This document shows positions 1 to 64,000 of a stretch of DNA of 64,000 nucleotides, piece by piece. Source of the DNA: Ramazzottius varieornatus. Lineage: Eukaryota; Animalia; Tardigrada. The stretch spans positions 1,338,725 to 1,402,724 of the forward strand of contig BDGG01000003.1 in NCBI GenBank assembly GCA_001949185.1, in the 5' to 3' direction. The notes beneath the pieces were generated by a model, which was not told the DNA's origin, did not search any database, and worked only from the letters and a program-made list of their open reading frames with translations. Both the position numbers and the translations under genes were made by a program. Numbering within the stretch: position 1 is the first letter of the stretch; each line of letters opens with the position of its first letter.

Positions 1-2693
1 CGATTTCCGGTCAAAGGCTGCCTGTGGACAGTCATGGCGGGCTTTGGACTTTTAACAAGGAATCTATGGCGTCTTAAGGCTGTTTAACGGCATTTTAAAG
101 ACACAAGTCGCTCTTTCTTGCGTGCGGCAAGTATCTATTGACATTAAACCAACAAATTCACTAAGGATGAAGCGACGATCGATCGGGCTGTTATTGAGGT
201 CTCTCGAGCTTTGCTTTTTGCTATCTCATTCCGGTTTCCCTGACTCGTTGCGTTGTTCGACTGAATCTTCCATGCCGGCAATGCGATCAAGCGGGCTCTA
301 AGGGGATTAGCCTGCATATTGAGATGCCTGAAATCAGGTCAGAAACGTGGTCAAGTATGCTACTTTTTGACCAGTTTCGGTGTGCAAGGAAGCCCGCTTG
401 GATCTTTTCTCATTCACTCTCAAAAATTTGACTTTGAAAAATCTGGTTACGAAAACTCTTTTCAGGAGCCTTGTTTCCTGAAAGTGAAGCTTTTTTTCCT
501 TGCGTTTTTCCAGCAGCAAGTCGTGCAACTGCCGTCAAGAATATGTCTGTTTTTCACAATTTTTCCCCAAAAAGGAAGGGAACAGCGGTAGGGACACAGA
601 TGGTAAGGAGAAAGAATCGTAAAAGAACCAAAAGCAAGTCCGTGGGAAAAATTGTGTTGAGTCAGCTGTACCCACTTGAGATCTGCTGACAGCTTCGTTC
701 TGCCATACTTCTTCCGCCAATATTATTGTTGCGTTGATGAAAACCGCAAAGTTGACTTTGAGCTTCTAAACGGCTCTGTTTGTATTCAAATCCAAACAGC
801 CATTTCTGTAACGGATTATTAAGAATGACAGCTCGAGTTTGTTTAGATTACCCACATTGCGCCCAAGTCAAAGTTGCACAAAGACGGCTAAGCTGCCATA
901 TGCACTACTGTATGAGTTTTCTCTTCTTAGTGATTTCCATATTTTTTACGCTTTTTCTACGCCAGAAGCATTCTGAACATTCGCTTCCAGTCTCCGTTAG
1001 AAATATTCCAACTTGTGGTTGGGCTTTATCCTCCAATGCACAAACCGGTTTTCCAGCTGTGCCTGTGAACCATGTCCGGCTTCGGCTCATTGGCATATCA
1101 TATGGCTGAAGCATTGTACGGTGTTCTCACGCGCGGATAAATTTCCACACAAAATGGCACATCTGGATTTAATTTCTCCTGAAGTCTCCTCCAAACAAAG
1201 AAAACCAGCCTTTCTTGTCCGACACGAACCTTCGCCCACGCCAGACGCAGTTTTATTCACTCTGACACTGTCCGATCCTTCTTGATCTTGAAAATGTCCA
1301 GCCATCATCGTTTGAAACGTTTCACGTCGAAGCGATGAGATCTGTTTCGACTAAGAAGCGATAATGAGGCAACGATCGAAGGCGCCGCTTTGCGGATCGC
1401 GCTTCCGATCGACGTTTAATTGCTCTGACAAGCATCAAATCTCGCTTCAGCTCTTAAATCACTTGTCTTACTGGCCGAGACTTTCCACTGCACATTTTTC
1501 ACATCGTTCTGCTCGGTCTGCAAAGCTCCCACACGTGTATGCCAAGCCGTTTTGCACGCAACCGATCACTGATCAGCTTAGTGGACTCAGCGCTGTTCGA
1601 AGTGACCAACGGCCAGTCAATCATAATTGCCCAACCGGCTCGATTACCCCTTTCCTCCCCTCACCCTAGTCATATCCGCAAACAAAAAGAGCCAGGACAC
1701 ATCCGGCCAAAGCCTGTTTGCTCAATGACGTCGCCAAACGGGATTACGTGTTCCACTCGTTACCTAACCGCTACCTGACCAAGACAAAAAAGGCCCGGGT
1801 CACTCCATTCTCCCTTCTCCCACCCTCCCGCCGATAATTTACTTCACTCCCCGTAGCTTTCATCGAAAATACAGTTCCTCAGTCATGAAAATATATGGCC
1901 TGGACAAAGGCCAACCGCCAATGTTGACCTCTACTTCCATACCCTTATCTTTTGTTCACCATTGAGCATATGGGGCATTGTGAGCAAGTGAGAGGTTATT
2001 ATTCGTTTGTATACAGTGCTGTTATGCATAAAATCAACATGGCTATCAGCTGCTAGCAGTGAAGAGCTTTGCAGTTGTTGTACCATTGTGTATTTCGAGC
2101 GCCATGCCGAAATTCAAGACACCCGGTAGGGAATGTCACGTTCCGTGGCACTTTCAAGGCTCTGTTTATTCAGCCATGCCAGCAACATGCTTGGCATCAC
2201 ACGTGAGACTGTCAAGTTACAACTCTTGGAGTTCTCTCAATTTACACTGGAGCACCACGTCAGAATGTCCGCAAATAAATTAACTCATTCACACGTGTTC
2301 AGTCGGGCGGGAAGGATGATAATTACGGTGGTTTCGGAGCAGGCAGTTGATTTCTGCAAGTCAAATATTGGCACGCTAAAAAATTCGGGAAGGCTTCTTG
2401 AAAGGAATTTAGGTGGAATGCGATAGTGAAACACAGCACAGACTTCGCTCAAGCAGATTACGGCCAGGGAATGCAGAAGAGCGTGCTGAGCATGTCACAG
2501 CTGCTGGCTTGACCAGTGTCCACTTTGCTCGCCGGATGTGCACCGGATGGTGTCAGCCGGCGACAACTGTGTACCCACATCAACGTTTCCCATGTCTCCC
2601 TGTTCCTGTCAATAGTAAACACGTTCCGGCAAAGTGCGAAAATCGAAACAAGTAAACCCACTTTCCGAACAATGTGGCCCAGTTGACGTGTCG

Positions 2694-2742
2694 AACGGGC
2701 GCACGTTTGCAACGTTTTTGGCTCTGTGAGCTTGCGCCACTT
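2694..2742. repeat. GTGGCGCAC palindrome family core (49 bp)
   Basis: AACGGGCGCAC...TTGCGCCACTT; upstream of, or in a 5' intron of, the RhoGEF. Confidence 0.7.
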
Positions 2743-3643
2743 CAAAAAGCGATGTTGTTCGCTTTTACAGTTATTTCGGTTGGAAGCTCCTCTGTTAGTC
2801 TTTGACAAAAAGGATTTCGTTCGTTCTGCCCGTCTATTCGGGTCGGGTGACCATCTCTCTCTTCACAGTTTTCTACATTCTTTCCAGTTGTCACATTTGA
2901 GAGGACGTATGGGTTTTCGAAAGGGACTCTAACGGAAATTTCGAAATTTCGACGTTGTCTGGATCTGTTTGCTCTGCTTCCAACAGCACAATATCTGCAC
3001 AAAGTTCCCCTTGGCCTCACAAATATTTTTCACCGATGAAATCTGCTGGAAGTTGGGCCATAATTCTCAGTGATGGATCTGTTTGAGATTGGGGCTGGAT
3101 ACATGCCGGCTTTGTCATAAATCATAGGTATTTGTAACCAGTAACGTCTGTCTTATGTTACCTCTCGCGGTCCTCTCACCGAACCGGTAATCTTCGTTCT
3201 AGGCAAAGTCGAAACGACAGAAAGCCGAAGCGTCCAGCAGACATCATTTGCATGCCTCGTAAATTCTGAAATTTGTATTCTGTCGAAAATCCAGCTTCAC
3301 TCGAAGAGAGGGTGCGGGTGATTTGAAAATCGCTCTTTCATACTGTTTCAGATATTGTGGACAACCATCCATCATCATTCCTGACCGAATCATATTTGTC
3401 CGTACCTCCGTACTTGCGCAGTGGGAGGCACAACTCCTTAAATTGGATGGTGAAAGATTTGAACCGAGTATTTTTTTAAGAGATCGGTAAGCAGCTGTTG
3501 AACCGTGGTCGCGGCCTTCTTGAGATGTCGCTGCCGTCGACAATTTCTCATTGAAGCCGTGTTAGATTAGACAAGTTTAGAGTAGACTGGAGTTGGTGTA
3601 TTGTGTGATGGGTTGAGAGGCGAGAAGAGATCTCTTCACAACA

Positions 3644-6600
3644 ATGACACAGTGTGACAGGGTGTCTCGACAGAGTCAGACAGGACTGCATGTTAGAGGG
3701 AGTTCAAACGAAATCCGCCAGCACCTGTCGCTCCCTCGGGTGGCTCGGGTTGAGGTCCAGGTAAGTACAGTAACAGACGTGAACTGCAGGAACGTCAGGT
3801 CAAAAAGTCAAACGCCGAACGAACGCTCTGCGTTTTCGTTCTTCGCTGAGTACAAGTTAGTCCCATCGCTCTTGTTTTTCCCAGAAAGAGAAAATTTGCA
3901 ACTGGGCTTTCTCTCTGGTCAGCTAAACTAGCAGCTGTCACACCCAAAGCGGAAAGGTTGATTTCGATCTCGAAAATTTTTAAACCACCCATTATGTCCT
4001 GCAGCGCCATTCTCGAATAAACAGACACAGCAGTGGTCATTTCAACCGGCTGCCATCAAGTAGCTATTTCGCTATCTCGGACCATCGCATCAGTCGAGTA
4101 AACTGTCTCTATTAATTTAGACTTGACATTCACGTTCACTGTTCATATTTCGGCATCTGCTGTCCGTGTACACTTTAGAAACCAGTCCGTACAGTGTGCT
4201 TTTAATCACCAGAAGATGAAAGGCGAGAGGGCCCATAAAAAGCACAAGCTGCCATTAATTGGAGATCGCCAGATTCAAGCTATAGATTGAAGAGTGAAGG
4301 TTTGTGTGTCGCAAAGTGTGATGGAAGAGCAAAAACAAGCCGCTGCGACGTCTTTGCTTTACAATCTTCCGTGCCTTTCGTTTTGACAGCTCCCAGGTTG
4401 TTCTTGAGAGAAAGTCACTTTTCTCTCTGAGGACAAAACCATCCGTATGAACACGGTTTGTTGTCTGTTGCTGATAACCTCAACTAATCCTTGACCGAGT
4501 TTGTTTTACAACATTCCAAAGATTCACTTTACCGTGGCCGAGATATTCTTCTTCCATGATTACAAATGTCGACTTTGTTTACTCTTGAGTCGCGGCTTCG
4601 GACGTTTCTCGCTCCAGTAACCTTCCCGACTTTCGCCGGTATATTCGGATTGAGGTCCACTTTTGCGCACCGTTCCGCAAATTCTTCATTCAGAAAGCAG
4701 AACGTTGTACTGTAAAGTATCCTTGACGCTTGTAGTTATCCTTTCAAACTAAATTACCAATCACGAGCTCAAACAAGCAGCTTTGAAATTGGAGTTGTGT
4801 CTGAATGCTAGACTCTCCTTTCTACCCTACAAGAACGGCGCTAGCGGTATGCGCAGAGACTAAGTTTATGTAATGCTGGGCAAATAAATTATGTTAGCTG
4901 CTATACTCTTTTAGCCGGCTAATTATAAATTTTGTTTGCCTTTGCGGAAATTGGATCTGTGGTTTCCACCGAACTCGTTGAGTCGTTGTGAGAAATAGTG
5001 CCGTCATCTCTGGCGGAATATACGGTGTGCCATGAACTGCTTTGCTTTTCGACAGCCTGAGACTCTATGTAGATGATTGCGTGAGCGACTGATTAGTAAT
5101 CTCGTTCTTTTTTGTTGCAGGAGACAGATGGCACTTTTACTCGACAAAGGAAGCACAATGATTCAATCAACGGAGGCTGGCCCTTGTGCTACGACAACAA
5201 AGTGATCATCCATTTGACCGAGATCGACCGGCATCGTTTGCCCAGTGGCAAACTGCAACGTGGTCATTTCTACTTCCACATTTCCTCTCCTTCAAAGTCT
5301 CCCGAATCTAGCCCACTCTTCCTGTGCCTGAAACTACGGATATTGTCGGGCGAAGTGCTGGAAGTGCGCGTTCCGGCCAGCGCTGCGCATCTCAAGATGG
5401 CATTCAGCTCCAAATGGTTCCACGAGACCATCTTCCACTGCACATCGGACATGCGCTTGTTGAGCGCCCTACAATTCTGTGTGGTCAGCTTCGAGCGCAG
5501 CATTGATCGCATTGATTTGCAATTACTCACTTCCGGATTACGGACGCCGGCTAGTGTTAACGAGCCAGCCTTGTCTGACCGTCATTCAACGGCACTACCA
5601 GACAATGAGCCATCTTCCTTTTCATTAGCTCATGATGAGTGCCAGTGTCAATGCAGCCCCAACGGGATTACGGACAGTAGCCGGTCTTCATCAACAACAC
5701 CCTCCTCACAAGACCATGGACCGTTTCATCATCGTAAGCGCATCAAAATAGAGCTTGATGACAATTTATATTCAATTAATGATAGCACAACAGCACACTT
5801 ATACGATCAGTGATACTGACCACTGTAATCGGATTACAATCTGTACCTTAGAAAATTTGTAAAACCCGCTGTAAAATGAGAAGTCGGCAGGTGAGCTGAC
5901 CCAGATCGGTATTTTAAGTGGCGCACGTTTGCACTGTTTCTGGCTGTAAGCGTGCGCAACTTGGAAAGAGATCTGGGTAAACTCGTTTGCCGACGTTATA
6001 AATTTTCTAAGAGCTCAAGATCTCCGCTTGTGTTCATAGTGCAAGACTTTGCTCATCAGTGATCTGGGTGACTTTTAACATGATTTTTCCAGATCTTCCG
6101 AGTGTCATTACACAGTTCATAAAAACACTGATGGATTTCATATGTGAAATTAATTCACTTTTCCGTATTATTTTGCAGAAGTCGAGACGGAGCACATGAA
6201 ATGCTCGTGTTTGCCCAGCAGCCTCTCGTCGACGTCGAATCTGTCACAAAGTCAGAATTTATGTGATATGGATCTGAAAAAGAGCACGGATGCGAGTAGC
6301 AGTTGTTGGCTGGCCCGAGGGGCTCATTTAATCAATGAGATCAATAAAGCGCTACTGTCATCGGAAGCCGTCGTCTTCCCCGGTGGGTTCTCCCTATCCT
6401 TTGTCGACAAAAGGCCGACCATTGACTCCCACAGTTCATTTAACAATATCGCTATTCTCATTAACGTAGTTAAGCGGATCACCCATTGTTTCTTGTTCAT
6501 TAACAGGCACCATTGACAGACAACGCCATCCGGTGATCTTTTTGCACGTCCAACGCCTTCCCGAAACGGCCACTGCCGATGAACTGGCGCGCCTTTTCTC

Positions 6601-9600
6601 TTACATCTATTTTACCGCCCGGTAAGTTCAACAGTTCCAATATAAACCCGTAGAAAGTCGTTCACGTTCCCACCCACATCAACTTGCGCAATTTGGACCA
6701 CAGCGATAACGGCCACTTTTTTCGTTTAGCGAACCGGCAGCCAATTCTGGTTTCACCCTTGTGGTCGAGACGCCGTCATGTTCGGAAAGCTCTTTTTCCG
6801 AAAAGTTGGAAAAATTTTTCCTGCTGCTCGATACGGCAATATGGAAGTTCCAGGTATATGAAATTATTCAGAAACGTGCCGCCCAGAACAGACTGAACAC
6901 GGAATTTTTCTGAAGGAACTGATACCCAACTGGGTATTTCGAGTACTCGTCTTGCTCCAGTCGGATACGCCCATCGACGTGGCTGATAAGATCCGCGATG
7001 CGTTTGCCAAAACATCAACAGAGAAGGTATCATCATTAGTCTCTATCAACATTGATATCGATATCTCGAGTCTCTCTGCTCGACAGCTGTTCTCCATCTC
7101 TTACATAAAACAAAAACAAGATTTGCACAGGCTTTCCCGTGCATCCATATGTTATTTCTTCGCGGTTGACTCTTCTCCATCTTTGCAGATCAAGTTCGTG
7201 CATGGCAAGGGTGATTTGCCGGTTCACATTGACGACATGAACATCCTCAGCACGCTAGACGGTCGTCTAAGCTTCAACCATCAAAAGTTCGTTGCATATC
7301 GCTGCGTAAGTGTCAAACCAGATTCTACCGTATCCACTAGTCTGCTTATCGATATAATCCTCAAAGTCATATTTATAAGCCGTGACTGATCTCCCAAACT
7401 GCCTGAAACCTAAACTTGACCAATCGGCTTATGCCGCAACAATATCCATCAATAGAGCACCCGGCTTGAACCTACTGTTTTTTCCCGGTTTACCGATTGT
7501 TTCACATGGCCAACCAACACAACTAAAGCATGGTTTCACATGGTCGTTTCAACCGGGACAGTAGTACGGGTATTTTGTTTGCAGGAAATTGAACCCTTCA
7601 TGGAGACATGTCGCCTCGCCTCACGTCGACTCTTGGAAGCCATTCACCAGATGAAACTTCAAGACAAATGTCTTTGTCAATGTAACAAACCAACAAGCAG
7701 CCCAGCTGACCGGAACGGCAACAGCAACGTCAGTCAAGACCGTCATGTCTTCTCCGCCGCCCACTATCACCTGATGATCCGCGCGCAGAAAGTCATGATG
7801 CAGAGCATCGCCGAGGACTCAAACTTGCTGCAGTTGCAGAGCGAAGGTGAGACATTGCTGCTGAAGTTCCAGCAAGATCAGTCCAGTCGGGAAACCCGCG
7901 ATGCCTATGACCAAGCAGCCCAGCTCTACAACGATGTCCATACGACGACCATCAAATTGATGCGGCTGGCGGACCGCAGGTTGTCAAAGCTGGAAAAGTG
8001 TTATCAGCTGAAGCGTTTCGAGGAAGATGCAGGACGCTTGTTGATGTGGATGTCCAAGGAAGGCGAAAGCACGTTGCAGAGGAATTTACAAGTGGGAAAT
8101 AGTTTGCTGGAAGTTCGAGAACAACAGAAGGAGTTCGACAAATTCCACTCTCTCGCCTTCGTAAGTTTCTTATGTTCGTTATAAGTTATAACGAATTAGT
8201 ATATTTAGTTATGTTTCAACGCCGGCGCTATTCACTCGTTTTACCTTGATGCAAACTGGGAGGGGAAAAAGGATTTTTCGAAGGTTTTTTTCCCGGTTTT
8301 TCTGGTCTCCTGAGTGCAATTGATAAGCTAGCGATTCGGGACTATCGATTCGGGGAAACGCGCCGTTCTTCTACGCGTTTTCAAGTCTCCATAGCAGTTT
8401 CACATTATTTTTCTGTTGTAGCTATGGTCAATGTGGTGACTTTTACCGCCTTTTGCAGAAAAACTTGGATAAGGCCTGCCATCTTCTGACGACTTTCAGC
8501 TCGCTTAACCTCACTTCCGACTCCGAGTGTCCCGCCGTCATCGTCCAGCTCTACCGACTTCTGGCCTCGACCCACCGTCGGTTCTCCGACCTCCTTGACG
8601 AGGTTCGCGATCGCATCGACGACGTTGCTCGTTGTTACTGCCTGATCGAACGAGCCTTCGAATGGACACTCCACACCGTCAACTTCATGTCCCAGTTCTC
8701 ACTCTCTGCAGAAATCACCTCCTCCCTGCCGTTGCTCAATGAGTCCCTCACAAAACTTGACACTTACGTCCGTGCACACCCACCTTTGACACCCGACAAC
8801 TTCCACGAGATGGACCAGATCGCGCACAAGCTGAAACTGTCAAAGCTCATCGATCAATGCAAACTGGCTCGACAACGTTGTCAAGAAGCCGAATCACTGA
8901 CCATAGCCAAAGAAACCGCCTTCCTCAAAGCCAAGTTCGCACTAGTACCGGCCTTACCCGCTCAAGAGCTCGTTACTCGACTTCCGCGGAACCGTGCGCC
9001 GATCGGCACGCCCTTCAGGGAATCTTCCTTCCGAACACAATACAGCATTCCGGAAACCGACGAGACTCTGTCTTCGTCTGACACCACACCGTTCATCGAT
9101 GATTCGGAGAGTGAAGCAGTGGTACCGGTGGGCTCCTGTGCATGTTCCTCTTCGTCAGCGACCTTAGCTGATATAAGCTCTCCCATGGAAGCCAAAAAGG
9201 TAGGCGGCGGGTTACGGAAGAGCAGCACGTGGCAAGCCGATGATGTCGATGGGACTCCGTCGCGGAACGGTTGCGAAGAAAGCTACACCGATGAGGACTT
9301 TGACGAAGTGGACAACGCCAGACTAAACAGACGAGAATCGTGGACGGTTCCTGCGTCGAATTCACATCTGTCGTTCTGCATGGACAAAGACTCCCTGGCA
9401 TCAATCAGTCCTCCGCAGGCTAGCGATGGCACACCAGGAAGCTTGATCGTACAGGAGCTTTTCCAGACTGAGATTGACTACATCGTGGCTCTAAAGTTTG
9501 TGATTGAGGCAAGTGAATATACGCCTTCTAACACGGAGATGTGCACTACAGCTGCTTTCATTCGAATATATTCCCCCCGTCTTTTAATTCCAGAATTACA

Positions 9601-11191
9601 TGCCGGAGATCTTGAAAGACACCGTGCCTCAATCACTACGCGGAAAGCGGAATGTAGTGTTCGGGAATCTGACCAAGCTGTACGATTTCCACAAGAAAGA
9701 GTTCTTGAAGTCGATCAAACAATGCGAAAGTTCTCCCATTCAGCTTGGTCAAGTCTTCTTGAAATTTGTAAGTGAAATGGAATAATCCACTTGGTGTCTG
9801 GTACTTGTTAACTTAGGAAGATCAACTGGAAGTGGTTATTACAGGAAAAATATTTCTATATGTACGCGCAATACACCCACAACAAACCGAAGTCCGACAA
9901 ACTGATGGGCGAATGTGGGAATGAGTTCTTTAAGGCCAGACAAACTGTCCTTCAAGATAAGATGGATCTGTCCAGTTACCTTCTGAGGCCCGTCCAACGG
10001 ATGGGCAAGTACGCCTTGTTGCTCAAACAACTGCTGAAAGTCTACCCGCGAACTGACCCCGAATGGGAGAAACTACAAGTAGGCTTCGCTTCTGTTGGCT
10101 TAACCGAAAAGATTTCCAAATGCCTTAACGCGGACTTGAATTTAGGAAGCGGAAGAAATGGTCAAGTTCCAACTGCGTCACGGCAATGACCTGCTGGCCA
10201 TGGACCAACTGAGGGACTGCGACGTCGACCTGAAAGAACAGGGACGGCTGTGCCGCCAGGATGACTTACTACTATATCAAGCAGGAAGGAAAAAATGTCT
10301 GAGGAGGGTCTTTCTCTTCGACGAAATGATCGTCTTCAGTAAAGTCAAGCGGTCGAAACAAGGGACCGAATACTTCCAATACAAGTACAGCCTCAAGGTG
10401 AGTCTGATAAACTGGGAGGCAAGTTTTCCATGGCCACCCTTTCTCTACTGTCTGTTGTTTCAATAATACATTGCGTTTTCTCGTTCTACAGACTAGCGAT
10501 ATCGGCCTGACGGAGCAACTCGGTGAAAGTCCTAACCAGTTCGAATTATGGTTCAGAAAGAGGAAGTCCGGTGATAACTTCATCCTACAGGCTGCCAATA
10601 CCGAAGTCAAACAAGCTTGGACCGCAGACATTTCTTCCATCCTGTGGCGTCAAGCCTGGCGAAGTCGAGGTACGATAGTCTGTATTATGGAAACCATCTT
10701 TAGCAGACAGTTGAATACCGGTTTGGAGATCGATCGTCAACTTGACCACGAAGCGAAAACATTTCTTCCTCTTTCCGTCAGAAACCCGATTGTCAGAGAT
10801 GGATAGTATGGGAATCGAGAAGCGTAACTGTCTGGACATCAAGCCCAGCGAGGACCAGATCAACCATCGCTACGTCCTCCTGCGAGCCGGCTCGGGTCCT
10901 TCCTCGATTGACCTACGCGGCAGCACCCATGAATCGCTGCGGGGACGCCTGCAGCGCCCGCATTCCCTGATATCCATCAGTAATTCCTGCAGCAACTCGG
11001 CATTCATCTCTAGTCCGATTCTACAGGAGGAAAGGGGCGAAGAAGCGACGAAGGTTGGTGGTGGGACTACCGGTGACGAAGATCGCAGTTCTCCACGTCG
11101 CTCGCAATGTTCTTCGGAAAGCGGAATTTGCTCGGATATTAACACTTCCTCCACATCAAATCCGCCTTTGGAGTCTGAGTCTTCCACATGA
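3644..11191 (+). CDS. PLEKHG4: Puratrophin-1-like / PLEKHG4-ARHGEF40 family RhoGEF (N-terminal domain, SEC14-like, spectrin repeats, DH-PH), multi-exon
   Basis: Exons joined in frame at splice consensus sites: 3644-3760 (tentative first exon), 5120-5733 (GWPLCYDNKVIIHL...GHFYFHI, the family N-terminal motif), 6179-6382, 6507-6621 (FPGTIDRQRHPVIF), ~6870-7026, ~7189-7305, ~7584-8160, 8459-9508, 9594-9767, 9845-10078, 10146-10397, 10492-10669, 10782-11191. DH motifs IVQELFQTEIDYI and YLLRPVQRMGKYALLL; PH motif RRVFLFDEMIVFSK. The true 5' start is uncertain. Confidence 0.88.
5916..5962. repeat. GTGGCGCAC palindrome family core (47 bp), RhoGEF intron
   Basis: AAGTGGCGCAC...GTGCGCAACTT with outer arms ACCCAGATC/GATCTGGGT. 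Confidence 0.85.
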
Positions 11192-12461
11192 AAGCATGAA
11201 CGTTTTGTGCTAACTAGGCCACTGCTCCGGATCAAAGTCTCGTTTTGCTCATCTGTGATTTTAATGGTTTTGTACATATACCACTTGCTAATGTGAGTAT
11301 TTTTTAATCATGTATCAAATGTATATTCCCCCCAGAGCAAGATACACCGTGTACGTTCTGTTCTATTCCAGAATTAAATCGTTTTCAAAATTGCGGTCAA
11401 AACATATTGATACTGTTGTTTGATCGGTCATGGATTAATTAGTGTTCGCTTTTTATGGCGAGATTACGGGAGGTGCATACGACGAAATAACCAACAAAAC
11501 CCGACAATGCGAAGAGGGTTGAAGGAAGCTCTCACAGGAAGCGTTTTTGTGCGTATGACATGTCTCAATATTCAGCATCAAAAATTTCTCTATTCAAAAT
11601 TTCACTGACGCACTTCATGGTCCAGCTCAAACGAACTCTGCATTTCAGGCCCATATTCCAGGTCATCTGTCGTTGCTGCGCTTCTTCAACTGGACGAGAG
11701 TGGCGATGTAAGTGACGAACCGACTAAAAACCCTCTGTGCCCTCTCCCTTGCAAGCAAGGGGTCCAGATATCGGGACCCGGAGGTCTCAGTATGCGGGTA
11801 TTGCGGTAAAGTTCACTGCCTGATGTTGTAGGTTCACATTGTAAACATTCTGCCAACAGCCATTACCCACATTTGGGCTGATGATGGAAATATGGTTGGT
11901 TAGTCACAGACCATTCAAAATTCAACAACTGTCACTAATTTGGTCGCTTTCCGAGCGTTGCATCTTGTAACTCCTAAAGTCCAAAATTCACATCCACAAA
12001 CCCGCTTCAACTTTCTGCACTGTAGGGAAAGGGGAGCCTATCCAGTTGCCCGTGCTACGCGTAGCTCTGTTTGCTGCATGAGGAATCTATCGTTGTATCA
12101 TGCACTACGATCTGCAGAGTTTGCATGCCACTAGCGTCTCATAGACTTGGAAGATATCGGACATTCTTGGTCCGCGGTGCATTCTAAGCTCATGCAAGAA
12201 ACTACTGTACAGCGTAAAGTGACGATGATGGTGGCGTATCTAACATCTTTCTTGCTAAAATAGGTTAAAATGACCCCATGCCGGAAACAGATCTCCCGCA
12301 GGCGAAAGTAGAAATGAATGGTCAAAGAGTTAGTAAAATTCTGTTAGTAACACAGAAATTCTGTGAAGAATTTAAGGCAGAAACTATGTGGAAAGAAACA
12401 GAAAGGTAGTACCAAACGTTTGGTAATACAACTCTGCATCGGAAACGGCAAGCATTAGTCT

Positions 12462-14296
12462 CTACTCAAACTTTATCCTCTCACTGTAAATCTTTTGCTG
12501 GAGATGCTTCCATTCCACCTTGACTTGCTGACGCTTCAATTGACCATCCCAGTCGAGCTCCACCAGGCCGCCTTTCTTGGCAATCTCATTCTTCACCCTC
12601 GACGCGAACATCGCGGCATCCTCGTCTGGCGCTCTCTGCATCGGTGGCAGGTACCACACGTCACAAACAATGGCCCAGCTGGTCATCATCATCAGCAAAT
12701 ACTGAATCTGAAACAGAAAACCTATACATAAGCTGAGATAGCCGTAAGATCAGGGTATAACGTGGACGAGTAGAAACCATAGCGAACTCTACGCAGGGCT
12801 AATGTGAACGGACCACAATTTCAATTTTGAATGGTCCATATGTGTTAAAAGCCTACCATAGTTTGCTTCGAGCTGTTCCAGTACGCATCACCGAAGCGCG
12901 GGTCGTACTTGATCGCGACGGGGTAGATTGGACAATCTACCTCAAATGATCCCTTCTTGAACATCATGACACACGTGTTGTTGATGCAAGTGCCCTCCGG
13001 GAAGATCAACACAGGCAAGTTGTCTCCCTTGGTCACATGTTCATGCAGTCTCTTCGCCACGGCCATTCTGTCCTTGTTCTCCGATCTCTCGAACCAAATG
13101 TGTTCTGTGGCCCTGCTCAGTGCTCTCTGTAGAATTCCCAAGAATCCCCCATGTCTCTGGCCAATCAAGGCATAACAGTTATCAACAGCTAGAATGATGA
13201 CATCAATCGGGGAAGTATGGTTGGCCACACAGATGCAGCCTTTCTTGGCCCTGTATTGTGTATCGTGAAAGCGAATGATGGCTGAAAAGCCTCGTGAAAG
13301 GATACGAAAGCACATGAGCATCACGTAGTTGTTCATTCGCTGTTTGAATTCGCCGGAAGGAAGGTAGCCAACGAAGGCCGTGCAGACAACCAGCCACAAG
13401 GTCCCCACCACCGTGATGGTCACGCGAAGGGGAAGGAGCACGAGGTAGCGGAAGAGGAACCCGACAGCCCAGATCACAGTCAGACGAAAGGAAATGTAGT
13501 GGTAGTTGATGTTGGTCCGTGTTAGGAGGTTCCATGAGGAAATCTCCTCGGCTTCGAAGCTTTTGGTCACTGGGTCCTCTGTTATTGCTTCCATGCCTGT
13601 CCAAAAAGGGACAATCAACACGCATCAATGCGACTTCACACTGGGCGCCAGGTGGCGCACAACAGATCACGTGGTTCACTTGCAGATATCACGAGTCACA
13701 TGCTTCGACGAGTACTGTATACGACGTCACACTAATGACTGGAAATGGCCGGTGCAAAATCATACAGCGTATGACGTCAAATCAAAAACCGCAGAACTGT
13801 AACGTTTCGCTATGACGCCATGCGTGTGTCAAATAAAGTTCTACTGAATTCTCACGTTCTAAGTTCCACTGCGAGTTTGTTGGCTCTTACAGTCTTACTC
13901 ACCCCATTTTATTAGCTCGTAGGAGTCCGACAAGGAGAAGTCTTTCTTCAGAAGTCGCTCCTGGTGGTAGGATAGAGCCGAATGGTAGTGGGAATTTGAG
14001 CTGGTCTGGCGATCGACGAGGTTGACCGAGCTGCCGTGGCTGGGTAAACTCGGCGTGGCAAAGCCCGAATCGGTCGTCTCTATTTCGCCGAAGGTATGAA
14101 CGCTTTCTCTCCGTTCCTTCTGCTCAATTCTGACTCTTCCCCACTCGAAGATCCTCAGCAGCAGCTCCACATACCGCTCCCGAATGCCCAGAGAGTGATT
14201 AGACGATGCCAGAATCATGATGAGGAGGACGATACCGACGGCGGGCGCTAGAGCCAAAGAGGCCAGCGTGATGATAATGTGCTCCAGGGTAAACAT
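12462..14296 (-). CDS. GPAT4: Glycerol-3-phosphate acyltransferase 3/4 (AGPAT6/9 family), 3 coding exons
   Basis: Exons 14296-13903, 13596-12857, 12707-12462. Acyltransferase motifs VANHTSPID, IWFERSE and IFPEGTCINN; C-terminal WAIVCDVWYLPP...WDGQLKR. GPAT3 versus GPAT4 orthology is not resolvable here. Confidence 0.95.
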
Positions 14297-15034
14297 TCTT
14301 GGGCCTTTTTATCTGTAAGAAACACCCGTCAAACCAGAAAGAAGGCAAAGTATGTTACAAGGAAGTAACAATAACAGACTTACAATGCGATAAGCCGATA
14401 ACGATCACGCAATCAATGCCTGCACGTCCAGTCAAGCGTCGATTTCGTCCAGTGTCCAATCAGGCACCTTCCGTGGTCGTTTCTTCTCGCTTCAACTGTC
14501 AGACGAACGACGCTTGATAGATTCGAGTTGTTCTTGTTGGACGGAGTCGTCCAGAAGCATTTCCCCCCTATCCAAAGTCCATAGAGATGTCCGGAAGAGA
14601 TTTCCTGGTGGTGGAGAGCTGGTGAGCCCGTGTTGCCGTTTAGCAAGCTGCTATCAGCTGATCGATTTGAACAGGCCGCAGGCAGCTTCGTGGTTTCGTC
14701 GTGGCGTAATGGCAAACACTCCGAACTCAACCGTACCGCGGAATACGCGGAATAATTCTTGCGGTGTGTGCTATACCTTGCATTATGAACCGCCCACGTT
14801 ATGAAAGACACTGAACCGACTTCCGGGTCACGCCTGGCTCCTCGCTTCAAGCTTTTGTTTGTGTCTTCTTATTTTTCGGTACGGATGTAGCACCCTGGGA
14901 CGTCGTGATTAGAACAATAACAGCGTGCAAAATCTTCAGCTAATCGGAATTTGCGATATAAAACCAACAGAACAGATGAAAAAGATAAAAACATTCAATG
15001 GCAAAGACAGTAGCTGTTCTGACAGGACGGAGAT

Positions 15035-18000
15035 TCACCTTTCAAAGTTATCGAAAGTAAGCTCGTTCCACTTACTCAAAGCCTGAAAGTCCGGAGGAAC
15101 AAACAGAGCCAGGTCATGCAACGTTAAACCACCCAGATCCACTTCTTTTCCTTGGCCAGCACCAAAGTCCGACACGATCGAACTGACCGTTGCATTCGGA
15201 CCAAACGTCTGCAAAGACCACAGGCTGAACACTCACTCAACCACTATTCAAAGCACAGAAAGCCTTACCATTCCGCCGGCCCTTCCTTGTACTTGGACGG
15301 CCAAGTCTTCGGCGGTCCATATTTCGTTCTTCTTCCTGTCACAGTCGACTAGCAACTGTCCCACACTACTCTGCAACTCTTTCCCTAACTCCATCGATCT
15401 AAACTTTAACAGAAACTTCAGTAAACGCCCGGCTTCGTCTGTCATGGCTTCCACTTGTCTATAGATGTTCTTGAGTGTGTCGAGCAAGGCCAAATCTTCG
15501 TACGGGCCGCCTTCCCGCAAGCTGCGTTTCTTCTTCTCATCTTTTCGCTTATTCTTACTGGTCATTCTGCTCGTGCTGGTTCTACTGGTTCTTGAGGTTC
15601 CGGTTCGTTCGGACACCGACGAAGCTTCCGACATGTTATCGATAAAGTCGTCGCCACTTCCGTCAACCTTCTTTTCCTTCCTCAACTGCCTTACCACTTT
15701 CAGTCTTTCTTTGTACTTCTCCAAATCTGCTCCCGACGCCGAGATCTGGGTTAATAAGACTTCTGCTTGCTTATCCAGGGCCGCCTTCAGTTTGTACTGT
15801 CCTTCCTCGCTCTGAAAACAAAAAGACTCTCTTTCCTACCAGATAACCAATCAAGTCAATCAACTGAGCTGCTGGTTCACTTCCTTACCGGTCGTAAGAG
15901 TAGCGCATCTTCCCAGAGATGTCCGTCGATCAGGTACTGCCACGCCGAACCTCCGTTCGGCAAGTACTTCAGAAGAATCTCGGCGGCTTCGGCGTGTCTT
16001 CCAGCAGCTTTCAGGCTCAGCGCGAACATTTCAGCGGCCTTGCCGACTGCCGCTTCTTCCCAGTTCGCTCTTCCCGCACAGGCCATCCCCAGTTTCCACT
16101 CGTGAACTTTCCGGTAGTTCTCTACGGTTTTGGTGAAGAAACCACCTTCTTCGAAAGCCAAAGCCGCTTCCAAATACCTAAACATCAAATAACTGTCCTC
16201 AAAATCCACCAGTTTGGTCAAATCTTCAATATTCGGAAGTTCGACAAAAAACGGAAAAGATCATATTTCGAAGTGGCGCACTCTTCAACCTATACCACTG
16301 ACAAAGTGGGCTACTTAGGAAAAATATTCTTGCGAAGCTCCGTTTTGACTTATTTTCCAACTGGGCTAAAATTTGTCGGTTTTACCTTCTTTTAGTCTTG
16401 GCCAAGTATTCGCCATACAAACCGAGCAGTTTGTTTCGTTCAGGGCTTTGTTTCTGGAAGATATCCAGTGCTTCTTTGTATAGCGCGTGCTTCTCGACCA
16501 GCTCGACACATTCGGGGAACTTCTCTGCACCGAGTGAAGCCAGATGTCCCAGCGCTTTCTTGTATCGCTTTAGGTGATTGTCGATGACGAAGTACCGGTA
16601 AGCTTCCGGTTGGATAGCGCGGAACTGGTTGAGGAAGGGCACATATTCCTTCGGGTCCTTGCGGGACTTGGCAGCGACCATCAGGACCAAGTCAAAATCG
16701 TAAGTGCCCAGCGCGACGTTGTACAGCTCATCAACGTTGGCAGAGTACAGAACGAACTTCAGAGCTTCTTCGGCTTCGGAAATCTTCGACGAACTCTGAA
16801 AGTAAAATTCAGAAATAAAATTCTAGTTTCGAGATTGAATTCTACGTTTTTCCACGGATAAAATGGGAACTCAGCGGACGAACTCAACGAGATTGTTTTA
16901 CCCTAGTGGCGCACGTTTTCATTGATATTAGCCCGAAGCGTACGCCACTCGGAAAAATAATCTTGTCGACCTCCCAAATCGATATTGGTTTCTGCGTTGA
17001 AAATATTCATGGTTTTATGTACAAAAAAAAGTTATTGACTTTCCGAATAACTGACCATTAGGTTCTTGATCTTGAACAGGGCTTCTTCCAGTTCCTGAGG
17101 CTTCTTGTAAATGTGGCATGCCAGCGTCGACAAGAACAGCCCGTTCTCAGGCATTTCGCCCAGCGCTTCAGCAAGGTTCCTCAAGACTACGTTAGCCTTG
17201 TCTTCAACGGACTCGGTCGGTTTCACGAAATGATTCTTATACACTGTCGTCGTCACATTCTCGTCGCTGAGTTCCGCGATGAAGATATTCAAGTTCGCCG
17301 CATCGTTAATTTGGCTTAGAACTACCGGAATGTCGTTGAGGAAGCGCTTCACGTCGAAATCCACCATCAAATTCATGTTTATCCTACAAAGCCATCCCAC
17401 TTTGCACAATAATCGGAAAAGAAATGCGATCAGATGAAAAAGGAAACCGATAAAGCGATTTGAGTCGTCGGAAAACAATTCCACCTAGATCGCTATGCAA
17501 AGTGGCGCACGTTTTCATTGCTGTAAGCTCCGGGGATGCGCCACTTGGGAAAACGACCTGGGTGAGTTCATATACCGATTCTTTATTGTCCTTACCTGTG
17601 TTTCCTCATCAGCTCAAAAACTTCTCTGTATTTCTTTTCTGTTACCAGCTTCGCTATCCTCTCAATGACCAAGGATCTTGGATGTATCACTTCCAAGTTC
17701 CCTCTGGGCAACTGCAGCACCACTTCCGTTCGGCCTTCTCGACTGACCACCGTCACCAACCTCGAGCCTCTTTCCACCTGTCGATCATCCGTCAGTTCCC
17801 CGAACTTCTCTCCATTCAACTTCACACAGACGATCTTGTGACTATGCGTAGTGTAGACTAGGAACTCTTCTGTCAGAATAAAGGAAGTACAGCTATCAGA
17901 AACCAATGCCCCATTTCGGAACAATTTATGGTTGTTGGTGTTCAGAGAGAATATGACTGGTGCTGGAGAAGACTTCTCATCAACCGAGATTGTGTCGCAG

Positions 18001-20242
18001 TTTGGTGGAATTTTGGTGAGTGGGCTGGCGTCTGAGGTGGAAGGTTGCCTGGTTGTACGAATGACTTGTCCATTCTTGAGGAATATAAGGGAAACTTTGT
18101 CACAAGGAACGAAGTCGTATATGGGTGAATCAAAGTATGAAATAAGTTTGCATGTTTTGTCTTGTTCCAGTTGTTCCATGGAGGAAAGGGACTCCAACTC
18201 TCGTTGAGACTCATGATGAACGGAAAAAGTCCACAGACCCCAAACGTCCACCTGAAAATCACAAAAATCTTTTCCGGTTTCACCGAGACGAAAGTAGCAA
18301 GTCATAATATTCTCATCAGTTTCCCCCGTTAATATCTCTCGAAAAGTGATCGGTTGAATCGAAGGTCACCTCGTTTATTCTTGCGAACTCGACAGCAGCT
18401 AGATGTTCTCGTCCAGCCCAGAAAAGGCAAGCGAACTGTGAGAAAGGCAAATCGCAGGTCTTGCGGAGCGTCGGCGCGGCCGAAGGGTTCTCTGAATCGC
18501 TTGTGAAGATGGCCAACACCTTCCTGTCCGTGACGACTGCTAGCTGGTAGGACGATGGAGTAGAAGACTGAAAGTGAACCTGGTTGATGGAAGCGTCGAA
18601 GGCTAGAGCATGGGTGGACGATGGTGGTGGAACTACTGAATGAGCGAATGCTGTCAGGAGGACTTTCGACCCGTCGATCACCGCGACTGTCGACGATACA
18701 TCCGTACTCCTAAGCATAAACAGAATCAAAAGATATTCGGACCGAAAAACCAATAATACAAGTTGGAACGGCAGCAAAAAAACGGGCAAGCTTGCTATTT
18801 CAAATGGCGCGCAGACCCAGCTGATGACAACACAGATATGTGCCACTTGACAAAAAGAACTTGTGTGTTTCGTTTGCCGACCTACCGGTTTTTTCCTGTT
18901 GCGCGTTACCTGCAGGTATCCCAGATCCATTCAACGACAGTCAGTTTCCCGCTGTGATCGGCCAGGTACAGCACGAACGGGTCTCTCAAACTCCACAGAC
19001 AGGCGGTTACGCTACTTGGCTGGTCTCGAGGGAACCTCAAAGACTGCTTGAGGTACCAGTGGTAGTTACCGATGGTCCACAGCTGCAGACAGTCAACCAG
19101 CCCACCTTCGCGCTCGTTGAGAACGAACCACAAGAGTAGAACTTCCGAAGACATGTTCCACTGGAGTTCTTTCACGGTGAAGGTACCTGGAAGGAAGCGA
19201 AGGTCGAATCCACCGTGCCGAAGACCGTTCTTCTCGAAGAACACGACCTGAAATGAGCAGACATTTTAATGACGTAGCTTCAGCTATAAACTGGGATGAT
19301 ATGAATGCATACTTCTTGTTTTCTGGTGGTTCGGGCGGTAGAGGCGATCAGCGCGCCGGAAGGCTTCCATGCGAGCGACCATTCCAGACCGTCCACCAGC
19401 TCACTCGTTCCCTGAAGAATTCCCTGTCGTTCGTAGATGCGAATTACTCGAGTCATGGTAGCTGGATTCACCGAGCTGACAGCGAAGTACTGTCCGTCAC
19501 CCCGCCACGAAATTCTCGGCTGAAGGTCGTCCGCCGCGGAAATGGTCAAAGCGACCTGGACCAATCAGCTTCCGGTCATTCAATCGATAAACACGAAGGA
19601 CCAACCAAATCAACAATCAAACTACTGGCCTGCGACACAGTACCTGTGTTTTGGTTTTCGCAGCTTCCTTCCCTTCACTTCCATGAAACTGTGTCTCCTT
19701 CTTACCCCAGCCAACATTGACGGGTTTCATCTCTCCGAAGTCATCGGGGTTCAGCGGTTCAGTAACGATGACCGTCCAGTCGGATGTCATGAGTAACAAA
19801 TGCCCACTGTCGTGTTCGGGCTTGGTGGTTATGACCAGAATTTCTTGCTCCGGGCTCCATTTCACAGCGCTAATTCCGGCTGGGACATGGCCCACAATCG
19901 ACTATAACAATAAAGCGATTTGAACAACTGTACCAAACAGAAACGATGTAAAGAGTCGTCTACCATTTCCGCTCCCCAGCATATGAGTAACGATCCTTCC
20001 GCAGTGGCAAGGAAGACTGCATTCTCGGCGACAAGAAACTCTGTTCCGGCGATGTGGAAGTGTTCGGGTGGAACGGCTTGCTCATTTGTCTCTTTGGTGT
20101 CTTCCGAGAAGGTAATAAAGCGTTCCGAGCTGCAGCACATGATGGTGGACATTCCAGCCGACATCCAGCTGATCGGCGCTGAATCTAGACTCCCTGGAGA
20201 TAGCTGGTACTGGGCTTCGCTCACTAGTCGTAGATTCCTCAT
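15035..20242 (-). CDS. ELP1: Elongator complex protein 1 (IKAP/IKI3), multi-exon
   Basis: N-terminal MRNLRL; VNVGWGKKETQFHGSEGKEAA; ISWRGDGQYFAVS; FFEKNGLRHGGF; WTIGNYHWYLKQ; LQLPRGNLEVIHPR; KSRKDPKEYVPFL; basic C-terminal SKNKRKDEKKKRSLREG. Confidence 0.96.
16271..16316. repeat. GTGGCGCAC palindrome family core (46 bp), ELP1 intron
   Basis: AAGTGGCGCAC...GTGGGCTACTT. Confidence 0.7.
16904..16950. repeat. GTGGCGCAC palindrome family core (47 bp), ELP1 intron
   Basis: TAGTGGCGCAC...GTACGCCACTC with outer arms CGAGATTGTTTT/AAAATAATCTTG. Confidence 0.85.
17500..17546. repeat. GTGGCGCAC palindrome family core (47 bp), ELP1 intron
   Basis: AAGTGGCGCAC...ATGCGCCACTT with outer arms CACCTAGATCG/CGACCTGGGTG. 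Confidence 0.88.
18802..18848. repeat. GTGGCGCAC palindrome family core (47 bp), ELP1 intron
   Basis: AAATGGCGCGC...ATGTGCCACTT. Confidence 0.75.
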
Positions 20243-22194
20243 GGTTTGTCAGAATCAGAATTCCTGCCTGTTCCACGAGTAATGGCGCTTCACTAAAGGC
20301 CCCGTTACACCGGCTGCTGGGTGTTGGATAAATTAGAGAATGAAGATTGGAAACAGTCTTCCACAGATGAACACTGACGAGCTGCTGACAGTCCGAGAGC
20401 AGCGGTGGACAGATGATTTAGACAGCCTAATATCGAACATTACACATTCGAGCCGTAGCGGTTGCTGAGAACCAGACAAAGATGAAATTTTGTCATCGGT
20501 ACGCGAAACCTATCATGCCAAACCAGAGACCGGCGTTCGAACTTCATTTCCAGCATTTTTTTCAGTCTCTGACCATCAGATCGGCGGAGTGCTGTCCGCA
20601 GGCGCGACTTCATTCGGATGACATCCGCTGGCGTTGGCACCTCGGAACGCTGCGAAACATCACATTGACCATCTAACCCGACTGACCAGCAATCACGATA
20701 CTGCCAGAGTGAAAATCTACTCAGGCGCCAATCACATAACTGGTTGCTGGTGATTCATTCATTCATTGGTATTTGATGGTCTCTGTAATCTGGCAGCACT
20801 GGTAGTCGAGTCGAATAGACAAGAAACTTCATATGGCGTGACGCCATATGACGGTTTTATTATTCATTTGTTTTATACTATACTTAGCTGCTTACTAAGG
20901 GCTTATAAAGATAAGGTGCGCTCGGTGGTGTAAGTTAGGCGGCTCTACTTCGAAAATTGTCGGCTGGTCCGGCCGACTACATCTTGTAAATGTGTCTGCC
21001 AGAAGTCTATTTGGTGGAGCCGATAAAAAGCCAGTAGGCATCGGCTGCTATCTGCTGGGGGTGTGCCCCGGATCGACTTGTCGGCTGGCTTTGACCAATG
21101 GCCATATGAAAATCGGTGCCGTACCGTCATATGGGCTTCGGTATCACAAGATCACGGTCCGGTACTTGCCAACCGCAGATCTAAAGTTGTCGAAAGACTC
21201 GAAACCTTTTATATAATATTGGAATACAGGAATAAAAACTTTAGATTTCACAAATCTGTATGTTTCTTCAAGCTGTCAACGTCCAGACAACGTCCAGACA
21301 TCTGATCCATCGACAGCTCGTTCTTTCTGCACAAACCAACAAAGTCCGTACTTCAGCGCAACTGGCACAGTGCAGCGTACGTAGTGAACGTTCCCAGCTT
21401 GACTTTTAGATATTGGAAAAATGTTTTTGGTGTTTCCGTCTAGGCCAAACGGTTTGTTAAACATCAGCTTATGAATGGCAGAAAACAAAATCTCAGAAAA
21501 TTGTAGTGACGAGGCTTCGCGGCTGGCGACCTGGAGGCTACTTCTCCTTTCCGCGTCTTAGTATCGGGTTGCCACAATACGACACTACACGTCCAGCTCG
21601 TTAGATATAACTTCCCGACCGCGTATCTTTTCAGGATTCTGTTTTGCGCATGTGAAGTGCCGATAATCATTGATCGTTTCGGCTGAAGAGAAATAAACCG
21701 AAAAAAATTTTCAAAAAGGAAAACGACCGCGGAAATCAGAACTCAAAACTAAGTAGGCGGCCTGAAGATGCGTGTTGTTGAATGATTTCGAGCCTTTTTA
21801 CTGAAAATTGGGCATATATCGGTGGCCTAGATATTTGTTGTTTGAACTTTTTTCCAAAGAAACGGATAAAAATGTAGATTGTCATACCTGATTGAATGAG
21901 ACCCTAGCACTGTGCGCAGGGAAATCGCTGTAGCACAGCGGCTGTCTCAATGGTATAGCATGACATGACCTGACATGACTTGTATGTTATCTCGAGATAT
22001 TCGTGTTGTCGGCTGGAAGAATCGATCGGGCCGCCGCCTACGTCATCCATCCGATCGCAATTCCCGATCTCCGCAGACAATTTTATCGGCAGCTGTCTGC
22101 CGGTATCTGCCCGAAAAAGTATCTGGCCCAATTTTTCTCCTCTGGACGAGCAGACATCAGTATGTCTCGGCCATAACGCGTCAACAACGGGAAG

Positions 22195-22535
22195 ATGATC
22201 GGGCTGCTGGTTACGGGAAGGCCGGTAATAAGATAGTCCTGTTATTGACCGACGACAAATTTGATGGAATTTCAGAGAGACAGAAAGAGAGAAACTTTCT
22301 GTCCGATGGAATCGTGGAAAAGTCGACGCTTCTTCGCGCTTTTTACAGAAGCAATTCCTTCAAACTGACATCTGTAGCTAAACTGTGGGCACATCTGGTC
22401 TGTTTCAGGTACCGTCGTTCGAGCCTGTTCCTGGTGACCAGTCGCGATCTATGGCTGCCATAACGGACGCAGACGCTATCAATCACATTGGTGTATTCCT
22501 CACGCTGCCTCTTCCTCAAGGGATCGGAGCTGGAG
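22195..22535 (+). pseudogene. HIKESHI: Truncated Hikeshi/OPI10 copy (exons 1-2 only)
   Basis: Exon 22195-22224 encodes MIGLLVTGRP followed by gtaata. Exon 22409-22535 encodes VPSFEPVPGDQSRSMAAITDADAINHIGVFLTLPLPQGIGAG, matching the Hikeshi N-terminal pattern (MFG.LVAGR / INH.VVFL..P.P.G.G). No downstream exons were found; a truncated MITE follows at 22576. Confidence 0.72.
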
Positions 22536-22575
22536 GTCTGTACGTACGACCCTTCCTTTTGAAAAGTTTCGCACA

Positions 22576-22700
22576 TACTGTATTCCCTCGACGATTTCGC
22601 GAATTATGTCATCACGCCAGTAAAGTACACCCGCACTGACTGTCTGATTGTTGCCCATCACGGGACCTCATTGGCGAGTAAACGTTGATTGAAGGCACAG
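22576..22700. mobile_element. Truncated copy of the MITE at 40881-41085
   Basis: TACTGTATTCCCTCGA...CGCCAGTAAAGTACACCCGCACTGAC...AAACGTTGATTGAAGGCA is near-identical to 40881-41012. Confidence 0.85.
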
Positions 22701-23384
22701 GCGAAGATGCTTGGGAAACTTTGGTTACGCCAGATTACTGTAGAAGGCTAGTTGGATCGATGGTTGAGCGTTGCAACGAGTGCATTTTGAACAAGGGTGC
22801 TCGGGCCGCGAATTGATGGTTACGGTCAACTGGATATGGACAAAATTTCTTATTTGTCCTCTTCAGTTTCGACATCAGTTTCAGTTTCAGTTTTATTACT
22901 GGCTCAGTAAACGTGACGCCACCCCCGTCCCGCCCGTTAATTTTGTCGTACACTGTAAAAAAACAGCTGACTCAGGTCGCACGTTGAAGTCTGATAGCGC
23001 GACCGGCACTGGCTACAGGCACCCCTATCACACCCCGTTCGGGTATAGACCAGGCCTGCACTAGCGCCCGGCCTTTGGGTGCCGCGTCTAATATCGTATA
23101 TCGAAAGGAAAAAATTATCCTCGTCCATTGTTTTCCTAATATCAATTCCGTTTTGTTGTCATCCGACCCAGCCTGGGCATCAAGTACTCCGCGGTTTTAA
23201 GGCGAAATTGCTCTTCAGAAAAGGTTGAACAACCCCGAATCCAAAATCGTCTAGTGACAGTTCAATGTGTTCTCTACAAGTTAGCCAGGGAAATTGACTT
23301 GATAACTTTTGTAGTTTTCGAGATATAACATTATGAACTTGATTGGGTCAACCCGGAAGCCGCCTCTCTATGATCGGACGGCCC

Positions 23385-24532
23385 CGTACCTGGAACCCTA
23401 ATAACAATTTCCCCTAACATACTCTTTTCCCTAACTGGCAAACCTAACAGCATCCAACCCGAAGCACCTGATTACTGATCACTGCACCGTCAAAACGTTT
23501 TAACGATTGCTTCCCTGAATTCCTAATGAGCATCATATTGCCTGATTTGGATGAGTTGACGAGCGATACGAAGCTCGGTTTGCTGTTGGTACCAGAAACA
23601 AAAACTGCGTTCTCGATAGACGAGCTACCGCTTTCGTTGGCCGGGACAGACAATGCGACTTCCGCAGCACAAAAGCTCAAATTAACTGAAAATAATCAGT
23701 CAACCGGTTCGGAAATTTCATATAGTTATCAAAGGACCAAAACTCGAAGAAAAAGCGCAAATGAGAATGATGCTGTGAGAAATGACATGTGTCGATTCGA
23801 TCGAACCAACGGTATACCGCTCAAGTTATTCAGTACGAGGTGCTTCGCTCAACAGCAGCTCAATTCGAAAAAACACTCTCACGATTCGAGCTGCGAGTAA
23901 TACTTTCGCTAATTCATCGTTCGACCACTCAGAAGGGGCCCGGAGGGCAAGTCCAAAGTTTAAACAATACAACGGATTTTTTTAGGGCAGAGTGATCGTC
24001 GGGGCTAAATTTATTGGGGCTCGTGACTGTTAGGGGTCGAAGCTGTTAATGATGAGCATCACACGCAGATGGTCCGTGTAGTGTGAAGTGTAATTGTAAA
24101 AGTGTAATTACATTTTACACTAGTTTGCATTTTACAGACCGAGCCGTTTGTAACGCCTAAAAGTGACAAGGAGCGACGAAAATCACGAACCCAGCTATGT
24201 CTATGCTTGCATAGAATATAGATCTTGGTAACTGTCTTCCAGACAAAGATAAATATACTCAAAAATACTGCAGATTCTGGCAGGTAAAAGTTGTAATTAC
24301 ATTTTACATTTACAGTACAACTTCCCCGTGGTTGTAATGTCGTGTAAAAGTGTAATTGTAATGGAAAATGTAATGCTCATCATTAGTTCGGGGCCATAGT
24401 TCTTCGGGAATAAGGACATATCTTAGGGGGAGGTGCTGTTCGGGTGCGAAGCTGTTAGGGGAAAGCGATCTTCGGGTCCGAGATTCTTCGGAGCGACGCT
24501 TAGGAGGAGTTAGAGTTAAGGGATAACGTACC
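23385..24532. mobile_element. Old non-autonomous element with inverted arrays of ~15-bp-period CCCCTAACAGC/ACCCGAA repeats
   Basis: CCCTAAC-type repeats at 23395-23468 are mirrored by TTAGGGG/TTCGGG repeats at 24000-24046 and 24386-24525. Confidence 0.5.
24047..24385. mobile_element. MITE nested in the previous element
   Basis: TIR TAATGATGAGCATYAC...GTAATGCTCATCATTA with internal GTAATTACATTTTAC/GTAAAAGTGTAATT repeats. Removing it with a 2-bp GT duplication restores the host repeat unit AGCTGTTCGGG. Confidence 0.7.
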
Positions 24533-27336
24533 CCACCCTTTTGGACAGAGTGACCGGGGATGCAAGGCATATGGTTGCTGGCTTCTCAGTCACCGCGCTT
24601 TCTCGCTCGACTGGATACAGCTCAGTCTGGCCATACCACAAAGAGATCTACACGAGCCGATTTGTCCACAAGAGAGGAACAAAGAACACCATTACACGCC
24701 AACTCGTTAGTTACCTAATGTAGCACTGCAAAACACCAATGAAAATTACCTTTGGAGCTGCATGAGCTGAACCTCGCAGGATAGCATGGAATGTTCTTTT
24801 CTTACTACTTCGCCCGGAATTTTCGTAGGCTTCTCGAATTTTTCCGATTGTTCACTCTCGTATAGATGCGATATGCCGAAAGCTCAACAGCTTTTGTGGG
24901 AAGTTGAAAGTCGTATGTTTCGGCAAGACTTACCTTTGAGGACTGCTGGAAAGGGTGTATGAACAATATTAACTCGGGTACAGTGAGCTGACAATGTCAC
25001 TACGTTCCTGACCAAGACACTAAAAGTTCTTTGATGTCACCAAAACGACGCCAATTTGATGTTAAGGTTATCGTCACGACGTTAAACAATTAATTTAACG
25101 TCATGTACGTTGGATGGTCGTCTTTAGTTTCCTGGCGTTTTTTTTCTACCTGTTTGGTATCGGAATGTAGGAAATTCTTCGCTCTATCGTTTGATACCTA
25201 GCCGATAATGGAAAAAATCGTCTGTGTCATCCAGGGTTAAATGCGGCAAGAGGGGGTGAAATCTTGAGAAAATCGACATTTTCCCGTTCCGCAGCCGAGA
25301 CTATGCCGCTTCAGGGAGCGACGTCACTCAGCGGATGCTTTCCACCCCTTTTAGCCGTATTTATCTGATAACTTTGAATCCTGCAGACAGGTTTTTTCGT
25401 GACCTGCTGGGTATTAAACGACGGAGAAATCAGTTCCCTACATTTTAATACGAAAAAAGTGTGAAAAAAACGTCAGGCTGCTGAGGATAATCATAGTAGG
25501 CACATGACTTTGAATTGGTCATGTACGGATATCCGGCAACGAAGCGAATTTTAGCTGTTTGGCGTTATCGCGCTGCCACCGTACACCCTCGACACAACGA
25601 TTCCCAAGACAATGGTTCCCAAAACAGGTGCTCAGAGGGAGCAGCCGACACTCACCCAATGACCAAAGCTGAACCGATGCAGCGTGAAGATCTTCCGCAG
25701 GCACAGGGTGGAAGTTGACTGGTCAAGCCTCTCCCTGTCCGTTTTGTATGGTAAGCAAACGTTGAAGCGTCACGGTGAACATTCGACCCGACTACAGTCA
25801 AAGTTTGGTTAAACATAGTTAAATTAAGAAAAAATTATCCAAAAGCTTTTCCGAATCAAAACAGTTGTGTTCAAAAATTCTCAGTTTTGGAAACGGCGAC
25901 TGACAACGGTTGTCGAGAAACAGCCTTCCAAGATCATTTTGTCCTGTCATCACTAAAACTGGCCGATCAATGTTGCAGGTCGCCGTTTGAGAAAACTGTC
26001 ACTTCGTAGGCAAACTATCACTTCGTATTTACAAGTGCAATAATTATTGGCTCATGACTGAACGCACCAGTCGAGATACAACGCTACAAAACCATAATTG
26101 TATTTATGGGTCCCCAGCAACGTTGTTCTGCTTTGTTTTCGCCTTGCATGTTAGTAAATTTTGGTATGACAATTACTCCAACATACAGAAACTTTACACA
26201 GAAGCCATTGCTGCCAACCAGTTTATAGTCGTCCATCTCGATTATCATCACCAGACAATGGGCAAGTTTAATTCAGTCCAATTAGCGCATAGGTGCTTCC
26301 TTCTTTTTTCACACCTCATGTCTGCCTGCCGCCCTGTCCACCTTATGTGGAAAGTAAATATGACTTTTTTACCCGAGATTTTCACTGGTAGTGATATTGA
26401 CCCATCTTAATAGAAACCCTCTTTCCGTCGCCCTCTGAGCCTAGTATTATACTACGTTTCCCAGATCACATCCCATTCAGAACTCGATTTTGTGATCTGG
26501 CCTACTATACTTGATCGTGATCCGGCACTTGAATCACGGTTCCTAGTATAATAGCCCACTTCCCGGATCACGAGAAATGGATCAGGTGGTGGGAAACGAG
26601 TGCGGAGACATGGATCATGATATTAGAAAACCATGGTCCGCATCGTTTGAGACATGATAGCCTCGCCATGAAGCGGCTCATTGATCGTGCTGGGTTTGAT
26701 TGTATGAAATGAACAGGGAAGAACCCAAGGTACGCGAATACGATTCCACAAGTTTCGGTCAATGTTGACCAGCGGCCAATGATGCCCTGAAAAAAATTCA
26801 AAATTTCGCAAAAACCAAAAGTCCCAAACCGCCACTGAATGTATCATTCTACAGCTAGATGTATGCCCGAATTTATTAGGAAAAGAAAGCTAACAATATT
26901 TCATGACTCACTCCGAAATAAATCATGACAGTTCGGTCATGTTGACCAGCTGCCGGGGACGCCCAGGCTGTAGTACATCATGTACTTGTAATATACACAC
27001 ACGTAACATACGGTACACATGGTCCGAAAAGGGCCATGTGTTGCAGTATCGCAACAAGACACTGACATTGTGTGGTCGTTGTTGTGCTAGGTGTTCACCC
27101 GACCACTGCATAATTGTACGGGTTCCTCGCCACCAAATATTGATAATTCGGTAAACGTACTTAAGTTATTACAAATATGAAACAACAGAACTTACCGAGA
27201 GTTACCGAGCGTATCAAAATAACAGAACTCGAAGGAGATTTTATGTGAAAATTTACGAGTGGAACTTATAGTTCCGATCAGGATCAGGTAAGCTCTGTTT
27301 CACCATCCATAGACCCCAAGCCTTTCCAAACGGTGA

Positions 27337-27386
27337 NNNNNNNNNNNNNNNNNNNNNNNNNNNNNNNNNNNNNNNNNNNNNNNNNN
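27337..27386. other. Assembly gap (50 N)
   Basis: Run of N. Confidence 1.
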
Positions 27387-28622
27387 ACAGCCAAGGCGGT
27401 TGAATCGTCGTTATCGTTGCATGTTTCAATCCTTAATTGTCTGATTAAGAGGCATTACCCATTTTGATTTCAGATACACCTTGATTGACTGGAACAGCTG
27501 CACTCGTGTACCCGGGCTTGGTCTACGCATACGACTCCGTACAGGGTCCTACATTACAAGGATCAAAGATCTCATCAGCTGATCCTCCCCGGTAGCGGGA
27601 TGATCAAGAAGTAATCTCAACTTTCTGGAACGGCCATTTGATAGCCGATCGACCTGTTTGAACATTCAAAGCCAAATTTGGGCAGAAATAATCTGTAGGA
27701 AGCTCACCGTTTGGAAAGTCTTGGGGTCTATGGTTGGTGAAACAGAGTTTAGAAACCATATGCATTGCGTCACTCCTAACTCAGGACCACTCAGTGTTGA
27801 GTCGCAACTAACAACAATAACGTCATTTCTTGCTCGCACGGCCTGCCAAGTATCCGTTTCCTATTGGCATCCACTCAATTGAGTTGTGAGCAGCACTCCA
27901 TGGATGACGATAGAGGAGCCCATTGATTGGCTGAGGCAAGTCCTTCAGTCAGTCAAAATCCCTGCCCACGGCTTTTTAGTCTTGCGACCGATGCGAGCCA
28001 TACCGTACCGTTTAGACGCAATCTCTCAACGCTCATGAACCGACTGCGCAATATATGTAAGGACCCCTATCCACGTCACATTTTCTGAAGTCAAAAAAAC
28101 TGGAAATGGCCCGCTTGCGCTATAAAAGCTGATATAAAAGCACTGAAACGGCTTTCAGAGTGTTGCGGAGTTTCACTCGCCAATGGTTGTATCTTCGGTC
28201 GAACCGAATATTCTCTTTCGGGACAGCGGTGGCGCTGTGTTATATAGTAGACTTTGCGGCATAACAGTTGTGAAACAGCAGACATGGCTTCGACCTCACG
28301 GCTCAAACCGAAACTAGATCGTTGTTTATACCCTGCACTCATTAAATTTTACACATGAAAGTTTGGATTGCCCAAAGCCGACCGACCCGTTTAGGAGCCG
28401 ATCGTTACCGAGGTGCCATATATGGGAGGAATTTTTCCCCGAAAAGTCTATTACGTAGCGGCACCGCTACGTTGGGATGGTGCCAGATGGATGTCCGAAT
28501 CATGGTCTTGTCAATAATCAACGGGAACGGGCTGTCTCGTCGCACCCGGAATTTAATCCTTGACGACGTGTGTGGCATTGCGTTAAATAATACGTAGCAA
28601 TTGCCAGTTATTATACAGATGA

Positions 28623-28865
28623 ATTGCCACCGCGGGACGAAAGTCCGATTGTAGCTACAATGAGCTGCAACGTCACTCATAAGCGGAGCAGTTGATCCTA
28701 ACTATGAATAGTTGGGCAGCCACCTTGCTTCACAATGCTAGCTAACCGTATATCTCATTACGATTTTTTTCCCAGAATAAGGGGAGCTTCGGAAAGCAAA
28801 ATGTAGTGACACGTCATAAAAGGGGCGGAGCAAGCCTTAGCTACAGTCGGAAAGCGAAAGGGATC
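28623..28865. mobile_element. Degenerate copy of the TTAA-flanked MITE at 45448-45702
   Basis: Colinear similarity over ~240 bp (GAAAGTCCGAYTGTAGCTA...CAATGCTAGCTAACCGTA...AATAAGGGGAGCT). Confidence 0.85.
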
Positions 28866-29190
28866 GTACCACAAAATAACGTTTCCATAAAACGCTGTTT
28901 CTTATCAAATTACAATAAGATCAAAGTTCGAAATGTCATCTGGCACGATACTGAGCTGAAATATCAGGAGTCAGTTCATCCAGCTGCAGAGTCTGTGATC
29001 TTTGGACAATCTACACTTTTCTATGATAATGCATATGACATGGTTTTAAATGGTGGATGGCTCATCGGCGTATCATAGTTAGCGCTGTAGAATCTTTCAT
29101 CTTACTTTTATCTACGTAGCGTTAATGTCGTTAGGAGATGACGTGCCTTTGAACGCTCATGACAGGTGTGGGAACGGTGGCGGAATTTGT

Positions 29191-29622
29191 TCATGAACAG
29201 ATCATACTACTCAAGATAGACATCTTTGGGCAAACGGAGTAATCAGCGTGCTTAGCAGGTAGAACGTAACAGTAGGGATCTTGTTCTTCGTTGTGCTGAC
29301 GGAGAATAACCGACTGGAGAGGGCAAACTTTTGGTGGAGCTCTCTTTTGAACAACGACTCGACCATTTGGATACGTTATTTCGATGAACGTATCGTTCAT
29401 ATCCCAATACTGCAATAATTCGCCCTAGCGCAGGTACTGTAATAGTCGCCGACCTTTGCTATCCTCCGAAGCAGCAACGAACTGGCAGTCACTTGCACGG
29501 AAGTATTCGATAAAAACACGGCTCGGATCATTACGTACGGATGCAGTGCACGCTTCTGAACAGCTCAATTTCAGCAGGAACAGCAAACATGCTATGGTTA
29601 ACTTGAGAAACAAATGGTCCAT
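29191..29622 (-). pseudogene. Intronless Cys-containing secreted-protein-like ORF interrupted by one in-frame TAG
   Basis: ORFs 29425-29622 and 29191-29415 are in the same frame, separated by TAG plus 3 codons. The N-terminus MDHLFLKLTIACLLFLLKLSCSEA resembles a signal peptide. No family recognised. Confidence 0.45.
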
Positions 29623-30348
29623 TGGAAAGTGCTCTGTGGGGTATGAGCAAGTGTTACCCGGGCGAAGTCTGGCTCATTTTCGTAGCGACCGGCGGTTAAC
29701 TCAAGTACCCTGTCACACGTAACGTGAACCACAGGGAGTGTACATGACACTCCATTGCAACGGCAGCCGCTCGGCGCGGTACCGAGGCAGACTGTACTTG
29801 TACGTCCAAGGAATGTCGAGTGCGAATCCGCAGTAGCAAACGGAATGAATCGTGTTTCGTACCGAACACGTTGTTCGTACCGAACACGTTATACTCCATT
29901 TCTCTGCACTCGATTCCTGGGAAACAATGGCAGTTCCAAATTTCCACTCTTGTTTCCCAATTCGCCACATCCCGGGTAATGGAGAATAGGGAAACGTTTC
30001 CCAAACTGCGCGGATCATGCTTTCTATATCCATGATTCATGTTTCCGCACTCGTTTCCTACCACCTGATCCATTACCCGTGATCTGGGCAATTGAGCTAT
30101 TATACTAAAAATCGTGATCGATCTACCGAAGCATGATAAGTATCATAGGCCACATCCCAAATCGAGTTCTGGCTGAGACATGGCAAGTATCATGGAGTTT
30201 AATACAAGCTTAAGGCAAGAACATGGCGCGTCGAAGTTCAACAGGAAAACTTTATCGAGATCCACTACACGCACGCAACACATATAGGCAACATAGTCAT
30301 CAAAATTAACGGCAGCAGACGGTGTCGACAGACAACCTCTGAAAAACG

Positions 30349-30999
30349 TAAGGATGCCCATTCCGCCTGACCAGCTCCCTGGAACGGAATTTGGAAAGGA
30401 ATTCCTATTATACCTATGTTCCTATTTTCCGCTTCCAGAACGGCCAGGCACGAAAGTCGGAATTCCAGTATTACCATTTAGAAACTAGGAAAAACCAAGG
30501 AAAACAGATTTTGACTCTGTAACAGCTATACGATCAACATTTCAGAGGGAGAAAACAACTGGACCCACATCTCTTCAACGACCGACGATTTGTATCCAAA
30601 GTGAGAAACACAACAAGACTGCTAACGTTAATAACTTCGCTCGAATTTACAGGTTCCTCCTCTTTCAGGGACATAGCGACGACATCATAGGGAACCTAGG
30701 AGCAAAGCGGTACTTTTTACAGCTGGTGCACCGGCTGTAAACATGAGTATAATATGATCAGAAACCAATTCAGCACATTACGTCAGCTGGGCTGATAAAT
30801 TACACAGTAATGAAGGTCGATTGATAGATACACTGACAGAGAGCCGAATTCCGATTTCCGACAGGCGGAATTCCGGTCCAAGGCTTATATTCCGACTCGG
30901 AATTCCACCGTTCCAAATCGGGCCCAGCCGGAACGGAGCAGAATTCCCATTTTCCAGGCGGAAAACGGAATGGAACGGAAAACGGACTGGGCATCCTTA
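30349..30999. mobile_element. hAT-type MITE
   Basis: TIR TAAGGATGCCCA...TGGGCATCCTTA, subterminal GGAA/TTCC repeats, degenerate 8-bp TSD GAAAAACG/GAACAGCG. Confidence 0.8.
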
Positions 31000-31071
31000 G
31001 AACAGCGTGCAAAGTGGTATTTCTATAATTACAAGTACACTGAGAAATTATGGGACAGTAAGAGTTATGGG

Positions 31072-31683
31072 CAGACCTGCGGAGCTATTGATTTTTGCCT
31101 CGAAGTTCAGCTAAAGCTGAGCTTTCTCCGGACGAGCTGAGCTAAACAAATTTCTGTGCAGCAGGAAGTTGTATAAAAACAGCGGACTCCGCATTTGTTT
31201 ATCTATCACTGCCAAGAATAAGGGTTCGTCGGCCAACCAAAACTTCCAGGAGATCAGAATTGATATTACAAAACAGGAGCACCTCAAAATTCCTATCACT
31301 AGTCGAAGTCGACGATCTCGTAAAATCTGACCGGAAAGAAACGTTCTATTCGGATTCCGGGCAAAGATAAAACCAGAGTAAACAAATCACCGGAAGAGAT
31401 CAAAGACGCATGGACAGATATTTACCCCATTAGGATACGTAATGGGAAGTGCCGAATCAATCCACGCAACGTGAATGAAGCCCTACAGTTAGCTGCGACT
31501 CCGAAAGTTCACGGATCAAATCCGAAAATTCTCGTTTTTCGTGCTGCTCAGCTCAACCGGCCGTGCGCAAGACTAGAGCTGAGCTAGCGGCGGTCAAGCT
31601 AAAGCGGAGCAAAGCTAAATAGCTCAGCTCAACTCCATAGCTCAGCTCTTCGCGAGCTAGCCAAAACTAGCTCCGCAGGACTG
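31072..31683. mobile_element. hAT-type MITE
   Basis: TIR CAGWCCTGCGGAGCTA, perfect 8-bp TSD GTTATGGG (31064-31071 and 31684-31691), subterminal AGCT repeats. Confidence 0.9.
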
Positions 31684-31695
31684 GTTATGGGCCAG

Positions 31696-33828
31696 GAACA
31701 AACTACAGGGACTCGGAAGTGACGTCAGAAATTTATGCCAATAACGTAGAACCGTGATGTCTCGTAGGTCCACGTTAGACCTAACAAACAAACCCTGAAG
31801 CCCATCAGTAAACAAACTTGTTACGGCAAATAGATAGTACAGAAATGATGAGCGTCATAAAAGTGATGGAAGCAAAGACGGGCCTTGCACCACCCGCCAA
31901 CCAGAAGAACAATGTCTCTGCAGTTCTCGTGAAGACAACTGCCTTTCAGCTTATCAAACATAAACTTGGCTGGATTAACATACATGAAACGTTCGTCGGT
32001 ATATCCCGACTTATGCCAAGCTTCAGCTATCAAATTTTCGAACCTGGGCGACTGAAACAGTTGATACAGCAAAGCGTGCAATCTCAAAATCACATCGCGA
32101 TGATGCACTTGAACGGGTAAATCGTGCAAAAAGACAAAGTCGGATATCTTCTTGAAGCAGCCTTTGTACATCCTAAAGCATAACACATCCAACGGTTGAA
32201 TTTGACCGGTAACTTTCGGAGGGGTGGTCAGCATTTCGTACTCCAGCTCTTCCGGTTTCAGTTCAATCACAGAATCTTGATCGGTGAAGGTCTTCCACGC
32301 GTCGGCCAAGAAAATGCACCGCTCTTCCATATGAGGGAAAAGAACTTTTTCTGACCACTGTAAGTAGAGCTTCTTGGTCATCTTCCCGGATGTCGAAGCA
32401 GTGACATACAGATTATCAGCCTTGAACATCGTTCTCGACACGATTGGACCAAACACTCCTTTCTCTTCCTTCAGCGTTAGGAAAAGAACAGGAAACTTAC
32501 GCCTGCCCGGGGAGACCGCCATCATCACAGTGTAGCTATGTGTCATGGAATTCTCCGACTGGGTGATCGCTTCCACGTGTTTTACTCCAGCAGTTTCCAA
32601 AGTTCTTCCTGGTCTCATCTCATATTCAAAGCCTGACTGATCCGCATTCCACAGACAGTCTAACCCGTACTCTGCGATCCTTGATCTGACAAGCGCAACG
32701 CAGGCTTCAGTACTTTCCTTGACGTGAGGCGCTTCTTGTATGGATTTCTTGGTGATGAACTTGGTTATTTTCCGGTCAACGATCCCATAATATCTAGAAA
32801 ATATTAATTTCGTTTTTGAAGGAAATCGAAGCACAAAAACTGTTGGTACCGTTTGAGATTTCCGATCCAGTCTGGGGAAGCAGTGAAACCGGCCAAGTTC
32901 ACCGTTTCGTTCGCAGTGAGAGCCCATCGACGTAAGTCCAAATCCTTGACCACTTGCTTTTCCTTTTAGCGAGGAAGAACTGCTCACCGACATCCAAACG
33001 TAGAGCCTTCAACTTGTCCAGCCTGGAACCGCCTTCCACTACCTGCTTTTCCCAGTCGTACAGCTGCCGTATGCTGGTTACTTTACCAAAACTTCTCCGA
33101 ACAGTGGCCAACGTGAGACGCTTCTTCTTCACGGCGTTTCTCCAGTATGTAATCGCACGTTTCTTGTGCTCCAAGTTGACTAACTGATCCACTGGAAGCT
33201 TGGGGTTAGGAAGTCGTGGGATGTATAGCTCATGGGGAGAAGGTTCAGTTCCGCTGGAAACAGGCTCAAGCAGTCTATCAGGTTCCGTAACGTCGAAGTC
33301 AGCTTCACTCCGGCCATTCAGCAGGTTGCACTGGACAACAGATGCTTCGTAATCTTGAAAATGACTCGACGCGGATCTGCAGATCATACTGGAGGTCTTC
33401 TTCAACGGCATACACAGGAGTAACACTTTGGGTGATCTTCGAGTCGATGAAATCTAGGAAAGATTACGAATCAAAGTAGTATCTTTTTTGTTTTTGAGCT
33501 CCAGTGCACAGCCAGATTACCTTTAACTATGTCCTTGAACTGCCTATCAGCTTCGCTTGGAAAGTCGTCGATACAGTAGTGCAGTTTGTAGTCCCATTCC
33601 AGCAGCTGGATAACATTCAGCAAGTTGATGGATTCCATTTCAGAGAAGCGCAGGAATGAATGAGAAAATGAGAGAAGGTTGAAAAACAACAGAAAACTTG
33701 ATGAGCAGGAAGCACAGGCTCAATCAACAACCGAATCAACCATCGAACAATCAAGTCTTGATTGTTCATTACTCTGCTTATATACCGCCCTACTTTTGAC
33801 GTCACTCCCGAGTCCCTGTAGTTTGTTC
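31696..33828 (-). mobile_element. Tc4/Tc5-type pogo-related DNA transposon with frameshifted, intron-containing transposase
   Basis: ~35-bp TIRs GAACAAACTACAGGGACTCGGRAGTGACGTCARAA. Transposase fragments span 33640-31821 with NADQSGF, SMTHSYTVM, LADAW and PPKVTGQIQPLDV (DD37D by count). CAG is duplicated on both sides. Confidence 0.88.
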
Positions 33829-34133
33829 CAGGATCGACGCGGGATTTAGCTCATGGCTCAGATCCTGAAAGAGACTCTCCTCTCTCGTTCCGCCAGGACA
33901 GTTTGACCAAAAAGAGGTGGGGACAGGCATAATCCCCTCGTGAGTATCATCGCGATTAGCGATTCTACCTTGGCTTGGCACGATATGTTCCGGTGACCGT
34001 TAAAGCGTGAGTGTGAGTAATCGAGAGTTCACGGTTGATTGTGTATTACTCTCTACGTGGAAGTCGACGAAAGTCTACCATGATTTGCAAAATTCGCAAA
34101 ACGCGCAAAATTCTCCAAATCTGCACTTCTGCA

Positions 34134-34281
34134 TACTGAAAATATTCGCTGCATCCGCGCAGTACGTACACGTACAGGATGATGCACCCCCGTACGGGGT
34201 TGCGCAGTCTGCCAACCAGACTGGGGCCGTACTTCACGTTCACGATGACGTACTATGCGGATACTGCGAATAATTACAGTA
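34134..34281. mobile_element. ~148-bp Tc1/mariner-type MITE (second copy at 59232-59380)
   Basis: TIR TACTGWAAATATTCGC.GC.TCCGCGCAGTAC, TA at the ends, internal GATGCACCCCCGTA shared with the 59232 copy. Confidence 0.85.
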
Positions 34282-35009
34282 AATCCTATTTTATTAGGCC
34301 TTTACCTATGAATTTGCGGTTTTCGTCGGATTAGCCTTAAGATCTTTTTGCGATTTTGTTTAACGACTTTCAAAGTCTAACTTAGGGTGTATGTTACCAG
34401 CAGTCTTTTGTCAATTTTCTGAAAGAGAAAGACAGCCGCTATAAGCGTCCTAGGGAAAAAGGAAATTTGTGGAACGAAAGGAGGACACTCGAAACTGAGT
34501 CTCATTCGGAATTCTTTCTTCTCGACAGCGGCGGTCTGATCCTAAAAGTGTTCGGTAGTTTGGTACTAAGTAACTCGGGCTATGGAACGAAGAAAACAGA
34601 GCATGGAAAGTCGGCCTGCAAAATTTCCGAAAGAAGACTTACTGGAAAAAACGGGTGGTGCGCAGCGTTGGCTGAGGTGCGCAAGTAAAGTCTGGTATTC
34701 GATTTCTGATTTTTCCTGTCTCACGACTTTGACCGATCCTTTAGCTGTTGTGTTACGGAACACTGCTGATGTGTCTCCTAACACTGCTCCAAATTTGGGA
34801 AGGATTGATCGCCGAGGAGTCTTGGGAGACCGTCATATAGCTATACGAAAAGGCAGCGCCCCATTATGGCCCCCATACCGGCTGCACGGCCTTGTCATGA
34901 CTTGTTGATCGGGACGTCACGAGCGTAATTAACCTTTGTAGAAGCAGCGATCAGCTGTTCAACAGAACTGTAGCCACCTGAGCAGGGCCGTAGCGGCCTG
35001 CTGTGCTGG

Positions 35010-36020
35010 GATAAATATGATATATCGTATCTTATCGAAATATATCACATCACAGTGATTCGATATGACAAAAATATCATATCGAAATATCGATATCGAC
35101 GGAATATCGCTGAGCGGAATATGATAAGTGAAAATATATCGCGGTATATCGATATATTTCTGATATATCGATAAATCGCAAACCCGCACTTGAGACTCTG
35201 AACTTCGGAAGTCAATACTCCGGTTCGGTACCGCGCAGGCAGCGCAGCCTCGCCGTAATGTATCGCGCACATGCATCCAGGTTGACTTCGGAGAAGTGAA
35301 CATTCAGCGTACCCAGGTGCGTAAAGACAGACCTTGATAGAGTGAAAAACGAACACACTCGCGTACACAAAGATATCTGACTTTTGTTCTGACTCGAACG
35401 TAGCGAACGACAGCCGTTTGGTTTCTCTTTAGCTCTTTCTTGATTCCGATAGTTTTCAACATGGTACTGGGTTGATATATCGATACATCACTGCAATACA
35501 ATTCGATATATCAACAATAAAATATCAGAAACGTATCATATCGAAATATCGATACGTGGTTGATATCTAAAACGAAATATAAATATTGAAAGATATTTAT
35601 CAGAAAATATCATATCGTACTTTGAGAGAGCTCCGCCCAAAAGGCTGGCATTCCAGCGGAGCTTTAGAATGAATCATAGACCACTTGAGTCATCGTAGAA
35701 AGCTGTTCAGGCATTCTAAAGCCCTTAAANNNNNNNNNNNNNNNNNNNNNNNNNNNNNNNNNNNNNNNNNNNNNNNNNNGCCTTTTGGGCGGAGCTCTCT
35801 CAAAGTACGATATGATATTTTCTGATAAATATCTTTCAATATTTATATTTCGTTTTAGATATCAACCACGTATCGATATTTCGATATGATACGTTTCTGA
35901 TATTTTATTGTTGATATATCGAATTGTATTGCAGTGATGTATCGATATATCAACCCAGTACCATGTTGAAAACTATCGAAATCAAGAAAGAGCCAAAGAG
36001 AAACCAAACTATCGAAATCA
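35010..36020. repeat. GATATATCG-rich repeat region, including a ~215-bp inverted duplication flanking the gap at 35730-35779
   Basis: 35430-35645 is the near-exact reverse complement of 35780-35995; ATATCG arrays resemble subterminal repeats of DNA transposons. Confidence 0.8.
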
Positions 36021-36089
36021 AGAGGTGCACCGTTTGAAATTCCAAGTTTCATCACTTCTTTATCTCACTACCTGTCTTTTATTTCTAGA

Positions 36090-37898
36090 TAAGGTGGAAC
36101 AAGCTTGTCCTTTCTGGAGCCGCTTACCTCCAGTATTCCTTGACAGTCCCAAAATGGTTATGCCGTATGCAGCAGACAATACGGACGCAACAGACGATGC
36201 AGAGCAGTTCCTAATGAGCAGCGGACAGGAACTGGAAGCTGACCTACTAGATCTAGACGTATCGTCTATAGTAGCCTTGCTGATCAACCTACGTCACCCG
36301 AAGCGTCTGATGCACGAGAAGTTCCGGCAGCACAACCTGGAGCTTCAACGTCAAACAAGAAACCAGTGACAGTCCTTTTAGGTTCATATCCTTCGTCAGA
36401 TGATGATTCCAAGGCTGACGCAGGCTGTGGAAAGCGGAAGAAAACCAAGCCGAAGGTTCTATTGACTCTGAGCGCAAACAAGATGCCCTTTTCTTCGCGA
36501 AGGAAGTTCCTCAGCTGCGACTGGGCAGTCGAGGGCTAAGAGAGCAGGAAGCTGGATCTGGGAGCCGAGAAGATCGATATATCCCGCAGGGGAATGCTGG
36601 CACTAGAAAAGACAGCTGAATATCAGCACGAAGAACGCATGGAAGCACTGAGCGTGCAACGACTAGAAGCCGAATCCAGACGAACAGAAGCGCAGTAAGC
36701 AAATCTCTTGTCACAGATTTAACTTGTCAGCATCAACAGCAGCCATAGAAGAAAGATCTTCAACAACAGTTATTCCACGTATCCATGTGCTTCTATTATC
36801 ACTTGTTTAATAAGCTCTCTCTTCTGATTTCCCTCTGTTACAAACTTCTTTTGAGTAGCTGCATGATCTTCTTCTGCTTCCGAGTCTTGCTCTTCATTTG
36901 AATCATCATTCCACTCAGGTTTGTAGTAGTCTTGCGTCAGTAGATTATGCAGCAAGCCCGAATCCAGTAAACGTTCTTTCGATGGTCGTCAGCATTATTC
37001 AGAACATTTCGAAGTCTTTTCAGGCGCCGTTCACCATACCATTGCATCGTTCTACCTTGAAACGGACCTCCAATAGTCGATAGTTGAACTGCTCGTTCTC
37101 CTCCCTCAGAGCGGCAGTTTACTTGTAGGAGGAAGTGACGTTAGGAGTGTCCGTGTACGCACTATCAGCCAGTATGTACTCTCCGCCGCTGAATAACTCA
37201 TTAGGAAACTTCGAGAGCTTGGAAATGGCGAATACGCGGTTGTCATGCGCGGACCCACAAAATCCCGCAATCAAATACCTGATCCGCTTCTGATCGTCAC
37301 ATACAATTGGCGTTTTGATTCCATACCTGGACTCATGACTGAAGTAGTCCGAGCCTTCCATGTTGCGCTTGTTAGCGAAGTCCACGAATTTACGACAGTT
37401 TGGAAATGCTGATTGTTCAAAGATCCGTTTCTGCATGGACTTCTTCTCTGCAGAATCTGGCCAGAAAACCACGTCTTTCTCCATGCTGAGCAGTGCCACA
37501 ATAACTCTGTTGGTAAATAGCCCGACAGCCCCTTCTGACACACCGAAATGACGTACCACTTTACCAACAGCAGCGCCGTTACCTGAGCACCCAAAAAGAA
37601 ACAGTGCTACCACCAGTTGGAGCTCAATGGGACGTTGGGGATTCCGCAATGCGTTACTGAACACGCGATGTGTTGACAAACGGTTCACGAGATCCGTAAA
37701 AACTACCCTCGACATACGGACATCTTCTTTAAAGCGAGCTTCGTTTAGTTTACTCAAAATGCTGTCCACAAAACGGGTGCTTTTGGGAACGAAGGATCTT
37801 TTGTGGATGTATCCACACTTCTTCAAGATGCGACGTCGAGCTTCAAGTACGGTCACTTCCATCGTCGCTGCTGCTCGACTCGGCGGAATACTGGTCAC
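36090..37898 (-). mobile_element. PIF/Harbinger transposon relic (HARBI1-like DDE transposase pseudogene plus convergent degenerate second ORF)
   Basis: ORF 37119-37898 has FKEDVRMSR..F, QLVVALF, VCDDQKRIRYLIAGFCGSAHDNRVF and YILADSAY, continuing through a stop into the VE..NG.VNGA*K region and LHNL. Frameshifted charged/coiled-coil ORF pieces on + at 36090-36800 fit the Myb/SANT partner position (inference). Confidence 0.85.
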
Positions 37899-38196
37899 TC
37901 GTTTGACGACGACACACAGAAGCCAGCAGATGAGTGTAAAAATCCGATACGATGGTCACTCTTCTTGAGAATAAGGGTTCTTTCCTTCAGCTGAGGCTGG
38001 TTCGCAGGACAATCAAGAAACGCGTTGTGCCAATAGGAATATGTGAAGTTCAAAATAGAAATCGGAATGTTTGGAAAATTACACGTTCGGGGCTTTGAAG
38101 TTGGAAGTAGACCGTTCAAAGTGTCACGATTATCTCGGGGATTTGATTGCTTGGAATAAATAGTGGGCGGATCCACCAAAAAGATCAGGTTAATTA

Positions 38197-40816
38197 AGGT
38201 CGGGATCACAACAGGGAGGGGAGCACTCTCGTACAGAGAAATTTCTGAGCCGCTGCCCAGATCCCTTCCTAGAGAAAATCTTGAGCGATCTTCCGACTTC
38301 GGAAATCGTTTTGCATGTTTTGATTGACAGGATTTGCTCTTGGTCATCCCGCCATCGGGGATATTTTTCTTGATTGTCCGCACGCTACAGACCAACCCGC
38401 CCACCGTGGACTTTGGACTCTGACGTCAGTCAACCTGTTTTGAAAGTTTTGTCCCATACTTCCGCGTTTTACATCGGGTACCACAGCAAGCGCCCAAGCC
38501 GTCCGCAGTCTTTACAGGAAAAGTTCTACGTTGTAATGAGGGTTCGGCTTATTTATGGTAATGGGGGATAATTATTTTCTTTGAATCTACAAAGTACTAC
38601 GGGCGTGGGACGAATTTCGTAATCAAGCGGGACACGGTAAAGACACTAAAACGGAAGCAAAGCTAGGTCATTGTCATCGTCAAGATCTTGATCCAGGGGC
38701 TCTAGGTCTCCGCCCTCTTCAGCAACGTCCTCATCGGCTTGCTCGTCACCAACTGCCTCAATGCGGTCTTCCTTTGTGTCGATATCCCAGTAGTCATCCT
38801 CAAGCTTGATGCAATGGGCGAAGAGCTTGGGGAAGTCTTCTGGCTTGAAGATATTAGCAGATTCTTCTCACAGCTAGATCAGGTCAGGCAGCCTTCTGGT
38901 GGTGTTTTGCTTGGCGAAATACCTTTTGCGGCGGGCCCAGCATTTTTCAATCGGGTTGAAGTCACAGTGGTAGGGCTGCAGACGAACTGTCTCGATGCCT
39001 TCTTCGGTCTTCAAATAGTCATCCATGTAGTATCTGTCGCCCACGTGATTTTTCAGAAAGTCCGTCACCTTCTGTCACAGCTCGGCCACCAGTTCTCGCG
39101 CACCGAACTCGATCCTATGGTCAGTCAGCCACTGCTGGATTTCTTTCTTCACTCTCTTGGGTCTTCTGAACTGTGGCATCAAGCGGGAATGATGACTTGC
39201 GTTATCCAGCACGATCGCAACCGTGTCATATCCGTGGAGCCGAGCAAATTCTTTCAAACGGGGAACCACCACCTCCTTCATGAACCTAAAACCATAACAG
39301 CCAAAATTTATCATGACGTCATCGAAAACTTGAAGCATTGGCATTCCGTCACGGTAAGGGTTTCATCAGAAATTCTTTCGCAATCAGAAAGACCCAGTCG
39401 ACATCTTCATTTCGTCTGCTCGGACCGGAAAGATCCAACCAATGGTTTGCGAGATATGCTCAAAAAACTCAATTTTGACCCACTGTCTTTTCCTTTTCTC
39501 AAAATCAAGCCACGTGATTGACCTGGTGCAACGAGCAAATCTCTTTCCGACTGAAAAGACCATCAAAACAGATCATACAATATTTTAACTGATTGATTTG
39601 ACAGACTGGCTTACTTCTCGTAGTTTTGGTAGTTGAAATTCCCGTGGCAGCCCTCAGTGTACTTTGAGGCTCCCCAGATAAGTCCACATCCGGGAACGAA
39701 TCCCCCATCCATCACCACGTCGAACCGCTCGGATGTAACGGATACGCCTGACTTTGAGGCTTGGGGCCAAACAGGTGTTTAGTGGACCGATCCCGATATC
39801 GGAAGCCCATTCGACGTAACACATGATACATCGTGGATTTCGACACCTTAACACCGACTTCCTCCTCCACCAATGGCAGTAGAGATTCCACCGTGATGTG
39901 TATCTTACTCTTGTACTCCCGGTGAATGATCGCACGAATTTTCCCGTATTCCGACTCCTTAACAAGTGCCGACCGACGCCCGCGACGCCCTCCATTTCTT
40001 CCGCCTCGACCACCGGGTCCAAGGTTTCATTTACGTCATCTTCCGGAACGGTGTTGCTCTCGACTGCAGTTCCGCTCGGTGGACCAGTTATCAAATCCCA
40101 GTTCGTAGTGATGTTCTGGATGGTGCGTGGACTTCGCTGGCACAGATGCGCGATTGCCTTACGGCGACCTGCCAGAGTGGTCAGAGTATATTTATTCGAC
40201 CCAAAAAACGACTGACCCAGCACTTTCCATAAATGAGCAATATGCCTCACATCCACGGGATACAGAGAAGAACTGGAAGACGTCTCTCAGCTTCCTGTTA
40301 GTTTTGTCGGACTACGGTATACGCTATTGTAGAACACTGTGGTCCATTTGAAAACTGAGGAGACGGTTTTCGCTTGTATTTGACGGAAGCTCTTACCTCT
40401 CCAGTTTTTTCCTGGCTGACTCTTCATACTCCAGCTGTGATAGAAGACAACAAAGAAGTTGTCTCGACTCTATCGTTTTCCAACGTGCAGCATGAAGGTC
40501 AGATGCCAGAAGGCCGATAAGAATATCGTCTGTGCCGGTACCTTTTACATTTCGCGCACACAACAGACTTCATTTTTTGCCTGCTGACGTCAGAGTCCAA
40601 AGTCCACGGTGGGCGGGTTGGTCTGTAGCGTGCGGACAATCAAGAAAAATATCCCCGATGGCGGGATGACCAAGAGCAAATCCTGTCAATCAAAACATGC
40701 AAAACGATTTCCGAAGTCGGAAGATCGCTCAAGATTTTCTCTAGGAAGGGATCTGGGCAGCGGCTCAGAAATTTCTCTGTACGAGAGTGCTCCCCTCCCT
40801 GTTGTGATCCCGACCT
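38197..40816 (-). mobile_element. IS630/Tc1-mariner element with long TIRs, DD85E (Sailor-like) transposase pseudogene
   Basis: ~233-bp apparently identical TIRs (38197-38429 and 40584-40816), TA on both flanks. Transposase remnants VLDNASHHS...KKEIQQWL...VRLQPYHCDFNPIEKCWA with in-frame stops at 39075 and 38874. Confidence 0.88.
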
Positions 40817-40880
40817 TACGTCATCTTATTGCTCTCACGATCAACTAGAGACGTCGGCTGCCAGTATATCTCAGTCATTA

Positions 40881-41085
40881 TACTGTATTCCCTCGATGGT
40901 CTCGCGAATCACGTCATCACGCCAGTAAAGTACACCCGCACTGACATCACTGACTGTCGGATTGTCTCCCATCACGGGACCTGATTGGCGAATAAACGTT
41001 GATTGAAGGCATAGACATTTTCCATCCCCGCCGGGTAATACGTCGACCGTCACGTGATTCGCGAAACCATCGAGGGAATACAGTA
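40881..41085. mobile_element. pogo/Tigger-like MITE inserted at TA within the Tc1 relic
   Basis: TIR TACTGTATTCCCTCGATGGTYTCGCGAATCACGT on both ends. Confidence 0.88.
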
Positions 41086-42701
41086 CTTGTCGAGGTATGG
41101 GACAAGGCGATCTAAAAGGTTTTCCGTATACTTCTCCGAATCCTCATTACCGTCAACTCGAACCAGTGAAACGGGACCTCTTGCGGAGATAGCACCGCAA
41201 TACATGTAGCCGCCCTTTGTCAGTACTGAAGTGTCAGGTTGTAGATCTTTGTCAGTTCGCTTCTCTCCCGGAAAGTACCACATCCACGAGAAAGCATGGC
41301 TGGTCTTGAAGTGGGGATCAAATGCACCAGTTTACTTCCGGGATGCTTACCTCGAACCGACCACCTTGCAAATTAAACCCGGCCCTCGTCGGAGAAAATC
41401 ATGTTTTCGAATATGCCGAGGTAGACCTGAGGATGGTGTGGTTTCACCACACCACACCGAAAAAAACCACTCTTTTTGGTTTCGGTGTGCTTGAAACACC
41501 AAATCGGAAAATTGGTGTCCGAGTCGCACCGAATTTGCCGTTTCGGTGTCTAGGAACACCACATCACACCAAACCGAAAAACTTTTGGTGCACCAGATTT
41601 AATGAGCTAGTCAGCTAGCTTGGGCTAGATGAGTATCGCAAACTCGCTGTTTCGCCCGTGCTTGACTTTATGGCTGTTTGCGCTTCTTCGGACCCCTCTG
41701 AGCGATGGTTTTCGCGTGCTGGTAAGGTCGTTACCAAGCCTAGAAGTTCACTAGATAGTACGACCGTGCAAGTTTCGATGTGTTTGAAATCTTGGTAATT
41801 TTTTGAGTTTCCTACAGCGCAGTTCGATTTGTCGATGACGGATTAATAAATTGTAAATTCACTCTTTGAAACTTTTTTCGGTTTTTCGATTTGGTTTGGT
41901 GTGGTGCACCGAAAGAGTGGTGTCCGATCCACACCACACCGGAAAAAGTGGTGTGGCTTTCGCACCGAAAAACCAGTTTCGGTGTGGAGAAGCACCGAAC
42001 CGAGAAACACCACACCACACTTAATCACACTTTTCTCAGGTCTATGCCGGGGTTTTCAGCGTACTGTTCCAGATACGACAGACACCAGTTTACTCGATTT
42101 TCCATATGGGAGTGATTTGGTCCGTTCAGGATAGCTTTCGATCACCGGACATGATTTCCGCGGAGTCGACGAAGTACGGTTCGGTGATGTACTTCAACCT
42201 CTGCCGAAATTTTCACACCGCTCAGCTCGTGATTGGCTCTGAAGAAGCTCAGGATATCCTGGTCTTGCTCTGGAGATGTAATCCTAGGACTTCCTCTCGG
42301 TTTCTTCACCTCCCTCTGGTTGATTTTCGGATCGTGGTCGCGCAGCACATCACACCCCCACGAGTAACTCTTTTTTGATTCTTCTTGCAACACTGGCTTT
42401 CTTGAAGTTCTCTCTATAATAACTAAACGCTAATGCCACCATATCTGGATCAATAGGCTTTCCGGGTGTGATCGTGGATCTGTACCTCAGCTACGGTTCT
42501 GTAGAAGTCTAACTCTCAAGGAACGAACTGCAAATGGACTGTCCATCTGTTTACATTCAAATCAAGCAGTATTCGATGGCTCAATGTTGCCTAGACCACG
42601 CCTATCCACCTGTATACTTCATACTGACGTCAGAAGTGGGGAGTTTGGGCAAGCCCTGGGGGAGTTCCAATACGGCATTCTAAGAGTAGGAAGGGTACCG
42701 T
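41086..42701 (-). mobile_element. Tc1-like transposase pseudogene, interrupted by later insertions
   Basis: PRGSPRITSPEQD...HRTVLRRL (HTH region); ENRVNWC; GGYMYCGAISARGPVSLVRVDGNEDSEKYTENLLDRLVPY (Tc1 DDE region). Putative terminus ...GGGTACCGTA near 42701. Confidence 0.8.
41422..42044 (+). mobile_element. Non-autonomous hAT element retaining a hAT C-terminal dimerisation-domain remnant
   Basis: TIR TAGACCTGAG; 8-bp TSD TGCCGAGG/TGCCGGGG; CACAC/GGTGT subterminal repeats; 41670-41797 encodes AVCASSDPSERWFSRAGKVVTKPRSSLDSTTVQVSMCLKSW. Confidence 0.9.
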
Positions 42702-42944
42702 AAATCACCCCGGGATTTCCCGCGAAAACCTAGATGTGTCGTCATTGTGGTGCCAGAAACGTCGCATGTTAAGATTACACGGGGAAGTCTGTTAGCGTGG
42801 CCGGCACTGCCTATAGCTAAACGGGGTTTCAGGGGTTGCATATAGCATCACCCTTTTCATAATGAAGATGGAATGACCATGGAGTGAGATACGGAATTCG
42901 ATAATGGGGGCCTTGGAATGAACGACAGGTGCATGTACGATAGA

Positions 42945-42992
42945 TGTGTCTTTCTTGATTCAAGGCGCCTGCCTTGAATCAAGAAAGACACA
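42945..42992. repeat. Perfect 22-bp inverted repeat with 4-nt loop
   Basis: TGTGTCTTTCTTGATTCAAGGC-GCCT-GCCTTGAATCAAGAAAGACACA. Confidence 0.95.
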
Positions 42993-43524
42993 AGAGATAT
43001 CTTGTTGAAGCCGGGGGTACTGTCGGCTCTTTGAGAACTACTAATATAATGTACCTAAGTTTCCGTGAAAACTCTTTTTTAGGGAAAAATTCTGAAATGG
43101 TCACCTTCGCGAACACTGTTTTCTGTTTTGGACGAACGATTGTAGTAATCCACAGAAACAATTGTAGTATTCCTAAAAAATTGCTTGTTCACTGTGCGTA
43201 ACAGCCAGAAAATATGAAAAATTGAATAAGAATTCGCAGAAAATTTGGAATGAGGAAAAGCAAACAAAGCGCTCCGTCACCAATCCTATTGACATCAGTA
43301 CTATACGGTTGTAAATTCCTAATTTTTTGGTTGAGCCATCTCCGAGAACTTGTCCGGACAAAATGCCAAGATAATTTCGATTTTCGCACCAAGCTCGTAG
43401 GTACTGTAGGTTAAAAACAACAGAATAACTCTGAACCAATCGTGCAGACTTCGCAGAATAGTCACGCTTTACAGCAGTAAGAAGTCACCAGAAAAGTATC
43501 ACACTCTACGAGTGTGTGAAGTCT

Positions 43525-46324
43525 TCATTGGGCGATAATCGACTCGACGAAGTTGTGAAAGCTTCTGCAAAACGAATCTTAATTACAATAAGATATCAGG
43601 CGAATGCAAGCGCCGCTGTTCGCCTCCGAAGACCGAAGTCACTAAAATGTTCCCGTTTTAAACAACTTACTTTGCTCCAATAGGACTTCCCACTTCGTAG
43701 AACGGGTTCATGATCATGTTGCTGTACGCGAGGTGAAGTCGCTTGACTGTCTGCGAAGAAGGAAAAAGAGGAGTGAAAACACAGGCGAAACGGACCCCTA
43801 TCAAGAGCAGCGTATGACATCGTCGTGGCCCACCCGCGCGGCTTGGAAATTCAGTACTGTACACGCGCATGGCCTAATTGTGGGCATGCACAAAACTGTG
43901 GGCCACGGAGCGAAAGCGGAACGGGTCAGCTGAAGTCGATCAATCAACTGAATCAATCGGAACAGCACCGCTTTTGCAGCTTCGCTCCGTAGCCCACAGT
44001 TTTGTCCATGCCCACACTAGGATGATTGCTTTTTCTTGATCGATCAAAACGCACAGAAAACAGTTGCACGAAAATGGAAAAAAAATTCTGGATATCATCT
44101 TCCATGTTTGTCGCAAAAACGGCGTGCGGACGGTGATTTAGGACCTAGGAACAGGCCAGAGGAGGGCCGATGGTGGAGCTTTACGGTCCGCACGAGCAAA
44201 CAGCTGATACTGCGCAAGAAAGAATTCCCGTGCAAGGCGGAACCCCCAAGCGAGACCGTTTTGGAGGTCCCATCAAAATCTCAGAATTTTGCGGAAACGC
44301 ACAGCAATTCGAAATCGCACGGAAATGCAAAGTCGGCCCGCCCACGAGCCAATCAGGCGCGACCTTCTTCTATTTCCATTCTTGATTTTCGATTTCTGTG
44401 CGGACAGTTGAGCTGAGAAATTGCAATCAGCCTACTAATTAGTGATGTTCCAATATAGTAATATTGTAAGATAGTAAAGTAAGTGGGAGTACGAGNNNNN
44501 NNNNNNNNNNNNNNNNNNNNNNNNNNNNNNNNNNNNNNNNNNNNNGAGATATCCACCGAGTACTTACGCTGAAATATAACGTAAGGACCCGGTGGATATT
44601 TCCGTGCCGGGCACCTCGTAGATGCTTTCTGCACCTGCTATAGTATATCATATTATATTAGATGCTTTCGCGAGAAAAAGTTATTATATCTGGAACGTCT
44701 GATAATTTAGTAAAAGTAAGTGAGAACTCCACTGCATTAAAATAAAGTAGTACCGTAGTCTCTCCTTGAAGAACAGTGTGCATCACGCACCTAAGACCAT
44801 GAATTCCGCTTTTTACTGCTAGTTAAATGCTTGATTGAGTTATAATCCGTTTGCTGGTGCCCGTCGTGCGACCGCGCAGCCGCATCAACTACCACACGGT
44901 TTGCACGAAGAGAACCGTGAGGCGTGGCATAAATAGGACATGGGCAGGCGAGCTGAAAAGTCAGAACCAGATCGTTTTCCGAAGTGGCGCAAACTTCAGC
45001 CTAAATCAACAGCAAAACACGCCCGGTTTGAAACAACAATTTGGTCTGTTCGTTTTCCCACGGCACTAACGTGCGTTTGCCGCTGTTGATATTAACTTGG
45101 TTTCAATCAAATGCCACAAATTAGATATCAAAGTATTAAAATATATGTTTGAATGGAATTTTGAGAACATTTACTAGTTATTATTTACTACGTGACAGGA
45201 CGGTCTACTATATTTCGTGATAGAACTGAGCAAGGTCAAGAATATTTAGTGATACTTAGTACACCAGGTTTTTCCATACTAGAACATCGCTACTACACGT
45301 ACACGTGTACGGCGAGAAAGTTTGGAGCAGTGAAAAGTTTGGAACAGGCGATTCCGAAAATGCGGCACGGAGGTTTGTACGTACGTGTGCAATTCACACC
45401 AATACACTTTTTGACAATTTTCTACGGTTGAATTCTCAATACACACATTAAGTTGCCACCGCCAGATGAAAGTCCGACTGTAGCTAAAATGAGTTGCAAC
45501 GTCACTGATAAGCGAAGCAACTGATCAGAACTTTGAATAGTTGGGGAGCCACCATGCTTCTCAATGCTAGCTAACCGTAACTTCGATTACGCTATTTTTC
45601 GAAAATAAGGGGAGCTCCGGAAAGCGAAATGTTGTTATACGTCACGAAAGGGCGGAGCAGGCCGTAGCTACAGTTGCAAAGAGAACCGGGGTGGCAACTT
45701 AATCTCTGTAATTTGCCGTCTTTTCCGCCTGTTACAGAGTTACAAACGTTTTACTGCTCCGAACTTCCTCGCCGCACGTGTACTAAACTTTAATAGGTCA
45801 GGTGCGTGTACGTCAGGACTCCGGAGCGAGCGGACCGTTCAGCGTCACATTCCAATTTACATGAGATCACATTTTACATTACGGATGTCCGTTTCTTTGA
45901 GTGCCGTGTTGGTCGCGTCCACTATCAGGATCATTTTCACCTTCGTGTTCGTACAGTAGGCATATCTGTAACCGGAAAGCACTCTGTCTGATCATGGAGT
46001 TAAGGAAGATGCGCGAAGCTAATTACATTTTAACTTCGTCGGAGGAAGGGTATAAAAGTCCGAGGTACAAGTCCCGATGCTCTGCCCCGGAAATATTCAA
46101 TCCCGCTGTCTTTTGCGAAATCTGGGATTTCTCTTCGACAATGTCCAGGGCAGAATATAGCATGTAGTGGTAGTCGATGGGATTCTGAATGGAGGGACTG
46201 ATCTTGATGAGAAGAGGTTGATTCTGAAAATAAAGCTCCAGACGTCAAATGATCCTTCGTCGATGCAGCTCCGACACTCAAGCTTACTTACATCTGATCC
46301 CATCACTCCGATGCACAAAGCCAT
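43525..46324 (-). CDS. TRAPPC2L: Trafficking protein particle complex subunit 2-like, 5 exons
   Basis: MALCIGVMGSD | NQPLLIKIS...YHYMLYSALDIVEEK...RDLYLGLLYP | YAYCTNTKVKMILIVDATNTALKETDIRN | TVKRLHLAYSNMIMNPFYEVGSPIGAK | SFHNFVESIIAQ*. Intron 3 (~2.1 kb) contains a gap and several MITEs. Confidence 0.93.
43873..44021. mobile_element. Palindromic MITE in TRAPPC2L intron 3
   Basis: Arms GTGGGCATGSACAAAACTGTGGGCYACGGAGCGAA are inverted; CCTA..TAGG ends; central GATCAATCAA. Confidence 0.8.
44496..44545. other. Assembly gap (50 N)
   Basis: Run of N. Confidence 1.
44982..45029. repeat. GTGGCGCAC palindrome family core (48 bp, degenerate right arm), TRAPPC2L intron
   Basis: CCAGATCGTTTTCCGAAGTGGCGCA left arm. 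Confidence 0.7.
45299..45783. mobile_element. MITE (TIR GTACACGTG..CGGCGAGRAAGTTYGGAGCAGT) containing a nested MITE
   Basis: Inverted ~45-bp arms at 45299-45345 and 45742-45783. Confidence 0.8.
45448..45702. mobile_element. TTAA-flanked MITE nested in the previous one
   Basis: TTAA-GTTGCCACC...GGTGGCAAC-TTAA; second copy at 28623. Confidence 0.85.
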
Positions 46325-46675
46325 GATCCAATAATCGTCCTTCGATCGTCCAAAAGAACGCTTTCAGGTGAAGCTCCGGGTGGAGAGCACATACAAAGTA
46401 GAAATCGGGAGAATTTTTTAGTTTTAACCCTCTCTGTCTGTTTTAAGTTTTAACTTTCAAAAATGGGGATCAAGTCAATCAATAATCAAAGGCGGGTCCA
46501 CTCAACGGCGGCCCGAAGCCAGGCTTTAGCCAACCAGAGCGCTTACTAGGGGATTTTGCCATCGCTCCAGTCTTGTTTCACAAACCGAAACGGCAGAAAG
46601 GCAGAGGAGAGTTTTCTCTATCGACTGGGACAGACTAGACTGGCAGAAAAAAATCCTGGAAGACGCAGCAGAAAG

Positions 46676-46692
46676 CGGAAGTGACGTCAGAA
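46676..46692. promoter_or_regulatory. ETS-CRE composite-like motif upstream of TRAPPC2L
   Basis: CGGAAGTGACGTCAGAA lies ~350 bp upstream of the TRAPPC2L ATG, followed by a GGGCGG box. Function is inferred only. Confidence 0.35.
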
Positions 46693-48183
46693 TCTGGGCG
46701 GAACATGGGCATCAGCACAGTTCACTGTGGCATCAGTTAAGTGGTTTGACTATCTGCTGGTTGATTCGCTATTTGATTGATCTGTAATACTATAACAAAG
46801 TGTCTACTACTGCGCGCCTTCGGAGTGGAAAGTGTATGAGGATGGTTGGCTGCAGGTAGGTTAGGTTCGAGCAGGTGACGTCACAATCGGTAGACTTAGC
46901 GCTGTTCTCTCACCTCATGTGACGGCATGCTAGAAGCGTGTTTTTGCTGGCAAAATTTGTGTGGCCTCCAGAAATCCGGGTTACCTGGCCCCCGGAGATA
47001 GTGCGATACCAGTTGACTGACGGCTCTTTGATCGGTTGAACATTCAATCGAACTCCGAGCAGGGAACTGGAAGTTACTAGCGAAGACGAATGTCATATCG
47101 ATCACGTCATGAGTGACTTATTTGTCTGATAAACCTACGGAATGACGCATAGATCATGTGTTCAGCTGGAAAAAATTTTGGCATGGGCTGTGGTGAAAAG
47201 TTCGATAGCTCCATGCTACCTGATCGATTGGGACCATGGATTGCAACGGGAGGCGTACGACCAAATAACGCATAGGACCACATGACTCCGTACTACAGAA
47301 CAACGGTCACATGTTCCATCCCTCCACCGCCATCCACATCTTCTGCCGTTCATGTAGGTACGGGTCAACTGATTCCTAAACGGACGGCTTCATGTGCGCA
47401 CGCGATGAAAAATAGCCCAGCGCATGCAACGCACGATAGCTAGTGCGCTCTGTGCGAAATCTCGCTAATCAGCATACGAGACCCAATCTCGGTTCCTCTT
47501 CCACCTGAAAAGTCATCGGCACCCACAACGTGTTGTGGACCGACTTCGCTGCTCGTACTCCATACGCTCATACACTGTCTAACCCGTAGGAGTGACTCGT
47601 GTCCCACTGTGATTTCTTCCTGTCGACAGAAAAGTCAAAACAACATTCCTCTTTTTCCCTACTCTCTAGCTTTCGTCTGAGTAGTATCACTCATCCAGAT
47701 CTCATCACATTTTGTTAGCTGGAATGAACCAGATATGTCGGACATTGCTTCAAAAACATCATACCTGTAAGTACGCCCCGTTCCCGTTCTCCGTTTCAGA
47801 TGTTGTTTTTAGTGTATCTTGTACCGGTGTCCTTCCAGGACTCTCATTATTCCCTTCCCCGACGAAAGACTTGCCGCCATAGCCTACAGGACCCTGTCGG
47901 TCGATAAGGAGCCAACGCGAGGCGGGGTGAACAAGACACTTTCCGTCGATGGCAACGAACTGAAAGTGTGAGGGCTTCACTTCCGGTTGGGGTATATCTG
48001 TCTTCGAAGTTATCTATGTCCTTTTGAGTGATTTGTTCTTGCAGGGTTTTCGTAGCGGCAGACGTGAAGAATCTTCGGACAGCAGCCAATAAGTTTTTAG
48101 ATTACGCGAAACTGACGGTTGAGACGATTCAGATGTTTGGCTGAATATTTGTGAATGCTCACCGGAAGTCGCGTCTTTGAACA

Positions 48184-50360
48184 ATGTGTCAGGTCGACGA
48201 GGATGGTGTGGATCTTCTGGCTGCCGGAGATGGATCAGAAAAATCTTTGGCTGATCGTGTTTGTGTGAAATGTGGAGAGCAAGCTGTGATACACCTACGG
48301 GACGAGGACGTCAAGTGTGGGAAATGCCTCGTGGCTTCCGTCAACCAGAAATTCCGCGCTGTCCTGACCAAATTCCAACTGTCCCGCAGTAAACAAACAA
48401 TCTTGGTGGCGTTTTCTGGTGGACAAGTGTCTTGTGCCCTCCTGGAAGCCGTGCGCGAGGTACGAAGCAATCTCTTTCGCAGCCCAAACTTTTGCATTGA
48501 GAAAAAGCTTACCATAAAAAATTTTCCTGAATCTGCACCGTCTCTGCAGGCTACAACCATACCCAATTTCAGCAGACTCTACTCCGTTCTCTACATCGAA
48601 GGTACATGTACTTTTCATTGAGTTTTCCAGTCAGTGTTTCTGTGCTAATCTGTCGTTGTGGTTTTCAGAAGGCATTTGCGATGGACTGACCGAAGAAGCT
48701 TGTCAAAAGAAAATTCGTAACATCGTGGGAAAATGTCGCTATATTTTTCCCGAGGTCCCTGTACTGGTATCATCTCTGGAAATGGTGAGTACCTTTGGTC
48801 GGAAACGCTCAGTAGTACCGCAGCAAACTTGAATATTTGGGACAGGGGGAAAATGAGTGGAACCCAATTGTATCTCAAGCGACGCACATCTCATTACAAT
48901 TCGCCAGAATTGTGCGCCACTTAGTAAACAATCTGGCTCAAATCGTTGTCTAAGTCCCTTTCATGCTTCAGTAAGTCGATGTTTGTTCATTTTAGGTGTT
49001 CGCTGAGGATTCAATACCATTGTCGTACATCTTTCCTGCGAATTCAACAGACACGGCTCCGCTGACCGGTTTAACGGAGTTCGGAGCGAGGTTCAAGAAG
49101 CTTCTGGCCTCCACCAAGTCTCCCACCGCAAGAGAAGAACTTCGAAAGCTTCTCCGGAATAACCTATTTCGAAGAATAGGCCATCAGCAAGGTCTCAAGA
49201 CGCTCTTCGTGGGTGACTGTGCGGATCGTCTGGCCGTCCAGCTCATCACTGACACGGCGCTGGGCAGAGGAAAGCACCTTCCTCTGGAGCTGGGCTACGC
49301 TGACACCCGAGACCCTGACTTCACGATCGTCAGACCTTTCAAGGACGTCACCATGAAAGAAATATTGATGTACAACTCTCTCCGTCTGAACGAGAACATA
49401 GGTAAGCTTCCACTGAGACATTATTCTTTTCGAAGAAATTGCACGTCGAAAACAGAATTTGGCAAGGTTGCAAGCGTGCGCCACATGGAAACTCGACGCG
49501 TTCGTTGTCTCGGGTGGTGCTCGTTTTGATTGTATTTGGCTGCGAGCGTGCGCCACTGGAAGGAACGATGTTGATCGTTTTGTTTGACGGCGTCCTAAGT
49601 TGCTTTTTCGGAGGTTCGCATGCTGAAGAACCCAGTTCAGCAAAGAAAATGAACTCGGTGTATTCTTTCACCGAGACCTTCATCAACAGTCTGCAGAAGG
49701 ACTTCACGCAGACGGTGACGACGTTGTGTAGGACTGGTGACAAACTGTGCGCCACTTCGACAGGGCAGCCTCCCGCGAAGCATTCGATAGAGAAGTCTTC
49801 CGGCAAACTATGCTCTTTCTGTTGTGTAAGAAGAAAGGATGTTTTCTCTCTTTTGTTTCTGGTTTTGGTCAGTCATCGGTCGGGCTAGTTTACGTCGTAT
49901 CGTGATTTTAGGGACCGATGGATACTTCGGAGGAAGATGCCTGCACAGCCGAGAACTCCATCGCCTTGTCGCTTCGTCTTTCCGCTGCTTTGCCGAACAA
50001 GACGGTGAAGGCTTCAGTCGATCTTGAAGACTTCGCCTCTTCGAAGCACAGCGAGTGTGGGTCGGCGAACGGTGACTGTGCTAAGGCGAACGGCGAAGGA
50101 TGCTGTACTAGCAAAGAGCGGAAGACGCCGGAAAAGCTACTGTGTTACTCTTGCCGGTGGATGCTTAGCGAAGTGGTAGGTCCACCCAATCCTTTCTTCC
50201 TTTGTTCATCGTAACTGTCCTGGTAACGAGCACTTCTATTGTTGCGCAGGGTGATCAGGGTCTTCTACCTGAACGTTTGATGCAAGTAAATTCACAGCAG
50301 GTTCGTCGAGCTGAGATGCGCACCAGCATCCAGAACTTCCTTCTTGACGACGATGTCTAA
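48184..50360 (+). CDS. CTU2: Cytoplasmic tRNA 2-thiolation protein 2 (Ncs2), multi-exon
   Basis: MCQVDED start; CxxC...CxxC N-terminus; ILVAFSGGQVSCALL; GDCADRLAVQLITDTALGRG; VRPFKDVTMKEI; TLCRTGDKL; LCYSCR; C-terminus EMRTSIQNFLLDDDV*. Confidence 0.94.
48877..48922. repeat. GTGGCGCAC palindrome family core (46 bp), CTU2 intron
   Basis: AAGCGACGCAC...GTGCGCCACTT followed by AAACAATCTGG. Confidence 0.8.
49512..49558. repeat. GTGGCGCAC palindrome family core (47 bp), CTU2 intron; second degenerate copy just upstream
   Basis: GGGTGGTGCTC...GTGCGCCACTG; also GTGCGCCACAT at ~49476. Confidence 0.75.
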
Positions 50361-50639
50361 TGATGACTGTAATTCTGAGATACATGAAAATGCCTGTTTC
50401 TGGAGTTTCCACAATTTTTACGTGTTGGGAGGAGTAGAAAATGTGAGAAGTAGGGAGTATTTAAACCGACGAGACAATAAAAGAGACCAGCAAGAAAAGA
50501 CAGGTTTTGAAGTGAGCTTGCATTGACTGTCCGTAAGTTAATTGGGAATGACAGATGTTTTCAAAGGAGCACTTGAAAGAAACGAGATTACGGCTTTTAA
50601 CTTTTCTTCCTTTTTCTGGATTCTGCTATCCATCACGAG

Positions 50640-53600
50640 TCAAGAAGGCCTTCGAGTAGTGCTGGATTGATGGTGGCGTCCAGAGACCTTACTGCGCGAC
50701 TTGAGAGCAGAGACGGTACTTGCCGTTGATGCACCACTTGCGACTCCTTCCTCTTCCGAAGCGGTCTTGGCAATGGCCAGTAGGATCATTGTCAGTTCCT
50801 TTTGATTAATCTTCCCGTCGCGGTTGATATCGCAGCCACTGATAATGGCATCGTGGAAGGCCTCCAAATACAATAGGTTTGGTGATGGTTGGATAAATGG
50901 TTAAACGGTTGAACAGGCGGTTGGACAATCATTATTCGGAGAGACCATGGACGGATAAAAGGTTTATCCGGTTGACAAGCGGCTGGTTAAAAATGTGTCA
51001 TCCTGATACCTTGCCTAATTTGAAATATTGGGGCTATCGCAAATTCGGTAGTTTGTCAGCTACTGTACATACATAAACGACTCAGTGCTCAGCTAATTTG
51101 GGATTCTGAAAGAGGCATAGCTGGCAGGTAACGTCTGCGTTAAGATAAACAACGATCCACAGAGAAAACTGGCTGAAAATTGGGCGTTTAGGACGTTTTC
51201 CCGAATGTTTCATGTTACCGGACTTATCCGGATAAAAACGTGGTTGGATGGAACCTGTATCCGGTTAATGGCGATTGATTACGGCTTCTATCCGGATAAA
51301 AACGGTTCATTAAAATCCCTATCCAGCCCCACTTTTAATCGGATATATCCGGTTATATCCAGCGTTGGTTGGATAATTAATATCCCTACCTCCAAATCGT
51401 CCATGTCGTAATCCGACTTGGCTAGTTCCAGAAGATCTTTGCACAGACCGTACAGCTCTTCATTCTCAATCGTCCCGTTCCCATCCTGAAAACAGCCACA
51501 AGATCAGGCCGCTTCTTCAGTCTCTCTGATATTTCTTCGGGAAAACGGTCGCGTGTATTTTTCGCTATGAAGCAGGCGTCAAAGTTGAACACATACATAT
51601 ATTTTTGGCGAAATATAATGAAATGGGAGGCCGACAATCGAAACAAACGAGTCCTTATTTCAAGTGTTGCATGGTTCCAGCCAATGAGAGTCGAAACGTA
51701 CGTACTCCACTTAAAGGCAATGATCGTATTGATCAGCAAGTCTCGCACGGTTCCAGCCGACAACCGTAAGAACGTGGGTACGCCACTTGAAATGAAAAAC
51801 GTTTAGAGTACATCTGCCTGGCCTAATCACCGGCCTGGACAAAATTTCCGGCCACCGGCCCAAAGCAGCATAGCTTCGATTGATTGATCAGTCTTGCTGG
51901 CGGCTGCCGCTTTCGGCCAGTGGCCAGAAATTTTGTCCAGGCCGGTAATTAGGTCCGGCGCGTGTACGTTTTGTTTGCCTTCGTGCCTGGTGGGGGTATT
52001 CCAGACTTATATTGTTACACATATCTCCGATATTGTGTGGAAGTTCCGAAACTTACCCTGTCGTATAGAAGGAAAACATTCTCGACATCTTGAGCAGTCA
52101 AAGTCCGTAACGAGCCCTGAAAACCACAACGTGTATTAATTCGCCCGAGGAAGTCACGCAGGGATAATTTCGAGAGAACGGGAAGGGGGGGAATATACTT
52201 TCTGGTTTTGCCCTCCTCTAGCCTTGAAGACAGCGCGGTTCAGGAAGTTCTCTTTGACCGGTAACAATCTGGAAATAAAAATAACAGAGTTACTCTATTG
52301 ACTCTTCCAATCATAACTTCCACATGTTTATTTTGGTTGAAAATAACAATGTGAATTCTGTTTGCTGGAAAAGTCAGATTCTTATCCTTACTGAGCCATT
52401 TCACTCAGCTGTAGTTTGCCATCTTTATTAGTATCGAATATTCTCAACTGCAAAGAGAAAAGCCCAAGCTGATTAGGAAACTTTAATGGACATGAAGAGC
52501 TAGCCTCTTTAGCCTCCGGCGGAGATTGCCTTCTCCCCAGAGACTACTCCAACCAGGAAGTGCGGACTTCCCATTCTTACAATTGAATCAGTGTAATCAA
52601 GGAGCTTGTCATCATCCAAGATTGCTGCGCTGTTTGATCGCAGTATAACTGCCAGCAGAAAATCCTGAAACAACAGGAAGGGAATTTCGTGTACCAAAGC
52701 GTTCCCAGCGTTCAAAAGTGGGACAACAAAGCGTTGATCAACGATCATTGATTTTGGAAATTTCCAAAGGTCAGAACAAGGTGAGTCCGACATTACGTAT
52801 GAGGTAAAAGTAGCGGACTTGTCCATGTAAAATCGCATGGGGTACCTGTCCACCCTAGATCTGCTCTTCGGCTGATCAGGTCTTGTTACTTTTTGGTTTA
52901 TTCGATAAGAAAAGCCCCTATCTATTTTTCGAACATGGTAGACACGAAAGAACAGCGGATTTGTTGAGAGACATCCGCTAAGGAGAGAGACGGTCGACGC
53001 AATGTTAAAAAGCCTGTTTTTGAAAAATCAGCTGATTCTAATCAATCAAGTTACGATTCATGTACATGTGCCAACTTTTCAGGGTGGACAACTTCACCAT
53101 GCAATTTTACGTGGACAAGTCCGCTAGTTTTACCTCGTACCTTAAGTTCATCCGCTTCGATGTATCCGCTGTAGTCTTTGTCAAACTGCTTCCATATCTT
53201 CAAAAGTACAAAGTACATATTCGGAACTTATAAATAAACTTTTTCCAAAACAACTCAGAAATCTTTGGATGGGAAAATTCGGGGCGTTGAAAACGGTTGT
53301 AGAGCAGTTATTTTCTTAGTGCGCACTCACCCGCATGAACTCCACACTTGATTCAAGCGGGTTGTTGAAGCGGAAAAGGAGGAAGAAATTTTCATCTAGC
53401 GGAAGTAATTGCGCCAGCTGCAATTGCAAGTAATAAGCGTCCAATCTGCGTCTGAACAGCTCGTAGACCTCGTATCGACCCACAAACCCAGACGGGTATG
53501 CCAGGCCTTCTTTCCGTTACAGAAGCTCCTTTACGTCAAGTTCGAAGAAATCTTCCTCATTGCAAGCAGACGCATTGTGTTAAGGCGGCGGGAGCCGGTG

Positions 53601-54365
53601 AAACAAATATACTGTACGTGGACTGGTACTTGCTAAACTTGCTCACAAGCTTCACCTCTTTGATTTCAATCTTGCCGTCATGGTTCACGTCATACTCTTC
53701 CATAAAACTCCGTTTTAGTTCTTCAAGTGTCTTTTTCGGAATACTCTGAAAAATAAACATAAGACTGATCTTCAGCGCTTTGCGTAAGATGCGAATGCTT
53801 CATGATTTTTGGTTGAGACGTTTCAGTGAAGGTATGTACGGTTTAGGCAGCACGCAAGCTCTGATTCCATAGAGTACTTCACATCACAACATCAAGAGCA
53901 AACTACTGCGGGGTACGGATTGCAAAGAGTACACGGAAAGCGTAAGTTTTTCTTGTAAAAGAAGCGTGCCTCATTTTGTCGATTCCTATTACCATAAATT
54001 ACCTTCACTACCCACAATTTCGGGACACTTACTTCTGGACTAGGCAGGTTACACACTGCCACCAGGAACTCCTGCAGGAATCCGTCGAGTTCGGCGCCCT
54101 CGATAAATCCATTCCCTGGAAAGAAAAGATATGGTTGGATATAAATGTGTGAATAAAGGCTGGAGTGAAGCTCCCAAAAAGAATGCCGACAGTAAGTTCT
54201 GACAAAATATTGAGGTTAGTTATGCGGATTACCGTCGGAGTCGTAATGCGTCCAGACATCCATGAATTGTGCCGCAGTGAGGCGTTGAATGCGTGGAGAT
54301 CCCGGCTCGTTTAGGAGATACTGGTTCATATATCCCACAACCTTGTTTCCTGCTGTTGACGACAT
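50640..54365 (-). CDS. Cbp53E: Hexa-EF-hand calbindin/calretinin family protein (calbindin-32/Cbp53E-like), about 11 exons
   Basis: MSSTAGNK...LTAAQFMDVWTHYDSDGNGFIEGAELDGFLQEF; YDVNHDGKIEIKE; LPLDENFFLLFRFNNPLESSVEFMR; FDKDYSGYIEADELK; FDTNKDGKLQLSEMA; DGNGTIENEEL; CDINRDGKINQKELTMIL. Confidence 0.92.
50874..51388. mobile_element. hAT-like MITE forming essentially the whole last calbindin intron (50862-51389)
   Basis: TAGG...CCCTA termini, GGATA/TATCC/CCGGTT subterminal repeats at both ends, flanked by direct repeat CCTCCAAA(T) at 50861 and 51389. Confidence 0.75.
51662..51788. repeat. Tandem pair of GTGGCGCAC palindrome cores (51 bp each), calbindin intron
   Basis: 51662-51712 and 51738-51788, both AAGT..GCA.GGTTCCAGCC...GTAC.CCACTT. 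Confidence 0.7.
51822..51953. mobile_element. Palindromic MITE in a calbindin intron
   Basis: Arms CCTAATYACCGGCCTGGACAAAATTTCYGGCCACYGGCC are inverted; central GATTGATTGATC. Confidence 0.85.
52800..53137. mobile_element. mariner-type MITE inserted in a calbindin splice donor
   Basis: ~60-bp TIRs YGAGGTAAAASTAGCGGACTTGTCCAYGTAAAATYGCATGG; TA at 52798-99 and 53138-39; the exon boundary is at 53141/53140. Confidence 0.88.
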
Positions 54366-56460
54366 CCTGGCGAGACTCTCAGCTTGATATACAAACGAAG
54401 ACCCTTTTACACTGATTAGTTCCTACTTAACCGTTCACGCAAATATCGTCGTCGGCATACGACTTGAGTATGCACCCACCAACTGTCATCGTATTCAAGC
54501 ACGAATAAGACAATAACATATCCTCATGAGGCCATACGTCAAACTCAACACAGAACATCCCGCTTCAACGATCGCGAAGAGACGAAGGGGTATTTTTTGT
54601 TATTCGTCCAAATGTCGTAAACACCGTACATTATTTCAGTCGGATTAATCAGCCAAAGATCGTTCTACCACGATGTTGCTGCATCAACATCGGTGAATGT
54701 TCGATACAAAAAGTTTGCAAAATATTTTGGCAGGTAGCGATGCGCTGGATCAATATTCAATAAGCTAACCGTTCGATTCAGAACACAACCTGCGTACGAA
54801 GGATTACCGGCCGGATTAAGTATTCATGATGTTGCCATCACGCGCGGATGAAAGCAGACGCGTCAAAGTGAAGCTGCGATCAACGAGTGAGCAGCTGGAA
54901 TATGTCGAAACAAGCACGGTACTACCAACAAGAAATAAGGCAACAACAGGAAGTAGGATACACAGGGAAATTACAGACTACTGGCCAGCTTGCAAGATTT
55001 CGGGTTTGTGGGTTTACCAGTGGGGAACCCGTATTACACGTATTCACTGATATACAGTATTAGTACGATACCGCGTTCGTACATTTGGGTACTTGCACTT
55101 GTACTAATTTCACGGCCGTTGGTTGTGTGTGTCTTCCTTTTCTTGTGAGGTTTTGAACAAAGCCCGCCATACAGGCGGAAACTTAAGCTATTTTCAGTTG
55201 AGGAGAGTGCGTTGTTCAAGGACCTATGGACTGGAGCACCACAGCTGCTGGGTGACGAAGACCAGGATCGTTACGCTCACCCCTCTCAGCTATTCAATGA
55301 GACTGGGCGTAAACCTTGAAGGCCCATAGATTGAATTCCGATTGTACGGCATTTAAACGGTCGGTACTCTGTCCTGGTAAAGACCTGCCACGCAATTGAT
55401 TTATCCTTCGGTATTTCTATCCCGAAAGCCAGAGCCAACATTATCGGGCAGACGCTAAAGTGAGGAGTGCGGGTGCGGGACAGTGTGGTAGCCAGACAAA
55501 CAGGATATCGGTATTTTTGAGGTACTTTAACGTGCATAGATTATTGATTATGCTTTCAGTACTGCGCCAGCTCGGGAGAGAATCTTCGATCTCAATGTTA
55601 GCCACATGCAAGGTAAGGTTGTTACAGCAGGAGGCCGGTAATTCCCTTGAACTAAACATAGAATGCTCAGTCATTAAACTGAATCAGGTGGAACTAGTCA
55701 TGTCGACACGCCATTGCAAACCTGGCTTCTGACCCAGCTCATGCGAAGAAAGACAGTATCCCGTTGGGCTTAGATTTTTAAGTTCTCACTATGGCGAAGT
55801 AGGATCGAGCTAGTAAACAAAGGAATATACTTAGTAGTTGCGGACGTCCCGTGTCCGACCCGCGGACGATTTTTCCAGACATCCGAATGTCCAGAAGTCT
55901 CTTCCGATCGCGCAGGCGCACCGAAAGGTTCCAGGTCCTTCGTGCCGCAAGGATCGGAACGAATCCTATGCTTTTCTTTCGAGAATTAACGTAAAAGACT
56001 CAATTATGAACCGTGCTTCAGGTTTGACAGCGCTGGAGTGAAGTTCAGTCGGAAACTGAGCGTGGAAGGACCTTTCGAAAACCGTCAACCTCATCATGAA
56101 GTAGCACGAAGCGCCCTCTTCAGGGAGGTCCTCATTCACAGTGAGTCAGTAAGCTAGTGACGTTTCCTCTGTAGGGGATGACGTACACAGTGAGACGTGT
56201 TTACAGATTAAAATAAACCCTCTACATCTCAGTTCTCACCTTCGTGTTTCCAGTTGCGCTTCTTCCCCAAAGTGGACGATGTTTGGCCTTTTGTGCTTAA
56301 TCTTCGGGAGAGAACGTAACTAACGAATGGATATAAGCGACAGTCGATTCAGGAGCAGGTCGCGCAGACTTTATTCTTGATCTTTAGGGTGAATTGGACA
56401 GAACATCTGCCTGATTCTAGACATCCATCTTATTCTGCCTTGTGACTTGTCTGTCGAGAA

Positions 56461-59400
56461 ATGGAGCGGTTTGACCGGGCCTCATTATACATCTTTCTTG
56501 CTGCACTGCTGGCTGGCATTGGACAAGCCTTCTACGTTCCCGGTGTCGCACCTGTGGAGTTTGAAGAAAATGAAAAAGTGGAAGTGCGAGTAAGTCTGCT
56601 GCTTACCTGTGGTTGATTGATTAAACGGTCCGCTTTGAGGGATGATCCCGCCGTCGCCTTACTACCTTTCCTGTTTCTTGTAGGCTGTCAAACTTACCAG
56701 CGAAGTAACGCAGCTCCCCTACGCGTACTACGATCTCCCGATATGTCGACCGAAAGAAATCGAGTACCAGAACGAAAACTTCGGTAAGAACCAAGAGAAT
56801 GAGTTTCATTTGGCCAGTTATCGTTCATGCGAAGAAGAAGCAGGTTAATGACGTCGCAGCAGAAAGCTGTTGGCTTCTGTGTTGCTTGACGTCCTTATGG
56901 CTGTTCCTATCTATGGTGCAACATCTGCCTCTTCAGCGTGCATTCCGATCATTAATAACTTCCGGTCTGTTTTCCAGGTGAGCTTCTTCGCGGAGATCGC
57001 GTCGTCAGTACCCAATATGACATCATGATGGGCCAGACCGAACCCTGCAAGATTCTGTGCAAGAGCGACGAGAAGACCGACACGCCGGTCAGTGCGGTCC
57101 TAACGGCGGAAGAAGGCAAGACGATCGCCGAAAGAATCCGCGAACAATACTACGTTCACTTGTACGGTTATTCCTGTATTTCGCTCCACTGAAATACTTC
57201 ATGGTATATCATATGTTTTCTTCGTAGGTTGGTGGACAACCTTCCATGCGCGACGAAGTTCCTGATGCTGGACAGTGGCGATGCCCAGTACGAGCCCGGT
57301 TATCGACTGGGATACGTCAAGGACGGCAAGATCTACCTAAATAACCATCTAAAGCTCCTGCTGAAATACCATCTGGTTGATGAAGATCAAAAGCATCGAA
57401 GAGTAGTGGGATGCGAGGTGGAGGCAGCTAGCGTTTCCTTGGGTGACTACCAGATGACGAAGCCGGAAGAGAACAAATGCACACTGTCCCCCAAGAGCGC
57501 TCCTTTGCTCATCAACGAAAACGGTAGCGTATCAGCTCAAAATACAGCAGTAGTATTAAAGTACAGTTGATAAAACTAGGATTTCGGAATTTTGGTGTAT
57601 CGTTTAAAGTTTTCGGGATTTTTCTTCAGGTCCGACGAAAGTGATCTTCACCTACGCGGTTGAGTGGCAGGCCTCAGAAGTCCGTTGGGCTTCTCGATGG
57701 GACGTGTATCTGAAGCATCGCGACGTACAGATTCATTGGTTCTCCATCATAAACTCCGTCGTTGTCGTGCTCTTCCTTGCTGGTATCCTGTCCATGATCA
57801 TCGTCCGCACGCTACGTCGAGATATTGCTCAGTACAACCGCGACGAACTCGAAGGCGTGAGTGAATGGATCAGTCATAGTTTCTTCTCACCTCACTCCAT
57901 GAACTGGATTTATATCAGCAAAATTTTCCACATTTTTTTTTCCAGGACGAAGCCATCGAAGAAACAGGATGGAAGCTCGTCCACGGCGACGTCTTTCGTG
58001 CTCCACCTTACTCCAAATTCTTCTGTGCTTTCGTCGCGACCGGTGTCCAGCTACTGTGCATGGCGTTCGTCACTATGTGTAAGCACTTCTCTCTACAGTA
58101 CTTTGTTTGTATGTTATCGATATGATGTCTTCGCGAATCTTTCGACTGCACGAGAACTCTCCGAGCACACTCGAGCACATGACTTTCCCAGCGGCGCATA
58201 TTTTCAATGAAATCAGCTTGAAGCTTGCGCCATTTGGGGGAACGATCTAGCCGAGTTTCTTCAAGTGGCGCATATCCATTAATAAAGATAACTTGGTAGC
58301 GTGCGTCACTTAGAAGAACGATTTGGTCGAGTTTGATTGATGAACTCCCACACTGTGACCATTTTGCAGAATTTTCTTTTGCAGTTGTGGCCATGTTGGG
58401 CATGCTGTCTCCAGCTTCGCGCGGCGCCCTGATGCAGGCCGGCATTCTCCTTTACGTCTTTTCCGGTTCCATCGGAGGGTACCACGGTGGACGGCTCTAT
58501 AAGACTTTCAAAGGCGTCGAATGGAAGCGAACTGCGCTCATCACGTCGCTGTTCTTCCCCGGTGTCGTTTTCGGAACTTGCTTCTTCTTGAATTTTTTCA
58601 TCATGGGCAAACACAGCAGCGGAGCGGTAAAGATAGCTATATCTAATTATTTCTCTCTCTTTTTCGCGTCCTAATTGATCTTTCCTCTCAAGGTTCCATT
58701 TACGACGATGCTGGCGCTTCTCTGTCTGTGGTTTGGCGTTTCTTTACCTTTAGTCTTCATTGGCTATTATTTCGGCTACAGGAAACAGGTAGAAACAAGC
58801 GTTCAAAATTTCAGTTTATCAATTCGGGTATTCTGAATTTACGGTAATTAAGAATTTTCTCTTTCAGCCCTATCAAAATCCGGTGAGGACGAACCAAATT
58901 CCGCGTCAGGTTCCCGACCAAGTGTGGTACCTTCGGCCCACCATGGCCACATTGATGGCCGGTATCCTTCCGTTCGGCGCACTCTTCGTCGAGCTCTTCT
59001 TCTTGATGAATGCCATTTGGCTGAAACAATGTACGAAATTTCTTGGATATTTGAAAATTTCCTACGTTTGAATTTCTAGACCTTCCCTTTCAGATTACTA
59101 TCTTTTCGGCTTTCTCTTCCTGGTCTTCATCATCCTCATGATTTCCGTGTCGATCATCAGCATCGTTATGGTCTATTTCCAGCTTTGTGGCGAGGTAAGG
59201 AACTTTGTATCCGTTTTTCCCTGGATATGAGTACTGTAAATATTCGCTGCGTCCGCGCAGTCCGTACACGTACGTGACGATGCACCCCCGTAGGGGGTTA
59301 TGCAATCCCTGAAACCGGACCGGGGCTGTACTTCACTAGGACGATGACGTACTGCGCGGACGCCGCGAATATTTACAGTGTGTCAGGGAAAGCTTAGTGC

Positions 59401-59882
59401 TTTATTTGAGACGTGAGCGGTGAGCCAGATCGTTTCCGCAAGTGGCGTACGCTTTCAGCTAATGACGATGAAAGTGTGCGCCACTTTGAAAAAAACAATC
59501 CGTTTCAGTTCCTTTGCCTGCGTTCCATTTTACTGTCGGTGTTCCATGGCTGTTTCTTTCAGAATTACCACTGGTGGTGGAGGAGCCTGGTAGTCAGCGG
59601 AGGCGTCGCAGTTTATGTTCTGGCCTATTCCGTATTCTACTACGTGACCAAGCTGGAAATAAGTGGGTTCATTCCCACACTCCTCTACTTTGGCTATACT
59701 CTTCTCATGGTCATCACCGTTTGGGTAACTACAAGAGTCTTTCCACTTGGCGTGTGGTAGGAATGGTTGAAGTACGTGCTGAATAATGATGGTGGTGATT
59801 GCAGGTGCTAACCGGAACTATCGGCTTTTACGCCGCTTACTTTTTCACTAGAAGAATTTACGGTGCAGTCAAGATCGACTGA
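56461..59882 (+). CDS. TM9SF4: Transmembrane 9 superfamily member 4 (nonaspanin), multi-exon
   Basis: Signal peptide then FYVPGVAP; [10 protein letters not shown]; [21 protein letters not shown]; [10 protein letters not shown]; [14 protein letters not shown]; LSPASRGAL; [12 protein letters not shown]; NYHWWWRS; C-terminus IYGAVKID*. Confidence 0.95.
58189..58311. repeat. Tandem pair of GTGGCGCAC palindrome cores (47 and 49 bp), TM9SF4 intron
   Basis: 58189-58235 and 58263-58311, each followed by GAACGAT(C/T)T.G. Confidence 0.82.
59232..59380. mobile_element. ~148-bp MITE in a TM9SF4 intron (family of 34134-34281)
   Basis: TACTGTAAATATTCGC...GCGAATATTTACAGT. Confidence 0.88.
59440..59486. 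repeat. GTGGCGCAC palindrome family core (47 bp), TM9SF4 intron
   Basis: CCAGATCGTTTCCGC-AAGTGGCGTAC...GTGCGCCACTT. Confidence 0.88.
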
Positions 59883-60164
59883 TGGATTTTCAACACACAG
59901 AGAATGTTGTACTTTGCTGTAATATTCAACAATTATTGACTTCACCACATGCAGTTTTGTACGAGTCCTGTTATTTATAAGTCAAAGGTCCACACAAACT
60001 CGGCTAAGCTAGCCCAGGAAATTGTGGGTCATCTGACGTCATCATTCGTTTCCGGTCAGTACAACAGCCTTCCAGCGCTGCTAAACGAGGCCGTTGATTA
60101 GACGGTCGAGAGGCTTAATAAATATCTATCTATCAAAGTAAAATTTTTTTTCAGCTCAGAAAAT

Positions 60165-60874
60165 CTAATCAAAAACCGGGAAAAAAACAAGGGAAAAAAC
60201 GTAAAAACAGGCAGAAATCTTCGGCACGTATCTACATGAATCTTCAACAAATATTAGCGCAGGAAGTTCAAAAAAATCGAATGGAGCGGACGGAGATTGA
60301 AATTTGGCTTTCTGTAAATTCATGCAGAATGTTTGCGAACTAATAAAAAACGCTGCATGCTTCCATTGAAATTGTGGACGGAGATGTGTTTGTTTGGGTC
60401 ATGATGGAGCAAATACCTCGCGACGGAACTCTTCGACTGCCGTCCTGGGGATATATTCGGCTGGAACATAGAACGGTCGTTCACTGTAGAACAGAAAAGA
60501 AATCTTTATCATGCTGATCAAGCCATTTCGCTGATTAAGTATTGATTGGTTACCTTGACCGAGCATCAGTAAGAACGAAGTAGCCTTTCACTTTTCCGAT
60601 TCCTGAAGGTGAGTCTTCACATCCCATGCCCACAACTTTTAGGTTGGAGAAAAGCCTGTCCATCAAGTCAAACGGCTCCTGCTCCATGTGAGCGGGAATC
60701 TTCAAGTCTCCTCTTGCCCTGTCACTGCAACATAAGAAGGCTGTAAACGGCTGAAAACTGCGACGGGATAACTGATTTCTCACGCATGTTGAGGTCGGTC
60801 GTTGCGACTTACTCTTTACTCCTAGTTTCCGCAGCTTCCGTCTTCACATCCTTCTTCAGTTTTGTCACTCCCAT
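60165..60874 (-). CDS. Small 4-exon orphan gene (~148 aa), possibly with a divergent chromo/chromo-shadow-like domain
   Basis: Exons 60874-60813, 60724-60554, 60483-60417 and 60311-60165 have canonical GT-AG sites and consistent phases (2, 2, 0) with no internal stops. The last exon is the least certain. Confidence 0.65.
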
Positions 60875-61313
60875 GTTGACCTGCAATCCGCATAACTGGA
60901 AGGTGAGACGAACATAAGCGGGGCCGAAGCGTCAACCGAAGGAAAATTAATGGGAATTAAAATCGGATCATCAACCAACGTTACATGGGACCGTGACCAC
61001 GCCTCTTGACCGCGGTTTACCGAAGTCAGCCCTCTCGCACCCGACTGGTTACAATCCGACGTCAAACGGCTAAACGGTTAACCGGATAGGTAACCGGTTG
61101 AACCGGACTGGCAACTCCAGCTGATCAACAATCAATCCAGGCAGGGGAAGAATTAGAAGTCGTCAGGCGCTTCGACTTCGTGCCAGGCTGCTAGCTGAAT
61201 TTCCGAAATTTGCCTGTTAACCAGCTTGTCAAGTTTATTAGAGTGCGACTGCGCCAGCCAAGAATATTCCGTTTATCGAAGACGCTGCGGTCAGCAGAGG
61301 GACATCTTCTTGC

Positions 61314-64000
61314 ATGACGGCCAATGTTCTGAAATCTCTCCCCTTCTACACCGCGTGGCAGTTAGCGCAGTCCGGGGAAGCAATTGAGATGGATACCAGT
61401 GCTAGAAAGACCAGTGGTAAGCGTCGTTTGATTGCCTGGTGCTGAAGCATCCGTTCCACTTCCGGTGAATCATTCTGTTCCTTTGTCCCTCTGCTCTTCC
61501 AGATACAATGCTGTCCGATCATTTCAAGACTCTGACGACCAATCCCAACGTGATGACAGTTAGCTTGCTCCTTTCGACGCTCGTGGAAGAGCTGTGCGCC
61601 TTCTACGAGCACGATCCACACCGCAAGGAAATACTATTCACAGGTAAGCCGAAGTTTTCGTTGCGTACGTTAATACTGCCTTGTGTCAATATACACAAAC
61701 CCAAGGGGGAAATTTACGAACGGTATGGTTCGTGCGCCAGTTGAGCAGGTTGACCATCAACGATCTTGTTATCGGTAGAATATCCCTCTGCGTATTGATG
61801 TTTACTGATAGGTGATTGATAACCATGAGTCATGAGAAAATGTTTTCGTTGTAGTGGTTTGCGATCAGCTGGTGGAAATGTCGGTAAGAGCATTGCCAAG
61901 AAAGTACGCACGAGATTGATATCGTTTTTCCTCCCGGCGTGCAATAACCCAGAAAGAAACGCTAATGTGAAATCGATGACTTTTGAACGTCTTTTCTCCT
62001 TCATTTGCCGTCGTTCAAGGGCAAATAGCACTCTTTGGTGAGACAGCTAACATCACACACGTGCGAAACGGAGCTGGTGTTAACGCGAAGAATCTAATCG
62101 ATTATCTGCTTGTACAGCTGCTTTCGCCGCTGGCGTACCTGGACGAGTTGGCAGCCATCCGCGCGCGTTATCGAGAGACCTTCATGCAAATCCTCAAACT
62201 GGGACAGGTCGTTGCAAGTGAACAGGTATCCAGCCAAATCGTCAAAAGTACCGTAGGCTTGAACAGAGAACAATTCAGAGTTACCTGTAGGCTACAAAGC
62301 TGAAGAACTTGGGTATTCCGCTGACCAAGGGTGCAGGCAATGCCTTTGCATTACGAAATGCGACGTCCGCCCTGACGAAGAACAGCAATATACAGACGCA
62401 AGAACACTTCGTCCTGATGCCGTCGAGATATCAGGAAGAGTTCGAAGAAGTTTGTTTGATTGGGCATGGAGGCTTCGGAAAAGTTTACCAGGTAACACAA
62501 CGCTCTGAGGAGGCAAAACGGGTTCCTTGTGTTATAAAACCTTGTGTGCTTTCCAGGCCCGAAATCGAGTAGACGGGCAAGAGTACGCTGTGAAGAAAGT
62601 CCGCCTGCCCAAGAAAAGTTCTCGAGAGAACATCCTAAAGATATTCCGCGAAGTCAAGGTTCTCGCAGGTCTGCACCACAAACATGTCGTGGGATATAAT
62701 GCCGCGTGGCTTGAGCTGGAAAATGAGAACGGTAGGATCTTGTCCCTAGCAAATCATGGCTGTATTTCCGTTGAGACGTAGGCAAATGATTTAAACCAGA
62801 TCGCTGTCCCGAGTGGCGCGCAGTATCAGCCGATAACAATGGAAATGTGCGCCACTTGAGACAACGGTCTGGCTTAGTTCTTCCGCTCACGTGTCATTCT
62901 TGTTTAGGATCGAAGAATTCGCTGACACATTCGCCTTCAGTGGCCCAGCATCGCGGCGTTGACAGCGAGGTTTCTGCGGTGCATGCACCCTTTGACTGTT
63001 CGGGCTCTTCGCAGTTACAGACATCTCACAGTAAACACAAACACAAGCCCACTTCACCCACACCACCCAAAGAAAAGGAAATGGAAAAGAACGCAATACA
63101 GGTGATCACACCTGCCGTTGAGGAAATTATCTCAGATCACGAGCTCTCAATAACACAAGACAGCGATGACAGTGTTGTCTTCCTTCGGGCAGACTCTGAG
63201 CAAGACTTTGCATCTCAGATGAATACACTTCCTGAACCTCAAAAACTTCCCTCACCGCGGAAACCTCGTACGATAAGCCATACACAAGCCGACTCTTTTG
63301 AAAGAGCTGTGAAGAGACGGATCAAATCTGCCAGAGTTTCGCATGAAAGTAACCTGAACAGTCAGTTCCCGACGTCGCTGAAGATCCAAACAGCGGCAAT
63401 ATCACAGACACCCGTAGTCTTATTCATCCAGATGGAACTATGTGGAAAGACGTTGAGAGACTGGATCAGCGAACGGAATGCGGAGCTGTGCGACGATAGT
63501 GGGAACCTGCAGGACCCGGCTGCGACGGTGGACCTGGTTGAAGTGAACAGGATACTCAAGCAAGCGCTGAAGGGAATTGACTACATACACTCAAAAGGAC
63601 TTATTCACCGAGACTTGAAGGTAAGCCCACTTCATTAAGAGTGAATACTTGGAAGCTGTTGACTGAAGCCGCAACACTTTTTGTATGTATCCTCACCTTG
63701 GCTCTTTCAGCCGCGCAACATCTTCTTCCACTTGCAAGACAACCGTATCATGATCGGGGATTTTGGACTAGCGAGAAAAGACCTTCTTACCTCAGGCGAA
63801 GGTAAGTTCTTCTAGCCCTAAAATAGAACATTGATTTGTTCAGTGTATAGTATCTTGGTGTCTTGCGTGTAGTACCGTATCGCATGGCGTTTAAAGATGA
63901 ACTGTCGAGTCTTCATCAAACTTTTCTCTTTGCGGGTTAGATTTCAACCGATCACCAGAACCGTCGCCGGTAAGACGACTGAGCATTGGCGTTGGAACTG
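61314..64000 (+). CDS. EIF2AK1: eIF2-alpha kinase 1 (heme-regulated inhibitor-like), 3'-truncated by the window
   Basis: N-terminal LLLSTLVEELCAFYEHDP...LLSPLAYLDELAAIRARY (HRI-type); SRYQEEFEEV..IGHGGFGKVY; RNRVDGQEYAVKK; VVGYNAAWLE; long kinase insert; LFIQMELC; IHRDLKPRNIF; IGDFGLA. The start may be 61314 or 61389. Confidence 0.92.
62811..62857. repeat. GTGGCGCAC palindrome family core (47 bp), EIF2AK1 intron
   Basis: CCAGATCGCTGTCCC-GAGTGGCGCGC...GTGCGCCACTT-GAGACAACGGTCTGG. Confidence 0.88.

Follow-up and report, generated by a model that had tools for sequence, protein, structure and literature searches.

A conserved, expressed animal gene in the 64,000-nt stretch of Ramazzottius varieornatus DNA analysed here (the window) contains an intron that is almost entirely a transposable element. 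It is very probable that a 515-bp non-autonomous hAT transposon entered the undivided last exon of this calbindin-like gene and became a spliceosomal intron. An earlier note, made from the letters of the window alone, had proposed a transposon-generated spliceosomal intron in a conserved animal gene; the repeat family, the RNA joint and the absence of the intron in relatives agree with that proposal.

The host gene lies on the minus strand. After its registers and frame had been checked, its coding sequence runs from an ATG at 54365 to a stop at 50640, giving 1038 nt or 346 codons. All ten joints are present in RNA contigs, and all are GT..AG on the minus strand. The gene and its exons, as given by the RNA contig joints, are as follows.

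50640..54365, minus strand: calbindin/secretagogin-like hexa-EF-hand gene, CDS 1038 nt, 11 exons
54365-54233, 54115-54033, 53745-53656 and 53417-53331, minus strand: exons 1 to 4 (E1-E4)
53197-53141, 52664-52581, 52447-52392 and 52268-52199, minus strand: exons 5 to 8 (E5-E8)
52116-52057, minus strand: exon 9 (E9), encoded end ...FLLYDR
51390..51485, minus strand: exon 10 (E10), 32 codons, DGNGTIENEELYGLCKDLLELAKSDYDMDDLE; very probably the upstream half of a once-single last exon
50640..50861, minus strand: exon 11 (E11), 73 codons plus stop, AFHDAIISGCDINRDGKINQKELTMILL..., containing EF-hand 6; very probably the downstream half of the same once-single last exon

Similarity searches were made with the exons one by one. 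Against the PDB, E1 gave a weak match to calbindin residues 12-28 (E=0.013). The E10-E11 equivalent of an orthologue, P0003 (described below), matched secretagogin 217-270 with E=1e-9 and calbindin with E=3.5e-4. By the similarity of the last EF-hand pair and the N-terminus, the host protein belongs to the calbindin/calretinin/secretagogin hexa-EF-hand group. Intron 9 of the gene contains an inverted-repeat element.

Intron 10, between E10 and E11, consists of one G, the 515-nt element, the five bases TTGTA and seven nt of the second copy of the 8-mer TTTGGAGG. Its parts are listed below (^ marks an exon border; TSD, target-site duplication).

50862..51389, minus strand: gained intron, 528 nt, phase 0; donor GAG^GTAGGG, acceptor TTTGGAG^G
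50874..51388, minus strand: non-autonomous hAT element (MITE), 515 nt; homology to ~24 other loci ends at query positions 1 and 515
51388-51376, minus strand: 5' TIR of the element
50886-50874, minus strand: 3' TIR of the element
51389..51396, minus strand: upstream TSD copy, TTTGGAGG; its final G is intron base 1 (the G of GT)
50861..50868, minus strand: downstream TSD copy, TTTGGAGG; bases 6-7 (AG, 50863-50862) form the acceptor, and the last G (50861) is base 1 of exon 11
50869..50873, minus strand: spacer TTGTA, 5 nt, between the 3' end of the element and the TSD copy, outside the element

The earlier note had read the same 9-mer at both junctions, 528 nt apart, and both its coordinates and its junction readings proved correct: on the minus strand ATTTGGAGG occupies 51397-51389 and again 50869-50861. 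In gene sense the junctions read GAT TTG GAG^GTAGGGATATT and CCTATTGTATTTGGAG^GCC TTC CAC, or, at greater length, GAT TTG GAG^GTAGGGATATTAATTATCC... and ...CACCAAACCTATTGTATTTGGAG^GCC TTC CAC. The duplicated sequence is present on both sides as claimed, but the true TSD is 8 bp long, and the ninth matching base (A) is either chance or part of the TTGTA spacer. A TSD of 9 bp was rejected, since the element family makes 8-bp TSDs. The offset of 4-5 nt that the note had seen between the element and one repeat copy is real, and is the 5-nt spacer. This spacer has no counterpart in the other copies, which directly adjoin their TSDs in the family alignment. We rejected TTGTA as part of the element, as the homology of all other copies stops at CCTA, query position 515. 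That 5 bases stand between the element and the second TSD copy was counted against the insertion model.

Regarding the termini, the note had given TAGG...CCCTA. The TAGG end holds, whereas the 3' end of the window copy is CCTA and not CCCTA: the copy begins TAGGGATATTAAT... and finishes ...AAACCTA, and its TIRs (TAGGGATATTAAT / TAGGTTTGGTGAT) are decayed. The subterminal repeats, GGATA/TATCC(GG), are present as the note had described, with 14 occurrences of GGATA/TATCC in the 528 nt against ~0.9 expected from the density in the window; they are concentrated near the two ends of the intron, in its first 165 and last 110 nt. Only ORFs of <=68 aa, none with family matches, were found in the 515-nt element, which thus has no coding capacity of its own. 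A hairpin of the TIRs bringing the splice sites together was also considered and rejected (fold z-score -1.2, TIRs decayed).

The window element has many relatives in its own genome. A search of the assembly (55.84 Mb, 200 contigs) with 50870-51388, which the earlier note had recommended, returned 24 further matches at 70-83% identity, most of them covering both element ends (query 1-165/193 and ~380/420-515). A 22-nt terminal pattern occurred at 33 genomic sites, whereas the reversed pattern, used as a control, had none. The TIR of the family is 13 nt long and reads TAGGGATGTTAAT; other copies end TAGGGATGTTAAT... and ...CCCTA, directly flanked by perfect 8-bp duplications (GCTGTATA, TCTGTGTG, GTTCCTAG, TGTGTGAG, GCCCTGCG, GTGTGGAC). 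We based a census of complete copies on loci L002-L055 and accepted TSDs with <=1 mismatch. It yielded 14 other complete copies with 8-bp TSDs adjoining their TIRs, 11 of them perfect and 3 with one mismatch. The copies measure 567-1011 bp, apart from three longer ones of 2.65-3.46 kb. One long copy, L041:3581-6745 (3165 bp, perfect TSD TTGGGAAC), has both subterminal regions in common with the window copy and encodes the dimerisation domain PF05699 Dimer_Tnp_hAT (E=1.5e-20). The same domain is encoded by L042:98-3557 (E=8e-18), which has its termini in common with the window copy. The second of the long copies with a dimerisation domain has a nested Tc1/mariner-like insertion inside it, and the third long copy contains reverse-transcriptase fragments. 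Single ORFs of the L041 and L042 copies yielded no hAT catalytic domain, so the transposase is split or decayed.

The family thus combines 8-bp TSDs, short TIRs with a (T/C)AG start, subterminal repeats and a longer transposase-coding relative, which are the marks of hAT elements. The assignment to a hAT-type MITE with 8-bp TSDs that the earlier note had made is borne out by the repetitive relatives, the 14 copies with TSDs and the dimerisation domain in a long relative. The hAT family is thus small and old, and it has non-autonomous derivatives.

Whether the element is removed from RNA was read from contigs of four runs, belonging to four studies with the same organism label, aligned on 50200-54800. 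This RNA evidence consists of assembled contigs, which carry neither read counts nor strand, and the RNA status of the runs is a guess. The junction 51390/50861, for which the earlier note had asked confirmation, is present in multiply spliced contigs from runs X4 and X13 (two studies), which skip exactly 528 nt. The alignments list this joint as 50860/51389 with 9 nt of ambiguity. Record 14 of X4 (1576 nt) contains it with 0 differences from the assembly and with the neighbouring joints too, and so does record 10 of X13 (1316 nt), again with neighbouring joints. Within the 9-nt repeat, GT..AG appears in only one of ten registers, the one after eight bases, which fixes the intron at 51389-50862 in phase 0. 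In this only GT..AG register the donor GT is made of the last duplicated G and the first T of the element, as had been proposed. Joining the exons gives the uninterrupted reading ...DYDMDDLE-AFHDAIISGCDINRDGK, also as foreseen. With its GT..AG ends, removal from transcripts and restored frame, the intron has the characters of a spliceosomal (U2-type) intron.

This intron has weak splice signals: its acceptor is GAG, its U-tract is poor and 121 nt are free of AG. Its donor, GTAGGG, is a usable 5' splice site. The note had placed the GAG acceptor inside the duplicated exon sequence, with no AG for more than 110 nt upstream, and the closest AG upstream of the acceptor is indeed 121 nt away. The other nine introns of the gene have YAG acceptors after U-rich tracts and GTAAG/GTGAG-like donors. 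The GTAGGG donor, the GAG acceptor and the poor tract are as expected for a young intron. Intron-retaining RNA also exists, since record 19 of X9 covers 50249-51484 unbroken, with the 528 nt retained and intron 9 spliced. Such a transcript meets a stop after 33 extra codons and would lose EF-hand 6.

The three runs differ in the forms they contain: X4 contigs show the joined form only, X9 contigs the retained form only, and X13 contigs both. The joined RNA might come from an allele without the insertion, in a presence/absence polymorphism, while the filled allele would be a disrupted gene giving the "retained" transcripts. The product of splicing and a transcript of an empty site are identical in sequence, and the coexistence of both forms in X13, together with the retained-only contigs of X9, would fit such a polymorphism. 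Nevertheless, E10 and E11 have a single locus in the assembly, the filled one. X4, which has 0 differences from the assembly, shows only the joined form and no contig over the element interior. Moreover, the differences that mark the diverged strain in exon 11 and its 3' flank (50503-50709) are common to the joined X13 contig and the retaining X9 contig. For an empty allele to be the source, both strains would have to be heterozygous for an old insertion whose TIRs have decayed, and their backgrounds would otherwise have to match; we consider this highly improbable.

Splicing of the filled gene, the preferred reading, concerns two diverged strains. X9 and X13 show ~1% differences from the assembly in exons, with an overall strain divergence of 2.5-3.5%. 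In intron 10 they differ by 3.4% plus two small indels, versus 3.1% in intron 9, so the element interior drifts like any other intron. At 50861-50890 both are identical to the reference, and the element and the spacer are both present in the diverged strain.

To see whether the exon had ever been divided elsewhere, we turned to paralogues and relatives. When the same genome was searched in six frames, E10 and E11, used as separate queries, each gave one locus at 100%, the filled one. At five paralogous loci (on C13, C1, two on C8, and C19) the equivalents of E10 and E11 are contiguous, in one open frame and of equal length. In contigs of other organisms, six ORFs at 54-99% identity (P0001-P0006) are uninterrupted at the site and have neither gained nor lost a residue there. 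P0001-P0005 came from a database search with E11 alone and a cluster look-up, and P0006 from a search with P0003. These ORFs read ...DYDMDDLE(A/T)FH(D/A)AII... or an equivalent, the site in P0006 being DLQEFEETIL. The absence of the intron in relatives, which the earlier note had predicted, is thus seen as continuity in six ORFs and five paralogues, the empty site in the relatives being read at the protein level only. Two of the ORFs begin in a telling way: P0002, on a 39.7-kb contig, starts MEWK^DGNG, and P0005, on a 9-kb contig, starts ...YGILQ^DGNG, neither of them continuing from the exon 9 ending ...FLLYDR. They run out of an upstream intron and are therefore genomic, keeping intron 9 and having no intron 10. 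P0001, P0003, P0004 and P0006 are probably genomic as well, judging only by ORF length and start; for P0003 the only basis is a short ORF starting at an internal Met. P0003 has a distinctive C-terminal tail in common with the window protein and is thus a close orthologue. When JGI metagenome contigs were scanned with the orthologue alignment, no relative turned up.

The continuity in five paralogues and six ORFs indicates that the calbindin intron is a lineage-specific gain by insertion into an exon. The gain predates the separation of the two strains and took place after the compared relatives had branched off. One could suppose instead that the MITE inserted into an older intron present at this codon boundary, the likeness of the junctions being a coincidence. 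Vertebrate calbindin-family genes also have 11 exons, and intron 9 of the same gene, with its inverted-repeat element, offers an example of an intron that contains such an element. A literature search gave nothing usable on intron positions in calbindin-family genes. Against an older intron, the part of intron 10 that is not element amounts to 13 nt, and 8 of these are TSD, leaving 5 nt. Since the TSD consists of exon sequence and only these 5 nt lie beyond element and TSD, there is no room for an earlier intron. The chance that an 8-mer flank recurs within ~13 offsets of the other end is ~2e-4, and the intron is missing in 5/5 paralogues and in the ORFs of 6/6 relatives. A pre-existing intron is thus extremely improbable.

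Under insertion into the exon, the course of events may have been as follows. The element would have been mobilised in trans by transposase from its ~3-kb relatives. It would then have hit the 8-bp target TTTGGAGG, within the codons GAT TTG GAG GCC, and duplicated it on integration. The target end AG^G and the first T of the element (TAGGGAT...) would together have made the donor GAG^GTAGGG, and the downstream duplicate would have supplied the acceptor ...TTTGGAG^G with its AG in the same register. The branch site and the pyrimidine tract must derive from the 3' subterminal region of the element and the TTGTA spacer. The spacer itself was probably acquired after the insertion, as a later 5-nt indel; that it was favoured for adding U's beside the acceptor is speculation. 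Splicing removes G + 515 + 5 + 7 nt = 528 nt and restores the frame ...GAT TTG GAG GCC... exactly.

We also considered a dedicated introner family, of which the element would be a member, preferentially making introns genome-wide. What would suit such a family is the hAT terminus TAGGG (TAAGG in some copies), which creates a donor next to any TSD with a final G, whichever way round the element lies. An introner family in the sense of Gozashti et al. 2022 has many intron copies, whereas no such multiplication was seen among the 14 other complete copies. The family has only ~33 terminal matches. A TSD ending in AGG or starting with CCT was found in 0/14 other complete copies, and a convincing coding frame across the copy likewise in 0/14, the best spanning ORFs being 43-126 aa long and non-protein-like. 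To give an exact intron, a copy of this family must have the TSD pattern NNNNNAGG in sense orientation, which 0/14 of the other complete copies carry. A dedicated introner family is accordingly very unlikely. The earlier note's suggestion that the intron is possibly one of a family of introns failed on the same count, with no compatible TSD and no convincing coding frame in any of the 14. Its proposed genome search thus recovered the expected copies and 8-bp TSDs, while none of the 14 other complete copies was found to split a coding exon. Because of this, the calbindin intron appears to be a one-off capture filtered by selection and not the work of a specialised introner family.

The origin of new spliceosomal introns in animals is poorly documented, and a transposon-born intron is rarely recorded there. 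Here one event is still legible in a conserved, expressed animal gene, from the exon-derived TSD and the element ends to the family, the relative of autonomous size, the transcripts and the never-inserted paralogues and relatives. It shows that no specialised introner is needed, and that an ordinary MITE landing in an AG^G site can end up as a fixed intron. It also displays the features of a young intron, whose acceptor is weak, whose AG-free tract is long and which is partly retained. More broadly, the R. varieornatus genome might repeatedly be gaining introns from ordinary DNA transposons, belonging to several superfamilies, that are intronised by accident, although we hold this only tentatively and think it rather doubtful. 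If true, transposon-driven intron gain would extend to Tardigrada, one more animal group and a limno-terrestrial one, and the ends of hAT elements (TAGGG or TAAGG) would by their nature be pre-adapted as donors whenever the 8-bp target ends in AGG. A genome-wide test of the transposon-to-intron route in tardigrades is worthwhile. Our literature search found no work linking introners or transposon-derived intron gain with tardigrades.

The mechanism itself is already known from algae and from maize Ds. Co-option of a splice site from a TSD is the established mechanism of introners, whose hosts include algae and other protists, among them Micromonas, Aureococcus and Symbiodinium (PMC11282704; bioRxiv 10.1101/2022.06.06.494994). 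In animals, a large survey found introners in only two groups (bioRxiv 10.1101/2022.06.06.494994), and the calbindin host is a limno-terrestrial animal. Introners and the calbindin MITE resemble each other: both are short DNA transposons, non-autonomous and bounded by TIRs and a TSD, that inserted in coding sequence, with splice sites that are part element and part TSD and with the original mRNA restored. In the calbindin intron, the TSD contributes the G and the element the T of the donor, and the TSD alone supplies the acceptor. The two differ in scale: introners comprise hundreds to thousands of near-identical intron copies, whereas the calbindin case is one copy of an old hAT MITE family of ~33 members.

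The maize case is closer in the kind of element. Dennis et al. in 1988 and Wessler in 1991 reportedly described how Ds/Ds1 elements lying in exons of maize Adh1 and waxy alleles are spliced out. These maize Ds cases are recent mutant alleles, with several splice sites in or near Ds and a message that is usually altered. Titles cited in PMC3260210 present maize Ds alleles as hAT elements behaving as introns. The ends of Ac/Ds are C/TAGGGATGAAA (PMC3260210), and the first eight bases are common to them and to TAGGGATGTTAAT, the terminus of the calbindin element family. Both maize Ds and the calbindin element belong to the hAT superfamily, make 8-bp TSDs and, inserted in an exon, act as an intron. 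Unlike maize Ds, the calbindin insertion is present in two diverged strains, restores the frame exactly and leaves the gene otherwise intact.

The frame of a paralogue of the window's calbindin-like gene (L029:1273-1593, in the same genome assembly, G000 C1:2025542-2025862, + strand) stays open across the intron 9 position too (...LFVQYDRDGDGEI...). Since it is open there as well, the paralogue has neither of the window gene's final two introns. The homologous ORF of a more distant relative, P0006 on a Logan contig of 2325 bp, starts immediately before DYDAQDLQEF..., and the upstream sequence, which ends in ...ITYQ, looks non-coding. This species may carry an intron lying some 8 codons upstream of where the MITE intron sits in the tardigrade, and none at that site.

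The assembled contigs from all four sequencing runs break off at 50249 and resume at about 50153-50174. The contigs of each run skip the 74 nt at 50175-50248, which read GT..AG on the + strand. Therefore a convergent + strand neighbour appears to have a transcript that overlaps the calbindin-like gene at its 3' end or abuts it there, with the contigs fusing both. A further joint, at 52837-53112, was found only in run X1, which also covers many introns. Its ends, TG..CG on the + strand, are non-canonical; it skips 274 nt (depth 5.6, side 27) and may be an assembly artefact.

Within intron 9 (571 nt) lies a pair of 63-nt inverted repeats that are 84% complementary and separated by 34 nt:

51808-51870, first arm
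51905-51967, second arm

This pair is probably a palindromic MITE. In the hAT MITE of intron 10, the terminal motif occurs a second time, as TAGGGATTTTAAT at 51309-51321 (- strand), with one mismatch to the terminal inverted repeat (repeat family D5 of the window). Located 67 nt inward from the 5' end, this additional copy may represent a duplicated terminus of the element.

Long members of the hAT family with nested foreign insertions, both in the window's own assembly:
L042:98-3557 (C4, about 871.4-874.9 kb), nested foreign insertion
L043:3583-6234 (C5, about 2714.6-2717.2 kb), nested foreign insertion

One of these two long members carries a Tc1/mariner-like ORF pair (HTH_33 and DDE_3) adjoining its hAT dimerisation domain, and the other contains reverse-transcriptase (RVT_1) fragments.
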